Shown: in pieces, positions 1 to 64,000 of the stretch
Layout: each line of letters begins with the position of its first letter
How positions within the stretch are numbered: position 1 is the stretch's first letter
NCBI GenBank assembly: GCA_026023565.1
Contig: JAPETS010000002.1
Coordinates: 248,001 to 312,000 of the forward strand
Reading direction: 5' to 3'
DNA: 64,000 nucleotides
Origin: Cirrosporium novae-zelandiae
Taxonomy: Eukaryota
Translations under genes and position numbers: made by a program
The notes under the pieces: generated by a model
Databases searched by the model: none
The model's input: the letters and a program-made list of their open reading frames with translations, nothing else
What the model was told of the DNA's origin: nothing

Positions 1-17
1 CTTCCCATTCAATTGCA

Positions 18-3000
18 ATGAACAGCTCTAAACCTTCACCGACCGCTCCATCCTTGAAGCGCAGCAAGACTCAACCTGCTCGCAAATTTCCTCCTCGAGA
101 AGCCTTCCCTCCACCTCGTCCTGATTTCGTCACAGATAGCGTCCTTATCGATAGTTCCCCATCGGTAAAAATCAGTCCGCCTAAAGGTGGAAGTGAAAGC
201 GTTAGTGGAAGTGGAAATGGACATGGAAATGGAACCCCAGATGGAAATCGAGGCGCTAGACCCACACCCAAGTCGCGGCAATCTACAGGAGGTACAAGGA
301 GACTTGCTGCTGCTTTCGCCGCTACTGCGCATATGAACGATGAGAATCAGAAGCCAAAGCCTACCACCGCTGCTTCGGCGATAAACGGGAGTGGAATTAT
401 GCATGGAAGACCTCAGGCTTTCAGGCACGGAAACTCGAAGTCTCTTGCTGGGTTTATGCAAGGAGATGTTACACCAAGTCCATCAAGAACACGACGAGAC
501 CGCCGCCTATCTCCGAAGTCAACCGCGTCTAGTCCTCCGAGAGGATCTCTTAGGTCACTTAGAGGACTTAGAAATTACCAGCGCTCCAACAAAGAAGGCA
601 GTCAAAAGTCTCATTCGGAAGACTATTTCGAAGACATCATGGGACTTGTGGATGAGCTAGCGGTCAATCAGCGATATATGGACTACGATCGTGAGCGCAA
701 CTTTGAAAGATCGCTTGAAACACCACCTTCACTCAAATGGCGGCGTGGTACTATGTACGACTCTCCAAGAACCAATGATATTGCTGAGTTGGAACAAGAA
801 AATGAGGCTCAGGATGGAGAAATGGACGTTTCCATCTCCGATCTTGGCTCGATGTCCAGTTTCTTTGATACTATGACAGACCGCGATCTGGCAGCTAAGT
901 TGGCGCAACATGCCAGGGACGAACAGAGAATGTCTGGTGCGATCTCCAGAAATACTCCGGTCTTTGGTAGATTTACAACTGAGCGACCAGGGTTGACATT
1001 TGAGAATTTGCAGCGCCGTGAGCAGGAAGAGAAGGCAAATACAACTATTACACCAGAAAAGAAGCTTCCGATAGCCGCGTCCTTACCCTTTGTAGGTTCG
1101 CCGAAGGACATCGAGGGAAGTATGGCTGGCTCGGAATGGTCAGGACGACAGAATGTACCAAGGGCTTGGGGGAGACATGGAAAAGCTAGGAAAGAATGGC
1201 TCAAAGAGATTAATCGCAATCGACGTAGCCAAACAGGAAGCCCGAATGATAGTGTTCTTGAAAGTTTCCCTCAAATCGAGAAGGCTCCCTTAAACCCTTC
1301 GGACCAACAAACAGAACAACCAGGTGATGACTGGGTTGTTGCGACAGCAGCTAATGTGCCTTTGCCCTCTACAGAAGGTAGCACATCTAGCCAAACCCCA
1401 GCTACTTCAGATTCCATTATTTCCTCAACCGGCTCTTTGGATAAGCTCAAGGAATGGGAGTATCTCGACCAAGATTTCACCGCCAGGTCACTGCAGGTTT
1501 CGCAGACGCCTACGATAAAGAGAAAAATAGATCGCATACAGGACGAAATCGATGCGCTGGAGAAACGAGGTGTTGCAAAAGGAATTCTTCTTAAAGTTCA
1601 CGGCAAGGCCTCGCTTGAGCAACTCCGGAGAACAAAGTCAAATCCAGAGTCAAATCCAGAGTCCAATGATGCAAATTTCGAGGACGAAACAAAATCAGTA
1701 CTAAATGAGCCACAGCCGCAATCGCAGCCAACAGGAGATTTACCCGCCAGTGGCAGCGTCATAGATGAAAAGGGTAATACACTTTCCGTCACCCCGGTCG
1801 TTGACGATAGATCTCGACCGAATTCTGTTTCTGAACACAATAATAACCTTGAAGCAGCTTTAGGAGAGGATGACACACTCAAATTAAAGACCCATTTCCG
1901 GCCACCTCTCGAGAAACAAGATTCAAGGGATGTCCTCCGTCGCCTATCTAGGGTTACAAGTGCCAGCCCCAATTCGCCAGGATCAAGTGCGGTGAGGTCA
2001 AGCTCGGCCCTCAACCATAGAGAGGCAGAAACCAGCACATTGGGTATCCGAGATCCAGAAAAGCATGGTAGAGCACATAGCGATGGTGAAATCGAGCTTC
2101 CGTCTACAATAAATATAGAAGAGACGCCCCAAATGCCGAAGAGGTTTCTTCCAGCTTTTGCGGCCAAAACACCAGTCGTCACCGGCGCATGGATTGATAC
2201 TCCTTATACACAACGCCAGGGACGTCCATCATCTATTCCATCTATCTCATCGAAACGAAGTTCGAAGAGAAGCAGTTTTGCCAACTTTTTTAGGTCTAAG
2301 AAGGCTATGTCTCGACAAGCTTCTCAAGAGCTGAAAGAAGAAACACCCGCAACCACAAATAATGACAAAATTACGGAAGACTTAGAGCGCCCAGAGCATC
2401 CCCGAAGCGCTTTAGAAGAAGTCATCACCGGAGCTAAAAAGGCAAAGTCGGACAAGTCCGAAAAATCAGTAAAAGATGGATACAATGAAGACGATATGCC
2501 TATTGGCGACGATACAATCGCCTCTCTAGAAGAACTCCTCCAAAACGGCGACGCAACTCTTACCGCCCTAGCCTTTTCTGATGGCGAGGAAACTGCAGGT
2601 GATGATAAATCCTTAGATTCTAAAGGTCGATCTCTTCACCGACGACGCGATTCTCCCGACCCTCTTTACTTCGAGCGCCTGAATTCCCGCCTTCGGCTCA
2701 CTGGTCTCAGCATCCGTGATACAAAGAGAGGGATCTCAAAATTGGAACATCAAGTTGCCCGTGGCGCTGGGGGTGAGGCCTGGAGTTGCAGTCACTGTGG
2801 CGGGAATCACGCTACCGGACTTCATACTGGACCTGGGGCAACAATTCATTTCCTCGCAATCCCAGTGCCAAAACTCTGGAACTGGAAACGCGGGAACTGG
2901 CTGCCTAGGCTTACATGGCTGGGATGGTTCGTGTTTACTTTGTTGGCTTGGTACACGACTGAGAACATGTTATGGTAAGTCTCCTTTAATCGTTTCTTCC

Positions 3001-3352
3001 CCATTTCCATCTTACTAATACCTCTTGTAGTGAGATATATTGTCACCCACTCTACGCTACCGAAATTTATAACTATGGCGTCGACCTTAATGCACCCCGC
3101 ATGCCCTGGGTGACTGTAACGATGCTCGGACGATGGACGCGACTGAGTCTTCTCCTCAAACCTCTCATGGTTCTTTTCCGATTCCTCGCACGGCTATTCG
3201 GTTACGGCGACGAAACCAGCACAGCACCCCCCAGCACTAGCAATTCCAGGATCTTCACCCCAAGGATGGTCGTACCGACCGTCGGTGTGCCTATACCAGG
3301 GATGGCCGCAGAAGAACAATGGCTCGGTATGAATGATGATGAATATTTATGA
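18..3352 (+). CDS. Large Ser/Arg-rich low-complexity hypothetical protein with a C-terminal coiled coil and hydrophobic segment; 2 exons (18-2974, 3031-3352)
   Basis: The 986-aa ORF ends at a GTAAGT donor (2975), with branch TACTAAT and TAG acceptor (3030). Splicing gives ...TTENMLC-EIYCHPLYATEIYNYGVDLNAPRMPW..., in frame with the 3101-3352 ORF. Hydrophobic stretch WLGWFVFTLLAWY. Confidence 0.75.
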
Positions 3353-4893
3353 TTTCCTTTTCTCGACAGAAGAAGAATAGGAAGAGGGATGGCCGTGACA
3401 CATTGTTATTGAATAAAGCATGTGTTTGTCCTACTTATATGGTGCTTATGGTTTGGATAATCGGTATTCCTCCGATGGCGTTTTCCTTCTTTCCTCCTTT
3501 TTTTTCTTCTTGTTTTTTTCTCACGGCGTTGGGAGTTTTGGAGGGACAAACCAAATACCAATGATTTGGAAATTTTCTGACTTTCTCTTTTGGGTATATA
3601 CCACACACTACGGGGCTGGAAACTGAATATGCACAAGGCTTCGATTTGAAACGAGCCTGGATTGTTTGGGTTAGGGGGTGTCTTTGCAACACCCAACGAT
3701 AACACCAACACAAAAGAACTAAAAAAAACAACAGCAGCAGCAGCAGGAAATGTCCAATTTAAGCCATATTGGACTTTTTATCTTTGTTTCTTTTTCTTCC
3801 TCTTCTTTCTTGAATCGCCCTCTTTCCCATCTAACTGGGACATGGGAAAGGAGAGGTGAGAAAGATAGGTGGACGGACGGATAGGCAAGCAAGCAGACAA
3901 ATGAAGGAGGGAAAAGAAAGTTGAAACTGAAACTGCAATAATAAGGAAGGAAAGAAAGGAAAAAATAATGCACCTGGGTCCTCCTCCACCACTACCGCCA
4001 CCGCCACCATCACCATCATTCATATATGCATGCATGCGATCATTATTGTTTTTGAATTGAACCAGCTACTCGAACCAAAACAAAAACAAGACGTCCCCTC
4101 CCTATCCATAAAATGCAGCATAGCATATTGATGATGATTCATTTTATTGTCTGCATGTCGCCTTGAGGTTATGGCGGACATTAGGTGTTGTGTTGTCAGC
4201 ATAGCACATCCAATGGCCTTCCTTTTCTTTCCTTCTATCTTTTCCTTAAAACTTAATGAAAAAAATCCTATTTTTTTTTGGATATACATATTATTATTAT
4301 CGCTATTATTATCCTTATTATTGTTAGGTACTTGATTTAGTTTCTAGTACTAGGGCTATTGGGATTAGGGACTTGGAATATTCAAAGAGAAAGAAAGAAA
4401 GAGGAGGAGGATTGCGCGCGAGCGCGAGGAAGGGATAGCTAGGGAGGAACAAGATGAGGAGGAAAGGGGGGAAGGGGGAAGGGGGAGGTACATCACAGTA
4501 CTGACACGTATTCGTACAATTCGTACAACCAACCAATGACGATTTTCTTTTATATATCCATCTACAATATCTATCTACGTTAATCGAAACCTACATCTAC
4601 ATCTACATTTACATCTACATTTATGTCTATCTACTTTGATCAACCAACTAGCAACCCGAAAGTGGAAGTGGAAGCGGAAGTACCATACGTTTTGTCATGG
4701 CCATACTCTCTTTTATTTCATTCCCTTTTTTCTTCACTCTTCTAGGATTGTAAATCTAATAACTCCATCATTGGGGTTCATCTAGTCCATTCATCGTCCC
4801 AGATCATACGCACACACACTCGAAATCTTGCTCTTTATTCCAACCTTTTATGTTTATTTACTTGCACCCCTTCGCTTCTTCGCCCCCTTACCC

Positions 4894-7680
4894 TTACATC
4901 CTCTCCACAGGATTTAACCCCAAAAGCACCATTCCATTCCCCAAAACCTGTCTCGCGGCCTCATAAAGCGCGCCCCTAGCAATCTTGACCTTCTCCTCAC
5001 TGCCCTTCACCTTAAGCACGTCGTAGCTGCTGCTCAGCAGATGGGTCATCTTGAACAGATATGTCAGTATCGTCTGGGGCTCCAGGGTCTTGAGCGTGTT
5101 TCCGACAACGTCGGGCCACTGGGATAAGGCACGGATGAGGTTTATGGCGTGGGGTTCGGTGAGGAGGGAGAGGTCTGCGGTTTCGAGGAGGATGTCTGCG
5201 GATGGGAGTTCGGATTTGCGCGTGATGCTGCAGAGGCGGGCGTGGGCGTACTGGAGGTAGGGGCCTGTGTCGCCTTCGAAGGATGTCATTCGTTCGAGGC
5301 TGAATTCGTAGTTGTTGATTCGTTTTCCTGACATGTCTTGCACCATGACGGCGCTGATGCCGAGGGTGTCGGCTGTGGCTTCCGGGTCTTCGACTTGCTC
5401 GTATTTGGTTTGGTTTTTTTTCATCACCTCGTGCATCTTGTCGCCGACGTCGCGGAGGATATCGTCGAGAAACTTGACAGTGCCTTTTCGGGTCGACATT
5501 CCCAAGACCATTCCGAAGTTTACGTGTTGGCAGCGTTCAGCGATGTCTTTTCTACCGATTAGCTTGGTGACCTTGAAGAGCTGCGAGAGATGTAAATCCT
5601 GTTGGGATGCGACCACGTAGATCATTTTGTCAAAATGATAGTCGTCGAATCGCTCGAGTATGGCACCCATGTCTCGAGTGAGATAGAGGGGTGTGCCGTC
5701 TTTCCTGACAATGATAGCTTTCTCCAGCTTCTTGGCACCATGCTTCTCAAAGTCGACGATAACCGCCCCTTGGGATTCCTCCGCGATCTTCCTCTCCATA
5801 AGTTCTTTATAAGAGCGCTCCATGCTCTCGTGCTTAATTTGTGATTCGCCCGAGTAGACATCGTATTCGATATTGAGACGAGCATATGTCTGCTTGTACT
5901 TTTCAATACTCAGATCTCGGAACTTTTTCCACAGCGCAAGGGCTTCTGGGTCGCCGTCTTCCATACTCTTGAAGTACTTCCTAGCCTTCTCGTCCTCGGA
6001 AGCTGCAATTTTCTCATTCAATTGCTTCTCAAGGGGCTCCGCGTTCTTTTCCGCTTTTTCAGCCGCTTCCTTCATCGCACCAAGTTGACCCTGGAGTTTC
6101 GAAATCTCCTCGTCATTAGCATCAAGAGCTCTTTGCGCCTCTTCCAGTAAAATCTCTAAGCTCGCAGGATTTACTTTCTTTCCTTTACTCTTTTTCGCAG
6201 AGGCAATCTGTGCCTTCAACAGCTTGATTCCCGCTTTCTCCTCAATTTTCTTCTCGAGAGTTGCAGTATCCTTCCTAGACTCTTTGGCCGAAGCAAGCTC
6301 TTTTTTCAAATGCTTAATCTCTTCCTTTGTTGCTATTTCCTTTTCCATTGCTGCAAGATCAGTAATAGGCTTCTTCGCCGCAACGATATCTGCCCTCAAC
6401 TGCTTTATCTTATCATCCTCTGGGCCCTTTAGCTGATTGATCTTAACATAGACCTCGAACAGATGATTGATAGGGTCTTTTTGCAATGCCTCATCGCTTC
6501 CGAACTTCTTGTATCCCTGGGCTAGTAGTCCATATTGTTTGCCCCCTAGATGTTGTTAGATCCATTCAAGCTGTAGGAATGTATTGGTGGAGACTTACAA
6601 TCCCCTAAGTAATTGATCCGAATAACTTCCCATCCCGATGCCCTGTATAGTTTCGAAAGGAATCCCCCAATAATGGTACTTCGAAGATGACCTGCATGAA
6701 AGGGCTATTTCTACTTAGCTTCAAGTAATCAACTTTCAAGCACAGAAGGGAGTTTAGATGCATCATGGAAGCAAAAATGCTCTGCCAACTTCTGCTGATC
6801 CAGCTCATATTTACACAATACATTCCAGCACCTTTTGCGCCACACCTAAATTTATCGCACATACCTTTGCAATGTTCGGAGAGGAGAATTCAACAATAAT
6901 TTTTTTTCTGCCCTTGGAGGGGTCTGTAGGATCACGCAAGCCGTGATGTCCATTTGTCCCATAGCTGGTTTTGTCTTTCAGGATCGAAGATATGACAGTT
7001 TGAGTAAGACCCTGGTGTTTAAAAAAGAATTGTAAAAATGTTCCGCTGTAGGTAGGTTTCTCAACGAGATCAGACTCAGGGAACTAGAAATTCTATTTGT
7101 CAGTAGCCATTACTGACCAGAGAGCAAGGTGCATAAATGCAGACACAAGCATATGGAACTGAAGGCTTACCTTTTCTGCCCACTCTTTCGCAAGGTCTGT
7201 TGGCTTCTTCCCTTTCACACCTAATGCTGGGACCGGCAGCATCAAGTCGCCTTTATCGAACGTTTGCGTCCATAATAACTTGGGGTAAATAGTCTTTGCA
7301 TCCACACCTGTGATAGCACCTAGGGCTTCTGAGATGTGCGCTCTATATCGATCCACCGGATTAAGACTCGGGTAACAATTTGGGAATTGCGATTTATCAT
7401 CAATCGCTAGCGCTCCAAAGGATTGTTGGGCGGCTGCGACAGCGGGGGTAGTTGCCATGGTGCACTTAGGGTATATCCTCAATGCATATGCTGCAGGTTT
7501 TGAGAATTTACTTGTCGGGAATGCCCCACGGCGGGGGAAGAAATAGGCGTGGGTTGTTCTGTTTAGACGTGTATGGAGGTTGCAAAGGCCTCGAGAACCT
7601 GGGGAAATTGTAAATTTTGAAGTGTAAAGTGACTGATAAGAAGAAAGAGAAAAGGGAAGTTTAAGGTAGTTCATTAACAT
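4894..7680 (-). CDS. Arginyl-tRNA synthetase (class I); 4 exons, introns 7084-7170, 6705-6864, 6546-6598; ATG 7458 (cytosolic form) and in-frame upstream ATG 7680 (putative mitochondrial form)
   Basis: The spliced product reads [27 protein letters not shown] (HIGH motif), [35 protein letters not shown] and C-terminal LGLNPVERM, all typical of ArgRS. All three introns are GT-AG and restore the frame. Confidence 0.96.
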
Positions 7681-7696
7681 AGAAATTATTGGCTAT

Positions 7697-7703
7697 TGAC
7701 TCA
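7697..7703. promoter_or_regulatory. Gcn4/CpcA/CPC-1 response element TGACTCA upstream of ArgRS
   Basis: Exact TGACTCA 17 nt upstream of ATG 7680 and about 240 nt upstream of ATG 7458. Aminoacyl-tRNA synthetases are known targets of cross-pathway control. Confidence 0.55.
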
Positions 7704-10700
7704 TGCGACGACTTTTCACAGCGCAAAACGTTTACATCGGGCAGCTTGCAACGGGAATTCTATTATCCGCAGCCTGAGGCACGCAGGCATCAACTAGCAA
7801 TCGCTACCCAAAACCAGTACAGAAATAATATATTTTCGTACCCATTTGTCAACATCTATTTCACTTAGAAGGCCATCCATAATCCCCAAGTAGGGAGCCA
7901 TCTTTGAAATATCAAGATCCTAAAATTTTATGTTCGGTAACAAATCTCAAGGGTTGCAGAGATTTTAATAGCTATCAACCTCGAAACCAAGTCTCTGGCA
8001 CGGTGGATACAATTGACTAAGCAAGGACAGTCGTACAGAAATCTCAGATGTAATAGGATAATATATTAAGTCTATTAAATAGTTCGGCACTCGATAATTA
8101 TCAAAAGAAATAAAGCAGTTCGATAATTAAAGTAGGAATTTCATATCTTGTGTTTGAGAGACAAGACGACACCAGATTAAACAATATGATTAGAGCAAGG
8201 CCCGAGCTCCAATAGTAGACCATGGCTCTAATTTCCACCGTGGCAGAATCAGATCTCTAAATCTCTACCATGTACCTTATATACAGTATGCCTTAATATA
8301 TCTCAGTTCCATGGATAGATGAGCACTGTGGACCGTCCATCCAGGTCCAGCAATAACCACGTTCCGAAACTAGAGCCAAGGGCTAAAATCCTGCCAATGT
8401 TACCAAGAGAAAGAGGCGCCAGCAATTTGAATGACATAACGCTGGAAGGGCCAGAATCTCCCAGACATAGCAGGTAGATACTGTGCACACCTAGGGTTAT
8501 CGTAGTTAGCCAAGCACTCGAAAGGGGTAGAAAAATAGTTTAAAGCCTTGCTGAACATTTGGGATTCGTCATCTGATTATGGAAACAAGGTAAAATGATG
8601 GTCGTTAATAGGTGTTGTTATAGTCCCCAGCACGTTCTTGTCACCTGCCCGTAGCTATATTGACCCGTGATCTTGCTACTGCAAGATATAGTGCTCTTAT
8701 TCTAGCGTATGAATATCCGATTCTGCATATCCATGATCCACAGGCCAGGAAAATAAAGTTTAGTCCTCGCTGTCGGACAGTAGACTTGAGGATATGTAGA
8801 AAATAGTTGTGGCAAGTCTGTTATCTTTTTCGACGGTTGGGTCATGTAACCAAGTCCACTTTCGAGAGGGTTTTGGCCTGTGTTGATTATTTAATCTCTT
8901 CTTTCAATACAGAGGAAACTTCAGAGACACAAGGACAAAATCTGGTCAATGGCGCTTTTGCAAGCAAAGTCAACGTCAGAAGATGTATGCTAAATACCTA
9001 CCTTTTTCTCAACCCCTAGACATTATTAAATTCTCTTTTTGTGATAGAAATCTCCCTGGTGTGAGTTACTAGAAAGGTAGTAGCTCACTGCTGCCATATA
9101 ATCCTAGGCTGAGATCACACGGCATATAGTTGGGAGAGAAATCTGTCAGTCGGCAGGGATCCTCCCGGTGAGGTCAACTAGAAGACTTCATTAAGATAAT
9201 AGGGTACGGCCAAGCTCCCCCTCTCTTATCCACATGGTATTCACCGTATGATAAGGTCTGCTGGGCTTGAAGGTGATATCTGAAGATCAACAACCAAGGA
9301 CAAAAGAAAGATCCGAAGGTGCGATGCAAAAAAAAAAAACCATTGAGCGTCTCGCTGCATGAAATCCATCTCATGTAGGCAGGGGGGGATAGTTTGGTGG
9401 TGGTAGTTTTGTGGTGGTTTGCATAAAGGATTGAAATTGACTGTTAAGACTGGAGGTGGTTAGAAAGTGGATCCAGACCACCTTATTTAGTCCGCCAAGT
9501 CGATTTAGTTAATTACTCTGCTGACTCTGCTTACGTACTTGCCCCTCCATGCCCCTCCAAACTCAAAGGCACGTGCCACTCCCTCGCCAAGTCTTACCCC
9601 ACACACACTAAAGCAAATCCCATCGAACTTTATATAAAGATGCCACCATCCCACTCATCGCCTTAAAGCGTATTCAGAGTTCAAATTCTAGCTGGAAAAG
9701 GCTTCCACTTGAGAAAAAATATCCGCTGTTGAGAATTTCCCGAAATGGAATTAGGGTCTTTAAAGGAAAATCAAGATCTGCGGATCGACTCCCGTTGGGA
9801 AATCCTGTTTCAGCAGATAATCAACCACCAACGGACAAATAATTTAATTCATCGATAAACATCAGAGTTTAATGCACATTGCGCAATTTCCTATCAGTCC
9901 TGTTGATAAGAAGCCATCACACCGCTTAAGAGGCAATGAAATCGTTGCTAACGTTAAGGTCGTCCATACAGAAGCCAGTAGGAGTCTGATCGCCGATTTA
10001 CACCTCCGGAACGAACATCAATATTCCTAGACGAGGACTACAAAAATGTTAAGGAAACTCTGTAGATACCCAGGCACCCCGGAAGAGGCAGAACCCAATT
10101 CTTGAAAATGCATCGTAAATTTATGGGTCTAATGGGTCTACTAGGATTCTACCATAGTTATGAATGCGGAGGCACATCAGTAAATGTTAATCTCTTTAGA
10201 TTGGATAGCACACTGGTAGCTAGGTAGCGCACTTTTTCTTAGGTACAAGGAGCATCATAGGCCATCACACAAGGCTCCCCATTTTGGAGCCCGCCCAGAA
10301 AGATGAAATTTCCCACCCCTGACTCCAAAAGTCCCCAGATTCATTCCTTCATTCCATTCCTTCGTCCATTGCATGGCCTCAAGGTAGGAGAAGAGAGCAT
10401 CGTAAAAACAGTAACAGAAAAACACGATAGAAACGTAACTGAACCATAAACTCCGTCATCTCGTACTGCTAAAACTTTTTGTGTCCACGAGAGTAGCCAG
10501 AACAGCCAGCTAAACGGAGTAGAGCAAATGACGTGTTCTGTAATGCTGAACCCGACCGCCGCAAGAATGGAAAAACAACAGTAAATACCTCGACGCCTGG
10601 CTCAATCTATGCACAAACGCCTGCCAAAATCGAAGACCGAGAAAAATCATGCAGGAAAAACAACACGCTCGAAATACATGAGGCCCACCTCCATAAGAAG

Positions 10701-10914
10701 CATTAAAGGAAACCCGACTTTTCTTTGGGTCTGCATGTACTGAAGAATTTGATAAAGGCTCACTTTGTTCATTGTTAACAAGAGAGTTGTTTCCCGTCGT
10801 CACACTAAACAGGAATTCGTGGGCTTTTTGCGGCCCATCAAGAGGACGTAACCCCATAAGCTAAAAGATATCGCGGGGGAGTCATAAATAAACTCCAATA
10901 TTATCCATCTTTAT

Positions 10915-13266
10915 TCAACCGCGGATTGCAGTAGGAGCTGGAGAATCAAATAGGCCCGGCTGCATCGTTTGGTAGGGGAATGCTAGCGAGACTGGAGATC
11001 CAGAACGGGAGGCAAAGTCCCCAAAGTCAGACCCCGCTTTTGGAACAGGGGAAGTCGAACGAACTAACGTCGGACTAGAGCTGCGAAACAAAAAAGAGTC
11101 CTCCATGTGGGGAGAGGTAGGACCAGCCTTAGCGTTGCGTTCAGGGCGAAACTTAGAAACCAGCGCGTCTTCCATGGGACCATCTGTCTGGACAATCTTG
11201 TCTTCCTCCGATGGGGAAGGAGCCTTTTCTAGTTGAGGGGTGGACTTGTGGGATCCAAACTGCATCGACTATTAGCACACCTGTCTGGTCTAAGGATCCT
11301 AGGTATTTCGAGGACGTACGAAGCAATACTTGTTAAGAAGTTCATGATAAGAGGAGGATTGCATGGAAGGCTTCTCTGACATTAGTGCCGATGGCTTAGG
11401 ATGGTGAGTTGCTGTATAAGTATCGGTTGCCGTAGTAAAACCACTTGAGCCAACTTTGTTCATATTAAACATTGGGTTGGGGGATGGCCTCCGAGCAATA
11501 AGATTCTTTGCTGAATATGCTCCTACATCACGTTCCATTTCTTGGGGGGGCGACCCGGTGCCTCGTTCCCCCATATTTTGCATGGCAGCACTCAAAGAGG
11601 CGGAAAAGTCATAGCGGTTCCCAAAGGCTTGCCCAGTAGCATTATTTCGTTTAACTGGAGCACCAGCCACCAGCTCGTCCTTCGACTGAGGTTTCTTGAG
11701 TCGAATAGGGGCATCTTCGAACGAACGAGGTGGAGCTGGGTCAAATGGCCCGAAATTTGTATCAAACCCGTGAGCAAAATCATCAAAAGAAACAGGCATA
11801 GAACGAGGACGTGTGACGGTAGAAGGTTGAGGCCGACTTCGAGGCAAGGAATGCAGCGTACGCGAGCCTACTCCTTGCTTGCCCTGGAACGGCTTTGGCT
11901 TCTTTGTGAAATCAACCTGATAGTTTAATGATCGATTGTTGTCCCAAAGCTCTATTCCATTCACGTTATAACGCACACAGAAGAACAATGTTTTCGTTTC
12001 AAGGTTAGCTTGGTCAGCAAGCTTAATGGTGAAAGAAAAGCGATCACGCCCATCATGTGCCTGCTTACGACGAACATCTTGAGTGTATTCTGCCATGACT
12101 TCGGAGGTCGTTTTCCAATAATCTAGAGTGAACCTCACCGTAACAGACTTGTTGAAAGCAATATTCTGCACAGATACAGTGCCCACTAGGTTCTTGTTAT
12201 CTGAAGACAAAAAGATTCGTTCAACGGTGACTGGTTCTGCCTTGCGATCTACAGCATCAGAGGAAAAGTTGGCTAATCGAAGCTCCCACTCAAATGGAGG
12301 AGTGCGGAATTGATCATTCCCACCGAAGGGGAATTCAAGCTCATTCTCGTACATGTCCACGGGGGAGGAGCCTGCACTGACAGCAGTAGGTTTATCTACC
12401 TGGAGGAAATGTCGGACATGCTCCAGATGTGAATCAAAGTGTACACTTTTCGAGAATGTTGGAGTGCCTGGCATGCTTGATGGCCGCCTTCGAGATGGAG
12501 GTCGAAGTGAGGGCCGCACCAACTCGCCGGATTTTTTGCGAACCATAGGTGGTTTCTCAGAGAAATCTTCATCGTCACTATCACTAGATGATCCAGAAGG
12601 TTTGCTGTCAACAGAGTAAGATATTGCATCTTGGGTTGCTGACCGAGAGTGAGATATTCGTCGAGCTTCTTTGGATAATGGGGGTCTGAGAGCCACATCA
12701 GATGAGGCTGTCTGCGTCTTGCCGCCTACGGGGCCCCCGCTCTGGACATCATCCCAGTGCCGATGAGGGGAGCCTCCACGAGGGTGTTGCATAATCTTGA
12801 TTGCTGCTTCAAGCTCAGCGAAGCTTGACAACTCACGCGCTCGACTTCTCGAATTCTCTTCATCGTCGCTGGAACTATGGGTAGAATCTGGTGGAGATAC
12901 TAACGCACCTGGAGGAATGAATGAGTCGCTCACAGGGGGAGGTGATTGGCGAAGACTGCCATTCACGTCTGTCTTGCTCTGCCTCCGAGAGGCAGTGGGT
13001 GAACTGCCATATTGGCCCAAGCACTTTACCTCGTTTGTGTTGGAATCGGCAAAAGTAGTATTCGGTTTAGATATGGAAGGGCTTCTTCGGTGCTTGTGTA
13101 GGTATGTAGTCGACGAGGCTGAACGAGGAAGGCTTGGTCTTCGACCGCCATTCTGGATCGGGCTGCCTTCCAACTTCGGCCTGGTTTGCGAGGCAAGACG
13201 GCCGACATCTGAAGTCTTCAGGTGTGTAGCAATTGGTGATTGCTGGGAAGGGGGAGTGTAAGGCAT
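10915..13266 (-). CDS. GAC1: Protein phosphatase 1 glycogen-targeting regulatory subunit (Gac1-like, CBM21 domain); 2 exons, intron 11260-11319
   Basis: RVxF-type motif KSVHF and CBM21 signature GTVSVQNIAFNKSVTVRFTLDYW...WDNNRSLNY. The intron GTACGT...GCTAAT...CAG joins NKYCF to FGSHK. Confidence 0.88.
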
Positions 13267-14405
13267 TCGTGTGGTCGAAGAGGGATAATATCGAACTGAA
13301 GGTTGAGGGTTGAGATTTGAGAGTGAAAGATGTCGTTACAACGCGGGTATCATGAGAAGTGGAGTGTCGAATATTAAGGGATATCTACTGCAGAGCCTTG
13401 TAAGTTGAGAGATCCTAATAATGGACTACAAGCCCAATGAGAAGAGAAAAACTGTCTTCAAGGTAAGGCGAAGGTGGTGGGGTGACGGCGAGAGTGAGGG
13501 GGGAGTGGTGATATATGATGGGCAATAAGAGTTTGATTGACTGGAGATACGTACCAGTGAAGTCGAAAGCGTCTGATGGTGGAGACGCGGAGAATAGAAC
13601 TAATCCCTAGGTAGGTAGGAGAAGAGAAACCACAGCGATTTACAGCTATGGCTTTAATATTCTGCAAAGCTAATCCACAGGATCGGCCTGACCGTCTATG
13701 GAGAAGTAAAGTATGGCAGAGAGTGAGGGAAGGTAGGATAAAAGCGAAAATAAAGTCGACTTTCACAACCAGTACCTTCTGGATCTGGTTCAAGGGAATT
13801 GAAGAGCGGGAGGCGAAAGCTAATTCGTCTCACTATTACACTCAACAAAGAACAACACCAACCAGAGATGCTGTCTATGATTATGATTTATATATTTCCC
13901 TCTCGAGTGATACCAACCTGTGGAGGCTAGCTAATGGCCGTTGGGAGGGGGGGGAGGGGTGGAATATGTGGGTGTGGGTGTGGTAGAGTTGGCTGGTTGA
14001 GGGGGAAAATATGTCGGGATGTTTATGAGGAGGGAGAGAAGTGGAAAAAGGTGGGATTGTTTAGAAGGGGAGAAGGATGATAATATTCCAAGGTAATGTA
14101 TGTACGTATGTATGTGTGTATGTAGGTATGTACGTGGTGGATGGTTCGCGAAGCAGGGACGGTTGATAGTGCGCAAAGAGAATAGGTAAGGATTCTAGCG
14201 CACGCACATCAATCAGTGAAATAAAACTAGTTTGTTGGGTTTGGCTGGGCTTGATACAAGAATCTCTGATAGCGTAGTTGGCCGGTGCTCCGAGGGGCGG
14301 TAATTGTGGAGCACACCTTGGTGGTGTCTTTATTTGATGAGAAAGACAAGGACGAGGCTTGTACGTTAAAAGTTGTAACCAAAGCTTACTGAGTCGCCGA
14401 ATGGT

Positions 14406-14470
14406 AAAAAATAAAATAAAAAATAAAAAATAAAAAATAAAAAACAAAAAAAACGGAAAAACGGAAAAAC
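14406..14470 (+). repeat. A-rich simple repeat (AAAAAT/AAAAT)n followed by ACGGAAAA units
   Basis: Read directly from the sequence. Confidence 0.8.
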
Positions 14471-14799
14471 TGGTACTATGGTGGTTACAGCAAAAGGAAG
14501 GTAGGTAATTAATTAAAACCTTGCCCCTCGTTAAATTCATACGCCTTGAATTCGAATGATTCTTAGGACCTTGAAAGACCTGAGACTTCATTGTTAGCAA
14601 TGATTGCCTATCCTTTCTATCTTGAATGCTGAATGGAGGCTTTCGGATGCTTGGCTGAACCACACAGGTGTCCACTACCCACCGCTACCACTACTCGTAA
14701 GATAGCCGTCTCTCCACGCTTGCCATGCTGCCTGCAATTGTGTAATTACAAATTAATGTTATTGCTTCAACGTCCGACAAGTAACGTTGTACATTTTGC

Positions 14800-14821
14800 G
14801 TGTGTGTGTGTGTGTGTGTGT
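14800..14821 (+). repeat. (GT)n microsatellite
   Basis: Read directly from the sequence. Confidence 0.9.
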
Positions 14822-17800
14822 ACTTAGGATTTGTTGAGGCCCCAGAGATTGGATCCGACGGTGATGGATGAGAAGGGGGGGGCCACTGAGGCAAAATGAT
14901 TGATAAAAGACAATTAATGACAAGGTAAATACGGTTAATCGGATTTATTAGACTATCCCGTTCCAACTCCGTTTCCGATGTGCGTGGATTATTTCTGTGA
15001 TTTTTAATTTCTAATTTTGCCTCCGCTGATTCGACCAAGTCCTTTAACTTTATGTGTTGAAGGGAGGACGATGGATTAAGAATATGTATTTTTTTTTTTC
15101 ATCCATTGCCACTTATCGATTGGAGAATGGATATTTTTTTTCCTTCCAATTTCAAGTGTTAACTGTGGCTCCTTTGATGTTGGTGACGGATAGCGGTAGT
15201 TTAGCGACAATTTAGCGATGGTGTATGGATACGACTCTTTTAGAGTGACCTTTTTAGATCTTACTAACAATCAGTGATTGGTAAAATGAGAACGGGCCTA
15301 TTTCCAGCCTACTCCCAACCTATTTTGTATTCTCCTCTGCCTACTTCCCTGTCCTGTCCCTTGTCCCCCTGTCCTATGGTACCCCCTACCCTAGTCCCCC
15401 TCGTTCCCCCAGCTGGGCCCCAACATTTTTAACCAAACAGCAAAGTAAGTTATCCACTCCCATTGACCCAATCAATGCCCCCTGATGGCAGGTTTCTCAC
15501 CGAACAAAACTAAAATTTCTCGGCCGGTGGCTTGTACATTTTCCACATTTATCTTTTCCAATCAATTTTCATTTTTCATGGCTTGGACGGCTTGACTGGC
15601 TTGGAACGCCTTGGGATGTCAGACCAGGTTGGAAGGATTTCTACTGGGAAGCCGCACAGTTAGTTTCATCAATCAACAAGGAAATGCAACAACATGGCAA
15701 TTACTCCGAGACTGTCAAGGTACATCGGACAAGCAATAAAAAGGTACGAGAACTCGTAACGAACGGTGCATACAAGTCGACAATATTCTTATCTTAGTCG
15801 ATGATTTTTTTCGATCTATATAGATTAGATGCTCATCTATCACATTATACTGTGATACATAATTACTCAGTCACAGTAATAGAAAATGCTTGGTCCAATA
15901 CACAAAGCGGTGAAGAAAGATAAAAATGCTTGATGGGATTATACTTATGCTTTGGATGCAGGTATAAGTGAGGAGTACTATGGTACTATGGCACTGTACA
16001 TCATACCCATAGCCTCCTCTACATCGATGTGACGAAGTCAAAAAAGATTGCGACAAAGTTGGGTCAAAAAACAAGGGAAGGTTGGCGGTTACCATGACGG
16101 TGTGTGTGGCGATGTCATCTTATCATCGTCGATGACGGCGATTCGTAAGTTGTAACTACTTCATAACCTTCTCGTAACCTTCTCATAACTTGGCAAAGTT
16201 TTTATCGCTTTTCCTGGACATTTTTGACTTTTTAAGTTATGTTATAATCGCCTAAGGTTTCCGCGGAACCTGACTGTCTCCGAATTTCTACTTGTTTTTA
16301 GAATAAATTCATGTGCCAAAGTGAAAAATTATACGATTTAGTTATCATGAGGCTTTTTTAAAGTTGACGTTAGAGCTGCCTATAGATTAGTGTAGTCGTA
16401 CTACCTTTGCTGAGTAAGAGGATACGACGAATTTAGGAGGATTATTTATCTCCAACGACTCAGCTAACAAATTCAGTTTGACCAATCGCCATTTAGCGCT
16501 GGTTCTACCAAAACCAGTTTGTATCGGCGGAAAAGGCTGAAACGGAAAGATGGCCTTGATTAAGCGTTGTCATCATTGTAGTCATCATGAATAAAGATCG
16601 TGATCTTTAACGACATCTTGTCCTGGAACCAAAAGGAGAGAGCGCTTAAAATCTACCCTTGAAGAACTAGATAACAATAGGCAATTCCCAATCCCAGTTC
16701 TCAGGACTCAGGAGTCAGAACGATAACTATAACCAACTAACTCTATATCTACTCTATATCTCTCGAAACGGAAAATGCATAACAGCTGATAGAGTCCAGA
16801 GAGACTGGTTCGTTCCGGTTTCTCGGTATTGCGGTGTTGCAATATTTTGTTTCTCTAAGCTATATGCGGCTGTCATTATCGAATCCGCCAAGAGGGATTT
16901 ATTAATTCAACAACGGCTGTGGCTTAGAGAGGAGTTGAATGGTAGATCTTGGGTTGTCTTGTCTCACATTCATTTATTCTTTCTCAGTTGGTTTTTCGTA
17001 GTCGTATCGAGTAGACTCGGCACACAACAAATTCGACACACCAAGTTTGAAGTTGAAAAAAGCAGCATCGGCCTCTGGTTGAATGGCCCATGCGTTCATT
17101 AATTATTCATTTCTTCCTTGGCATGGTTTTGGCACACTTGGCATGCATAATACCTCCCCATGGTTCTGATGGGATTCAAATGGCGCCATGCATTAATCAA
17201 AATAGCGAACTTCCTCAGGAACTTCTCTGCGCCAATTCATTTCCAGCCCACTTCTTTTTTACGATACTTTCTATCCTTCAATTTATTTGGGACGCCTAGG
17301 AGTTTCGTGCAACTACTCGGCCTTCAACCTCGTGGCCGGGCTTCTCCTTCTACCGCCCAGCCGGAACATTTAGAAGATCATTTCCTACATCAAACCTGAG
17401 ATGGTCCATAAATATATTATTAAGTACACGAATGGTTTAATAGAATGCAGACACAGTCCCCTTGTATAGTACCTTCTTCACAGTTACTTTCCGTGAGTCT
17501 CAGAGTTGCATGTTAATCTTGCACAAGATGAAGCACGAAATCCTGGACCAATGACCTCTGGAATGTTTCAATTGAGCTCGGGTCTCCTCCATATCCTAGT
17601 TCCGAGCAATACAATTCATGCATCTATCCATTGATTCTGTTGGTGAATTGCACCTGTCAAAACATCAATGCGCCCTCTTGCTTCATCAGCCGAGAGATAA
17701 ACATTTCTATCTTGGTTAACTTAGTCTACTCCCCATCTGACCGCCGCTATGACAATTACCTGTTAGAGGCCAGTCACGAAGCGATGGACAACATCTCGCA

Positions 17801-20800
17801 TCCTCCAGTGGGGCACTCTTTCTGACTACTCCTCCTTACTCCAGATTATCTTCTCTGAATATGCATCACGTAAGGCAATCTTTTTTACTAATTAGATTTG
17901 ACTACTTTTTGCTACCAACGCCCTTCTACACTCCAATGCCGGCAGTATCCAGGGCTGCTTTAATGACCGATAGACCTGCATCGGCTAATCGTTTGGTTAT
18001 CGTATGATGATTATTGTTATCAATTCAAATTTACCTAACAAAGTCCGATTTGTCCGAGTTGGTCGCGCAATGTATGGATTTCAGACCTCGAACAAGATAG
18101 GTTTTTAGGAACTCAAAATCTGGACTATTACACCAATGGTCTTTTATTTTCGTTGTCAAAAGACGCAGGCTTAAAGCATTTCTGTAACTTAAGATTGGAG
18201 GTTAATGCTATCTTGAAGATAAGGTCCCTGGAAGTTTGACAAGACTTGGGGATTATAATTATCAAACCCAATTCAGATTGTGCTATGCTTTGGACATGGC
18301 TTTCATTACTACAATGCTTGGTCTTTCTTGCTACTTGACTTGCAGAACTACTGTCCAGAACATGACATCTTCCTCAGCTATCCATGCTAATAGAGGACAT
18401 GTGCCGTTGATAGAGGCCAACGGTAGCTGCCCACCATCAGCCCTCCTAGGCAGCTCCCATATTCAGGGCCCTTGTCAAGGTTAGTCTATGAGAAAGCTGG
18501 GGCTAGCCTTACTTTTTACGCCGAGGCACTGCAATCTTTGCGCCATCATCCAACGGTCCCTCCTAAGCAAGGACGGACAACGCACCAACAACCACGACAA
18601 GGTAAATATTAGTTTTGCTGGTGTTGGACTTGCCTAGAACTTCTTGTTACTGATAAGATCACCGCTTGGGTAGCAGCTACGGGTCGTTCCTTGTCAAAGT
18701 AGAGGTCCCTGCTTTTAACTAGCCAATGATACTCAAACGTGGTCTACTTGATAAAAAAGGCAGAGCGTGTAAAGCTAGCAGAAGGGATTTCCGTTGAGAC
18801 GGTGGCTCTCTGCCGTCTTTGGTTGTGCCCCCCCATAACATTGCAGTGGGTGGGATATGAGACAGACAACGTCAGCCCGAATCAAGAGTCGAGATCTATT
18901 GTATTCCCGAGGAACGATTTAAAATAAGCTGAATATGAATCATGTAAGTCCTACCCATATATCTACATCTCGAAAATCATAAGATATTTATTTAGCGACC
19001 AATTCGAGGTCCAAATTCGACTGATCCATGTGCTTACTGGGTCTCTATGATCTACACTTACCTGCCGAGTACACTTTCTCTCTACCGCGTAGACGACAAT
19101 AATTATGTTTTTATCACCTTACAGGTTCCCCGATTGAGAGAACGCTTTGATGTTTGTCCTCAGATATGCTGTTCGACGATAAACTCAACCTGTACTCCCC
19201 GGCCAAGGATGGTTGTGTGTGAGTTCATTGTGCGAGGACATTTGAGCTTTGATCCTCGGGAACGGAATTAAATGGCGGACACACAATTATTTTGATTATT
19301 CCACCCAGCCATCCCATTCAAATAAAAGGACCGAATTTATGGCAGAAATGAGGGGGGGTTCCAGAACGAAAGGAAGGGGGAAATATCAATTAACAAATGG
19401 AGGAGAGTTTTGCTCTCAATGGAGCTGGTCAAGATATGTGCATCCGCGGGACCTTGACGCAGCCCCGCATGAAGTGCTAAGTAAAGTCACGGAGGTTTAA
19501 ACCATGGAGTGTGGGAGCTTGCAATAAACTCTGCACGCCATCCTTACGCCTGTTTGTGATCCAAGCGCTTGTCTGGTTTAAATACGCCGATCACCGACGA
19601 GCGGGGTATCGGGGGAGGGTTTAAGCTTGTTTTTGTTTTTCGCTGTTGGAGATGAAGAAGCGAGGAAGCAAAGAAGCCACACCCTAGAATTTTACGCCAC
19701 ATTTATTTGGTGCCAAGTCTGCGCCACAGGAGGAGCCACTTTTCATTTCTCAAATGCCAAGAGCCAAGGGTCAAGGGTCAAAGTTCAAAGTACCAGAACG
19801 ACTTATCACGTGCATCAATCATACTGACCGTACGGAGGATACTTTGGGAACATCGGTGACATCCCCCATGTCATCCCCAGTAAATACCCACAACCCACAG
19901 TTTCACCCACCACCTCATATCTCTCCACGTTTTCATATCTCCCTCCATCTCTCCGCTCCTTTGTGCAACTTATGTTATTTTATATTCCCCTTTTCAGTAA
20001 TTACGTCCAAACCATAATATCTCTCGGAACTACCTTAGTATGAATTTGGAATCAACGGGTAGACCGGATGGGCCCCGCATCTATTATCCCTCTCCGCCTC
20101 AGGTGATATTTGCATAACGAGGCGAGGCTTCTGAAGATGTCAAGAACAACGTACAAACACATTCAAATGACCATACGGTCAATCAGAAAGTTGCTCAAGT
20201 CATATTCAGTGAACTCCTATTCATTGCTTTTTGCAAACTTGTTTAATTTTTGGTGTGGGCTGACAACCGGCATCTAAAAGAGGTATTTGATATCGAACTG
20301 CTAAGCCGTTGGCTGTGCGCCGATCATTATCACATTGGATTCGTTCCACGATCCCAAATATCCATAATCCACTCTCGTATCACTCATCATGTTACTTTAC
20401 TCTACGTGTCTACCCAATCTCTGTGGACTCCATAACCTTTGTACTTGAATGATGTGTAATTAATTTCCTAGATGAAATTGCCAAACTTTACCGTCTTCTT
20501 GTTCCCTTTTTTTTCGCTTTTTATTTTGCATTCCGACTGTATGTGGTGGCCACGTCGGACCGGCCGGCTTTCAGGGCCAGTCCAAGATTGATTCCACTCC
20601 AGGCCGTCATCTGAAACCAACGATACGCTACAACACCTAAACATGTCTTGACTCGTTCCGCTCCGACGCTCTTGAATGCCAGATTCGACAAGCTTTTGGC
20701 TGGGTATTCAATGGAAAACGTCATGTCTTTCGTACCTCGCCTAAGATTTTCTTCTACTTCATTGGAGTGGATATTCTTGAATTACGATCCACTGTTTCTC

Positions 20801-21443
20801 AATGTGTGGTTTAGAAATTATCTTTTCAGAGGGATATGTTTGAAACAGCATACAGAATGACACATGGTACATACAGTTAATCATAGACTATCCAGACCTT
20901 TCTATTTTCTGTGTCTTTGAAACATTTATTTTAGCTGGCCGCTTGATATACTTTTTATCGCGGTAATCAGTTCCTTGCGCCGTGAATTTGCCCCAAAGTC
21001 CGAGTCCAGACCTGCAAATTTGGATGGTTTTGGCTCTTAAGCAAAATCCTAGATGACGGTGGTTTTTACATCGGCTCACGCAGTGGGCCTCTACATGTAT
21101 TAGAGAAACAACACACTCCTGTCTTATTTTGGCAAGTAGCTTTTTAACCTCCCATTTTCAAAATGGCTGGGTATTAGACTCCAGAAATTGAGGATTCGAG
21201 ATCACGTTTATTCCGAATTTTCCAATACGCAAGTTCTTACATCCAGCCTCTACAGAGTTATTGCTATTTCAACCCCTAGTGAACTATCCTGATACAGCGG
21301 TATAATGAATAAAGGAAATAAAACCATCCCCACACTTGGGAAGATCCCGAGTCAGCACTGCTGGTCATTTAGACTCAAATCATGCAGGGCCCAAGTATCG
21401 CCCCACCAACCAACAGCGCACCAAGATCATTTCAACGTCAAGG

Positions 21444-22313
<870 letters not shown>

Positions 22314-24298
22314 TGTGTGTAGAGAGAGTTGTGAATAGAATAGAATAAATAAAAAATTTATTAAAATTCGAATGTCGATCTGATAGAGTTGGATAGATGG
22401 ATAGGATGGATTGATATATGTGTTAGTGAGAATGTGTGCAGATTGTCACAGCAGTCTAAAAATAATAGGACTAAAGTAATTAATGCAAGGAAGGGGAATC
22501 GATTAATTGGCTCGTTTGTTTTTATTCTCTCTCAAGTAAAGTTATGCAAATTCGGTAAACTTACCTAATGTCATAATTAATTATTCTCGCGAATAACAAT
22601 AGTAAGGTAAGCGGAATCAGATTGTATATGGAAATAGATATGTTTCTCTATATTAGAACTCCTTGAAAGGGGGAGAAGAGATGGAGATGGAGGGACTAAT
22701 GGTTTCGATGATATTGGTTATTTTGATCATGTGCTGTGTTTTGGGGATTGCAATTTCATTTTGATACTATGTGATGGTCATGTGGCTATACGCCCCTATC
22801 TCTATATATTTTTTTCTCATTTCTTTCTTTCCTTTCTAGATTATACTACATCCTCTTCCAGCAGTCTCTTTGTTTTCTTAGGATGGGCTAAAACAAAACA
22901 TATCTTGTCTGAGAGGAAGGGAGTGCATTATAACCACGATGACTTTATCATCTCCAAAAAGTGATGCAATATTTATATATATATCGATACATCACGCATA
23001 ACTCTAAAATTCGAGTTTCTATTTCATCTCTTCCTCCCAATAGGCCCTGGGGTAAGAGATATACCTGCTGCTCTTTTGACCCAATTGTCTCTATGGTACT
23101 GTCCTCTACCGTCCCTTTCCCATTTATCCTTGGAGCGTTTCTCTTTGCCAAGGGATTCGAAATAGTAAATATCTTTTTAGATTTCCCAGAAGAAGACAAC
23201 TAACGGCAGACACAAGTACGAAACCATAATAAGATGTAATGTGTGTATATAGACATGGCACACAGCAAGCCAAACCAACCTAATATCACACCGCAACAAG
23301 CAAACCAGAAACGCCGGCCTCTTTCTAAATACAATCAAGGGGTACGAATCTCCTAGACCTACCAAACGGGGATCATATCCTACTATCCGAACGAGCAAGT
23401 ACCTACCAGTACGCTCCCCTGCAGTGGCCCGGACTCTTATCCCCCTATTCAACCTAAATTTATTTTTTCCATAGGCCTCAGTCTATATCTCCATAGTAGC
23501 TCTTTATTCCTAAGTCTTGATTACTACACAATATTCAACAGGATGGATTGAGCCTCGTTCGCTCGGAATAGGCGTTCGTCTGGTTTTCGAGTCCGCGATT
23601 CTGAATAGTCTAGCTTTGAGACGCGATGCTAGCTAGTGGGTTTGCAAGATTGGGTACCTCTATATACCAGCTGACTCATTGATGGTAGGGAGGATAGAAT
23701 CCCGAGAGTTAATTTAGGTACGGGAGCAATATATGCGCATGCGAGCGTGGATGGGACAACCGCCATGGGATAGCAATTGCTGTTCTTCGAGCTGCGGAGA
23801 CTCTGAAGCCCTCGGCGAGGAAAGGAGGCAGAAGAGCGGTACCATGGTCGTGAACGAACTCCTGCTAAAACAATAACGTGTTGGATGGCGAATTTGAGCG
23901 AGCCAGATCGTCGAGCTTGGAAAGAAAAACTGGATGTGTAGGTTATAGCTATCATGCTCGGGGATTCGATCAGGAATAGAGAGATATGCAGCTACAACTA
24001 CGTGTGTATATATATTCTTGTAAGTTGGGTCTATGAGCTTGGGAAAACATAACTTACTGAGATATGGATCAATTCTGAAAGAAGTATACACACGTGGAAG
24101 CCGTAGTTAATAAACCTGATCAAAATCCATAGCCGATCAACACAGGAAAGTGAAACGTACTGCCGTACCACTTGTGGTGGCCTCAGCTGCTTACAACACT
24201 AGAAGAACACAGTTTTTCTTATCTTCTTATTTTTTTTTTTTGTACAACTAACCTTCACCACTATCCTTCAGCATAATCTCTCGAGATCACTCTATCAC

Positions 24299-25200
24299 AA
24301 TGAAAAATACGCTCGACAGGGAAAAGAGAAAGAATAAAGAATCGAGGAAGAGATGCAAGATCAGTCAAAAGGATCATTTGTGTCTGGTTGCTTCACATAT
24401 CCGTAACTAACCCGCAAAAAGAGGCATCAGGAAGTAAGACATTGAGGCGAATAAAACCCTTGAAGGCGGAATTTTTAGAAGAAGCAAAGTTTTCACCAAA
24501 ATACCATGGATGGTAGAGGATCTAAGTCAAATTGTCAATTTTCACATAATTTGCTAATTCCTAGTAGTGGACGCTTACTTCCCAAATCCGCTTTCCGCAG
24601 AGGAAGATCTAGCTCGAGATAGCGAGCAATACAAACTCTCCGAAGAGGAAATAAACTCATATCAATAGCCCATGAGCAAGATACCATGAGAACAAAAGGA
24701 GGGGGGAATGGATGGAGAAGGGAAACTTTTACCTCTTACTGAGAAAAGTTCGGGATATACATATGGGGAAGCTGGAAAAGATGGAGTACCTATCATATTT
24801 GAACCCTGCCAGCAAAACCGAACCAAACTTATCCTACGAGCCGGGACCAAAGGTCAATAAAGATGGCAGGTTCGCTCTAGATCTAGATGGGCATCCGATT
24901 ATTGATTGGAATCGTGCTCGGTAGTCTTGTGATAGAGACGCTGGGTAGATGGAGCAATCGGATAACGCTGGAAGATATTCGAACAAGGATACTCAAATTT
25001 AAGACCCGTCCTGGCTGTCAGCGCCTTGGCGATGAAGCAATTAAGATCTAAGATCTAGGTTCGTTGTACAATACTATACGTCCTAGGATCTAGAAGGAGT
25101 AAATCACCAACGACCCCAACATGACGCCGGAAATGCTCAACAATAATGCCATAGACTTAACGGTAGTCGAGGTTATAGTACTCAAAGAATTGAGCTAGAA
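24299..25200 (+). pseudogene. Decayed gene relic of an unidentified fungal hypothetical protein
   Basis: Protein-like fragments (MKNTLDREKRKNKESRKR...; ...KDGRFALDLDGHPIIDWN; ...NRITLEDIRTRI) broken by stops and frameshifts, with intron-like signals (ACTAAC...AG about 24405-24422). Boundaries are approximate. Confidence 0.35.
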
Positions 25201-25508
25201 AGGGATTCAAAGGAAGGATAGAATCAAAACTCTTGCCAGATGAAAACAGTTAGGCTATTCAAGGTCACTTGCTTTCAACTCTTCCGCTAACCCTACGTCT
25301 TCATCCCTTGTCTTTGTCTTTCCACAATTATTATCTTCTCTGGAATGAATATATGGGTATTATAGGAAGAGCTTACTGTAAAAATGTATTGATTTTCTGT
25401 ATCATCGTAGCCATGTATGATATGATGATACCTATTTCCCAGCATCCTCGAACTCCTAGTACCTATTCAATACTTATGCCCTAGTACTCTCGAATTCTTA
25501 GATATAAT

Positions 25509-26603
25509 CTATGGGGCGCAGGAATAAATCACACCAGGTACCACCTTCACCATCGCACTTGCGGTTTTTTGTTTGACCATAGTACTAGCAGCCCAGGTGT
25601 CTACCCGTGTTGAAGGGGATACACGTTGGTCTTGGGAGCACCATATCACCTGCGTTGGCTCTCCGATCCATTTTACTATATCAGTTGCAAACTCGGCGGT
25701 AGACCCGCGGTATCTTTGACCGTTTAAATTCCCATGACCTGCAATGCCGATGATTGCAAGATCCGGCTTAGGTTTCAAGCTCCGAAGGATACTTTCGTAT
25801 CCTCCTAAACTGCTCATCCAGAGAATAACACGATCTGCTAGAATAAAATTATACATCATTTGCCCACCACTGGAAGTAGAGTGTTTATTTTTACCATCTT
25901 CACGGAATGCGAGTGACTCTTTGGTATCCCAATACGGGCGGTTGGCGTTCCCGCGCAGTTCAATCATTGCTAGCGAGCGAGCATAGACTGAAAGACCATG
26001 ATCGTACGTTTTCATGGTAGATGTAGGGTTAGGAAGACCATAGTCATGTCTTGGGTGTTCAAAGCAATGCAAAGAAGGCCACACTTCGACAAAAAGTGGA
26101 GCAGTTGAGGGATCTAGCGTGAATTCTGGCCAACCCAAACCTTCTCGCTGGGCTTTCGTATATAGGGGAACTCTTTCGCCACCTGTAACCTGCACTAATT
26201 TTTTTGGGGAAACGCCTGCATTTATCATGAGTCGAATAGCTTCTGGGTTGGCAATTATCGTTGCCCCGAATTTTTTTGCCAGCTGGTCTGCCCCTGGGAG
26301 ACTATCACTAGTAAGCTTGATGTTCTTCACACACAAAATTTAGGGGTATGTCACTGGTCGAGAAGGGCATTACTGATGCAAATATAATCGCATTTATCGA
26401 CTTGGTCAAGATATAAAGCAGTATGCAAATTCGAAGGTCGATTAAGCAATGAGTCTAAAAATATAGTGATTCCACGAAGCGTGAGTCGGTATGTCGACCC
26501 CCCTATCTCACAGTCAGTTAGAGGATCCCACAAGGTCTAGTTAGCACTCACCAAACCACTCTATCGTACTAGAAGTATTAGCTCGTCTTATTTCGAATTC
26601 CAT
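25509..26603 (-). CDS. Metallo-beta-lactamase-fold protein with a degenerate metal-binding motif; 3 exons, introns 26503-26551 and 26302-26354
   Basis: Spliced: MEFEIRRANTSSTIEWFGGSTYRLTLRGITIFLDSLLNRP...CDYICISNALLDHLPGADQLAKKFGATIIANPEA...GGERVPL...WPSLHC. This is the MBL-fold pattern, but HxHxDH reads NxLxDH. The second donor (GTGACA) is weak. Confidence 0.7.
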
Positions 26604-27414
26604 CGTGGAGATACCGTCAACGATATGAAAGATAATGTAGATTCTAAGTCTAACTGTCACTAGGCGCGGTAAAATAATATGGCTGGCTATATATAGCAAG
26701 TACGAGTAACCATCCTATCTTACTTCAAGAAGAAGGCTCTACCCTACATCATGTTAGCCTCCTGAACTCAAACTTCATTTCCCGTATACGATTAAAGCAT
26801 TCGGCCGTTATATCTGAGAAAATCGATATAATATAGAATATTAGATCTTCATCTTTTTATATTGGCATAACGGGTGATCCAAGACTAGGTTTGGAAAAGA
26901 GCATGTGATATCGCTTTTCTTTGTTTAACAGATATTCATGAGACACCTGGAAGGTAGCTGTTTCTTGCAATTGAGGTGTCGTTAGGGAGATTATGAATGC
27001 TGATGCTGAGTGCTGCACGGGCACGAAATTGTAGGGAAACTGTGAAGCTGCATTGCTCTACTTTAGAGCTAGACATTATCGAAAATTAAGCCCTCACAGC
27101 AAAATGACTTGATGCTGGACCTCCCTAGGCTGATGATCCTATCGAGATGAGATGAGATGTGTGACTTGCATCATGATCATAGCTTCCCGTTTATGTTTAA
27201 CATGGTTTTAGTACAAGCGTTTTGGGCCTTCGATTGTCGTTTTTTTTCTTCTCTGTGATATGAATAGCTATATCATTTCAACATATTCTTTTTCAAAAAG
27301 AAGGGAAAAGAAAGGGAATGATCTTCAACCAACCACACCTCCCCTAACCCCCACCCTCCTCCTCCACCTCTCTCAAAAACCCAAAAAAACAAACACCAAA
27401 CCCACTCTCTGTAT

Positions 27415-27515
27415 TGCATTAGCCGTGAATCGAACACGGAGCTCGTCGAACTTTCTCATTCATTCATTCTCAGAATCAATGGCAACGACGAATTTTACCA
27501 TTAAACCACTAATGC
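27415..27515 (-). tRNA. tRNA-Gly(GCC) with a 30-nt canonical intron (27450-27479)
   Basis: Minus strand GCATTAGTGGTTTAATGGTAAAATTCGTCGTTGCCA[intron]TCGACGAGCTCCGTGTTCGATTCACGGCTAATGCA. Acceptor GCATTAG/CTAATGC, anticodon stem CGTCG/CGACG, T-arm CCGTG-TTCGATT-CACGG. Confidence 0.93.
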
Positions 27516-27754
27516 TGTTGTAAATCACTGATTGGATGAATGTATGGGGTTGGAAATGGGAACATATGTGTCAATGTTGAAAGAAAAGGGGTGGGAGGGG
27601 CGGGGAATGGGGGAGGGTGGGACACAACACTGACCGCTCTTTTAGAATTTTTTTATGGCCGGTTCCACTTTCTCTCTCTGTTTTCCCACCAGTGCTTTCT
27701 TTTTTTTAATATACATACATACCGCATTAATGTTACGTTTAATAAAAAGAAAAG

Positions 27755-27911
27755 GCTCCTATAGCTCAGTTGGTAGAGCGCAGCACTAGTACCAAGCCTA
27801 TCCAAGCAAAAAGCAAAATGCTGAGGTCTTCAGGTAAGCAAAAGAAAAAGAAAATATACAAGTTAGCATATTCTAATGAGATATTCATTAGTTCAAATCT
27901 GAATGGGAGCA
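27755..27911 (+). tRNA. tRNA-Thr(AGT) with two introns: canonical 37/38 intron (27792-27817) and a spliceosomal-type GT-AG intron in the T-arm (27834-27891)
   Basis: Exons 27755-27791, 27818-27833 and 27892-27911 give GCTCCTATAGCTCAGTTGGTAGAGCGCAGCACTAGTA-ATGCTGAGGTCTTCAG-TTCAAATCTGAATGGGAGCA (73 nt). Acceptor GCTCCTA/TGGGAGC, D-stem GCTC/GAGC, anticodon stem CAGCA/TGCTG, T-stem TTCAG/CTGAA, T-loop TTCAAAT. Confidence 0.88.
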
Positions 27912-27938
27912 AAAAAATATTCACGATTGTGATTTATC

Positions 27939-27945
27939 TTTTTTT
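27939..27945 (+). terminator. Pol III oligo(dT) terminator downstream of tRNA-Thr
   Basis: T7 run about 28 nt after the discriminator base. It is the first run of four or more T after the tRNA start. Confidence 0.6.
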
Positions 27946-28196
27946 GGGGGAGAGCTCGCTTAGTTGAGTTTAGCCCTAATTTGTTTGGGAAGTTGTGGGT
28001 TAGGGCTAGTTAGTGAATAGGAGCTTCTTCTTTTTTCGTTTCTAGGGAGTTTGTTGGGTTTGTAGGGAAGTTTGTGAGATGGGCGAATAGATGATATAAT
28101 TATTGAATCATTTCCTACCTCGCATACACCCACCCCCAAATCTTCCGACTCCCATCACACCTTCAACAGAAGAGGGCCTCGCACCTCTTTCGATCA

Positions 28197-28271
28197 GGTC
28201 GGTTGGTGTAGTTGGTTAATCGCATCTGTCTAACACACAGCAGGTCTCTAGTCCAGTCCTTGAATCGATCG
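28197..28271 (+). tRNA. tRNA-Val(AAC), with a degenerate T-arm (probable pseudo-tRNA)
   Basis: GGTCGGTTGGTGTAGTTGGTTAATCGCATCTGTCTAACACACAGCAGGTCTCTAGTCCAGTCCTTGAATCGATCG. Acceptor GGTCGGT/ATCGATC and anticodon loop CTAACAC are intact. The T-loop reads TCCAGTC rather than TTCRANY, and the T-stem has a mismatch. Confidence 0.7.
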
Positions 28272-28559
28272 CTGATTAGGGATTTTTGGGTGCGTTCTTT
28301 ACCTTTTGGGAAGTGAAGAACTTTTTTATATCGGAGGCCCGCAGGGGATAGCTTATTCAATCAATTGGTATTATTATCCATAACAGTAGTATACTTTAAT
28401 AGAATATCCACCGTACTGGCCATTCCATTCATTTGACTCCCGTTAACATCATGTGATATCACAAAGTAGGTAGACAATCAGCCGTGGGGCTGAGGACCCT
28501 CGTCATGATCTTGATACGCCTATAACTCCATGGTAATTTTCCAGGTATTCATCGTGTTT

Positions 28560-31500
28560 TTAACCCCTGGCAACCCCTTCCACGAATCCTAGTGCCTCTT
28601 CCATGCTGACCCTCTCAACCTTGCTGGCCTTCCCCGCATAAACGACCCCGTAGCACTTCCCGGCACTCCTTACCATCTCCGGTCTAAATGTCGTGCAGAT
28701 AAACTGGCTCTTCTGCCCGCTCGCATCTCCCTTCTCCGAAATCTCGGCTAACAGATCTGCCACCGCTTGGCGGTACTGCGAGTCAAGAGCGGCATCGATT
28801 TCATCAAAGAGATAAAAGGGCGCGGGATCGCAAGCTTGGATGCTGAAGATGAGGGTTAGAGCACAGAGAGACTTTTGTCCGCCGGAGAGGGCCTGGATGC
28901 GGAGGGGAGCAGAGGTAGGGGAAAAGGAAACGGAGATGCCGATGCCAATGTAGTTGTCCACCGAACTTTTATTGCCTTCTTCGTCATCGGATTCCTCTTC
29001 TCCCGCAGCAGCCGCGCGGTCTTTGTCGATTTTCCTTTGAATGACAAGACGCCCAGAACCCTGGGGTACCAGGCGTTGGAATATTCGGCTGAATTCTTTA
29101 GAGACTTGCTTGAAAGTTCGTTCGATAGCTTCGTCTTTTCTTTGATCTAGCACGCTGATAAGCTCTCTGATGCTGTCTTGACTTTTATCCAGCTCCTCTC
29201 TCCTTCCCATAAGCGTCTCACGCTGCCGAGTGAAATTTTGATATTGTTCAAACGCCTTCTTGTTGACAGACCCATACTTTTTCAGAGCAGCGCTGACAGC
29301 ATGAAGGCGCTTGACAAGGGTATTGGAAGATGCGCTCGTGAACCTTGTGAATGCTTCTTCAGGAAGGACACCAAGAGCACGAATGTTGGCGGCACAAGTG
29401 GCTGCTGACGCTGCGAGAACGGCACGTTTTTGTGTTGACTTCTCAAGTAATCTTTGATGGCGCGATATTTGCTTGGCGAGGTTTTCTTGACCAGTGCGGA
29501 GATTGGAGATTTGGGATTCGAGGTCGTGAACTTGGGTAATTTGTGACTCAATTTGGGCTGTGAGATCTGAGAGCTTCGATTCAGTGGTGTTAAGGCTTTT
29601 GGTAAGACGCTTGAGAAGACGTTCTGCGTCACGGACCGATGTTCGAGAGGAAGTAGGGCTGGTTGGATCATCATCATCGGCACCACCATCTTCTTCCGCA
29701 GTAGTAAGAGCCTCAAGGCGAGGTTGCAAGTTTTCACGAAGTTCGACCTCCAGGACGGATTTCTGGGTTTCGAGATCGGAACGCGTCGAGGAAATGGTCG
29801 TATATTGTCGGCGAAGGTCTTGCACTGCGACACTGAGACTTTCAAGTTGGGCTTCTTCCTCATTGCTGAGGGCTTTCTTGAAAGAGGTAGATAGTTCTTC
29901 TTCGTGTGCATTCTGCTGCTCACTCAAAGCACGAAGGTTAGAGTCGATATTCGCAAGAGCGCGATGTTTGGCTTCCAATGCATCCTCTTTCGTATGTAGG
30001 GCATCGACCTTGGCTTTGAGCTCCTGCCGAAGAGGGAGATAACTGTTTTGGATTTGCTGACGTTTTTGCTCAAGTTTTTGAAGCTCTCCAACTGCGCGAG
30101 TAATTTCTTGATCCATGCGTTCCAAACTGCGACGGAGTTCAATACTACGGTTTCTAAGCGATTCGTATTCTTCGCGCCATTTGGAAACGTTACGAACGCC
30201 TTCTAGACGGGACGACCGAGGATCGTGGAAACCTCCCGTCAAGGCACCCTTCTTGTCTGATCGGTCGCCATCTGGAGTAATGGCATTGACACCATGACTC
30301 CGTGCATAGGTTGAGCAGACAGATAGATTCGGACAGATGATGGTTTTGCCAAAGACTTGTTGGAAAGCCTTGTCATATTTGACATCATATTGAAGCTTTT
30401 CAATCATTGGGAGGGCATCACCTGCTTTTGGGAGGTCTTGAGGCCTAGGTCGTAGCCGGTTCAAAGGCATGAATGTGATACGACCGGCCTTTTCCTTTTG
30501 CAATATCTCAAGAACCTTAGTTGCAGTGTCGTCATTATCCACCACGTAGTGGAAAAGACTGTTCCCGGCAGTAACCTCCACGGCAATTCGGAACCTCTCA
30601 TGAACCTCCACAAGTTCAGCCAAAGTACCGTAAACACCTTCCATATTGTACCGTTGTTTAATTCGACGAACAGCCGCTAAACCTCGGCTGGTATTCTGGT
30701 CCATCATATGTGATAAGGCTCGGTCCGCTTTATCGAGTTCTTGTTGAGCGTTTGCTATAACAGAATCGAGTTTGGCATCCTCACGCCACAGCTCCTTCCG
30801 CTGGTCCATCAAACGATCACGCTCATCCTTGGCACTTTGTACTTGAGTATCAAGAGATTGCAATGTCTCCGTTCTGCTATCCAATTGAGCTCGAAGCTGC
30901 TGTATTTCGCCTTCTCTATCCGTTTTCTCCTTTTCCAGTTCGGTAATATCATCGGTTGTCTGCATTCTGTTGGCCCGAACTTTGGCCACTGATTCATAGG
31001 TATTGTCAATCTCTTGTCTCAGCCACCCGTCTCTTTCAGCTTTGTTCCGAAATCTTGAATTACGGCCTTGTTTGGCATATAATCGCTGGCGAGTCGTCTC
31101 AGCCTCATCTAATTGAGCCTTGACAGATTCCTCCTCCTCTTTTCTGGCTTGAAATTGCGGAAGAATCTGGGCAAGCTCTGCCTCCCTCTGTTGTATCAAG
31201 TTCTGAACATTCTCAAGTTCCTGGTCACGTTGCACCTTCTTTTGATCTGCGGCTGATTGACCCTCTCGCAAGTTGTTCAACTGAAGCTCGGCTTTGGCTT
31301 TGGCTCGCGCATTCTCTTTTCGTTCGTCCTCAAGCTGGGCCTTGTCAACTTTGAGGAATTCCATTTGCTGTTTAAGCTCGGAGATTTCTCCATTGATCCG
31401 GGCCATTTCTTTTTCATTCTGAATGAACTGGTCTCGATTATCGTCAGTGTCGTCCACACCAGTCTGGCGCTTTTCATCCAATTCATCTAGAGCCCTTTGA

Positions 31501-32204
31501 ATCTCTTCTTGTTCCCGAACATAAATAGTGTATTCTAAGCATCTCCGTTCTCGATCTTTCTCTTGATAGGTCCTAAGCTCATCTTTCTCTTCTTCTAGTT
31601 CACCGAGACGTTCATTAATATAGGCCAAGAGTTCATCAATCTTTGCTCGTTTATTTGAAGTATCTCCCATAATTTTCAAACTTTCGGCCCGTCTAGCTTC
31701 ATAGACTTGAGTCCCTGCTACTTCCTTAAGTAGATTGAGGCGTTCCGTATCTTTCATGTTCGTCAATGTCGTAACACGTCCTTGCGGGACTATGTAGTAA
31801 GGATTCGATCGGGAAAAGCCTGCAGATTCTAGTAGATTCATTACATCGGCTTTGGTCGCATTTTTGCGATCCAAGGAGTATTCATCTTTCTTGAGACCAA
31901 TGGTTCGTCGTAGCACCACCTCGTCTCTGCCGGTCGGAAAACGCTCGTCTGAATTATCGAATATGATCTCCACATAGGCTGACATGACAGCAGAACCGGA
32001 TCCCTCGTGAAGTAAACCCTGTCTCTCTTCGCGGTTCATCTGGGTGTAGGCATCGCTGAGAACGAAACGAATGGCGGCGAAGAAATTACTCTTCCCAGAA
32101 CCGTTGCGTCCGACAATTACATTATTTTGGGGGGAAAAGGGCTCGATGACTGTTTGGTCTTTGTAGGACTTGAAGCCCTGAATGATGATTTGTTTGATAT
32201 ACAT
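28560..32204 (-). CDS. SMC3: Cohesin subunit SMC3 (SudA/Psm3), intronless
   Basis: MYIKQIIIQGFKSYKDQT, Walker A GRNGSGKSN, acetylation patch RRTIGLKKDEY, hinge GVYGTLAEL, signature LSGGQKS, Walker B FYLFDEIDAALD; 1214 aa. Confidence 0.98.
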   Translation of the reverse strand: MYIKQIIIQGFKSYKDQTVIEPFSPQNNVIVGRNGSGKSNFFAAIRFVLSDAYTQMNREERQGLLHEGSGSAVMSAYVEIIFDNSDERFPTGRDEVVLRRTIGLKKDEYSLDRKNATKADVMNLLESAGFSRSNPYYIVPQGRVTTLTNMKDTERLNLLKEVAGTQVYEARRAESLKIMGDTSNKRAKIDELLAYINERLGELEEEKDELRTYQEKDRERRCLEYTIYVREQEEIQRALDELDEKRQTGVDDTDDNRDQFIQNEKEMARINGEISELKQQMEFLKVDKAQLEDERKENARAKAKAELQLNNLREGQSAADQKKVQRDQELENVQNLIQQREAELAQILPQFQARKEEEESVKAQLDEAETTRQRLYAKQGRNSRFRNKAERDGWLRQEIDNTYESVAKVRANRMQTTDDITELEKEKTDREGEIQQLRAQLDSRTETLQSLDTQVQSAKDERDRLMDQRKELWREDAKLDSVIANAQQELDKADRALSHMMDQNTSRGLAAVRRIKQRYNMEGVYGTLAELVEVHERFRIAVEVTAGNSLFHYVVDNDDTATKVLEILQKEKAGRITFMPLNRLRPRPQDLPKAGDALPMIEKLQYDVKYDKAFQQVFGKTIICPNLSVCSTYARSHGVNAITPDGDRSDKKGALTGGFHDPRSSRLEGVRNVSKWREEYESLRNRSIELRRSLERMDQEITRAVGELQKLEQKRQQIQNSYLPLRQELKAKVDALHTKEDALEAKHRALANIDSNLRALSEQQNAHEEELSTSFKKALSNEEEAQLESLSVAVQDLRRQYTTISSTRSDLETQKSVLEVELRENLQPRLEALTTAEEDGGADDDDPTSPTSSRTSVRDAERLLKRLTKSLNTTESKLSDLTAQIESQITQVHDLESQISNLRTGQENLAKQISRHQRLLEKSTQKRAVLAASAATCAANIRALGVLPEEAFTRFTSASSNTLVKRLHAVSAALKKYGSVNKKAFEQYQNFTRQRETLMGRREELDKSQDSIRELISVLDQRKDEAIERTFKQVSKEFSRIFQRLVPQGSGRLVIQRKIDKDRAAAAGEEESDDEEGNKSSVDNYIGIGISVSFSPTSAPLRIQALSGGQKSLCALTLIFSIQACDPAPFYLFDEIDAALDSQYRQAVADLLAEISEKGDASGQKSQFICTTFRPEMVRSAGKCYGVVYAGKASKVERVSMEEALGFVEGVARG

Positions 32205-32340
32205 GGCGAAATGATGGCTTTTTCAGGAGGTCTTTAACGATTGGGGGCGGTCGGTTAGACTAGGAATGTCATGATATGAGGAAAACCATTCAATATTGCG
32301 ATAGTGAGGTTGAGTTAGTTTCCCGAAGCTTCAACTTGCG

Positions 32341-32346
32341 ACGCGT
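32341..32346. promoter_or_regulatory. MCB element ACGCGT in the SMC3/RIO1 divergent promoter
   Basis: Exact MluI box about 140 nt upstream of the SMC3 ATG, with a near-copy GGCGCGTT about 15 nt away. Cohesin genes are classic MBF targets in yeasts. Confidence 0.5.
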
Positions 32347-32506
32347 TCATATTGAATGGCGCGTTAGGGTTGCCAAGATTCTCGGGCCTACCTTATCGAT
32401 AGGCGAAGGCTGCCCAACGCTGTACCGACCTGCGCCTGTTGGAGAAATAATTAATTTCAAAGACTCATCATCTTTGACTTCAAATATCTTTTTTCCATCC
32501 ATTATT

Positions 32507-34219
32507 ATGTCTTCGCCCACCAACGACAACAAAGTTTCCGAGGGTCAAAGCCTTGTTGATGGCATAGCGCCACCAGATACATATGTTCCAAACCTTGGCT
32601 ATGTGAAAAGGTCTGATGAAGAGGGCGGGGTGTTGTTGCCACAACCCCAAGAAACCGCTGCAGAGGATGGAGAAGAGGAGGATGAAGACTATAATGATAT
32701 TTTCAACGAAGATGAAGAGCTAGATGTGACTGATCTGGCAGCCGCAAACCCTTCCGATTTCACAAAATCTTATAATCGCCATCGACGCCTCAACGAAGCA
32801 GCTTCTGACCCAAACGCTCCAAAATCTTCATACCCCAAGGCAAATCCCCAGAAACCCAGCGCAAATACCTTAGCTTCTATAGACGATCAGATCACCTCAC
32901 TATCTCGTCATGCTACTAAAATCAAGCTTGATGACGCGCAGTCTGGGCTTGCAGGCCCTCGCACCAAAACAGCAGATAAAAGTGATCGCGCGACGTCAGA
33001 ACAGGTTCTTGACCCTCGAACACGAATGATATTGCTACAAATGATCAACCGCAACATTGTTTCCGAAGTCAACGGTTGTATATCTACAGGTAAAGAAGCG
33101 AATGTTTACCATGCGCTCACAATTCCGCAAGAAGACCTCTCCTCCGATGAGGCACAGCTCCCTCTCCAGCGTGCAATAAAAGTCTACAAAACCAGCATTC
33201 TTGTCTTCAAAGACCGTGCCAAGTATGTCAGCGGCGAGTTTCGATTTCGATCTGGGTACAGCAAAAGCAATAATCGCGCAATGGTGAAATTATGGGCCGA
33301 GAAAGAAATGCGTAATCTCAAACGCATATATGCGGCTGGAATACCATGTCCTGAACCACTTCATCTACGCCTGCATGTCCTTGTCATGTCGTTCCTGGGG
33401 AACAACCGCGGAATTTCCTACCCCAAACTCAAAGATGCTGAGATAGTGGGCGAGAATGCCGACACAAAGTGGTATGCTTTGTATATCCAACTATTGAGTT
33501 ACATGCGGATCATGTTCCAAGTATGCAAACTAGTTCACGCCGATCTAAGCGAATACAACATATTGTACCATAAAGAGAAACTCTATCTCATAGACGTCAG
33601 TCAGTCGGTTGAACACGACCACCCACGGAGTTTGGAATTCCTTCGCATGGATATCAAAAATGTATCCGATTTCTTCAGGCGGAAAGGCGTGCAAACACTC
33701 TCTGGAAGCACCACCTTCTCCTTTGTCATAAACTCATCGGACCCTATTGACGTAGTAGGCATGAACGAGACATTGGACAAGCTGTACGAAAACAGAGGCG
33801 AAGATGAAAATGAGGAAGATGAGGAAGTTTTTAGGCAACAATATATCCCACAAACTCTGGAACAGGTTTACGACGCCGAGCGCGATACAGAGAACATAGC
33901 CCAGAATGGAACAAACGATCTTGTCTACCGCGATTTACTCGCAGATAAAATCGTACAGCCAAAGCCCGCAGAAGATGAAACCATTAGTGTAAGCAGCGAT
34001 ATCTCTGATAACAGCAACTTCAACTCAGAGGGGTCCGAAGGAGACGAGGATCTATTCAAGAAAAAGGCGCCGCGAGGGCGTAAACACGAAGATAAAACAG
34101 AGAAGCACGCCCATAAAATGGCTGTGAAGGAGGAGAAGCGTGAGAAGCGACAGAATAAGATGCCAAAGTACATCAAAAAGCAGCTGGTTAAGAGTACGGC
34201 TAGGCACAAAAAGTATTAG
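32507..34219 (+). CDS. RIO1: Atypical Ser/Thr kinase RIO1 (SudD); likely start at ATG 32507
   Basis: DKSDRATSEQVLDPRTRMIL, STGKEANVYH, LVHADLSEYN, IDVSQSVEHDHP and a basic C-terminal tail. Confidence 0.96.
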   Translation: MSSPTNDNKVSEGQSLVDGIAPPDTYVPNLGYVKRSDEEGGVLLPQPQETAAEDGEEEDEDYNDIFNEDEELDVTDLAAANPSDFTKSYNRHRRLNEAASDPNAPKSSYPKANPQKPSANTLASIDDQITSLSRHATKIKLDDAQSGLAGPRTKTADKSDRATSEQVLDPRTRMILLQMINRNIVSEVNGCISTGKEANVYHALTIPQEDLSSDEAQLPLQRAIKVYKTSILVFKDRAKYVSGEFRFRSGYSKSNNRAMVKLWAEKEMRNLKRIYAAGIPCPEPLHLRLHVLVMSFLGNNRGISYPKLKDAEIVGENADTKWYALYIQLLSYMRIMFQVCKLVHADLSEYNILYHKEKLYLIDVSQSVEHDHPRSLEFLRMDIKNVSDFFRRKGVQTLSGSTTFSFVINSSDPIDVVGMNETLDKLYENRGEDENEEDEEVFRQQYIPQTLEQVYDAERDTENIAQNGTNDLVYRDLLADKIVQPKPAEDETISVSSDISDNSNFNSEGSEGDEDLFKKKAPRGRKHEDKTEKHAHKMAVKEEKREKRQNKMPKYIKKQLVKSTARHKKY

Positions 34220-34920
34220 GCATCAAGAGAGCAAGAAACGAAAAAAAAGCAAGAGAGCAAGACAGCAAACGCTTGCCACGAAAAAAAGAAGAAACACAGG
34301 TAACGTTATGAAACATGGGTAAACGCGATCAACTGATATAGCGATGATTTTATGATGAGCATAAACATGGTGCTAAAGGGAGTTTTCCAGCAATGGACCA
34401 AAAAAAATGAACAGAACAATATATATATGTCATGTATAACCCATGGTACCTACCTGTCTCTTCAATATTTTCTACTCATACTTTCTTATGAAAAGAGTAG
34501 ATCATTCATTGGGTAGATATCCCAATATTCTCTATCTTTCTCTTTACAAGTTATTAGAAGGTAAGCCAACAAACACTCTTACCTAACTAAGCCAAAAGGA
34601 CGAGGGATGTCCGCTACTTAAGCGGATATCTAGTGTTAGGATATATAACTTGGCTGCGCCGTAACACAAATATTCCCTTCTTAAACCTCATCCCTCAAAC
34701 TACCTTCCCACCTTCACTCTTCCTCCCTGCAAAACTCGAAATGATGAGAAGCCCCGGACCCTACCCCGTCCACTCACCAAAATGCACGGCTATTCTATTC
34801 GTCTAGCATCGTGCATTATGGATGACCAAAGAGAGCTCTGATGATTTTTGCATATACATATACAAACAACAAGAAGAACAAAAAACAAATAGCAAAATAG
34901 CAAAATATTCCATAGATAGA

Positions 34921-34950
34921 AAAAGAAAGAAAGAAAGAAAGAAAGAAAGA
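34921..34950 (+). repeat. (AAAG)n microsatellite
   Basis: Read directly from the sequence. Confidence 0.85.
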
Positions 34951-36102
34951 AAAATCCTTCCCTTCCCATCCCCCTTCCCATCTATCTCACACCTATCTAT
35001 CCATTCATCTGTCCATCTCACCTCCTAGGCACTGGCACCCTTTCACCGCATCAAGCGTTCCAGTTCCGGTTTCAGCTCTACATCAATCCATCAATCCATC
35101 TCTACACCGACCCATCGCTCCATCAATCCATCAATCACGCAATCCGCATCCAAATCCACACAAAAACAAGAAGAGCAGAACCCAAAACAAAGCAAAACAC
35201 GTTTGATCGTGTTGTTGTCATTATTGCCAACCTGGCACGCGCCTACCACCACTGCCGCCAAGGAAATATGCTTTCCCTACAGGGGTAATGATGCAAACCG
35301 GATGTTTGAATTGCGAGATTTCTTTTTCGGAGATGCGTTGTTGGTTATGGTTATCTACGCTGCGCTGATTAATTAACTAATTCAATTGTGAGGTGATAGA
35401 TAGATGGTTGATGCGTTGTGTGATTGATGATTGCTGCCTGTTACTGCTTGCTGGCTGCTGCTGCCGCTGCTGCTTACCGCTGTAGGATTGCTTGATTCAC
35501 TGATTCACTGATTATGCCATTTTAGAATTTCTGTTGTTATTATGGGCAATCAATATACGGATAGATGTATCGTATTGTATTGGGTATGTATGAATTAAAT
35601 TAAAAAAAAAAAGGTGAGATAAAGATCTACAACCAAAATAAAGTAAATTATTTGTATGTGTATGTGTAATGTATGTGGCATGACTTCACACGTCGGGCCC
35701 CCGTGGTCATGCTTTGTCTGTCTAACTTTAGAGTAATGATAGGATAGGATAGGATTGGAACCAGTGATGAATGAAGAGCTTACACTTGTGTAAGTATGCA
35801 TAGATCGAAGCTTCTTCTCCTTCTTCTTCTTCTTCTTCGAGTGGCTCTTCTTCTTCCTTCCATCCTAAGCGTAAAAAAACAAACCAATTGCCATAATCCA
35901 TCCATAACCATATATCCCCCCTGCCATGACCCCATCCCCATAGGTCCACACAAACCAAAAGCCCTACTCCCACTCCCACTCCCCAAGTAACCCCCCGTTA
36001 AATTATTCCCCGGACCAATATATAACACCAGCCTATTATAAGTATATAATTCAGTATCCGAAACATAAAAAAACAATCAAACTCTTAGTCGAAGCTTTAG
36101 CC

Positions 36103-37602
36103 TCACATCTTCCCCTTCCTCTGCAACCTTCTAAAGGCACCTTCGATGACTCTTCCTTCTAAGTTGGGTAGCTCCTCTACCTGCCCCCCACCTTCTACCT
36201 TGTCCCCATTCTGTACGCCACCGCCATCCCCTTCCTGACTTACAGCCTTAATCTCGTATCTCCTTGGTCCCAGCACCAATCCAGGCCAAATATCAATTGG
36301 CAGAAAGTCTCCTCTATCTTGTTTGAAGCTCTCCCTTGCCGCTAAGTCATCCTCGTACAGTTTATCCACTTTGTTAAGGGCGTCTTGCAGTATCTTCTCC
36401 ATACGAGCCTGCACCTGCTTCCGTCTTGCGACCTCGATGATGAGCTCATCGTACGCAAAAGAAAAATCCTGAAAGAAATTACGCAGAGCATCCAGGTCGG
36501 ACATCAAGGTGGCTATTTCAGTTTTCTGCTCATTCCATGTAGTTGTAAAGGCACGGGATGCGGCGATGTAAGCAGGGACACGGCTACCGACTTGCGAAAG
36601 TAGGTTAAAAGCTTCCTTTGAGGATGCATAAATAGCGTCAATTTGATATTTATGTTGCAATACAAGCTCAAATTTTGTTTCCATTTCTCCGACGCGGTCG
36701 TGGATTTCAGCCACTACTTCATCAACTTCCAGGGCATCTTTTTCAAGCACGGCGAGCATTTCTTGGTGTTCAGCAGCCGTGATCAACTCGGGGGATGCAC
36801 AGGTTGTATTTACAGCAACGCCAGAGGGTAGGCCATCAATTATAGATTCTGCGGTTGCGATACCAGGTCCGCCTTCAGTGTGTTTCAGTGCAGTGACGCA
36901 AAGATCGTAGTGCTTGACAAGTGACTCGAGAAGAGAAGCAGCCTCTTGAGCGTGAAATTCGAGGGACGCAAGGAGAGAGGGGAGGGGACTGTGGAAGACT
37001 TCGGCGGCGGATGATGTCATGGCTTTGGAAAGAAGTTCGGCCTTGATGGCAGCTAAGTCATTAAAGAAGGTTGCATTGGAGGAGGCGAATGCACTGCTGG
37101 CATCGTTGGTTACATCAATGGAATGCTTAATGGCGGACGTGAGTTCTTCAACAGATTTCTCATCAACAAAATCAATGAGATGTTTCTGTTCTTCATTTGA
37201 TCGACGAAAAGAAGGCTCGACTGGGGTATTACGGAGTGCGTTCATTGTCTTTGTGAGGCGGGCTTCGGCAGCATCGAGGTCTTTGAGAACCATGACGAAT
37301 TCTTCCTGACCTTTAGTTGCGATGCCTTCGACACCAGTTTTGACTTTCTGAAGGACATGCATCTGCTCCTCAATTCCTTCTCTGACAAAGCCACTTCGGG
37401 CTTGAGTAATGACACTTTCTTCAACGGCATGTTGGGCTAAGGCACGAATTTCGTCGGCTCGCCAAACCGATTCGATTGCGGATAAGGAGCGTTTGGCTGA
37501 AAGAAGATGTTGAACTAAGGTATCGAGGGTAGGAGTCTGGGACATTTCAGCTGGTTGTTCTTCATCTTGACCTTGATGAAAGCTTTCTGATGAAGAAGAC
37601 AT
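36103..37602 (-). CDS. ATG17: Autophagy scaffold Atg17
   Basis: Helical 499-aa protein with LLSAKRSLS, LRNTPVEPSFR...KHLIDFVDE, LLESLVKHYDLCVTALKHTEGG, YDELIIEVARR and GDFLPIDIWPGL, matching Pezizomycotina Atg17 patterns. Confidence 0.88.
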   Translation of the reverse strand: MSSSSESFHQGQDEEQPAEMSQTPTLDTLVQHLLSAKRSLSAIESVWRADEIRALAQHAVEESVITQARSGFVREGIEEQMHVLQKVKTGVEGIATKGQEEFVMVLKDLDAAEARLTKTMNALRNTPVEPSFRRSNEEQKHLIDFVDEKSVEELTSAIKHSIDVTNDASSAFASSNATFFNDLAAIKAELLSKAMTSSAAEVFHSPLPSLLASLEFHAQEAASLLESLVKHYDLCVTALKHTEGGPGIATAESIIDGLPSGVAVNTTCASPELITAAEHQEMLAVLEKDALEVDEVVAEIHDRVGEMETKFELVLQHKYQIDAIYASSKEAFNLLSQVGSRVPAYIAASRAFTTTWNEQKTEIATLMSDLDALRNFFQDFSFAYDELIIEVARRKQVQARMEKILQDALNKVDKLYEDDLAARESFKQDRGDFLPIDIWPGLVLGPRRYEIKAVSQEGDGGGVQNGDKVEGGGQVEELPNLEGRVIEGAFRRLQRKGKM

Positions 37603-38590
37603 GGTTTTAATTAAACAAGGCAGCAGATGCTAGCAGGCAGCTACTGTGAGTCAATGAAGGATCAAAGAGTGTAGTAATGGCAAGTTCTAATAGGTGCAGA
37701 GTGATGATTGATGAGGCAAGCTACTTTAGACATTGCTTGATAGATGTTGATGATAATCAATTGTTGTTGTGGGGGAGGTGGTGATGGTGATGATGATTGA
37801 TTAGACATGTGAATTGGTTATCATAATATTAAAGGAAGTATACGGAAGTACATGTTGAGAGTTCAAGAGACGTTTTGTCCAGGATTCCTCTGTTGTGGTA
37901 AACCCAGCTGGGGGCCGTGTGTGTTATTCAAGCTCGGAATAACCTTTCCCTGTACCAAAGAGTAGACTCGTAGACTTTCTTTGGTTCGAAACCTGGGGCA
38001 TCACAGGCAGGACAAGGCAACAACAACAGGCAGAAACAGAGAGGCACGTGACATATACACTTGGCTGTGGCTTGAACTGACACGAACTGTGGCTTGGATT
38101 AGATATGTCAGCAACTGTTACACGCACACGACGCAATACCTGTCAGTACCAAGTAGAGTATTTTCCGAGTATTTATAATTGGACAAGTTAAAAAAGAACA
38201 TGCGGGGTCCCATGGTGGTTCCATGGAAACAAAGTATGGAAGGAATAGAATTTCCTAAATACCTGACAGAATGGTTAAAGATGAGGCCATCTCAGATTGA
38301 TATTCGCAAAAGGGATCCTGAATCAATGAATGTCCAACAAAGGGGGGTCAGTGTCAATGGGGTCAATGGGAGGTGGATCGCGTCATTTGGTGTTGGTTTT
38401 CGCAATGAAACTTGGGCATAACACGTGATTGGGCCATTATGAGGAAATCTCACCCTTGTAATGAGAGATGTAATACGAGATGCAATGAGAGATGAAAGCA
38501 GGGAGGCTCTTTCCCCTTAGGGCTCTTTCTAAAACCTTTCTTTGGGTCTTTCTCTAACCTGTAGTTGACCTATATTGACCTATGTTACTT

Positions 38591-38653
38591 GGTATCTCTG
38601 GGTATCTCTGGGTATCTCTGGGTATTCTGGGTATTCTGGGTATTCTAGGTATT
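38591..38653 (+). repeat. Tandem repeat GGTATCTCTG x3 grading into GGTATTCTG x3
   Basis: Read directly from the sequence, in the ATG17/sconB intergenic region. Confidence 0.85.
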
Positions 38654-39130
38654 CCCCTTATACGGGGACTGACAAGAAATCCATCCAGCTTAGCCCTTCT
38701 TGGACTTTCTTGTGTTTCCAAGAGCCCAAAGCAAAAATTAAAGTGGCAAAATCGGGGATCACGCCAATTCTACCTTTTCGCAGCACATCATCAAAACTCA
38801 GTGTTACATGGTCCTGAATACCGAAAGTAATAATAGTCAAATAGTCAAAATCACCCAGGTATCACAAAACTACCCTGACTACCTAACCCACAACTTTCTC
38901 AACATCACCCAACACTAAACAACTACTACTACTATACACACGCTACCTTACCATACCTGTCTTTCCACCAATTCTCGTTGTTTTTCTATCCTTTTGTCGA
39001 CAGTTAACCGATCTCGGAGTAACCAAAACCGACCAGCTTGACGACGTCGCCTTCCCGTTCCCCCGCATCCCGATACCTATCCCTTCGAAAAAAAAAAGAC
39101 GGTATTCAATGTACTTCTAACGACAACATA

Positions 39131-41327
39131 ATGCCTCCAAGTACGAGGTCATTTATAATTATGAATGACGGTGTTGAAGAAATTTCGCATAAGAGAAGGA
39201 AGCTATCATCATCTGCTAGTAGTGCATCATCATTTAACCCCGACGATATGACCCAATTTCAAACAGCTCACTTCGACTCTGTTTCCGAACAAGGCGAGGA
39301 CTCAGAGACAACGAAGGAAGAAGATCTTAGCAACAATATATCTGCTTTCGCCAAATCTGCCAATTCCAAGATGGCCGACCAAACTATTACTCCTTTCCTG
39401 GCAAAGCATATCCCTAATCAATACGCACCACTAGGACACGCCATTCAAACCAAGAATCAAACAAACAGCTTCCCAAATTCCAAATATTGTTATCGCCACC
39501 GACCTGATCTGAAGTGTCAGAGGCAAGCCGACGAACCCTCGATGGATCAATTGCAACGGGTTTGTTCCCCTTCCAACTCAATAAGCACGCGATCATACTA
39601 ACATGTATCTAATATAGGAACTCGAAAGTCTGTCGACAAATGACCAGCAAGGCATTACTCATGTGTGGTCTCTCTTCTCTGCCGCTCCCGCCAAAATGCG
39701 TGAACTCATGCTGAAAGGCATACTGTCCCAATGCTGTTTCTCCCAATTATCTTTCATCTCAGCTAATGTCCGAGACATGATTCGAATCGACTTCATAAGC
39801 GCACTCCCGGCAGAAATATCTTTCAAGATCCTCTGTTATCTTGACACCACCTCTCTATGCAAGGCCGCGCAGGTGAGTCGGAGGTGGAGAACACTTGCAG
39901 ATGATGATGTGGTTTGGCATAAAATGTGCGAACAGCATATTGATCGGAAATGCACTAAATGCGGTTGGGGTCTCCCTCTTCTGGAAAGAAAACGTCTTCG
40001 AGCCTCCAAACGCCAAATCCAGCTCCGCGCTTCGGGTAGAGGATTGAACGAATGGTCACCCAACATTACTCCCACTCCAGGAACTCCTGTCGAGTGCTCT
40101 GAAACATCCCAATGCACCTCGTCTAAGCGCAAACTTGAATACAATGACGAAATTCGCACAAATATCCCAGTCCAACCTTGTCAGAAACCAATCACTGTTC
40201 ACACTCCCCAAGCTCAGTCTTGGAAAGCTGTATACCGAGATCGATACAAAGTCGGCACAAACTGGAAATATGGGCGGTGTAGTCTTAAGATATTTAAAGG
40301 CCACACCAACGGTGTCATGGCGCTTCAATTCGACGACACAATCCTTGCCACGGGGTCCTATGACTCTACAATCAAAATCTGGGATATCGAAACCACCGAT
40401 GAAATTCGCACCCTCACAGGCCACGCAAGTGGAATTCGATGTCTCCAATTCGATGACAATAAACTTATCTCAGGTAGCCTGGACGCTTCTCTGAGGATAT
40501 GGAATTGGCACACGGGCGAGTGTCTAAACGTTTTAACTGGACATGACGGTGGTATCATCGCTCTGCACTTTGCCGATAACCTCCTTGCCTCCGGTTCCAT
40601 GGATAAAACAATTCGGCTTTGGAATTTTGACAAGAAATCGAGCTTCTCGCTAAAAGGTCACTCAGATTGGGTTAACTCCGTACGCATCGATTCTACATCA
40701 CGAACCCTCTTCTCTGCGTCCGACGATTGCACTGTTCGTCTCTGGGATCTAGAGACCAAGGAATGTATTCGCATTTTTGAAGGCCATGTCGGACAGGTAC
40801 AACAGGTGATACCGCTTCCACCCGAGTTCGAATGGGATCATGGCCCCGAGACCGATGACACAGACGATGCATCCAGCATCGCCAACGATGAAATTGGTGC
40901 CCCCTTCCCCGCAACTCCACCATTCTTAGAAACTTCGCCTCCTCCCCTACCACCAACATACGGCCCTTCATTCCTTCCAACCGGTACTCGCCCTCCACCT
41001 CCCCGGTACATTCTCACTTCCGCCCTCGACAGCACCATCCGACTCTGGGACACCCTAACGTCGAAATGCCTACATAGATACTTTGGACACGTGGAAGGAG
41101 TATGGGCCTTGGCTGCTGATACGCTGAGGATTGTAAGCGGGGCGGAGGATAAGACAGTGAAGGTGTGGGACCCACGGAGCGGAAAATGCGAAAGAACCTT
41201 CACCGGGCATAGAGGACCAGTCACATGCATTGGGCTAAGTGACTGTAGGCTCGTCAGCGGGGGAGAGGATGGTGAAGTTCGATGTTTAGGTTTCAGAGGG
41301 GGAGTGAGGGGTAGAGGGTGGTGGTGA
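39131..41327 (+). CDS. sconB: F-box/WD40 sulfur-regulation ubiquitin-ligase adaptor SconB/SCON-2/Met30; 2 exons, intron 39560-39617
   Basis: [26 protein letters not shown]-box [39 protein letters not shown] and WD40 repeats. The intron GTTTGT...ACTAAC...TAG restores the frame. The start codon is uncertain. Confidence 0.94.
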
Positions 41328-42680
41328 GATCTAACTACTAGCTTCCCTCGATCTACATATTTTTTTTCACTTTCTTCAGAGAAGAAATTCATATTTCCGT
41401 GATTGGGTTGGCATGGAGTGTTAGCATAGGATTTGATGGGAGGCAATTCTGTTAAAATTGGGTGGATAATTTCTATTATATGCCAGCTGGCTTTTTTGGG
41501 AACAGGGGGGAAAACAAATCGGTCCTTTGGTGTTTTTGGTGTTTGGCGAACGAGCCAGTGATATTCAACAGTTGCTATATACCCAATTAACTACTATTAC
41601 TACTTCCACAAATCTACTTTTTAAAACATGATGCAGGTGCGATGGGATGGGATGATTGCTAAAATCAATCAATCGAGATGCGTGTTTTTATTCTGCTTCT
41701 CTCTTCCTTGTCCCCCTCCCCATGATATATATGAAGAATGATTGATTCAATCCATAGACATGTATGTATGTATATACCTATATACGCATGTGTCAAGGAT
41801 TGGGTGGCTACAATGTAGGTAGCGAAATGTATACGTTATTTGTACAGTACGTATAATAAATATATTTATAATAGTAATATCTGTCTGACCTTATTTTTCT
41901 TATCCCTTCTACCCTCTTTTTTTGTTACAACATGTATGTATATACCTATATTATATACACATGTATACACATATATATCTCTATCTCACAACCAAGAACT
42001 TTCCAACCCCACTTAGTCCTTAGCTCAAGGGAGGGAGGAAGGGAGGGAGAGTCGCATGTTTGTTTGTTTGTTTGTATGTATGGTGCATTAGCATTATTAT
42101 ATAGTACGTTTATGTTAGATACCATAAATACCAGGAATTGGGTAGGTTGGCACGTGGTTAGGTTCGATTCCCATGAGCGCCTAGTGGTTGGCCCTTAAAG
42201 GTGTAGTAATCTGTAGTCTGTAGTTGGTTGATGCTGTGTGTGTGTGTGTTTTTTGGAATGTATAGTAATGCATGTTTAAATATGTGACTTTTTTCCTTTG
42301 GGTTGGTTTGGTTTGGGCTAGCTTAATGAGCATAAAAAAGAAAGAAGAAAGAAGGAGAAATAAATATCCTGTAAGCGATGGTGTAGATGTATTAGATAGA
42401 TATCTGGGTAGATAGTTATTGAAGTTCTCTCTCAGTAAGGGAGGGAGTGAGTTAAGGTTTCAGAAGGTGTATAAACATGTTTCGTTTTATTATTTTATGT
42501 ATTTATTTGCTTAACTTAAGGTAAGGAAGAAAGAAAGGAATATAATTAGAGGAACTGTAATTAGACTAATTAATTAATTATTTATTTATTTATTTGAGCT
42601 GGATACCTGGGTAGTATATCTGGTGGATAGTGGATAGGTACTTACTATACCTCACCACGTGCTTGATATATCTATATTAA

Positions 42681-42716
42681 GATCAAGATTAGATCAAGAT
42701 TAGATCAAGATTAGAT
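42681..42716 (+). repeat. 11-mer tandem repeat (GATCAAGATTA)x3
   Basis: Read directly from the sequence. Confidence 0.8.
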
Positions 42717-43454
42717 TCTTAAGATCTTGTGTACATATTACTATATACAAATATAACCCTAACACTAAGGATCTCAGTACAGTACAATACAATAATAATA
42801 ATACAACTTGCTTCTTTGCATAACATAAACATATTTCCAATTACCAAGATCTATAAATTAATAGATATCCAATAATAAATGTATATCCAAACCAAAACCG
42901 AAACCCTGACCTGTTGGAGAGACAGAGTGTGTTGGTCCCCCCCCCATAGTAGTTAGTGAAGACCTTGGTAACAAATTGTATTAGATATTAAGATTCTTAG
43001 AATCACTTAATTAGAATACACATTATGCATGCCCTTCTGCAAACATGGACCTTCTTTCTCCCCTAGATATGGTCTTCCCCTTTTTGCTACCAGAGCTTCC
43101 CATATATATTAATTATGACGCGTCTTCCCCACGCATGTCTTTCTTGGTGAGTGAGTGAGTGAGGTGAGTGGTGTAATATCTGGATGCGCTCCGCGCACTA
43201 GGCCCTAACTCCTTTTTTCTTGACCTTTCCTTGACTCTTTTCCTTAAAAATTTTCCCCCTTATCTGGACCCTCTATTTGTGACAACCTGAAATCTTATCC
43301 TCATAATGTTGAAACAGTGTTCCCATCACAAATAGAATACGAAAAAACACAGAACATTCCCCTTCCTCTCTTCCTCTCTCCTGGTGCTGCCTCTACCTTT
43401 CATTTGCTTCGCATAACCACAATTAGTAAGCAATACCTTCAAGAACCATCCATT

Positions 43455-44498
43455 TTAGACCCAGAGGTTGTGTTTCTTGCGTTGGTGATCTAGAAGCTTG
43501 TCGCGGCGGTAAAAGGCTCGCGAGCCTGTGTGCGGACAGCCTGAGATGAGGCAGCTAAATACTCGTCGGCTGGGGTCGTGTATTCCGCTGTGGCGGCTAA
43601 GGTCGGCGGGACGGGTGAAGGTTTGGTCACAGTTGGGGCAGTTGAGACTATTGGGAAGACTGTTAGATTGGGGTTGGGGATGAGGATGAGGACTGTTGGA
43701 GTAGGCTAAGGAAGGGCTCGATGTTGTCGGCTGATAAGCCGGGTTTGGGGTGCTTTGACCAAAGGAATAGTGCCTTTGGGGGGGATATTGTGATGCGTTT
43801 GGATTCGGGACAACTGAGTTAGGGAACCCGATACCAGTTTCCTGGTGAAGTTTAATTCGAACCGGCCTAGCTGAGGTATGGGATTGTCCTCACCATCATG
43901 CTCAGCTGATTTTGCTCGACTGAAGGGGGTGGCGAAAGGTTCATCATTGCCGTCCCTGAGTTATTGAAATGGTCAAAGGCATGATGCAATGGTTTCTGGA
44001 ACGCTTGAGGCTGCTGCTGCAAGGTGCATGGCAGTGGGACGGCCGTGGTCCTTGGGATAATGGTAGCAACGGTGGGTGTGGACTCTCCATCATGAGAATG
44101 AGTGGCTTGTTGTCGAATCGTAGGATTTCGGTGGGAATTGTCGTAATGTTCTTTTACCTCTTCGATGGTGTTGAAAAGTAGTAGGCAAGTTGGTACAACA
44201 CATAGCAAGAGATCATCGAGCAAGCCAAATTCGTCTTCGAAAGGTGGGACGGCAACGGCGAGGCTTTTTGGAGGAGGCGAGAAGAGGTCCTGGCCAAGGT
44301 CCGAATCGCTGAATCCACTAAGGTCGTATCAGTAATCTGACCGTTATAACTATTAATTCGAAAGCCCAACTCTGAAAATTTCATTGTCGTAGGGTATCAG
44401 GCATACCACCCCGACACCGTCGGGCTAGATACTTTCATCAATCTGAATTTGGAAGGGTCGGTCGAGAGTAGGGAACGAATGCAAGTTTTAGGATCCAT
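43455..44498 (-). CDS. C2H2 zinc-finger protein with three fingers; exons 44498-44407, 44317-43894, 43841-43455
   Basis: Splicing GT-AG introns 44318-44406 and 43842-43893 gives one open frame with CVVPTCLLLFNTIEEVKEHYDNSH, CPNCDQTFTRPADLSRHSGIH and CLISGCPHTGSRAFYRRDKLLDHQRKKH. An acceptor directly before the ATG suggests a further upstream exon. Confidence 0.82.
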
Positions 44499-45281
44499 CT
44501 AAGCCAGATATTAGCACATCACCCTATTCAGTTTAACAGAAAATAAATTATCTATATACCTAACCAGTCTTGTGTTTTACTTATCGAGGCGTCCTGACTC
44601 TAAAAATTGGATCCTATCCTCAGGGTTTGTTTTATTGGAAGCTCCGGATCTATCATTCCTTGGCCTTATTAGTAGTTAACATTTTTAATTCTAACCACAT
44701 TCAATCTCACGAGAAAATAAAGGAAAAAAATATGGGAAATAACAAATGATAAATGATAAACGACATGCAACAAATCGGAGATAATATGTAGGAAATCGAA
44801 TTAGGATAGTTGTTTAAGCGCAAGCTTAAGCGATGTCCGTTATAGGGCGCCATACAAATAATAAGATAATTTATTATCATATAGAATAAAGTAATATATA
44901 AAAGAGTTCCGTACCTTAAATTAATGTGATTGTTTTGCAAATTTTTTAGTTGAGCAAAAATAACATTGTGGCTTTGTGTAGTTCAAGACTGCATACAAGA
45001 GCAGACTGGTACTATTTTAAAACATATTAGTATTTGCTATTGTAGGTAAATAAAATTTACTCCTTAAGTGAGCTGCTGTTGCTTTGTGGGTCTAGTCGAA
45101 CAGGCTCCATACTAGAAAGACAAGCTTGGAATTCAGGGTGAGGTAATAGAATGTGATATTGTCGCTAAATTTAAGGCGTCTAAGTTAGTTAAGTTATTAT
45201 ATTCTTTAAGATGAATATATTAAGATTTTCAGGGTTCATACTACTCGAGTAGGAAGAGTCTCTGCCTTTATATGTATTCAA

Positions 45282-45372
45282 GGCCCGAGGGTGGTTCGCA
45301 TGTTTGAAGGTGCATTCGCTGAATTTCTTAATTAAACGAATGCACTTTTAAACATGCCAACTACTCTCGGCC
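45282..45372. repeat. Imperfect inverted repeat / hairpin with ~43-bp arms
   Basis: Left arm GGCCCGAGGGTGGTTCGCATGTTTGAAGGTGCATTCGCTGAATT versus the reverse complement of the right arm, GGCCGAGAGTAGTTGGCATGTTTAAAAGTGCATTCGTTTAATT. Confidence 0.85.
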
Positions 45373-47058
45373 CCCCAGCCTTGCTTGACGGGCAATCTGG
45401 AGGCATAGGTAATCTGAGGGGCCACTGCTCACGGGATTCCCCTCAAATCATAATCCGAGAAGGACAGATGGTAAGGGGCATAGCCCTCAAACCACGTTGG
45501 TTCCCCATAGCCAATTATCTTAGCAGCTAAAGGTGAAGCTGTGAAAAAATATAGACCCCCATACACAGACTTGAAGGATGAAATGTCGAGGGGCACATGT
45601 AGACGGCGTCCATTGAGTCCTATAGGCTAGAGCCTCACAAAAGGGCGTTTTTGTTGGGTTGAACAACAAACCAATGTACCTAATTACCTATGTAAGTACG
45701 CGTAGTTATAAAGATCGAATGGAGTTATTCCTAAACGAAGCTAGTTATATCTTCGGGATAAAATAGTCACTGCTTTTAGGAACAAATGATCATTATATTC
45801 ATCAATCATTGCACATAACAATAGTATGTATCTTCATAGCTGCCACCTTGAGCGCTGGTCGCCACAGAAGTGAGTGGCTGGTGCGCCTTTGCGGATACCC
45901 CTCATTCATTTTTGACTCAAGGATGTAAGGCTGCGCTAGCAGTCTTGGGGTGTAGGTTATGTGTGTGAGAAGAGAGCTGGTGTGAGAAGAGAGTTGGTGT
46001 ATGTACCTAGGTAAGCAGAAATATAGGAGAATGTGAGAAGTTCTTGCGTAGAAGGTCGGCGCAAATCGGAACAACTATCTTCCGTGATCCGAGGTTGTAA
46101 GGTTCTATACCTACCTATAGGTACCTAGGTATTCCTTACAAATGAAATAATTATTTACTAGAGTACCTCAGTGGATGTCTTTCCTTGAGAAGGGGTATGG
46201 GTAACTACTTGGTGTAAGTAGAATAACTTGGCTAACATGTATATACGTATATATATGCATGCATGCATACATGCAATTCAGCTGCCAAATAACCACATCC
46301 AGTCTATTTAGTTTATTCATAGCTTACGGTTTATAAATAAATTTGTAATGCTCACGATTGTGTGTTGTGTATGTGCATGTGGGTACATATAGGACAGAAT
46401 AGAACAGAGCAGGGTTGATATTTGATTGCTTCAATATTGTTCAAACATCACATGGTATCTCATTAGCCTATCTCTCTGTCCCCTTTCTCTTCTTTTCCCT
46501 CATAATACATATATGATGGTATCATACGCTCCTTGAGGGGATTTTGTATTTTCTGGGGTTTGTAGAGAGGCTTATCGCTTTTTTTCTTTCCTTCTTTCTT
46601 ATATCGTCATCTTATTTCATTATAAATTTCTTTTGTTCCTATGCTGCTGCTACTTGATTCGTTCTCTGTTCCTGTTATTTTCATTTTCATAGATCCCATG
46701 ATAACGCCGAAGATGTAATGGTGAAAAGTTATTGATACACCCCTTCCATGAAACATGTATTTTTTTGACATGCATGAGTGACATGGGATGAAGTAGAAAT
46801 GGGAAAGTAGATATTGTGACCTTGATGTTGTCGGATTGGATGGTTTGTTTTGTTGGAGTCTGGACGTGGAAATAAATGTTCACGTCCTACCTGGATTCCG
46901 GTGCCGACGAGCGGAAAATCGCATCTCGGAACCAAATAGATCAGGACTCGGGGGTTGGGAAGCAGCATATTTTACTTTCGATGGTGCTGGCAATGGGGAA
47001 TTCTTCCGTGGACTCTCCCACTCGTTTTGTTTGTTCCGTGAAAATTCGCAACCCTATA

Positions 47059-48504
47059 TTATCTTCCCGTAAGGAGATCCTCTTTGGCGCGATAATCTTG
47101 CCACGCCTCAATCTCATCCACCTTCTTCGTCCACCCATCTAATAGCCCCTTCACCATGTGGTTCGTATTTCTCATGCCCCTCATGCTCTCCCAACCCCTC
47201 ACCATTGCTCCCACGTCGTCTGCCTTGGTTGCCCACCCCTCCCATACTGCCACGTCCAGCCCCTTCAGACAGTACATCACCTTCAGCACGTTTCTGAATG
47301 TGACTTGTGCATCCCATGGCTTGGGCCAATGGGCCAGGGATAGGTATGAGAGGGTTTGGATGGTGGGGGCCAGGGAGAGGAGAGAGTACCAGGAAGAGCT
47401 AGGTAAAGACGGCGGCTCATGACTTAGGGAAGGAGGGCGTAGTGCGAGGGAGAGGGTTTTCAGAGATGGAAAGCGGTAGGAAAGGTCGCCTGCTACTGAG
47501 TCGTCGTCTCCGGCATCGGACCAGGATGATGGAGGCGGGGTTGCGGAGCTCGAGGGACTCATGGGACCTCCGTCCCCCAATTCGTCATCAATAGAGTTGG
47601 TTCTATCCCCACCGAGGAATTCTTTGAGATCATCGAGTTTGAGACCATTTTCAATGCTTCCACGCAAATCGAGACATTTAATGCCTTCTCCCCCGGTTCC
47701 ACCTTCTATCTCGGCATTGTTGGCGAACAAAGTTTTGAGGCCCCGTAAAGTCATTCCATCGCCATAAGTTGCAACGTAGGCACACAATAATTCCTTGAGA
47801 GCAGGCCGCAGGAGGGGAGAAAGGTTGTAGCGCTGGTAGGAGACCTGGAAGGAAAATGTCTCGGCAAGTTTCTTCAGACAAGCATGTTGCAGAGAATTTG
47901 GGCGGGGAACGTGTGGAAGTTCGGGAGAGAGACGAACTCTCGGGGTAGTAATCTCAGTTTCAAGAGGTGCCATTGTTTTCTCATTGAATATAAACTCAAA
48001 TTGTTTATTATTAGTTGGGTAAATGTTTGTATAATGAGAAGAGTTGGCATCATATCCGAGGTGTGTCGGAACTGCGGAGCCCTCTAATTGACCAATGACA
48101 TCACCTTGATAAGGATTTTGCATCGATTCTGGCGTAAATGTCGCAGTTGCCCAACTTTCAGGTGCCGCTGGTCCTGCAGGTGCTCTCCTTCGTCGGATAT
48201 TCGGTCCATCTGGATCTCTCACTCGCATTCCTGGCCGTGGGCGAGGCGGTGGGAGATCTGGAATCTCGAGAACCTGGGTTATGGATGGCGGTAAGGACGG
48301 CAATGTAGCAGGTGATGGAAACAGAAACTGTGATGGTATAGCAGAAACGTGCGCCTGAGTACGACGGAGACTACTGAGGAGTGAGTTCACCGTTGAGGAT
48401 GACGATGAGGAAGATTCATCTTGACGGGGTCTCAGTGAGAGGGACGAGGGAACTGTGCTGGCAGGTTTTGTTGGATAATGTTTTTGGGAATGTTTCTTGG
48501 GCAT
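47059..48504 (-). CDS. Hypothetical protein with a Pro/Ser-rich N-terminus and LRR-like strands in the C-terminal half
   Basis: 481-aa ORF with PAGPAAPESW, SLQHACLKKLA and LRR-like IKCLDLRG, FPSLKTLSLA, TLSYLSLAHWPKP. Confidence 0.75.
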   Translation of the reverse strand: MPKKHSQKHYPTKPASTVPSSLSLRPRQDESSSSSSSTVNSLLSSLRRTQAHVSAIPSQFLFPSPATLPSLPPSITQVLEIPDLPPPRPRPGMRVRDPDGPNIRRRRAPAGPAAPESWATATFTPESMQNPYQGDVIGQLEGSAVPTHLGYDANSSHYTNIYPTNNKQFEFIFNEKTMAPLETEITTPRVRLSPELPHVPRPNSLQHACLKKLAETFSFQVSYQRYNLSPLLRPALKELLCAYVATYGDGMTLRGLKTLFANNAEIEGGTGGEGIKCLDLRGSIENGLKLDDLKEFLGGDRTNSIDDELGDGGPMSPSSSATPPPSSWSDAGDDDSVAGDLSYRFPSLKTLSLALRPPSLSHEPPSLPSSSWYSLLSLAPTIQTLSYLSLAHWPKPWDAQVTFRNVLKVMYCLKGLDVAVWEGWATKADDVGAMVRGWESMRGMRNTNHMVKGLLDGWTKKVDEIEAWQDYRAKEDLLTGR

Positions 48505-48838
48505 GGTAGATTATGTAATTAATTGAATCAAGCAGAATTACACACGAAAAATCAGATTGCAGCAGATAACATAAAAAAGAAAGAAAATGTTGCGCCTGTT
48601 GATGGCTGCCTGGATATGTAAAAATGGCGGCGAGATTGAAGGCTGTAGGGCTGAAATGGTTATCCTGTGTGTGGATTGTGTGCACACTGGACTATGACTG
48701 TTAGCTGTGGTGTTTTCACTTTCCTCTGAAGGATCAAACCACGCCACTTTCCACAGACCTGTCAACTCGAGTATAATTTGTCCACCTCACCTCCTACATC
48801 CATTCCTGGTAATAATTCCACCTCCCCTCCGATTTGTC

Positions 48839-49432
48839 ATGCCTACCTCAATTTCACTCCGCTCTCCTGACCACCTTTGCCCTTCACTACCTACCGAGAG
48901 TCTTACTCCACCATCCCTGCCCTTTCTCTCCGGCACCTGGGCCGTTACCCACTCAACTCTTCCTATGTGGCGTAAATACCGCAATGTCCACATTACCTAC
49001 ACGCCCTTATTAAATGACCCTTCATCCCGTATCGACGACCTCGTAACGTATCAACCCCTTACCTCTGACTCTCTGAAATCCGTCCACGGGACAGACGCCC
49101 CGTCATTCAATACCGCTCTTTCGACATTATCTTGGAATTGGCGTGGAAAGGGGTTGCTGTGTTGGGTGACATCCCAGTGGGAGATCTTGGGCTATGGAGA
49201 GTTAGAGGAAGGAAAGAAACAGTGGATGGTTACGTATTTTGCAAAGACGCTATTTACACCAGCGGGAATTGATATTTACTCGAGGGGAGAGGAGGGATTG
49301 GGCGAGGAGGTGGTGAATGAGATAACCAAGAGGTTAGGAGAAGTCAAAGGAGCGAATGATACATTCAAGGAGCTGATTGGGACATTGTTTGAGGTGAAGA
49401 GGGATGCGGGGAAGTGTGGAGTAGATGGATGA
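48839..49432 (+). CDS. Small hypothetical protein, possibly a lipocalin/calycin-like beta barrel
   Basis: LSGTWAVTHSTLPMWRKYRNVHITY (GxW motif), WNWRGKGLL...SQWEILGYG, WMVTYFAKTLFTPAGIDIYSR; first ATG at 48839. Confidence 0.75.
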   Translation: MPTSISLRSPDHLCPSLPTESLTPPSLPFLSGTWAVTHSTLPMWRKYRNVHITYTPLLNDPSSRIDDLVTYQPLTSDSLKSVHGTDAPSFNTALSTLSWNWRGKGLLCWVTSQWEILGYGELEEGKKQWMVTYFAKTLFTPAGIDIYSRGEEGLGEEVVNEITKRLGEVKGANDTFKELIGTLFEVKRDAGKCGVDG

Positions 49433-49570
49433 GCTGACTACGTTTGTGTGGCACGCACTTCGGATTGATTTGGTGGTTTGCGGCGAATCGTAAGCATGAT
49501 ATTCATCCCATTATATTCGTTATTCAGCTTTTATGTTTGCACTAAACGTGATAGAATACGCCGTATTAGG

Positions 49571-50823
49571 TTATGATGTTAAACTGTGGCCAAGGGATAG
49601 ATATCCTCCTGCCGCTATTATCAGGCCATCCTGAAGACATTTCCAATCAAAACTGGTCCTAATCCTATTCAAAAAGGCATGACCCCCCCTCTGCAGGATA
49701 TTCTGGGGCATATTTTCCAAATAGTTCCGTTAGGGGCTTCTCATACCAACCCTCTCGAATCAACTGGGCTTCAATCTCTTTCCAGTACTTGAGTTTATCT
49801 CCAGTTGGTTGTTTCAAGTCCAAATCACCTAAACGGGCTTCTATTTGACCTGCCCCTGGTGGAGGTATCTTGAGACAATGTTAGTCAGGCCATAAACCAG
49901 GGATGGCTGCGAAAATATAGGGAAAAACATACCTTTATGAACAAACTGCAATCCCTCAACGTCATGGCCGTCAAGAACTCTGGTGTAATCTCGTCCATCT
50001 GAAAAATTCCTTGATTATCAAATTTCTGCTGCAACCTCTTCATAAGGGGCAAAATTGGACTGTCCAGCAAAAATCGAAGAATTCTTTGTTGTAACCATTT
50101 GGGCTGATGTGGTGCAATAAGATCCGTGACTTGTTCCACAACGCTCTCATCGCTAGACATCAGGTCCAGCGGACAAAATCCACCGGCTTCTGGTTTCTTT
50201 CCTCTAGAAAGCCTCTCAAAGTCACGCATCTTCTTTAGGGCACATGTTCGGCAGCGAACGGCCTTTTTAGGTGCTGATGGTGATTGTGCTAGCCACTTTG
50301 GCTTGAAACTGATCATGATTTCCCCATCGATAGTTGGCGTCATGTCCGTTATTAACAGACCAAACTCATCGTTTTCGAAATGGTAGACATTATGACGTTT
50401 CTCTTTTCGCTTACCAGTCTTTTCCATTATCTGCAATAGGGAATTGCAGCTGGAGGTGAGATGTGGAGGTAATCTGACAAGTTCCTGTTCCACAAGGTCT
50501 TCCTTAGGAAAGAGCGGCTTGATGTACTCTTCAAATCGCGCGAAGCACACCTCTGGTGGTATTGTAGATGGGATCATCTTTCGCAAGCGGAGTAATTTGC
50601 CCTTGAAAGGGTTGGTAGGTTCCTTTAGATAGCTTGTGGAAGGTGTGCTCGTAATTGAGGCATCGAGCATTGGAACATCGCCGTCAAGAAGGCTATCCAG
50701 CTGTTCTTCTGGGGGTTTCTTGGCATCAGCTGGAACATGGATGAAGTAAACGACGTTGGCAGCTCCTTCATCGAGGAATTGGACACTCGTCTCCCCTGGT
50801 ATCTGGGCGAGTTGTTTCTGCAT
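49571..50823 (-). CDS. IPK1: Inositol-pentakisphosphate 2-kinase; 2 exons, intron 49869-49932
   Basis: EGAANVV, LLRLRK, FKPKWLAQSPSAP...RCRTCA, FCPLDL and AMTLRDCSLFIK; after splicing, ARLGDLDLK...KLKYWKEIE. Confidence 0.9.
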
Positions 50824-53753
50824 GGTGGTAAATGATATGTGCTGACCGTCCAACGGATAGAAAAAAGGAATAGAAATATTGAGATAGGACTTAAAACGAA
50901 AGAGTGATAGCAAGTTTAGCTAATGTCCAGGCTCCAGCCGGAGAATAGCAATGAGTCACCCGATATCAAATCAAAAGAGATCAGACCAGTAATTCTATGT
51001 GAGAGAGTCCTATATTTCAGAATTGAAAGGATTCAAGCTCCATGCAAGGGGCGAATAGTCTTTGGATCGTGGGTTCACTTGTTGGTTATAAGCTTTTAGA
51101 CTAGGGCAAGCAGCCTCGCTAACGAAGAAGCAGAGCGAATCACAAAGGTGAAAAAAAATAGATTATCCTTGTTGTCAGTAATATCTTAGGACGACAAGTC
51201 AGACAACAAACCTCCCACAAGATCTCTTGGAAAGAAAATCGAAATAAGCACTCGCGGCATTATGAGGGAAGATATCAGCTCTAAGGGAAGGAATATCAAC
51301 CATGTGATTTTGATATGCAAAATCGTTAGGCTGAGAGAGGGGTGGAGGGGAATTGGAGGGGGAGGGGTAACCAATATACCAAATACTATTGGGCGGAATC
51401 TTAAAAGCTTTTAGCTAATGTAAAATATATTGCCATAATCAAGTTACTAATTATTTAGATATCCTTGGAACCAATACAAATGCTGACATCTGCCTAATTA
51501 AAGACATCCGCGACAGTACTTGAAGATAGCGTGTCTTTACCCGTAAGAGGATTTTTTTTTCTAATAATGAAGAGGAAGAGATTAGATAGTCTAGCTAGTG
51601 CTTTAGCTAGATCTATCATAAACCTTCTGGAGAAGAGAACAATGCCCTAAAATAACCTCCTTTCGACAGCCCTTTCCATGATCTGAGTTTCTGAGTACTA
51701 CCTTAGATGTAGTATGTAAATCCACGATAATAGAAGGATCAGACCGTGATACGATGTGAAGCAGTGCGCGCTTACTGGACTGTGATGATTGGATCAATAT
51801 TAACCGAAACCAGACAGAAGGTGTTTGAAGGAGTAGAGCTGGGGTACCGCTAATTTAAACGTAAAGAGGACTTATCAATTGAGAAAAGTACATAGGCCCA
51901 AGTGTTTGAGCTTTTGCGAACCCCCGGGAATAGTCTTGCCTTCCCCTAGTTTTCCCAAAGAACAGTCTTTCAGGAAAACCTCCAATCGACCTTCTAGGTC
52001 TCATTTTAGTTGGAAAAAATTAAGTGCGTCAGGAGTTACCTACTTCCCAGGGATGAGCAGGATAGGAAGCTTACTATATAAACGAAGGGAACCCATAGTA
52101 AGATCCTTTTTAGTCTAGCTACAACATATAGCCAAATGCCTTACTTCACCTAACGCTCTTATAAACTGTTGAATGATGTCTTTTGGTAAACCACAGCTAG
52201 AATGGTTTAACAGAATAGTGATTTCGCTTGTATCAGTATTTTGGAATGGTGGGCTTTTGTAGGTCCATACACATGAAAATGTGGGGGATAGTTGCATCGA
52301 GCCCCCCCCTAAAATGTCATAATGGCTCGGATCACCTGTGTAATTCAGGAGGCCCAACGACTCCTTCTCCTCTGGTAGAGAGAATTTATCATAGATATCT
52401 GTAAAATCTTGATGTGGTTCAATATCATACTTGTCGCGGAGCTCACCTCAAATAGACTAATGAGATTCTAGCACAAGCACACTAACTGGAATGAACTGGT
52501 TTAGTCTAATTCAATATAAGGTTGATCTGCATACTCAGATGGAATGTCATAGTTGTATTTATCTATGTTTCGTTAGCAGCAACGGAGAAAAGAAAGATAA
52601 TATAGTCATCTTTGAAATAATTTCGGACTGATATCCACTCGTTGTTCAAAACTTAAAGTTTCCTGGGTTCCCTTTGGTAATAGCTGCGATGTAGGAGTGC
52701 AAGTCGGATTTGAGGTGCTTCTATCAGGAGCAGTTATTTTGTGAGCTCGCTGCCCTTGCAGGCGTTTAGTAAGCTTCTGTTGATCGAATCTAATCAGGCT
52801 TCGGAGGAAATGGTCGATGAACTCAGCAGCAGTGACAGATGGTGTGATCTCTTCATACATGGCCCTAATATACAGGTAATCTTCGACTCTAAAACTTGCG
52901 TTTTGATGATAAAGTCTTTATGAACTTCCAGACTGTCCCTTTTTGAATTAATGGTGTTAAATTGATAAATACGATAGCCACATCTAAGGAAGTGTAGATC
53001 TATCGAGACATTGCGCCTTAGAATAGGGGCTAAAAAAGTAACTCAATCGTTCTCCTGATCCCATGACATGGTAGAAAATCTATTAAATTAGAGGTGTATC
53101 CATTAGTTGATAAGCACGGTGCATATAAATGCAGTTAACAGACCGGTGTTATTAGCACCACCGGCAGCATCGTGTCCTCTGAACTTCTCGTTAGAACCTA
53201 GTTTGGAGATGCTTGACCACCACTTCTCTGGGGCACTCCCCAGTTTTCCGAAGACTTTGATAGCAGATGCGGAGAACTTCGTACTTCTGATGCACGGAAA
53301 GTCTAGTCGTTTGTTCTTGAAGTTCATGTTTTGATTTTGAATATATATGGCCAAGGATTTCCTGCCCACAACCCCTGGGGGCCTCCAAAAACCAAGTTCA
53401 AAGGGCAATTCTTTTCTGTTTATCGGGTTTTCCCGGCGTAGGTAGCTGTTAGGTTCTAGGAGAGGACTCCATTGAAAAGTAGGCAGAATGAGTGGCCTGT
53501 GATTAGGGGCTGAACTTTGCGAATACTAGATCTCCAAATTAAAAATCAAGACTTTATGTTGGTAGTAAATCGCACAGGTGAAAATATCGAGGAAATTATG
53601 GCTTTTATATTACCCGTAAGCCATACACTTACCATTAGAAACGATGAAAAAAACAATGGCCATGCCTCTTTGCTAAGATATCCCAGCCAAAACCCAGAAA
53701 GCACAATATTAGAGTACGCACGTTGAATTTGAGTTCTTTTATTATTGATTGTT

Positions 53754-55739
53754 TTATCGCCTCCCCTTTGCATTGAACGTCTTCAAAGGATCTGTCTTCT
53801 TCTTAATACCGCCCCTTCCCTTGCCTTTTATGCGATTATGTGCGCGCGCTCGCCTGATCCGATTTTCACTAGTCTTCCTAATACCAACATAACCCACATC
53901 CTTCTTGACTAGACCATTTCCTCCATTGCTTGGCAACAAGTAATCTGGTACATGCTTCATATGCGGTTGGATCCTTGCAGCTCGTAGCTCGCCATCATGC
54001 CTGAGATGATGCAGGTCTTCAGGGTTCTCTTCAAAATATTGCTTTAACTTTTCACTTTTCAGGATTTCTTGTCTGAGTTCTCGAGTTCGCGCTGCTTGTA
54101 TTGCAGTGCTAGTTACTGCCCGGAGAGCATCATCTATCCTGTATTCAAATGCCTTTGCCTGTTCCATGTCAATTTGATAAGGTTCGACCTTCCTTCCTTT
54201 CTTTGATTGGTGTTTGGTTATTTTAGCCAAAACTACTTCATCATTCTTCGTCGACGGAACACTAGTTGGCGGATGTCTGCGATATTCCTTCACTGGAATA
54301 ACAAAGGACAAAGCTATGCCAGTCTTTCCAGCACGAGCTGTCCTTCCGATCCTATGCGTATAAGATTTTGAAGTGGTTGGTAGGTCAAAGTTAAGGACAC
54401 ATGCAACATTCTGGAAATCAATTCCTCGCGATAACCCATACTCCTTGTCTTGCTTTGTTGCCTTTTTCTTCTTCCTTGGCGGCATTTGTATGTTTTTGCT
54501 TTCACTGTCTGATCCCACTTCACCATTTTCTATCTCCATCGCTTTGCTTTCCTCGCTTTTTTTGATTTTCAACTTCTGGGAGTCCTTCATACTGTTTGAA
54601 GTTTTGGTTGCTTTATTTTCTCTGGTGAGATCCGCCCCTCCACGAATAGCTTCATGCTCGTCAGACGCGATGATAATGTCATATATATTCTTATTGAATT
54701 CCTCCACAACATGTACCCGGGTATTGATAGGAAGCTCAGAGTTTAGAACACAGCTCTTGATCCCAAATTGCTCTAGGTAAAGCTTTAAGCGATAGCACCG
54801 GTCAATGTTCTGAACAAAAATGATAAATTTTCCTTGTATAAGCTTGAGCCTCAATATCAGGAACAGAAGCAGGAATTTCTCCTTTTCTGCACATTTGATG
54901 ATGTATTGTAAGACCTCTCCTTCATCATCCCTTTCATCCACTTCCGCGACGGCTGGATCCTGGCAGAATAATCCCTTCAAGGTGTCAATGTTTGTCGTAA
55001 GGGTGGCGCTAACCAGAAAGCTTTGCACGCCTTTTGGTATTGAAGTCGCAATGCTTCGAAGATCATCCTCATACTCAAATTCTAAAACATTATCGGCCTC
55101 ATCTATCACCAAATGGGCTAGGTGCTCAAGTGAAAGTGCGGAAGAGTTAATATTGTTGGAAACCCCAGTTGGTGTTGCAATAACCACGTCAGGGCAGTCA
55201 GCAAGGAGTGCACGGGCGGCATTCGGTGTCTTCAACAGGTTCACAACTCGGATATCCTTGCCACAGAATGATGAAAAGGTAGAGATAACTTTATAGACCT
55301 GTTCAGCTAGATCTTTCGTCGGGACGAGTACAAGGGCGGATATCTGCTTGAGCGCCGAGGATGTCTTTATTATAGATGTCAGCGAGGGTTGGGATAGCTG
55401 GGAGGGTTCTTCTTACAGCTTTGCGCCTAAGAATGGAGTTAAGAATTGGAAGTACATAGGCAGCTGTTTTTCCAGATCCTGTTCTTGCACGAGCTATGCT
55501 ACATTTAGTAATGTAAGGACCCTTGGAGGAAAGCAAGATGTACCTAGAATATCCTTTCCTTCTAATGCTAGCGGAACCACCAACGATTGTACTGGTGTCG
55601 GCTTTGAGTATTTTTCATGTTTGATAGCTTGTAGTAGTCGTGGATCGAGGCCGAACGATGGAAATCCGGAAGTTTTCTCGGGTTGCGATTTTATTGCTTC
55701 TTGAGAGGCATCTTCTCGGTCGACAAGCTTGCGTTTCAT
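53754..55739 (-). CDS. DBP9: DEAD-box RNA helicase Dbp9/DDX56; 3 exons, introns 55494-55543 and 55365-55416
   Basis: Q motif FGLDPRLL...PTPVQ, ARTGSGKT, DEAD, SAT, LNSELPINTRVH, SRGIDF, HRIGRTARAG and the Dbp9-type tail HMKHVPDYLLP...DPLKTF. Confidence 0.95.
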
Positions 55740-56332
55740 GTTCGATTATATATTATAGTAGTTATTTAGTGGGTGGTGTTGATGAGGTTCGGTTTTAGAG
55801 AAAAAAAGTTGAATGTCAGTTACAAGAATAATTGCACTTCGCGAAAAGTCTCCATTTCAACTGATAGGCCCTTCGAACCGAGGCTAGTCTTGGCGTCTCA
55901 ACAACGTCGTCAACGCCTAACCTTTGACTTATCACCAACGTTAAACAAAACACCAAAGAATTGGTAATTGACCAGTTCTACCAACCTTTAAAATTTCTGT
56001 ACTACGCTGCTACTTTTCGGTTTCACCTTGTCCCAAATATTGAATTTTATCATTTCATGACGAATAAATCAATTTACAAATTCAATACAGTCATTCAATT
56101 GCCGTTAAATGTCACGCAAGATCAAATCGCTATTAAGACTGGGGCAGAGCATATCCATGAATAATCACGAAGAGAGATAACATTTAAGATTGCCAAAACA
56201 TCAGGGGATAATTCTGCTTGGAGCAGACGTTTCATGTGTAATATTCCACGAGGTTTCAAAGAAGCCTCCTAAACGTATAGGGATAAATAAGAGACGGAAG
56301 GAATTCATATTCCATGCTCAAATGAGAAGGAA

Positions 56333-57804
56333 TCAAGAAGCGACAGTGTAGTTCCAATAACTGACGAGTTTTGGCATGGACATTTCGTTCACTTTTCCAA
56401 CGTTCGCAACTTTGACGTTGTGTTCAATGGTATAGACCTTGCCAAAATTAAGTCTCGACATCCTGTCAAGTTTCTGTTCGGGACCGGCTGCTCTGACTTG
56501 AATAGGCTCTTTGGTCATCTGGGTTTCATCTTGACGTCTTTGAGGTGGCTGATCTTCCATATGAATTATTGCATGTAATTCTGGGTTGAGACCTGGTTTC
56601 AGTGTTCCTTGGCCCCCATATGTGCTGATAGGCCTATTAAAATTAGCTTCTCCTCGAGCATTGGACTTTTCATTTCTTACAAACACCAGCAGCAGCCTTC
56701 TCCTTCACGGACAACTACCATACGCCTTATGGAGCTATAGACTGGCTCACCATATGGAGCCAACTGAAAGCTCTTCGTACTCCATTCACTTCCGTTCGGT
56801 CCATGACCCGGACGACTGTTATCGCCCCTATTCTCATGCCAGAGAACTGCAAAGACCTATCAACATCTGTTAATATTTGGAACAGCGCTAATAACTAGGT
56901 AGGTACCGACCCTTCCGAGCTTGAAGAATTTCTTCGGACTAGGGCGCTTATAATAATCTTATTCCCATTTAGCACGGATGATACTGGAGTAAAACTAACT
57001 AGCCACTTACTTGGGTCCAGCTTTTCCTTCTCCCTTTTTGTACCTTGAATTAGCGGCCCTTGCTCTAAGTTTAGGGGGGTTGGTCCTCCCTGCTGGAGAA
57101 CCGAATTTTCATCCACGGGAGTCATTAGTTTTCTAACTTTAGACGTTCGAGGCGGGCGTCGAGGCTGTTTTCCCTTGGCAGAACTTGACGCTTCTTGATT
57201 TTGATAGGGATCTTCATCTGCCCCACCGTCAGGGAACTCGCTAGCATAATTAGGCATCTCTGTTGCGTAAGATATGTTAGACGCTGCCTGATTTCCAAGT
57301 AGCGGGTTGTAATTACGATCTTGAGCTTGAGATCCCGATTGATATTCCGAAGGCTGAGCTTCAGCATATCGTGATTTTTCTTCCTTGGGCGACCTTCCGG
57401 AAGCATGATGACTGTGTTTGCCCTTGGAAGAACTGCCTCCCTGAAGACTATAACGGGGTTCCCCTGTATCTGGAGCTTGGATACTCAAATTTTGCAAGTT
57501 GTCAGCCAGGGTTGGCACTTGGTCAGGACTGAGATTGCCTGGATTGGGGGTCCGAGGTACGCTATTGTACCAGATGTCAGCTTTCAACTTCAAATTTTCA
57601 ATGTTGCGGCAACAGTACTTTAAGTCTTCCGGGGATGTTTTAATGATGACTCCATCTTGATAATGTCGAACGGGTTGCCCTACGGTAAGTCTAAGGTCAC
57701 CATAAGCCAGCCAGTATGGTTTTTATGATCTTACCATTTATGATCTCAATGAAATAATATACTTGACGCTGCTCACACAAATACCAAGCATCACTGTCTG
57801 CCAT
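56333..57804 (-). CDS. Multi-exon protein with a disordered N-terminus and a C-terminal DUF6590-like domain
   Basis: Introns include 57680-57734, 57562-57618 and 56634-56680, plus two near 56.87-57.01 kb. The spliced C-terminus reads KFFKLGRVFAVLWHE...IRRMVVVREGEGCCWCLPISTYGGQG...SRLNFGKVYTIEHNVKVANVG. The family name is from recall. Confidence 0.75.
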
Positions 57805-58577
57805 GGTGAATTAACTAAATGGCTCAAAACATAGACTGTAAAGCATCGGGGGTTTTACCATAATTCTCGGTCCTTGCAAATTCCAGACCAGTTAAATAAA
57901 CCGACTGCCAAGTTGAGGCTCTTGCTTTGTCCCCATACTCTTCCACCTTTTCAGATGCATAATGCTAATGTCAATATTGGAGGGTTATCTTGATAGTCGT
58001 TCTAGCTTCTCCACATTTTACCGAAATCGAGGTGAGTGGTTCCTTGTCTGCAATATATGACCTGAATGGATTAGTACAAAATACTTGCTGCTTTTAGTGT
58101 AACATCCTGGTTGCATTAAGTGCCGACCCGACCTACTGTACAGTATGCATGCCACGCCATCTGGCCTAATGTGGTCCCGATCATTCAATCAGGTGCAATG
58201 TTATTCTCAGACGCGTGTTGATAAAATCTAAGGAACAATAATGTTGAAGATCAGCTTCCTTCGACTATGAACTTGATTTCAAATTTAATTTCCTTATTCT
58301 ATGGCGACGGCGGCAGAGACTAAATATCATCCTACAGATCAGTGGGACCAAGGGTCTACGTGAATACAGGTTGCAAACATTATTTTACGAGGCTGATTGC
58401 TAGATCAGATCCAATTTAACCAACGGAGAAATTGATTCTCCTTCCCAACAACAATCATCATCCTTTTATTCATCATCAATCGAATTCCAACAGCCAACGG
58501 AACATGACCTCGATAGAAGCACAGAGGGTTCATACCCTGAAGAAAGCTATCTGTCATCCAAAATTTCATCATACCCC

Positions 58578-59924
58578 ATGCAGATAGAGACGCCTTTTCC
58601 GAGTTCTATGCGATCAATCTCGAGCAGCAGCATGTTCTTTTCTCAACATGGGAGTACATCATCGGGACGAGGTAGTAGTGTCCCCTCTGTCGTTCCATGG
58701 ACACTCGAGGATCAAAATACTAGCGCCGATGATAGTGAAATCCAAGAGCAAAAACAGCACAAATCGAATCTTATCCGGGCCAGGAAACGCGTGGAAGACT
58801 TACGAAGTCAGACCTTGCAGGCCCGTCTCAAGGTGCGCGAAGTAAGGACAAGCTTACGGCGGAAAAGAGAGCTGGTGGCCCAGGCTGATATAGCCCTTCT
58901 ACAAGTGCTCAAGGCATTTTCAGTATCAGCAGATTCGTGGAGCTGGAGTTCGTCCAACTTGCCCCATCTAGTCGAACAAAGTCAAGAAACCCACGATGCA
59001 TACCTCGAGGAAGAAAATCTCTACAACGACCTGGAAAACCAGCTAGACCGAGATGATTTCAAGCTCGATCAAGCCGAAAAGCATTTCTATCAGAAATATG
59101 CAGAACTACTATCTAATATTGCAAACCATCGAAGCGTTCCCGAAAATGTCCCGTATGATTCCTATTCTGTCTCCACCAGTACCGTTGACGACTATCGCCG
59201 ACGTGAACCACCAGTTGTCAAATATCTCTCGCGAGTAGGGGATGAAACCATCGTAATGGAGCAGATTATGGACCTTCGTAAAGACCGTGCGGAACACGTA
59301 GCACGAGAAAGACGATGGGACGTTTACAATATTCCATCAAATCAAACAACCGCCACCTTTCTAGATGATTTTGACCGTCGACACAAGCATTTGCAAGATG
59401 AGCTCTCAATAATCGGAGCAGATGTGCGGCGCCTAAGGAGTGCGGCTACTGACCCCCTCCTGGTTCACCTAGGTGGGGCATTCGATCCGTCGGACCTGGA
59501 AGCTGACGAGCCATTGCCGAACCCGGATGAACTCAAAAGGCATTCTCTCTTACTACCGATGGAGGACACCAATTTCGTATTCGTCCACCCCCAAAGAGAA
59601 AGCCCTCATTCCAAAACCACGTCCTTCCGCAATGATTGGTTTCTCCACCTCCTACGAACATCCTCTTTGGAAATAGTGGTGTATAAAAGTTTCCTGGACC
59701 CAGCACAACTTGAATTAGAGGACCAGGCTCTGACTCATCTAGTCTTGACCTACTGGAACAAGGAGGATATTTTAGAAGGAGGAAAGACAGGCTCGCATTC
59801 CTACTCCGTCCCGGACAGCGATGAAAGCATAGGCTTCTTTCCCGAGCAGGTAATTCGCTCTCGCCCTCGTTCTCGAGGGCGACTGGATCCATCATCACTA
59901 CATAGAAGACATTCCTGGAATTAA
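58578..59924 (+). CDS. Hypothetical coiled-coil protein (a further upstream exon is possible)
   Basis: 448-aa ORF with heptad-like helical segments and YLSRVGDETIVMEQIMDL. No function recognised. Confidence 0.7.
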   Translation: MQIETPFPSSMRSISSSSMFFSQHGSTSSGRGSSVPSVVPWTLEDQNTSADDSEIQEQKQHKSNLIRARKRVEDLRSQTLQARLKVREVRTSLRRKRELVAQADIALLQVLKAFSVSADSWSWSSSNLPHLVEQSQETHDAYLEEENLYNDLENQLDRDDFKLDQAEKHFYQKYAELLSNIANHRSVPENVPYDSYSVSTSTVDDYRRREPPVVKYLSRVGDETIVMEQIMDLRKDRAEHVARERRWDVYNIPSNQTTATFLDDFDRRHKHLQDELSIIGADVRRLRSAATDPLLVHLGGAFDPSDLEADEPLPNPDELKRHSLLLPMEDTNFVFVHPQRESPHSKTTSFRNDWFLHLLRTSSLEIVVYKSFLDPAQLELEDQALTHLVLTYWNKEDILEGGKTGSHSYSVPDSDESIGFFPEQVIRSRPRSRGRLDPSSLHRRHSWN

Positions 59925-62419
59925 GGTGTCTCAACCTATCTACGGTACCTTCATTTTCCTTTGGTCCTCATCCAATATCAACCCCATACCACACCGTCAA
60001 ATTGCAGCCCTCCATATCATCATGTGTGAATTGCTACCCCGTTAGGCCACCTCTTAAAGCGGCAAGCTTGTTAGCCTATCCCAAACGTCCAGCGCCCACT
60101 AACTTACAGGGATACCTGCAGGTAATCGGTCACCTGGCCCACCTATTTCAAAGCTGTTTTATTTTATATCGTTTATTCGACCAGTAGACTTTTAGAATTA
60201 TTGATTTTTGTTGCATGCCTTTTTGGAGGAAGTAGGAAGCGGAGTAAACGAGTCCACGACAATTGTGCCTCCACGTTTGACTGGAATTATGGACGGGAAT
60301 AGAGAGGGGGCCAAACTCTGATGGGGATATTCTTTATTAAGCAAGAAAATTTATGAAAAAATACCACTTAGCTATTGGTGATTTAGATTTTTACTATCAT
60401 AAAAAGAAAATTCGAAGACAAGACACCCTCCAAGCTATCGAAACATGCCAGATCGTACTTTAGTAGATAATCTGACTTGAACCGAACCGAAACCGTGGCT
60501 TGAAAAGTTGTTGAACCCGGCGTGGCGGGACACCCACGGCAAGCCCCACTTCCACGGGCCGGCCTTTAGTTCATCTCTAGTGCCAAGCTTTAAGTAGATT
60601 ACGGTAACCCCCGCTGTTCTGCAAAACTCAAAATGCTTAATGGGACATTAATCCTGCGTGTATAATAAACGTTCCTGGAACCTGAATAATAAATATTCGA
60701 GCTGGTTGTGAGGGGTTTGTAGTTTATGAAATCTGGGGGAAAGTTTTTAAAGCAAACTTTTGGAATGTTCCAATTTGGTTGTATTTTTTCAGCTTTCATG
60801 CTGCCCGGGTATCCTACTTATTGGGGTAGGTAACACACACGAGTTTCGCGAAAAAAAACTGTGGCGTCCTCGAATCGTTTGATGTAGAATATAATATCGA
60901 ATCGCTCGTATCCGGTAACTGATAGCTTTTTAATTACGGCTAAGCTATGTGATAAGCTCTCTCTCTTTCCTTTCCTACTCCTTCCTTACTCGCCCGATAT
61001 CAAGTTTCAAAAAAACCGTTCTTCAAAAGTCTTTAAGGCTCTCTCGGATGAGAGAGAGAGAGACAGCCTCGTTCTTTCGGAGTTGCCTTTTTTAGCATCC
61101 GAGCTGTGGTCTCCTTTTCTTCCAAGGGTCCATCCTCAGCACTGCAGTTATCGCCGTTGGCTTCCGAAACAAATTTTCTTTTTCTTTAAGAATCCTGTTT
61201 AACAGAATTCCAAAAAAATGATCGGCAGTCACATTGCTTCCGGGCCGGGTTTCCTATTATTTCATGGATTTCCTTGGATTATCGGCCCTATATGTTTGTG
61301 TTTTGTTGTACCGCGCGCGCCTAGCCTTTTCACAATCGTCAAGCAAAAATGTGATTGACCCTTTTTTTGAAGGATTCCGGATTCGAAATTTTTTTTAAGG
61401 CGAACCCAAGACACAGTCACACGGGAAAGACAAATAATATAAAAATAGTGTACGTACCAACAAAAAAGGTAAGGCAATCACAAATCAAACATCAAGGAAG
61501 AATGTAGACGCTAAACCAGTAAGAGGAAGACGCAATCCCCACCCACAACCCAGCTAATGCCAAATAAAAATACGTCAGTGAACTACCGACGTCCCAGGCC
61601 AGCTCTTAGTGCTTACAAAAGCAACAGTTGACTGGCCTCACCTACTGTCCTAACTTGCGTTTGCTCGTCGAAGCTAAAGGCACCGAGATCTCCCAGTACT
61701 CTGGATTAGCTTGATTTCAATTTTTCATACCGTAGCTACCCGAAAGATAGCTAAACCCTCAATCCCTGCTCGATCGCGCTAGTAATCCTTTTTCTTTGCA
61801 CATTTGAAATTTTTTCTATGATAGAGATGAATGCTGGTTCGCAGGTTTTTTTTCCTTTCATAGATTTGCAAAAGTAAGCTTCCTATGCAGTCTCGTTTCA
61901 TGTCAGATCAGCGAGCGACAATGGGGAGAGAAGTGGGGTAGGGAGGCGCATCATCATAATCATCATCATTATCATGCTAGCCGTCCCAAACCGTTTGAGG
62001 AGGATCGTTGTATGTTGTATCCATACGATCTAGTTGGTTCCCCTGTGTATAGGGGGTCGGGGGGAAGAGGGTTCCTATCTCACAGAATTCAGCTCCGTCC
62101 TGTCCATCATTCAATCAAAGAGAAAAGCCATCAACATAAAAAAAAGCCTCCGTAACTCCTCCCTAACCACCTATAAAATTCCTACTATGATGACGCATAG
62201 TCCCCCCTCCCCTTCCCCCTATTCAATAAAATAAGCCTTGGCAGGGTTGGAGCCTAAATCACAAGAAGTTTTCTAGAAACGTGGCGGCTAAATGGGGGTG
62301 TGGAAAGATGGGGGTCAAGAGGAAGGGGGTTAGGTTGGGTTAGGTTGGGCCTGCCTTGCCTGGTGTGGACCAAAAATTTTCCTTACGGCTTTATCGGCCG
62401 GCAAAGGCAAGGGCAGCGT

Positions 62420-62442
62420 TGTGTGTGTGTGTGTGTGTGTGT
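62420..62442 (+). repeat. (GT)n microsatellite
   Basis: Read directly from the sequence. Confidence 0.9.
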
Positions 62443-63408
62443 ATGGGTTCGCTAATGGCGAACCGCGAAATTTTAAAAACTGGCAGCAATGCATTAGATA
62501 TCTATCTGTAATCTATCGGTATGGTATTGTTGTATAACCACATTACGGAGGATGTAATGGGGAGTATTATTTCAATATTTCATTATAGTTAAGCCTTAGC
62601 TTAATTACGGTACCCCACGATTGATGTGTGATCTGTCTGTCTGTCTGCTGATACTGAAAATTAAGTGTGCATCGAGATAGATAAGCATGTGTTGATATTA
62701 GCAAGGGTGGTGTGTTTGGGGAAGTCGACACCGCTATCTATTATCCTATTATCTACTGAAATAAACACGCCACCACCTACCACCATAGAGGTTTCCGCCT
62801 ATTTGAAAACCGCTAGTGAATTACTCGTGTTAGGATGGGACTGGTTGAGTATACTAGAATAATTTTCTTGTAACAAGAATGGGTTCAAAGAAATACCCCT
62901 TGATCATGGTTCTAGAAAACGCTGTAATGTGTGTTGTAAATTATATATAGCGAATGATATGGGAGCGGGATCCTTTGTACGAACAATTCTGCTACAGATT
63001 CGTTGTTCCATTCGTCTAGTGGGATTGTCCATATAAAGCCCAAGAAAATAAAATAGTGGATTTCCATAGCCTTCTAAAATACGCCTGCCAATTAGCCACC
63101 GATGACTTTACACCAACACATTAACACATTGTAATCAAGTCAGAAGAGATTAGAAGAGGCGTGTGAATCTAACAGGTAGACCGGAATGTTGATTAGGCAT
63201 GAATCGGTATCATGCTTCGAAAAAGTGGAACGCAAGATAGTGGACTTGATGGGATTAATGACTTCTTCGAGCAGCTCCAACGAACACAAAGTTGAGTCGA
63301 TTACACACTTTTTGTTCCAGGGGTAATAGCCGAACCTATATTGTTGTTGAAAGGTCAACCAGTCCATATAGTATCGTAGAGAGAAGAAGGATTGTAGTAC
63401 ATAGGTCT

Positions 63409-64000
63409 CTAGTCGAGTTTGCTAGTTTTCATTTGACGAGAGAAATACACCGAACGAGGTTCGGTTTTTTCTCTTCGAGAATTCCAGAATTCAATAATAT
63501 TTGGGAGGGATTTTTGGTTGACAAATCCAATGTTGATGACCTTCACATCGTAATTTACAATGTAAATTTCATCAAGGTCAACGCTTGAATTGGGATGTAA
63601 TATCTGGTCGGGGTTTACTGGTATGATGCTGATTGATCTTTTGGGATCGACGGATTCTTGTTCAGGGGAGAATGGCTGTTCGCCTTCGATGTGAGTCATG
63701 ATATGTGACGCTTGATCAATCTTGTCATTCGAGGAGTCAATAGGTCTAAATAAATTAGCCACACGCAACATGCAATTTTTTTGGAAATTACTTACGAACA
63801 CACGCAACATTCTTCTATATTCTCAACGACAAGCATCCAGGCCAAATCCCAGGTTTTCCGAGATCCATCGCATTGAATAGTTGTTATAGTTTCACCGACA
63901 TCTAACGCGACTTCTGGCAATTTTTCCCGCAGCATTGCAAACACCTGTATATGTATTAGAAACTTTTTTATATTTGAGGTAAGAGAAGATTCCAACCCTT
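63409..64000 (-). CDS. 3' part of a second, diverged DUF6590-like gene (5' end lies beyond the window); intron 63746-63795
   Basis: VFAMLREK...MLVVENIEECCVC-SPIDSS...SSVDLDEIYIVNYDVKVINIGFVNQKSLPNIIEFW aligns by eye with the domain at 56.3-56.9 kb. Confidence 0.6.

Follow-up and report, generated by a model that had tools for sequence, protein, structure and literature searches.

Spliceosomal introns are generally placed in mRNAs and other transcripts of RNA polymerase II (Pol II), as described in PMC12530127. The introns of tRNA genes are, by the accounts in PMC10485636 and PMC10946435, removed by a protein endonuclease, in fungi at position 37/38 only. Fungal non-coding genes with spliceosomal introns have been described as well. 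[quoted passage not shown] Introns of the mRNA type in the U6 genes of S. pombe and other fungi were reported by Tani and Ohshima in 1989 and 1991 and by Canzler et al. in 2016 (via PMC5855946), and reverse splicing has been proposed as their origin (PMC5855946). Spliceosomal introns are also described from the rRNA genes of ascomycetes, often lichen-forming ones (Bhattacharya et al. 2000, via PMC5855946 and PMC6652019), and from the U1, U2 and U5 snRNA genes of Rhodotorula hasegawae (Takahashi et al. 1993, 1996, via PMC5855946). Archaea and the red alga Cyanidioschyzon merolae have non-canonical introns in their tRNA genes (PMC4033280, PMC3978253, PMC10485636). For a spliceosomal intron in a tRNA gene, we found no description in the literature searched, which had most subscription journals outside its coverage. 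The word "spliceosome" is absent from a 2014 review of tRNA gene diversity (PMC4033280).

Here we describe a tRNA-Thr(AGT) gene of Cirrosporium novae-zelandiae that carries a 58-nt insert in its T-arm. It lies in a stretch of 64,000 nt (positions 248,001 to 312,000 of contig JAPETS010000002.1, assembly GCA_026023565.1), which we call the window and within which all positions are counted. We consider it likely that this insert represents a spliceosomal intron of the U2 type (GT-AG) within a nuclear tRNA-Thr(AGU) gene, the host being a filamentous ascomycete (Pezizomycotina), and that it belongs to a class recurring in fungal-looking Thr-AGT genes. The first-pass annotation had placed the insert between G53 and T54, with GTAAGC at 27834, TTCTAAT at 27871-27877 and TAG ending at 27891, in a gene that also has an ordinary 26-nt intron at 37/38. 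All of these elements stand where it had put them, the insert to the base (Table 1).

The introns of fungal U6 genes offer the closest parallel. Like them, the insert is short, has GT-AG ends together with a canonical donor, branch and acceptor, and interrupts the gene of a small, structured non-coding RNA, in the case of U6 one made by Pol III. The U6 introns, too, are described as unrelated in sequence between species and as occupying several positions in one gene. Unlike U6, the host is a tRNA, whose later processing depends on the restored fold. Since a tRNA is not a component of the spliceosome, closeness to the spliceosomal active site cannot explain the insertion, and the gene also has a second intron of another type to be removed. 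Splicing has been shown for the U6 RNA of S. pombe; for the tRNA in the window it is a prediction. The introns of ascomycete rDNA resemble the insert in being of the spliceosomal type, in a non-coding gene of Pezizomycotina that is not made by Pol II, as described in the sources cited above, but they sit in Pol I genes and not in a tRNA gene. The SMC3/SudA homologue encoded next to the tRNA gene is closest to those of Eurotiomycetes and lichen-forming fungi, a parallel to the hosts of the rDNA introns; because its identity to them is at most about 69%, the lineage is poorly sampled. The snRNA introns of R. hasegawae likewise have GT-AG ends and lie in conserved parts of small non-coding fungal genes; the U1, U2 and U5 genes, as they are described, are transcribed by Pol II and belong to the splicing machine, in contrast to a tRNA. 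The tRNA introns described from archaea and C. merolae share a location outside 37/38, the T-arm included, the occurrence of several in one gene and a tendency to be overlooked by standard finders. They differ in having a bulge-helix-bulge that is cut by a protein endonuclease, without GT, branch or AG signals. As proposed for fungal U6, the intron of the tRNA gene may have been gained by reverse splicing.

Table 1. Features of the tRNA-Thr(AGT) locus and its neighbours (positions in the window)
Feature	Position	Strand	Evidence
tRNA-Thr(AGT) gene, two introns, 157 nt, discriminator A at 27911	27755-27911	+	Rfam RF00005, 36.9 bits; ARAGORN after in-silico removal of both introns
Exon 1, tRNA positions 1-37: acceptor GCTCCTA, D-arm, anticodon stem CAGCA, loop CTAGTA, anticodon AGT	27755-27791	+	sequence
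A-box-like element TAGCTCAGTTGG, tRNA positions 8-19, in the D-arm of exon 1	within 27755-27791	+	sequence
26-nt intron at the canonical 37/38 site, endonuclease type, without GT..AG	27792-27817	+	sequence
Exon 2, tRNA positions 38-53: anticodon stem TGCTG, variable loop AGGTC, T-stem strand TTCAG	27818-27833	+	sequence
58-nt spliceosomal-type intron at G53/T54; A 29, T 15, G 9, C 5; longest T run 2	27834-27891	+	sequence
5' splice site GTAAGC, preceded by exon CAG	27834-27839	+	sequence
Branch-site-like TTCTAAT, putative branch A at 27876 (15 nt ahead of the intron's final base)	27871-27877	+	sequence
7-bp hairpin CTAATGA/TCATTAG between branch motif and 3' splice site, -4.7 kcal/mol	27873-27891	+	computed fold
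3' splice site TAG	27889-27891	+	sequence
AG of TAG in the place of A52-G53 before TTCAAATCTG, giving a contiguous B-box-like AG+TTCAAATCTG	27889-27891 on	+	sequence
Exon 3, tRNA positions 54-73: T-loop TTCAAAT, T-stem CTGAA, acceptor TGGGAGC, discriminator A	27892-27911	+	sequence
T7 run, Pol III terminator-like, beginning 27 nt past the gene	27939-27945	+	sequence
tRNA-Arg(TCT) with canonical intron, 240 nt from the Thr gene, head to head with it	27415-27515	-	ARAGORN/Rfam
SMC3/SudA homologue, a single uninterrupted frame of 1214 codons	28560-32204	-	protein comparison

The ends of the insert agree with U2-type splice sites at every element. CAG followed by GTAAGC (27831-27839) fits the 5' splice site consensus (GTRNGY after exon AG/G), TTCTAAT contains the branch consensus CTRAY and would place the branch A 15 nt before the end, and the terminal TAG (27889-27891) is a YAG. 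Of the 127,886 58-mers on both strands of the window, the insert alone combines a GTAAG start, a YAG end and a CTRAY 8-30 nt from the end. Among segments of 45-100 nt, a strict rule picked out 20 of 7,159,992 (2.8e-6) and a loose rule 48 (6.7e-6), counts that include the real mRNA introns of the window. The signals all fall at the sole boundaries that give a perfect cloverleaf, an expectation of about 3e-6 to 7e-6 per fixed segment, which the freedom of the cut to slide (see below) raises by a factor of three at most. A chance origin of the splice signals of the insert is excluded. The candidate mRNA introns of the window, predicted from sequence as joining open frames, are 49-104 nt long, begin with GTAAGT or GTAAGC and have CTAAY or CTGAC 9-20 nt from their ends. 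The insert, which the first reading of the sequence had likened to them in size and signals, lies within their range in length, donor and branch distance.

Removal of the insert yields what appears to be a sound tRNA. ARAGORN called no tRNA in the unspliced locus. With only the T-arm insert taken out, it called one in which the remaining intron was ambiguous (placed at 33/34, with the anticodon read as caa), and with both introns removed it returned a tRNA-Thr(agt) of 73 nt with 7/7, 4/4, 5/5 and 5/5 stem pairs, a full cloverleaf with stems and invariant positions intact. This is the Thr-AGT call that had been anticipated for the sequence spliced in silico. Excision at GT..AG had also been said to restore the T-stem TTCAG/CTGAA and the loop TTCAAAT, and it does so with one correction: because AG both precedes and ends the insert, the cut can slide by 1 or 2 nt and leave the same product. 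Among these slidable cuts, only the one at 53/54 yields GT..AG. The Rfam tRNA model detects the gene even unspliced, at 36.9 bits against a gathering score of 29, in an alignment that takes the insert as an insertion in the variable region and its final ATTAG as a substitute strand of the T-stem. The prediction that scanners would overlook the gene thus held for ARAGORN, which found nothing in the raw locus, and failed for Infernal with Rfam. Minimum-energy folding gave the cloverleaf for neither the precursor nor the mature sequence.

The surroundings of the gene and the reads of the organism itself bear on whether the insert is a mobile or repeated sequence. Depth over 27812-28000 was 352.4 in contigs assembled from the organism's reads (likeness of at least 80%), equal to that of the flanks, and none of these contigs held an insert-free joint across 27834-27891. 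The insert is therefore not a dispersed repeat of high similarity, and there is no insert-free allele in these reads. A match to such a repeat had been named beforehand as an observation that would make the gene a disrupted pseudogene; the insert proved to be single-copy instead, and the same equality of depth at this likeness disposes of an introner-like element. One read-derived contig spans 27763-28000 with zero differences and at single-copy depth. The k-mer depth of exon 1 was 1539-2173 against 352, or 4-6 times as high, and the 5' half is thus common to other loci of the genome. These loci may be further Thr-AGT copies, a hint only, as the D-arm is common to many tRNAs. Intact Thr-AGT copies may accordingly exist, and the copy in the window could be dispensable.

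Two other sources of the insert were considered and set aside. An origin by duplication of adjacent gene parts finds no echo in the flanks, since 193 and 192 of 500 shuffles matched the scores of the left and right flank, respectively; the lack of significant likeness to its own flanks speaks against a local duplication. Self-splicing introns of group I and group II have a conserved ribozyme structure and are usually longer than 200 nt. The insert has 58 nt, and an Rfam search of the window at E<=0.1 returned tRNA only. In another organism of the same study, one contig matches tRNA positions 5-37 with two differences and then continues into a different 37/38 intron; for a third organism, the comparison yielded no contig at this gene. 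The tRNA-Arg(TCT) gene upstream also has relatives in the reads, two shorter contigs that are diverged copies with other introns.

We looked for relatives of the gene in a collection of metagenome contigs. A probe specific for the insert, which demanded the split T-arm, had no match there. A second probe, made from positions 8-37 of the window gene with the anticodon stem left open and blind to the T-arm, found at least 118 loci, a sample that is chosen by the window's own D-arm sequence. Among the window gene and the 118 matches listed, 70 genes are intronless, 30 have an intron at 37/38 only and 12 have a non-canonical 3' part; four are cut by contig ends and three are unclassified. The 12 are the window gene, L047 and, among the matches listed, ten loci with inserts of 51-62 nt outside 37/38 (L008, L017, L023, L029, L030, L034, L042, L046, L057 and L063). 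As L030, L057 and L063 are identical over 830 nt, these ten loci amount to eight distinct genes. The scan of relatives for split tRNAs that the first-pass annotation had proposed was thus productive, with eight distinct metagenome Thr-AGT genes interrupted outside 37/38 among the matches listed. In five of them (L008, L017, L029, L030 and L034, among the matches listed), the insert sits exactly at G53/T54. L046 has its insert at 46/47 plus a 10-nt intron at 37/38, L042 has one at 61/62, and L023 has two, at 6/7 and 63/64. We left L047, L056, L083 and L086 out of the intron counts, as well as L039, L069, L084 and L118, which are cut by contig ends; in L047, the acceptor strands are unpaired and no GT-AG solution exists.

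Some of these loci have features of their own. On the minus strand of L023 (300-500), a 56-nt intron in the acceptor stem at 6/7 reads GTAAGC..GTCTAAC..TAG, and a 53-nt intron in the T-stem at 63/64 begins with GCAAGT and is of the GC-AG type; from intron bases of this locus, ARAGORN wrongly calls a 73-nt "tRNA". L028 (364-595) holds two Thr-AGT genes head to head, about 85 nt apart, with Rfam scores of 64.1 bits for one and 38.5 bits for the second. L083 has only the 5' half of a Thr-AGT gene, followed by sequence that is found downstream of the intact gene of L035. By its structure it is a true truncated pseudogene, as if the 3' half had been deleted between two short TTGCT repeats. Its break falls after the first bases of the 37/38 intron, and it makes a useful contrast to the interrupted genes. 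The 400-nt flanks of the metagenome loci showed no recognisable gene or convincing coding frame, and the style of the introns suggests that the interrupted loci are fungal. L010, L050, L085, L072, L095 and L102 belong to tightly packed clusters, in which one tRNA is followed by another after a few bases. These clusters are probably not fungal nuclear genes, so the loci, at least 118 in number, form a mixed sample.

Across the interrupted genes, the splice signals are the constant element. Ten introns could be compared, that of the window and nine among the matches listed, ranging in length from 51 to 62 nt. Nine of the ten start with GT and one with GC, and the donor GTAAGC is found in six, the window's and five of the nine metagenome introns listed. 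All ten end in AG, nine of them in YAG (L034, among the matches listed, ends in AAG), and CTAAY stands 10-17 nt from the end in nine, with TATTAAT in its place in L029, again among the matches listed. The 31 distinct 37/38 introns among the matches listed served as a control: none starts with GT, two end in AG and none does both. When the six introns at 53/54 (that of the window and five among the matches listed) were aligned, the only conserved columns were donor, branch and acceptor. Once spliced in silico, all nine genes, that of the window and eight among the matches listed, give a 73-nt tRNA-Thr(agt) in ARAGORN. In their spliced form, L029, L030 and L046 match the uninterrupted L028 and L064 base for base, as spliced L034 does the uninterrupted L078. 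Because the same mature sequence bears introns at 53/54 and at 46/47, several independent gains are indicated.

The comparison of L029 with L030 separates exon from intron most clearly. Their exons agree in 73 of 73 bases, whereas their introns of about 55 nt differ by 12 mismatches and eight gap openings and their flanks cannot be aligned. The introns of L008 and L034 are related yet diverged, and between their T-stems a G-C pair has changed to A-T, with one base on either side of the intron. L008 also has the T-loop TCCGAAT in place of TTCGAAT, and this copy may be decaying. Loss of the signals or decay of the exons in relatives had been named in advance as evidence against splicing; instead, the relatives have intact exons and retain GT or GC, branch and AG, at the same site and at four others. 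The pattern is that of a functional gene whose intron was inherited and is under constraint at its splice signals only. Gene conversion by intact copies could account for part of the exon identity. The uninterrupted gene nearest to that of the window, among the matches listed, differs from it at 8 of 73 positions. With no close relative of the window gene found, the conservation holds for the class and not for the window locus itself. By its sequence and by this evolutionary behaviour, the insert is very probably of the spliceosomal type; that it is really spliced, to yield a working tRNA, we judge probable.

The best-surviving alternative is that the gene is dead. On this view, one of several Thr-AGT copies received a spliceosomal intron, or DNA that shares its signals by accident; a tRNA could, for instance, have acquired the intron by reverse splicing, been reverse-transcribed and then recombined with the gene. 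Its Pol III transcript would stay unspliced, no tRNA would come from the locus, and the locus would be drifting. The 5' half shared with other loci would fit this account, as intact copies may meet the need for the tRNA. So would the T-stem of the window gene, TTCAG/CTGAA, which is AT-rich with two G-C pairs, and the perfect 7-bp hairpin within the final 19 nt of the insert (27834-27891), which covers branch and acceptor. The T-loop variant of L008 suggests that some copies do decay. In a 2026 preprint (10.64898/2026.09.26.754642), human Alu RNA made by Pol III is reported not to be spliced by the spliceosome; the U6 gene of S. pombe means that such an exclusion is not absolute in fungi. In the window gene, however, the stems and invariant positions are all intact. 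Other interrupted genes have exons identical to those of uninterrupted genes while related introns have diverged and flanks cannot be aligned, and the retention of splice signals in ten of ten introns (that of the window and nine among the matches listed) is not expected of dead copies. We therefore think it unlikely that the gene is dead.

The locus might also be a Pol II substrate, with the tRNA embedded in a longer non-coding transcript of that polymerase; splicing would be co-transcriptional, and RNase P and RNase Z would make their cuts afterwards. Efficient spliceosomal splicing normally goes with Pol II, which favours this idea. Against it, there is no evident plus-strand gene nearby: the pair of tRNA genes, arranged back to back, is flanked by protein genes at 25509-26336 and 28560-32204, both on the minus strand. 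The features of a Pol III gene, moreover, are kept in the window gene and in the listed interrupted relatives. We take AG+TTCAAATCTG to be B-box-like and TAGCTCAGTTGG to be A-box-like. As the terminal AG of every 53/54 intron mimics positions 52-53, the B-box-like element is contiguous in the DNA; at the other insertion sites, both boxes are nearly whole (among the matches listed). No T run in any of the ten introns (that of the window and nine among the matches listed) is longer than three, which shows no more than compatibility with Pol III, since most candidate mRNA introns likewise have no run above three. A run of at least four T follows 3-26 nt downstream in all eight listed metagenome genes with sequence there and 27 nt downstream in the window gene; uninterrupted genes have a T run within 40 nt in 89 of 97 cases (among the matches listed). 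Transcription of the interrupted genes by Pol III looks possible, and an origin of the transcript from Pol II seems decidedly doubtful to us.

A third idea counts the insert among the non-canonical endonuclease-type introns, recognised through a bulge-helix-bulge as in archaea or the red alga Cyanidioschyzon. Some eukaryotes are described as having non-canonical tRNA introns (PMC10485636, PMC3978253), but the four-subunit endonuclease of fungi and animals is described as acting on introns at 37/38 only (PMC10485636), where the 26-nt intron of the gene lies and the insert at 53/54 does not. Such an enzyme would have no need of GT, of CTAAY at 10-17 nt or of AG, yet these are the sole conserved columns in the alignment of the window's intron with the five others at 53/54 among the matches listed, and the canonical introns of the same gene family combine GT with AG in 0 of 31 cases (among the matches listed). 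A relaxed scan for the bulge-helix-bulge found it in none of the ten introns and likewise in none of the 31 canonical 37/38 introns (among the matches listed). We regard an endonuclease-type insert as highly improbable. Chance resemblance in a random insertion, or a misassembly, is negligible, given a combination of signals expected in some 3-7 per million fixed segments, a read-derived contig identical over 27763-28000 at single-copy depth, and an architecture that recurs in eight further distinct genes among the matches listed.

If the insert is a spliceosomal intron, the features of the locus suggest an order of processing. The gene would be transcribed as an ordinary tRNA gene, its boxes intact, with no terminating T run inside the intron and a T7 run after the gene. 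As the first step, the spliceosome would excise the intron, cutting between CAG and GTAAGC at one end and between TAG and TT at the other, with TTCTAAT as the branch site. The T-arm intron would have to leave first, because neither the T-stem TTCAG/CTGAA nor the T-loop nor the L-shape can form while it is present. RNase P, RNase Z and the tRNA splicing endonuclease, all of which read the folded tRNA body, would act afterwards. The fungal endonuclease would measure from the folded body, cut at 37/38 only and take out the 26-nt intron; being limited to that site, it could not remove the insert at 53/54.

The kind of intron proposed here, a spliceosomal intron in a non-coding RNA gene, is a known one; what would be new is the class of host, a tRNA, and the need for two splicing machines. 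We lean towards a wider reading, in which filamentous ascomycetes have a class of Thr-AGU tRNA genes whose Pol III transcripts need the spliceosome before they can fold. The introns of this class would have been gained repeatedly, at five or more sites, and long inherited, and the gene in the window would need first the spliceosome and then the tRNA endonuclease. To our knowledge, eukaryotic tRNA finders that allow for introns consider position 37/38 only. ARAGORN overlooked the window gene and seven of the eight related interrupted genes among the matches listed, so fungal annotations probably lack such genes, and the tRNA gene counts that finders of canonical introns give for fungi would be too low. 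If this reading is right, it would break the rule that a protein endonuclease alone removes the introns of nuclear tRNAs, and the tRNA supply of these fungi would be tied to the activity of the spliceosome. Transfer RNA would become a new class of spliceosome substrate and the second natural Pol III transcript to be spliced, after U6. For the question of how the spliceosome locates an RNA that lacks a cap and is highly structured, the genes would be a clean system. As the same 73-nt gene bears independent introns at five sites, they would be an equally clean system for the study of intron gain.

Follow-up and report, generated by a model that had tools for sequence, protein, structure and literature searches.

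A putative spliceosomal-type intron in the T-arm of a tRNA-Thr(AGT) gene with a layout compatible with transcription by RNA polymerase III

We analyzed a tRNA-Thr(AGT) gene located in a stretch of genomic DNA of 64,000 nucleotides (here referred to as the window) and found that it is interrupted twice, by an ordinary tRNA intron at positions 37/38 and by a GT...AG insertion at positions 53/54, within the T-arm. Given the signals it carries, this insertion appears to be a spliceosomal-type intron, which the spliceosome would be expected to remove. We consider it likely that this is a live nuclear tRNA-Thr(AGU) gene, transcribed by RNA polymerase III (Pol III), whose T-arm intron is excised by the spliceosome. 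Comparison with metagenome sequences suggests that the gene most likely belongs to a class that is conserved and has apparently not been described before, consisting of Thr(AGU) genes and at least one Ala(UGC) gene that carry unrelated-looking introns of 50 to 62 nt at the same site. A preliminary description of this DNA had pointed out that the T-arm intron is compatible with Pol III, and our analysis confirmed that all the features it stated are present in the sequence. The coordinates of the gene, its parts, and the neighboring features are given in Table 1.

Table 1. Features of the tRNA-Thr(AGT) gene and of its surroundings in the window
Feature	Position	Strand	Basis or remark
tRNA-Thr(AGT) gene, three exons and two introns	27755-27911	+	Rfam tRNA model, 36.9 bits, model positions 1-71
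Exon 1, tRNA positions 1-37, anticodon AGT	27755-27791	+	Read by hand and by script
A-box, positions 8-19, TAGCTCAGTTGG	27762-27773	+	Box positions as given in a passage of PMC3978253
Ordinary 37/38 tRNA intron, 26 nt	27792-27817	+	A13 C8 G3 T2
Exon 2, positions 38-53	27818-27833	+	Terminal TTCAG is the 5' strand of the T-stem
Spliceosomal-type intron at 53/54, 58 nt (putative)	27834-27891	+	Starts GTAAGC, ends TTAG
5' splice site GTAAGC (putative)	27834-27839	+	
Branch-site motif TTCTAAT	27871-27877	+	Presumed branch A at 27876, 15 nt before the 3' end
3' splice site TAG (putative)	27889-27891	+	
B-box in the DNA, AGTTCAAATCT	27890-27900	+	Last AG of the intron plus positions 54-62
Exon 3, positions 54-73	27892-27911	+	
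T3 run downstream of the gene	27933-27935	+	
T7 run, presumed Pol III terminator	27939-27945	+	Starts 28 nt past the gene (discriminator base)
tRNA-Gly(GCC) gene, divergent neighbor, 30-nt 37/38 intron	27415-27515	-	ARAGORN; Rfam, 49 bits
SMC gene	28560-32204	-	3' end faces the tRNA-Thr gene
RIO1 kinase gene	32276-34219		Beyond the SMC gene
mRNA intron	2975-3030	+	CTAAT branch motif
mRNA intron	11260-11319	-	CTAAT branch motif
mRNA intron	49869-49932	-	
mRNA intron	63746-63795	-	CTAAT branch motif

The tRNA-Thr gene matches the Rfam tRNA model from end to end, with a large insertion before the T-arm. When both introns were removed in silico, ARAGORN identified the remaining 73 nt as tRNA Thr(agt); the same program found no tRNA in the unspliced gene. 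After splicing, all stems of the tRNA are perfect, and the conserved bases T8, A14, G18, G19, T33, G53, T54, T55, C56, A58, and C61 are intact, as read by eye from the sequence. The joined T-stem, TTCAG/CTGAA, is a perfect helix of 5 bp, the two strands of which come from separate exons.

The 58-nt insertion has the sequence features of a U2-type, GT-AG intron, with GTRNGY at the end of the exon, CTRAY near the 3' end, and a terminal YAG. We searched both strands of the window with an anchored pattern that requires a 58-mer to start with GT[AG][AT]G[CT], to end with [CT]AG, and to contain CT[AG]A[CT] between 7 and 22 nt before the final YAG. Only one of 127,886 58-mers fits this pattern, and that one is the insertion itself. 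A looser, unanchored splice pattern is common, with 61 matches in the window compared to a mean of 56.6 in 20 shuffles; because loose motifs occur so often, the signal lies in their falling exactly at the interruption of the tRNA and not in the motifs alone. The length of the insertion falls inside the range of 49 to 64 nt found for the best-supported mRNA introns of the window, which are those that join open reading frames (ORFs). The four mRNA introns listed in Table 1 span 50 to 64 nt and combine GTAAGT, GTACGT, or GTATGT with CTAAT or CTAAC, and GTAAGC, the 5' splice site of the insertion, also begins candidate mRNA introns of the window. We also considered introns of other kinds. A self-splicing group I or group II intron was rejected given that the insertion has only 58 nt, compared to a ribozyme core of hundreds of nucleotides, and the Rfam models of both groups gave no match in the window at E values up to 5. 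Nor does the position fit an intron of the tRNA endonuclease: in fungi, 37/38 is the rule for such introns, and in this gene that site is occupied by the other intron, whereas the insertion lies at 53/54.

Relatives of the gene were sought in metagenome sequences. A pattern made from the exon 2/3 context of the window gene itself found no metagenome loci. A generic pattern, which consists of a common D-arm word, G followed by GTRWGY, 32 to 62 nt, and AG followed by TTCRANTC, and which covers site 53/54 alone, found at least 117 metagenome loci. The GT, the AG, intron positions +3 and +5, and part of the B-box are imposed on the relatives by this pattern. After removal of GT...AG in silico, ARAGORN detected a tRNA that spans the junction in 17 of the 117 matches listed. 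The other 100 matches listed, which were set aside, have no junction-spanning tRNA and mostly represent bacterial tRNA genes in tandem or matches by chance, and two of the loci flagged by ARAGORN, L068 and L098, were rejected because ordinary structures explain both.

Among the matches listed, at least 16 loci are tRNA-Thr(AGT) genes carrying a 53/54 insertion, and these represent at least 12 distinct sequences: loci L009, L018, L022, and L105 do not differ from one another over 600 nt, and the same holds for the pair L062 and L076. ARAGORN called 14 of the 16 as Thr(agt) after splicing; in the remaining loci, L006 and L084, the Thr gene is cut by the end of the contig, and we assigned them by sequence. 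The 12 distinct Thr genes come from seven contig-name series, and all 12 have the insertion exactly at 53/54 and no intron at 37/38. In addition, L112 was identified as a tRNA-Ala(TGC) gene with G3:U70, a 53/54 insertion, and an extra intron of 10 nt at 37/38. No clear coding ORF was detected in the flanks of the metagenome loci, of which 300 to 400 nt were available. When ARAGORN was run on 13 related loci in unspliced form, it made no call for 10, placed an intron wrongly in two, and gave a wrong identity (Phe) for one. The window gene and its relatives score 36 to 48 bits against the Rfam tRNA model.

The insertions of the relatives are 50 to 62 nt long and run from GT to AG, and GTAAGC begins 11 of the 12 distinct metagenome introns. 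Several of the shared features were not imposed by the search pattern. Position +4 is A and position +6 is C in all 12 distinct introns; with the window intron included, the C at +6 is shared by 13 distinct Thr introns. Ten of the 12 carry the motif CT[AG]A[CTA] 10 to 17 nt upstream of their 3' end (by eye, L008 and L106 have TTAAT and CTTAC, respectively, at the place of the branch site), and splicing restores the T-stem in the relatives. Three sets of loci, comprising five, three, and two members, have flanks that can be aligned, enabling us to compare their introns directly. In the five-locus set, GTAAGCT, CTAA, and AG are the sole conserved blocks of the intron; the three-locus set retains GTAAGC, AG, and a core of 13 nt; and just three intron positions differ between the members of the two-locus set. 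The CTAA branch block is missing from two members of one of these sets. Overall, the sets with alignable flanks show the pattern characteristic of spliceosomal introns, in which the signals are kept and the interior drifts. Most pairs of introns are 41 to 73% identical. The window intron is 41 to 57% identical to all the others, which we take to be about the level of unrelated sequence, and it has no detectable similarity to the introns of the metagenome family; as judged by similarity, common descent of the window and metagenome introns would not seem to be supported.

The mature domain of the tRNA provides a different kind of evidence. Using four distinct mature Thr sequences (the window gene, the L008 type, L011, and L100), we found compensatory double changes in eight stem pairs: 3-70, 4-69, 5-68, 7-66, 28-42, 29-41, 49-65, and 52-62. 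Pairs 49-65 and 52-62 have the T-arm intron between their two bases, and those of the acceptor stem link exon 1 to exon 3. Compensated stems are the trace expected of selection acting on a tRNA that is spliced and folded. The preliminary description had proposed that the window holds a live gene, and the eight compensated pairs, including the two that bridge the insertion, and the retention of splice signals in loci with alignable flanks both support this reading.

Passages of PMC3978253 place the A-box of tRNA genes at positions 8-19 and the B-box at positions 52-62, describe the binding of TFIIIC, and name a downstream stretch of T as the terminator. The sequence of the window gene has the corresponding layout of a type-2 Pol III gene, with an A-box at 8-19, a contiguous B-box at 52-62, and oligo-T only past the gene. 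What keeps the B-box contiguous in the DNA is the AG at the end of the T-arm intron, which T54 follows immediately. Exon 2 also ends in AG; as the preliminary description recognized, the unspliced DNA therefore contains an uninterrupted B-box, farther from the A-box than in the spliced tRNA. TFIIIC tolerates long spacings between the A- and B-boxes, as known from older work in yeast. This arrangement proved to be general, though it is partly imposed by the search pattern: in all 13 other genes found, the last G of the insertion occupies the place of G53 and abuts TTCRANTC. GTTCRANTC is uninterrupted in the DNA of every gene; in the metagenome family, the G at position 52 is replaced by A or C, and G53 is supplied.

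The distribution of T-runs is consistent with the same layout. The longest T-run within the whole window gene is two nucleotides, and no run of four or more occurs in any of the 14 insertions (12 Thr, one Ala, and the window), in agreement with the earlier claim that the intron holds no internal terminator. The first oligo-T was said to lie after the gene, and this also holds, given the T7 run listed in Table 1. We examined trailers for 13 of the genes, leaving out L011, the trailer of which lies beyond the available sequence. Within 30 nt of the gene end, 12 of the 13 trailers contain four or more consecutive T, compared to 11.4% of control windows (binomial P of approximately 6e-11, which overstates the independence of the loci, given that they are partly orthologous), and nine of the 13 contain five or more, compared to 4.2% of control windows. 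The sole exception at the lower threshold is the window itself, in which the T7 run begins at nt 28, whereas the first run of four or more T begins at nt 7 to 23 in the relatives. The depletion of such runs over the 14 insertions is marginal (P of approximately 0.046 using composition-preserving shuffles and approximately 0.048 using 55-nt flank windows, with the same overstatement of independence).

Composition is where the preliminary description went further than the data allow. It had contrasted the A-rich, T-run-free insertion with pyrimidine-rich mRNA introns of the window and had read this as a sign of selection for Pol III read-through. The contrast itself is real: the insertion (A29 T15 G9 C5) is 50% A, whereas 22 candidate mRNA introns of the window, which were selected by rule and include some false positives and longer introns, are 19 to 34% A, with some of them 64 to 71% pyrimidine. 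The absence of T-runs from this one intron is not a sign of selection, given that 14 of the 22 candidates also have no run of four or more T. As for the wider proposal, the depletion of such runs across all 14 insertions is marginal, and the A-richness is specific to this copy; the relatives are 18 to 44% A, and we therefore rejected A-richness as a property of 53/54 introns as a class. The argument for compatibility with Pol III appears to be right in substance, given the contiguous B-box, the lack of internal oligo-T, and the likely terminator just after the gene. It was overstated in taking the composition of one intron as evidence of selection and in presenting 53/54 as one of the few tolerated sites, as an intron elsewhere between the A- and B-boxes would likewise keep both boxes intact.

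The tRNA-Thr gene lies in a stretch of approximately 1.8 kb between the 3' end of the SMC gene and a gene on its left. Neither strand has a coding-looking ORF that overlaps positions 26,700 to 28,560, and on these grounds we rejected an overlapping protein-coding gene. The tRNA-Gly(GCC) gene lies 240 nt upstream of the tRNA-Thr gene on the opposite strand, and two short contigs from the DNA sequencing run X1 are paralogues of this tRNA-Gly gene with variant introns. The best non-self matches of the RIO1 protein encoded in the window, at 61 to 66% identity, are from lichen-forming Lecanoromycetes (Umbilicaria, Lasallia, Xylographa, and others), Xylona, and Thermoascus. On the basis of these matches, the host is a filamentous ascomycete (Pezizomycotina) that is nearest to lichen-forming lineages and has no close relative on record.

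Sequencing runs also bear on copy number. X1 is the sole DNA run with the locus and is possibly the source of the assembly itself; X2 and X3 are from other organisms in the same study. In X1, at 80% likeness, exon 1 of the Thr gene has the depth of approximately three to five extra copies, and the stretch from exon 2 through the intron to exon 3 is single-copy, with the qualification that exons 2 and 3 are too short to align alone, so that any 53/54 introns of the paralogues' own would escape. The extra depth over exon 1 indicates that other Thr-like genes exist and that the window copy could be dispensable. Comparison of all three runs with the locus at 80% likeness yielded no joints; X3 had no match, and X2 had a single 33-nt match over exon 1, beyond which it diverges from the window. 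No extra contigs over the 58-nt insertion were found in the runs examined and thus no sign of a multi-copy element, which is not proof of absence.

These copy-number data bear on a reading in which the class is real but the window copy is a dispensable or dying paralogue, poorly transcribed or left unspliced, with Thr decoding carried out by other tRNA-Thr genes. Besides the several extra copies implied for exon 1 alone, this reading draws on the ways in which the window copy differs from its relatives, namely its second intron, its higher A content, and its more distant terminator. We regard it as unlikely, given that the stems are perfect, with compensation where they depart from the other Thr sequences, that the conserved positions and splice signals are intact, and that a terminator is present. 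A different origin for the transcript is also conceivable: Pol II could produce a non-coding RNA or a read-through transcript that is spliced co-transcriptionally, after which RNase P and RNase Z would release the tRNA. Splicing by the spliceosome is as a rule linked to Pol II, according to passages of PMC8527467, and AT-rich, TATA-like stretches lie 35 to 47 nt upstream of the gene. Against this, the surrounding DNA has no coding-looking ORF on either strand, and the pattern of oligo-T in 12 of the 13 trailers and in none of the 14 introns would be needless for a Pol II unit, making transcription by Pol II decidedly improbable.

The machinery of removal could also differ, in that a protein endonuclease and ligase might recognize a bulge-helix-bulge, as in the ectopic introns of Cyanidioschyzon and archaea, or some other activity might be responsible, with the resemblance to splice sites being incidental. 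T-arm introns of the bulge-helix-bulge kind do exist in C. merolae, as described in passages of PMC9602550 and PMC3978253, and L100 can form a central helix of 4 bp at a shifted cut. We looked for such a helix between two 3-nt bulges and found all four pairs in only one of 12 genes. In the window, the central helix has at most one of the four pairs at all three cut positions that yield the same product, and we rejected a bulge-helix-bulge there. Given also that the parts of the intron that are conserved are GTRAGC, CTAAY at 10 to 17 nt, and the final AG, removal by an endonuclease is very improbable. We assign a still smaller probability to chance or artefact, that is, a random insertion or a misassembly in a tRNA pseudogene. 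The abundance of the loose splice pattern in the window would suit an origin by chance, and an artefact could persist in the data if the sole run with the locus is the source of the assembly. The anchored pattern, however, is confined to the insertion, and the same architecture recurs in at least 13 further distinct genes from the seven metagenome contig-name series.

Splicing of introns from other structured RNAs offers the closest comparisons. Passages of PMC5855946 report that the intron in the Schizosaccharomyces pombe U6 gene is removed by the spliceosome and that many fungi have unrelated U6 introns; spliceosomal introns are also reported there in U1, U2, U5, and rRNA genes, and tRNA is not named in those passages. 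Like these U6 introns, the window intron is a short GT...AG sequence with a branch site in a small structured Pol III RNA, and such introns vary among species and are otherwise unconserved. The host RNAs differ: U6 is a spliceosomal RNA at the catalytic center, which provides a ready origin by reverse splicing, whereas a tRNA has no such proximity. In addition, unlike in U6, the window intron separates the two halves of an internal promoter of type 2 and completes the B-box with its last base. Ectopic spliceosomal introns occur in the rDNA of lichen mycobionts, and yeast removed one of them from a Pol I rRNA, according to passages of PMC8527467. Those introns (Bhattacharya et al. 2000, cited in PMC8527467) resemble the window intron in their length of approximately 57 nt, their location in a structural-RNA gene not transcribed by Pol II, and their occurrence in the fungal group nearest the window host. 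They differ in that they reside in Pol I rRNA transcripts, and the passages of PMC8527467 at hand mention no tRNA genes. Finally, the C. merolae genes resemble the window gene in having more than one intron, one of them in the T-arm where it splits the B-box region. What defines the C. merolae introns described in those passages is a bulge-helix-bulge; the tRNA endonuclease cuts them, they often break the A- and B-boxes, and transcription of such genes in C. merolae is believed to proceed without TFIIIC. The window intron, in contrast, has no bulge-helix-bulge, carries spliceosomal signals, and leaves both boxes intact. The ordinary eukaryotic tRNA intron at 37/38 is represented in the window Thr gene itself and in the neighboring tRNA-Gly gene, and the 53/54 intron differs from it in position, in signals, and in presumed machinery. 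We found no description of a spliceosomal intron in a nuclear tRNA gene in the literature searched, which included few subscription journals.

Returning to the reading that we prefer, a live Pol III gene with a spliceosomal T-arm intron, we infer a pathway of four steps, in which transcription, the polymerase, and splicing are all deduced from the layout of the gene. TFIIIC would read the A-box together with the B-box that is contiguous in the DNA. Pol III would then pass both introns, which contain no oligo-T, and stop at the T7 run 28 nt downstream. The spliceosome would excise the 58-nt T-arm intron using G|GUAAGC, the branch A within UUCUAAU, and UAG|, and the joining of G53 to U54 would let the T-arm form. 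The tRNA splicing endonuclease and ligase would remove the 26-nt intron from the anticodon loop, and the ends would be processed in the usual way, probably once the T-arm is back in place, because the enzymes involved recognize the mature domain.

Nuclear tRNA introns are taught as being of one kind, located at 37/38 or defined by a bulge-helix-bulge and cut by the tRNA endonuclease. What would be new here is the presence of spliceosomal-type introns in tRNA genes; the sources discussed above already record such introns for snRNAs and for lichen rDNA. If our reading is true, the spliceosome acts on Pol III pre-tRNAs in nature, and these genes would provide a natural system for the recruitment of the spliceosome without Pol II and would bear on how introns enter structured RNAs. 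They would also expose a gap in annotation: because ARAGORN misses or miscalls the unspliced genes and the Rfam scores are just 36 to 48 bits, counts of tRNA-Thr(AGU) genes in such fungi may be wrong. More tentatively, as a possibility that we rate at a little under even, the spliceosome may routinely process Pol III pre-tRNAs in some ascomycete lineage and, given the tRNA-Ala gene with the same arrangement, perhaps beyond. In such a lineage, the 53/54 intron would be present in most or all copies of tRNA-Thr(AGU), the site being favored because the terminal G of the intron also serves as G53 in the B-box and because the splice sites can be clamped together by the T-stem. Removal of the intron would then constitute a third route for nuclear tRNA introns beside the endonuclease-ligase pathway, and the supply of an essential tRNA would depend on the spliceosome.

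Three of the metagenome loci with a split tRNA-Thr gene (L102, L111 and L095) carry, in addition to the complete gene, a copy of tRNA positions 1 to 53 only. This partial copy lies approximately 110 nt upstream of the complete gene in inverted orientation, and the flanks of the three loci can be aligned. Each copy ends exactly at the 5′ splice site, after which unrelated sequence follows, and no T-loop was found within the following ~100 nt in any of the three loci. The partial copy could be a remnant that arose by copying of the free 5′ exon. The partial copy and exon 1 of the complete gene make up an inverted repeat of 53 nt, and this repeat probably accounts for a sub-threshold match to a microRNA precursor from Rfam on L102.

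Positions of the partial copies and of the genes considered with them
Feature	Location	Strand
Copy of tRNA-Thr positions 1-53 only	L102:109-171	minus strand of locus
Copy of tRNA-Thr positions 1-53 only	L111, about 108-175	minus strand of locus
Copy of tRNA-Thr positions 1-53 only	L095, about 124-175	minus strand of locus
tRNA-Gly(GCC) gene, 30-nt intron at 37/38	window 27415-27515	-
RIO1 ORF, 647 aa from first ATG	window 32276-34219	+
tRNA-Ala(TGC) gene, G3:U70	L112:285-422	

Among the window gene and the matches listed, all 13 distinct tRNA-Thr introns have C at intron position +6 (window 27839 plus L006 to L111), a position where the search pattern also permitted T; the introns begin with GTAAGC (12 introns) or GTGAGC (one intron). 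Of the 22 mRNA intron candidates in the window, 9 have C at +6. G53 could pair with the intron C at +6, and base 52 could pair with +7, as G-U in most introns and as A-U in L011; there is no pair between base 52 and +7 in L008 or in the window gene. A C50-U64 mismatch in the T-stem is kept in all three distinct mature tRNA-Thr sequences of the metagenome family (L008, L011, L100 and their kin), unlike the window gene, in which the T-stem is perfect.

In run X2, from another organism of the same study, a contig matches exon 1 of the window gene (27759-27791) with two differences and diverges immediately past tRNA position 37, which would fit either a 37/38 intron in that organism as well or a different gene. 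The neighboring tRNA-Gly(GCC) gene was miscalled as tRNA-Arg(tct) in the initial ARAGORN pass, and two short contigs of the DNA run that contains the locus are tRNA-Gly(GCC) paralogues with variant introns. For the RIO1 kinase gene to the right of the tRNA gene, the real start probably lies downstream of the first ATG; the window protein is entered in the protein collection at 570 aa, and its relatives span 556 to 585 aa.

The tRNA-Ala(TGC) gene of L112 has a 10-nt intron at 37/38 and a 56-nt insertion at 53/54 (GTGAGT...CAG), removal of which gives a perfect T-stem. A run of five T begins 7 nt past the end of this gene. Given the insertion at 53/54 in a tRNA-Ala gene, the arrangement is therefore not restricted to tRNA-Thr.
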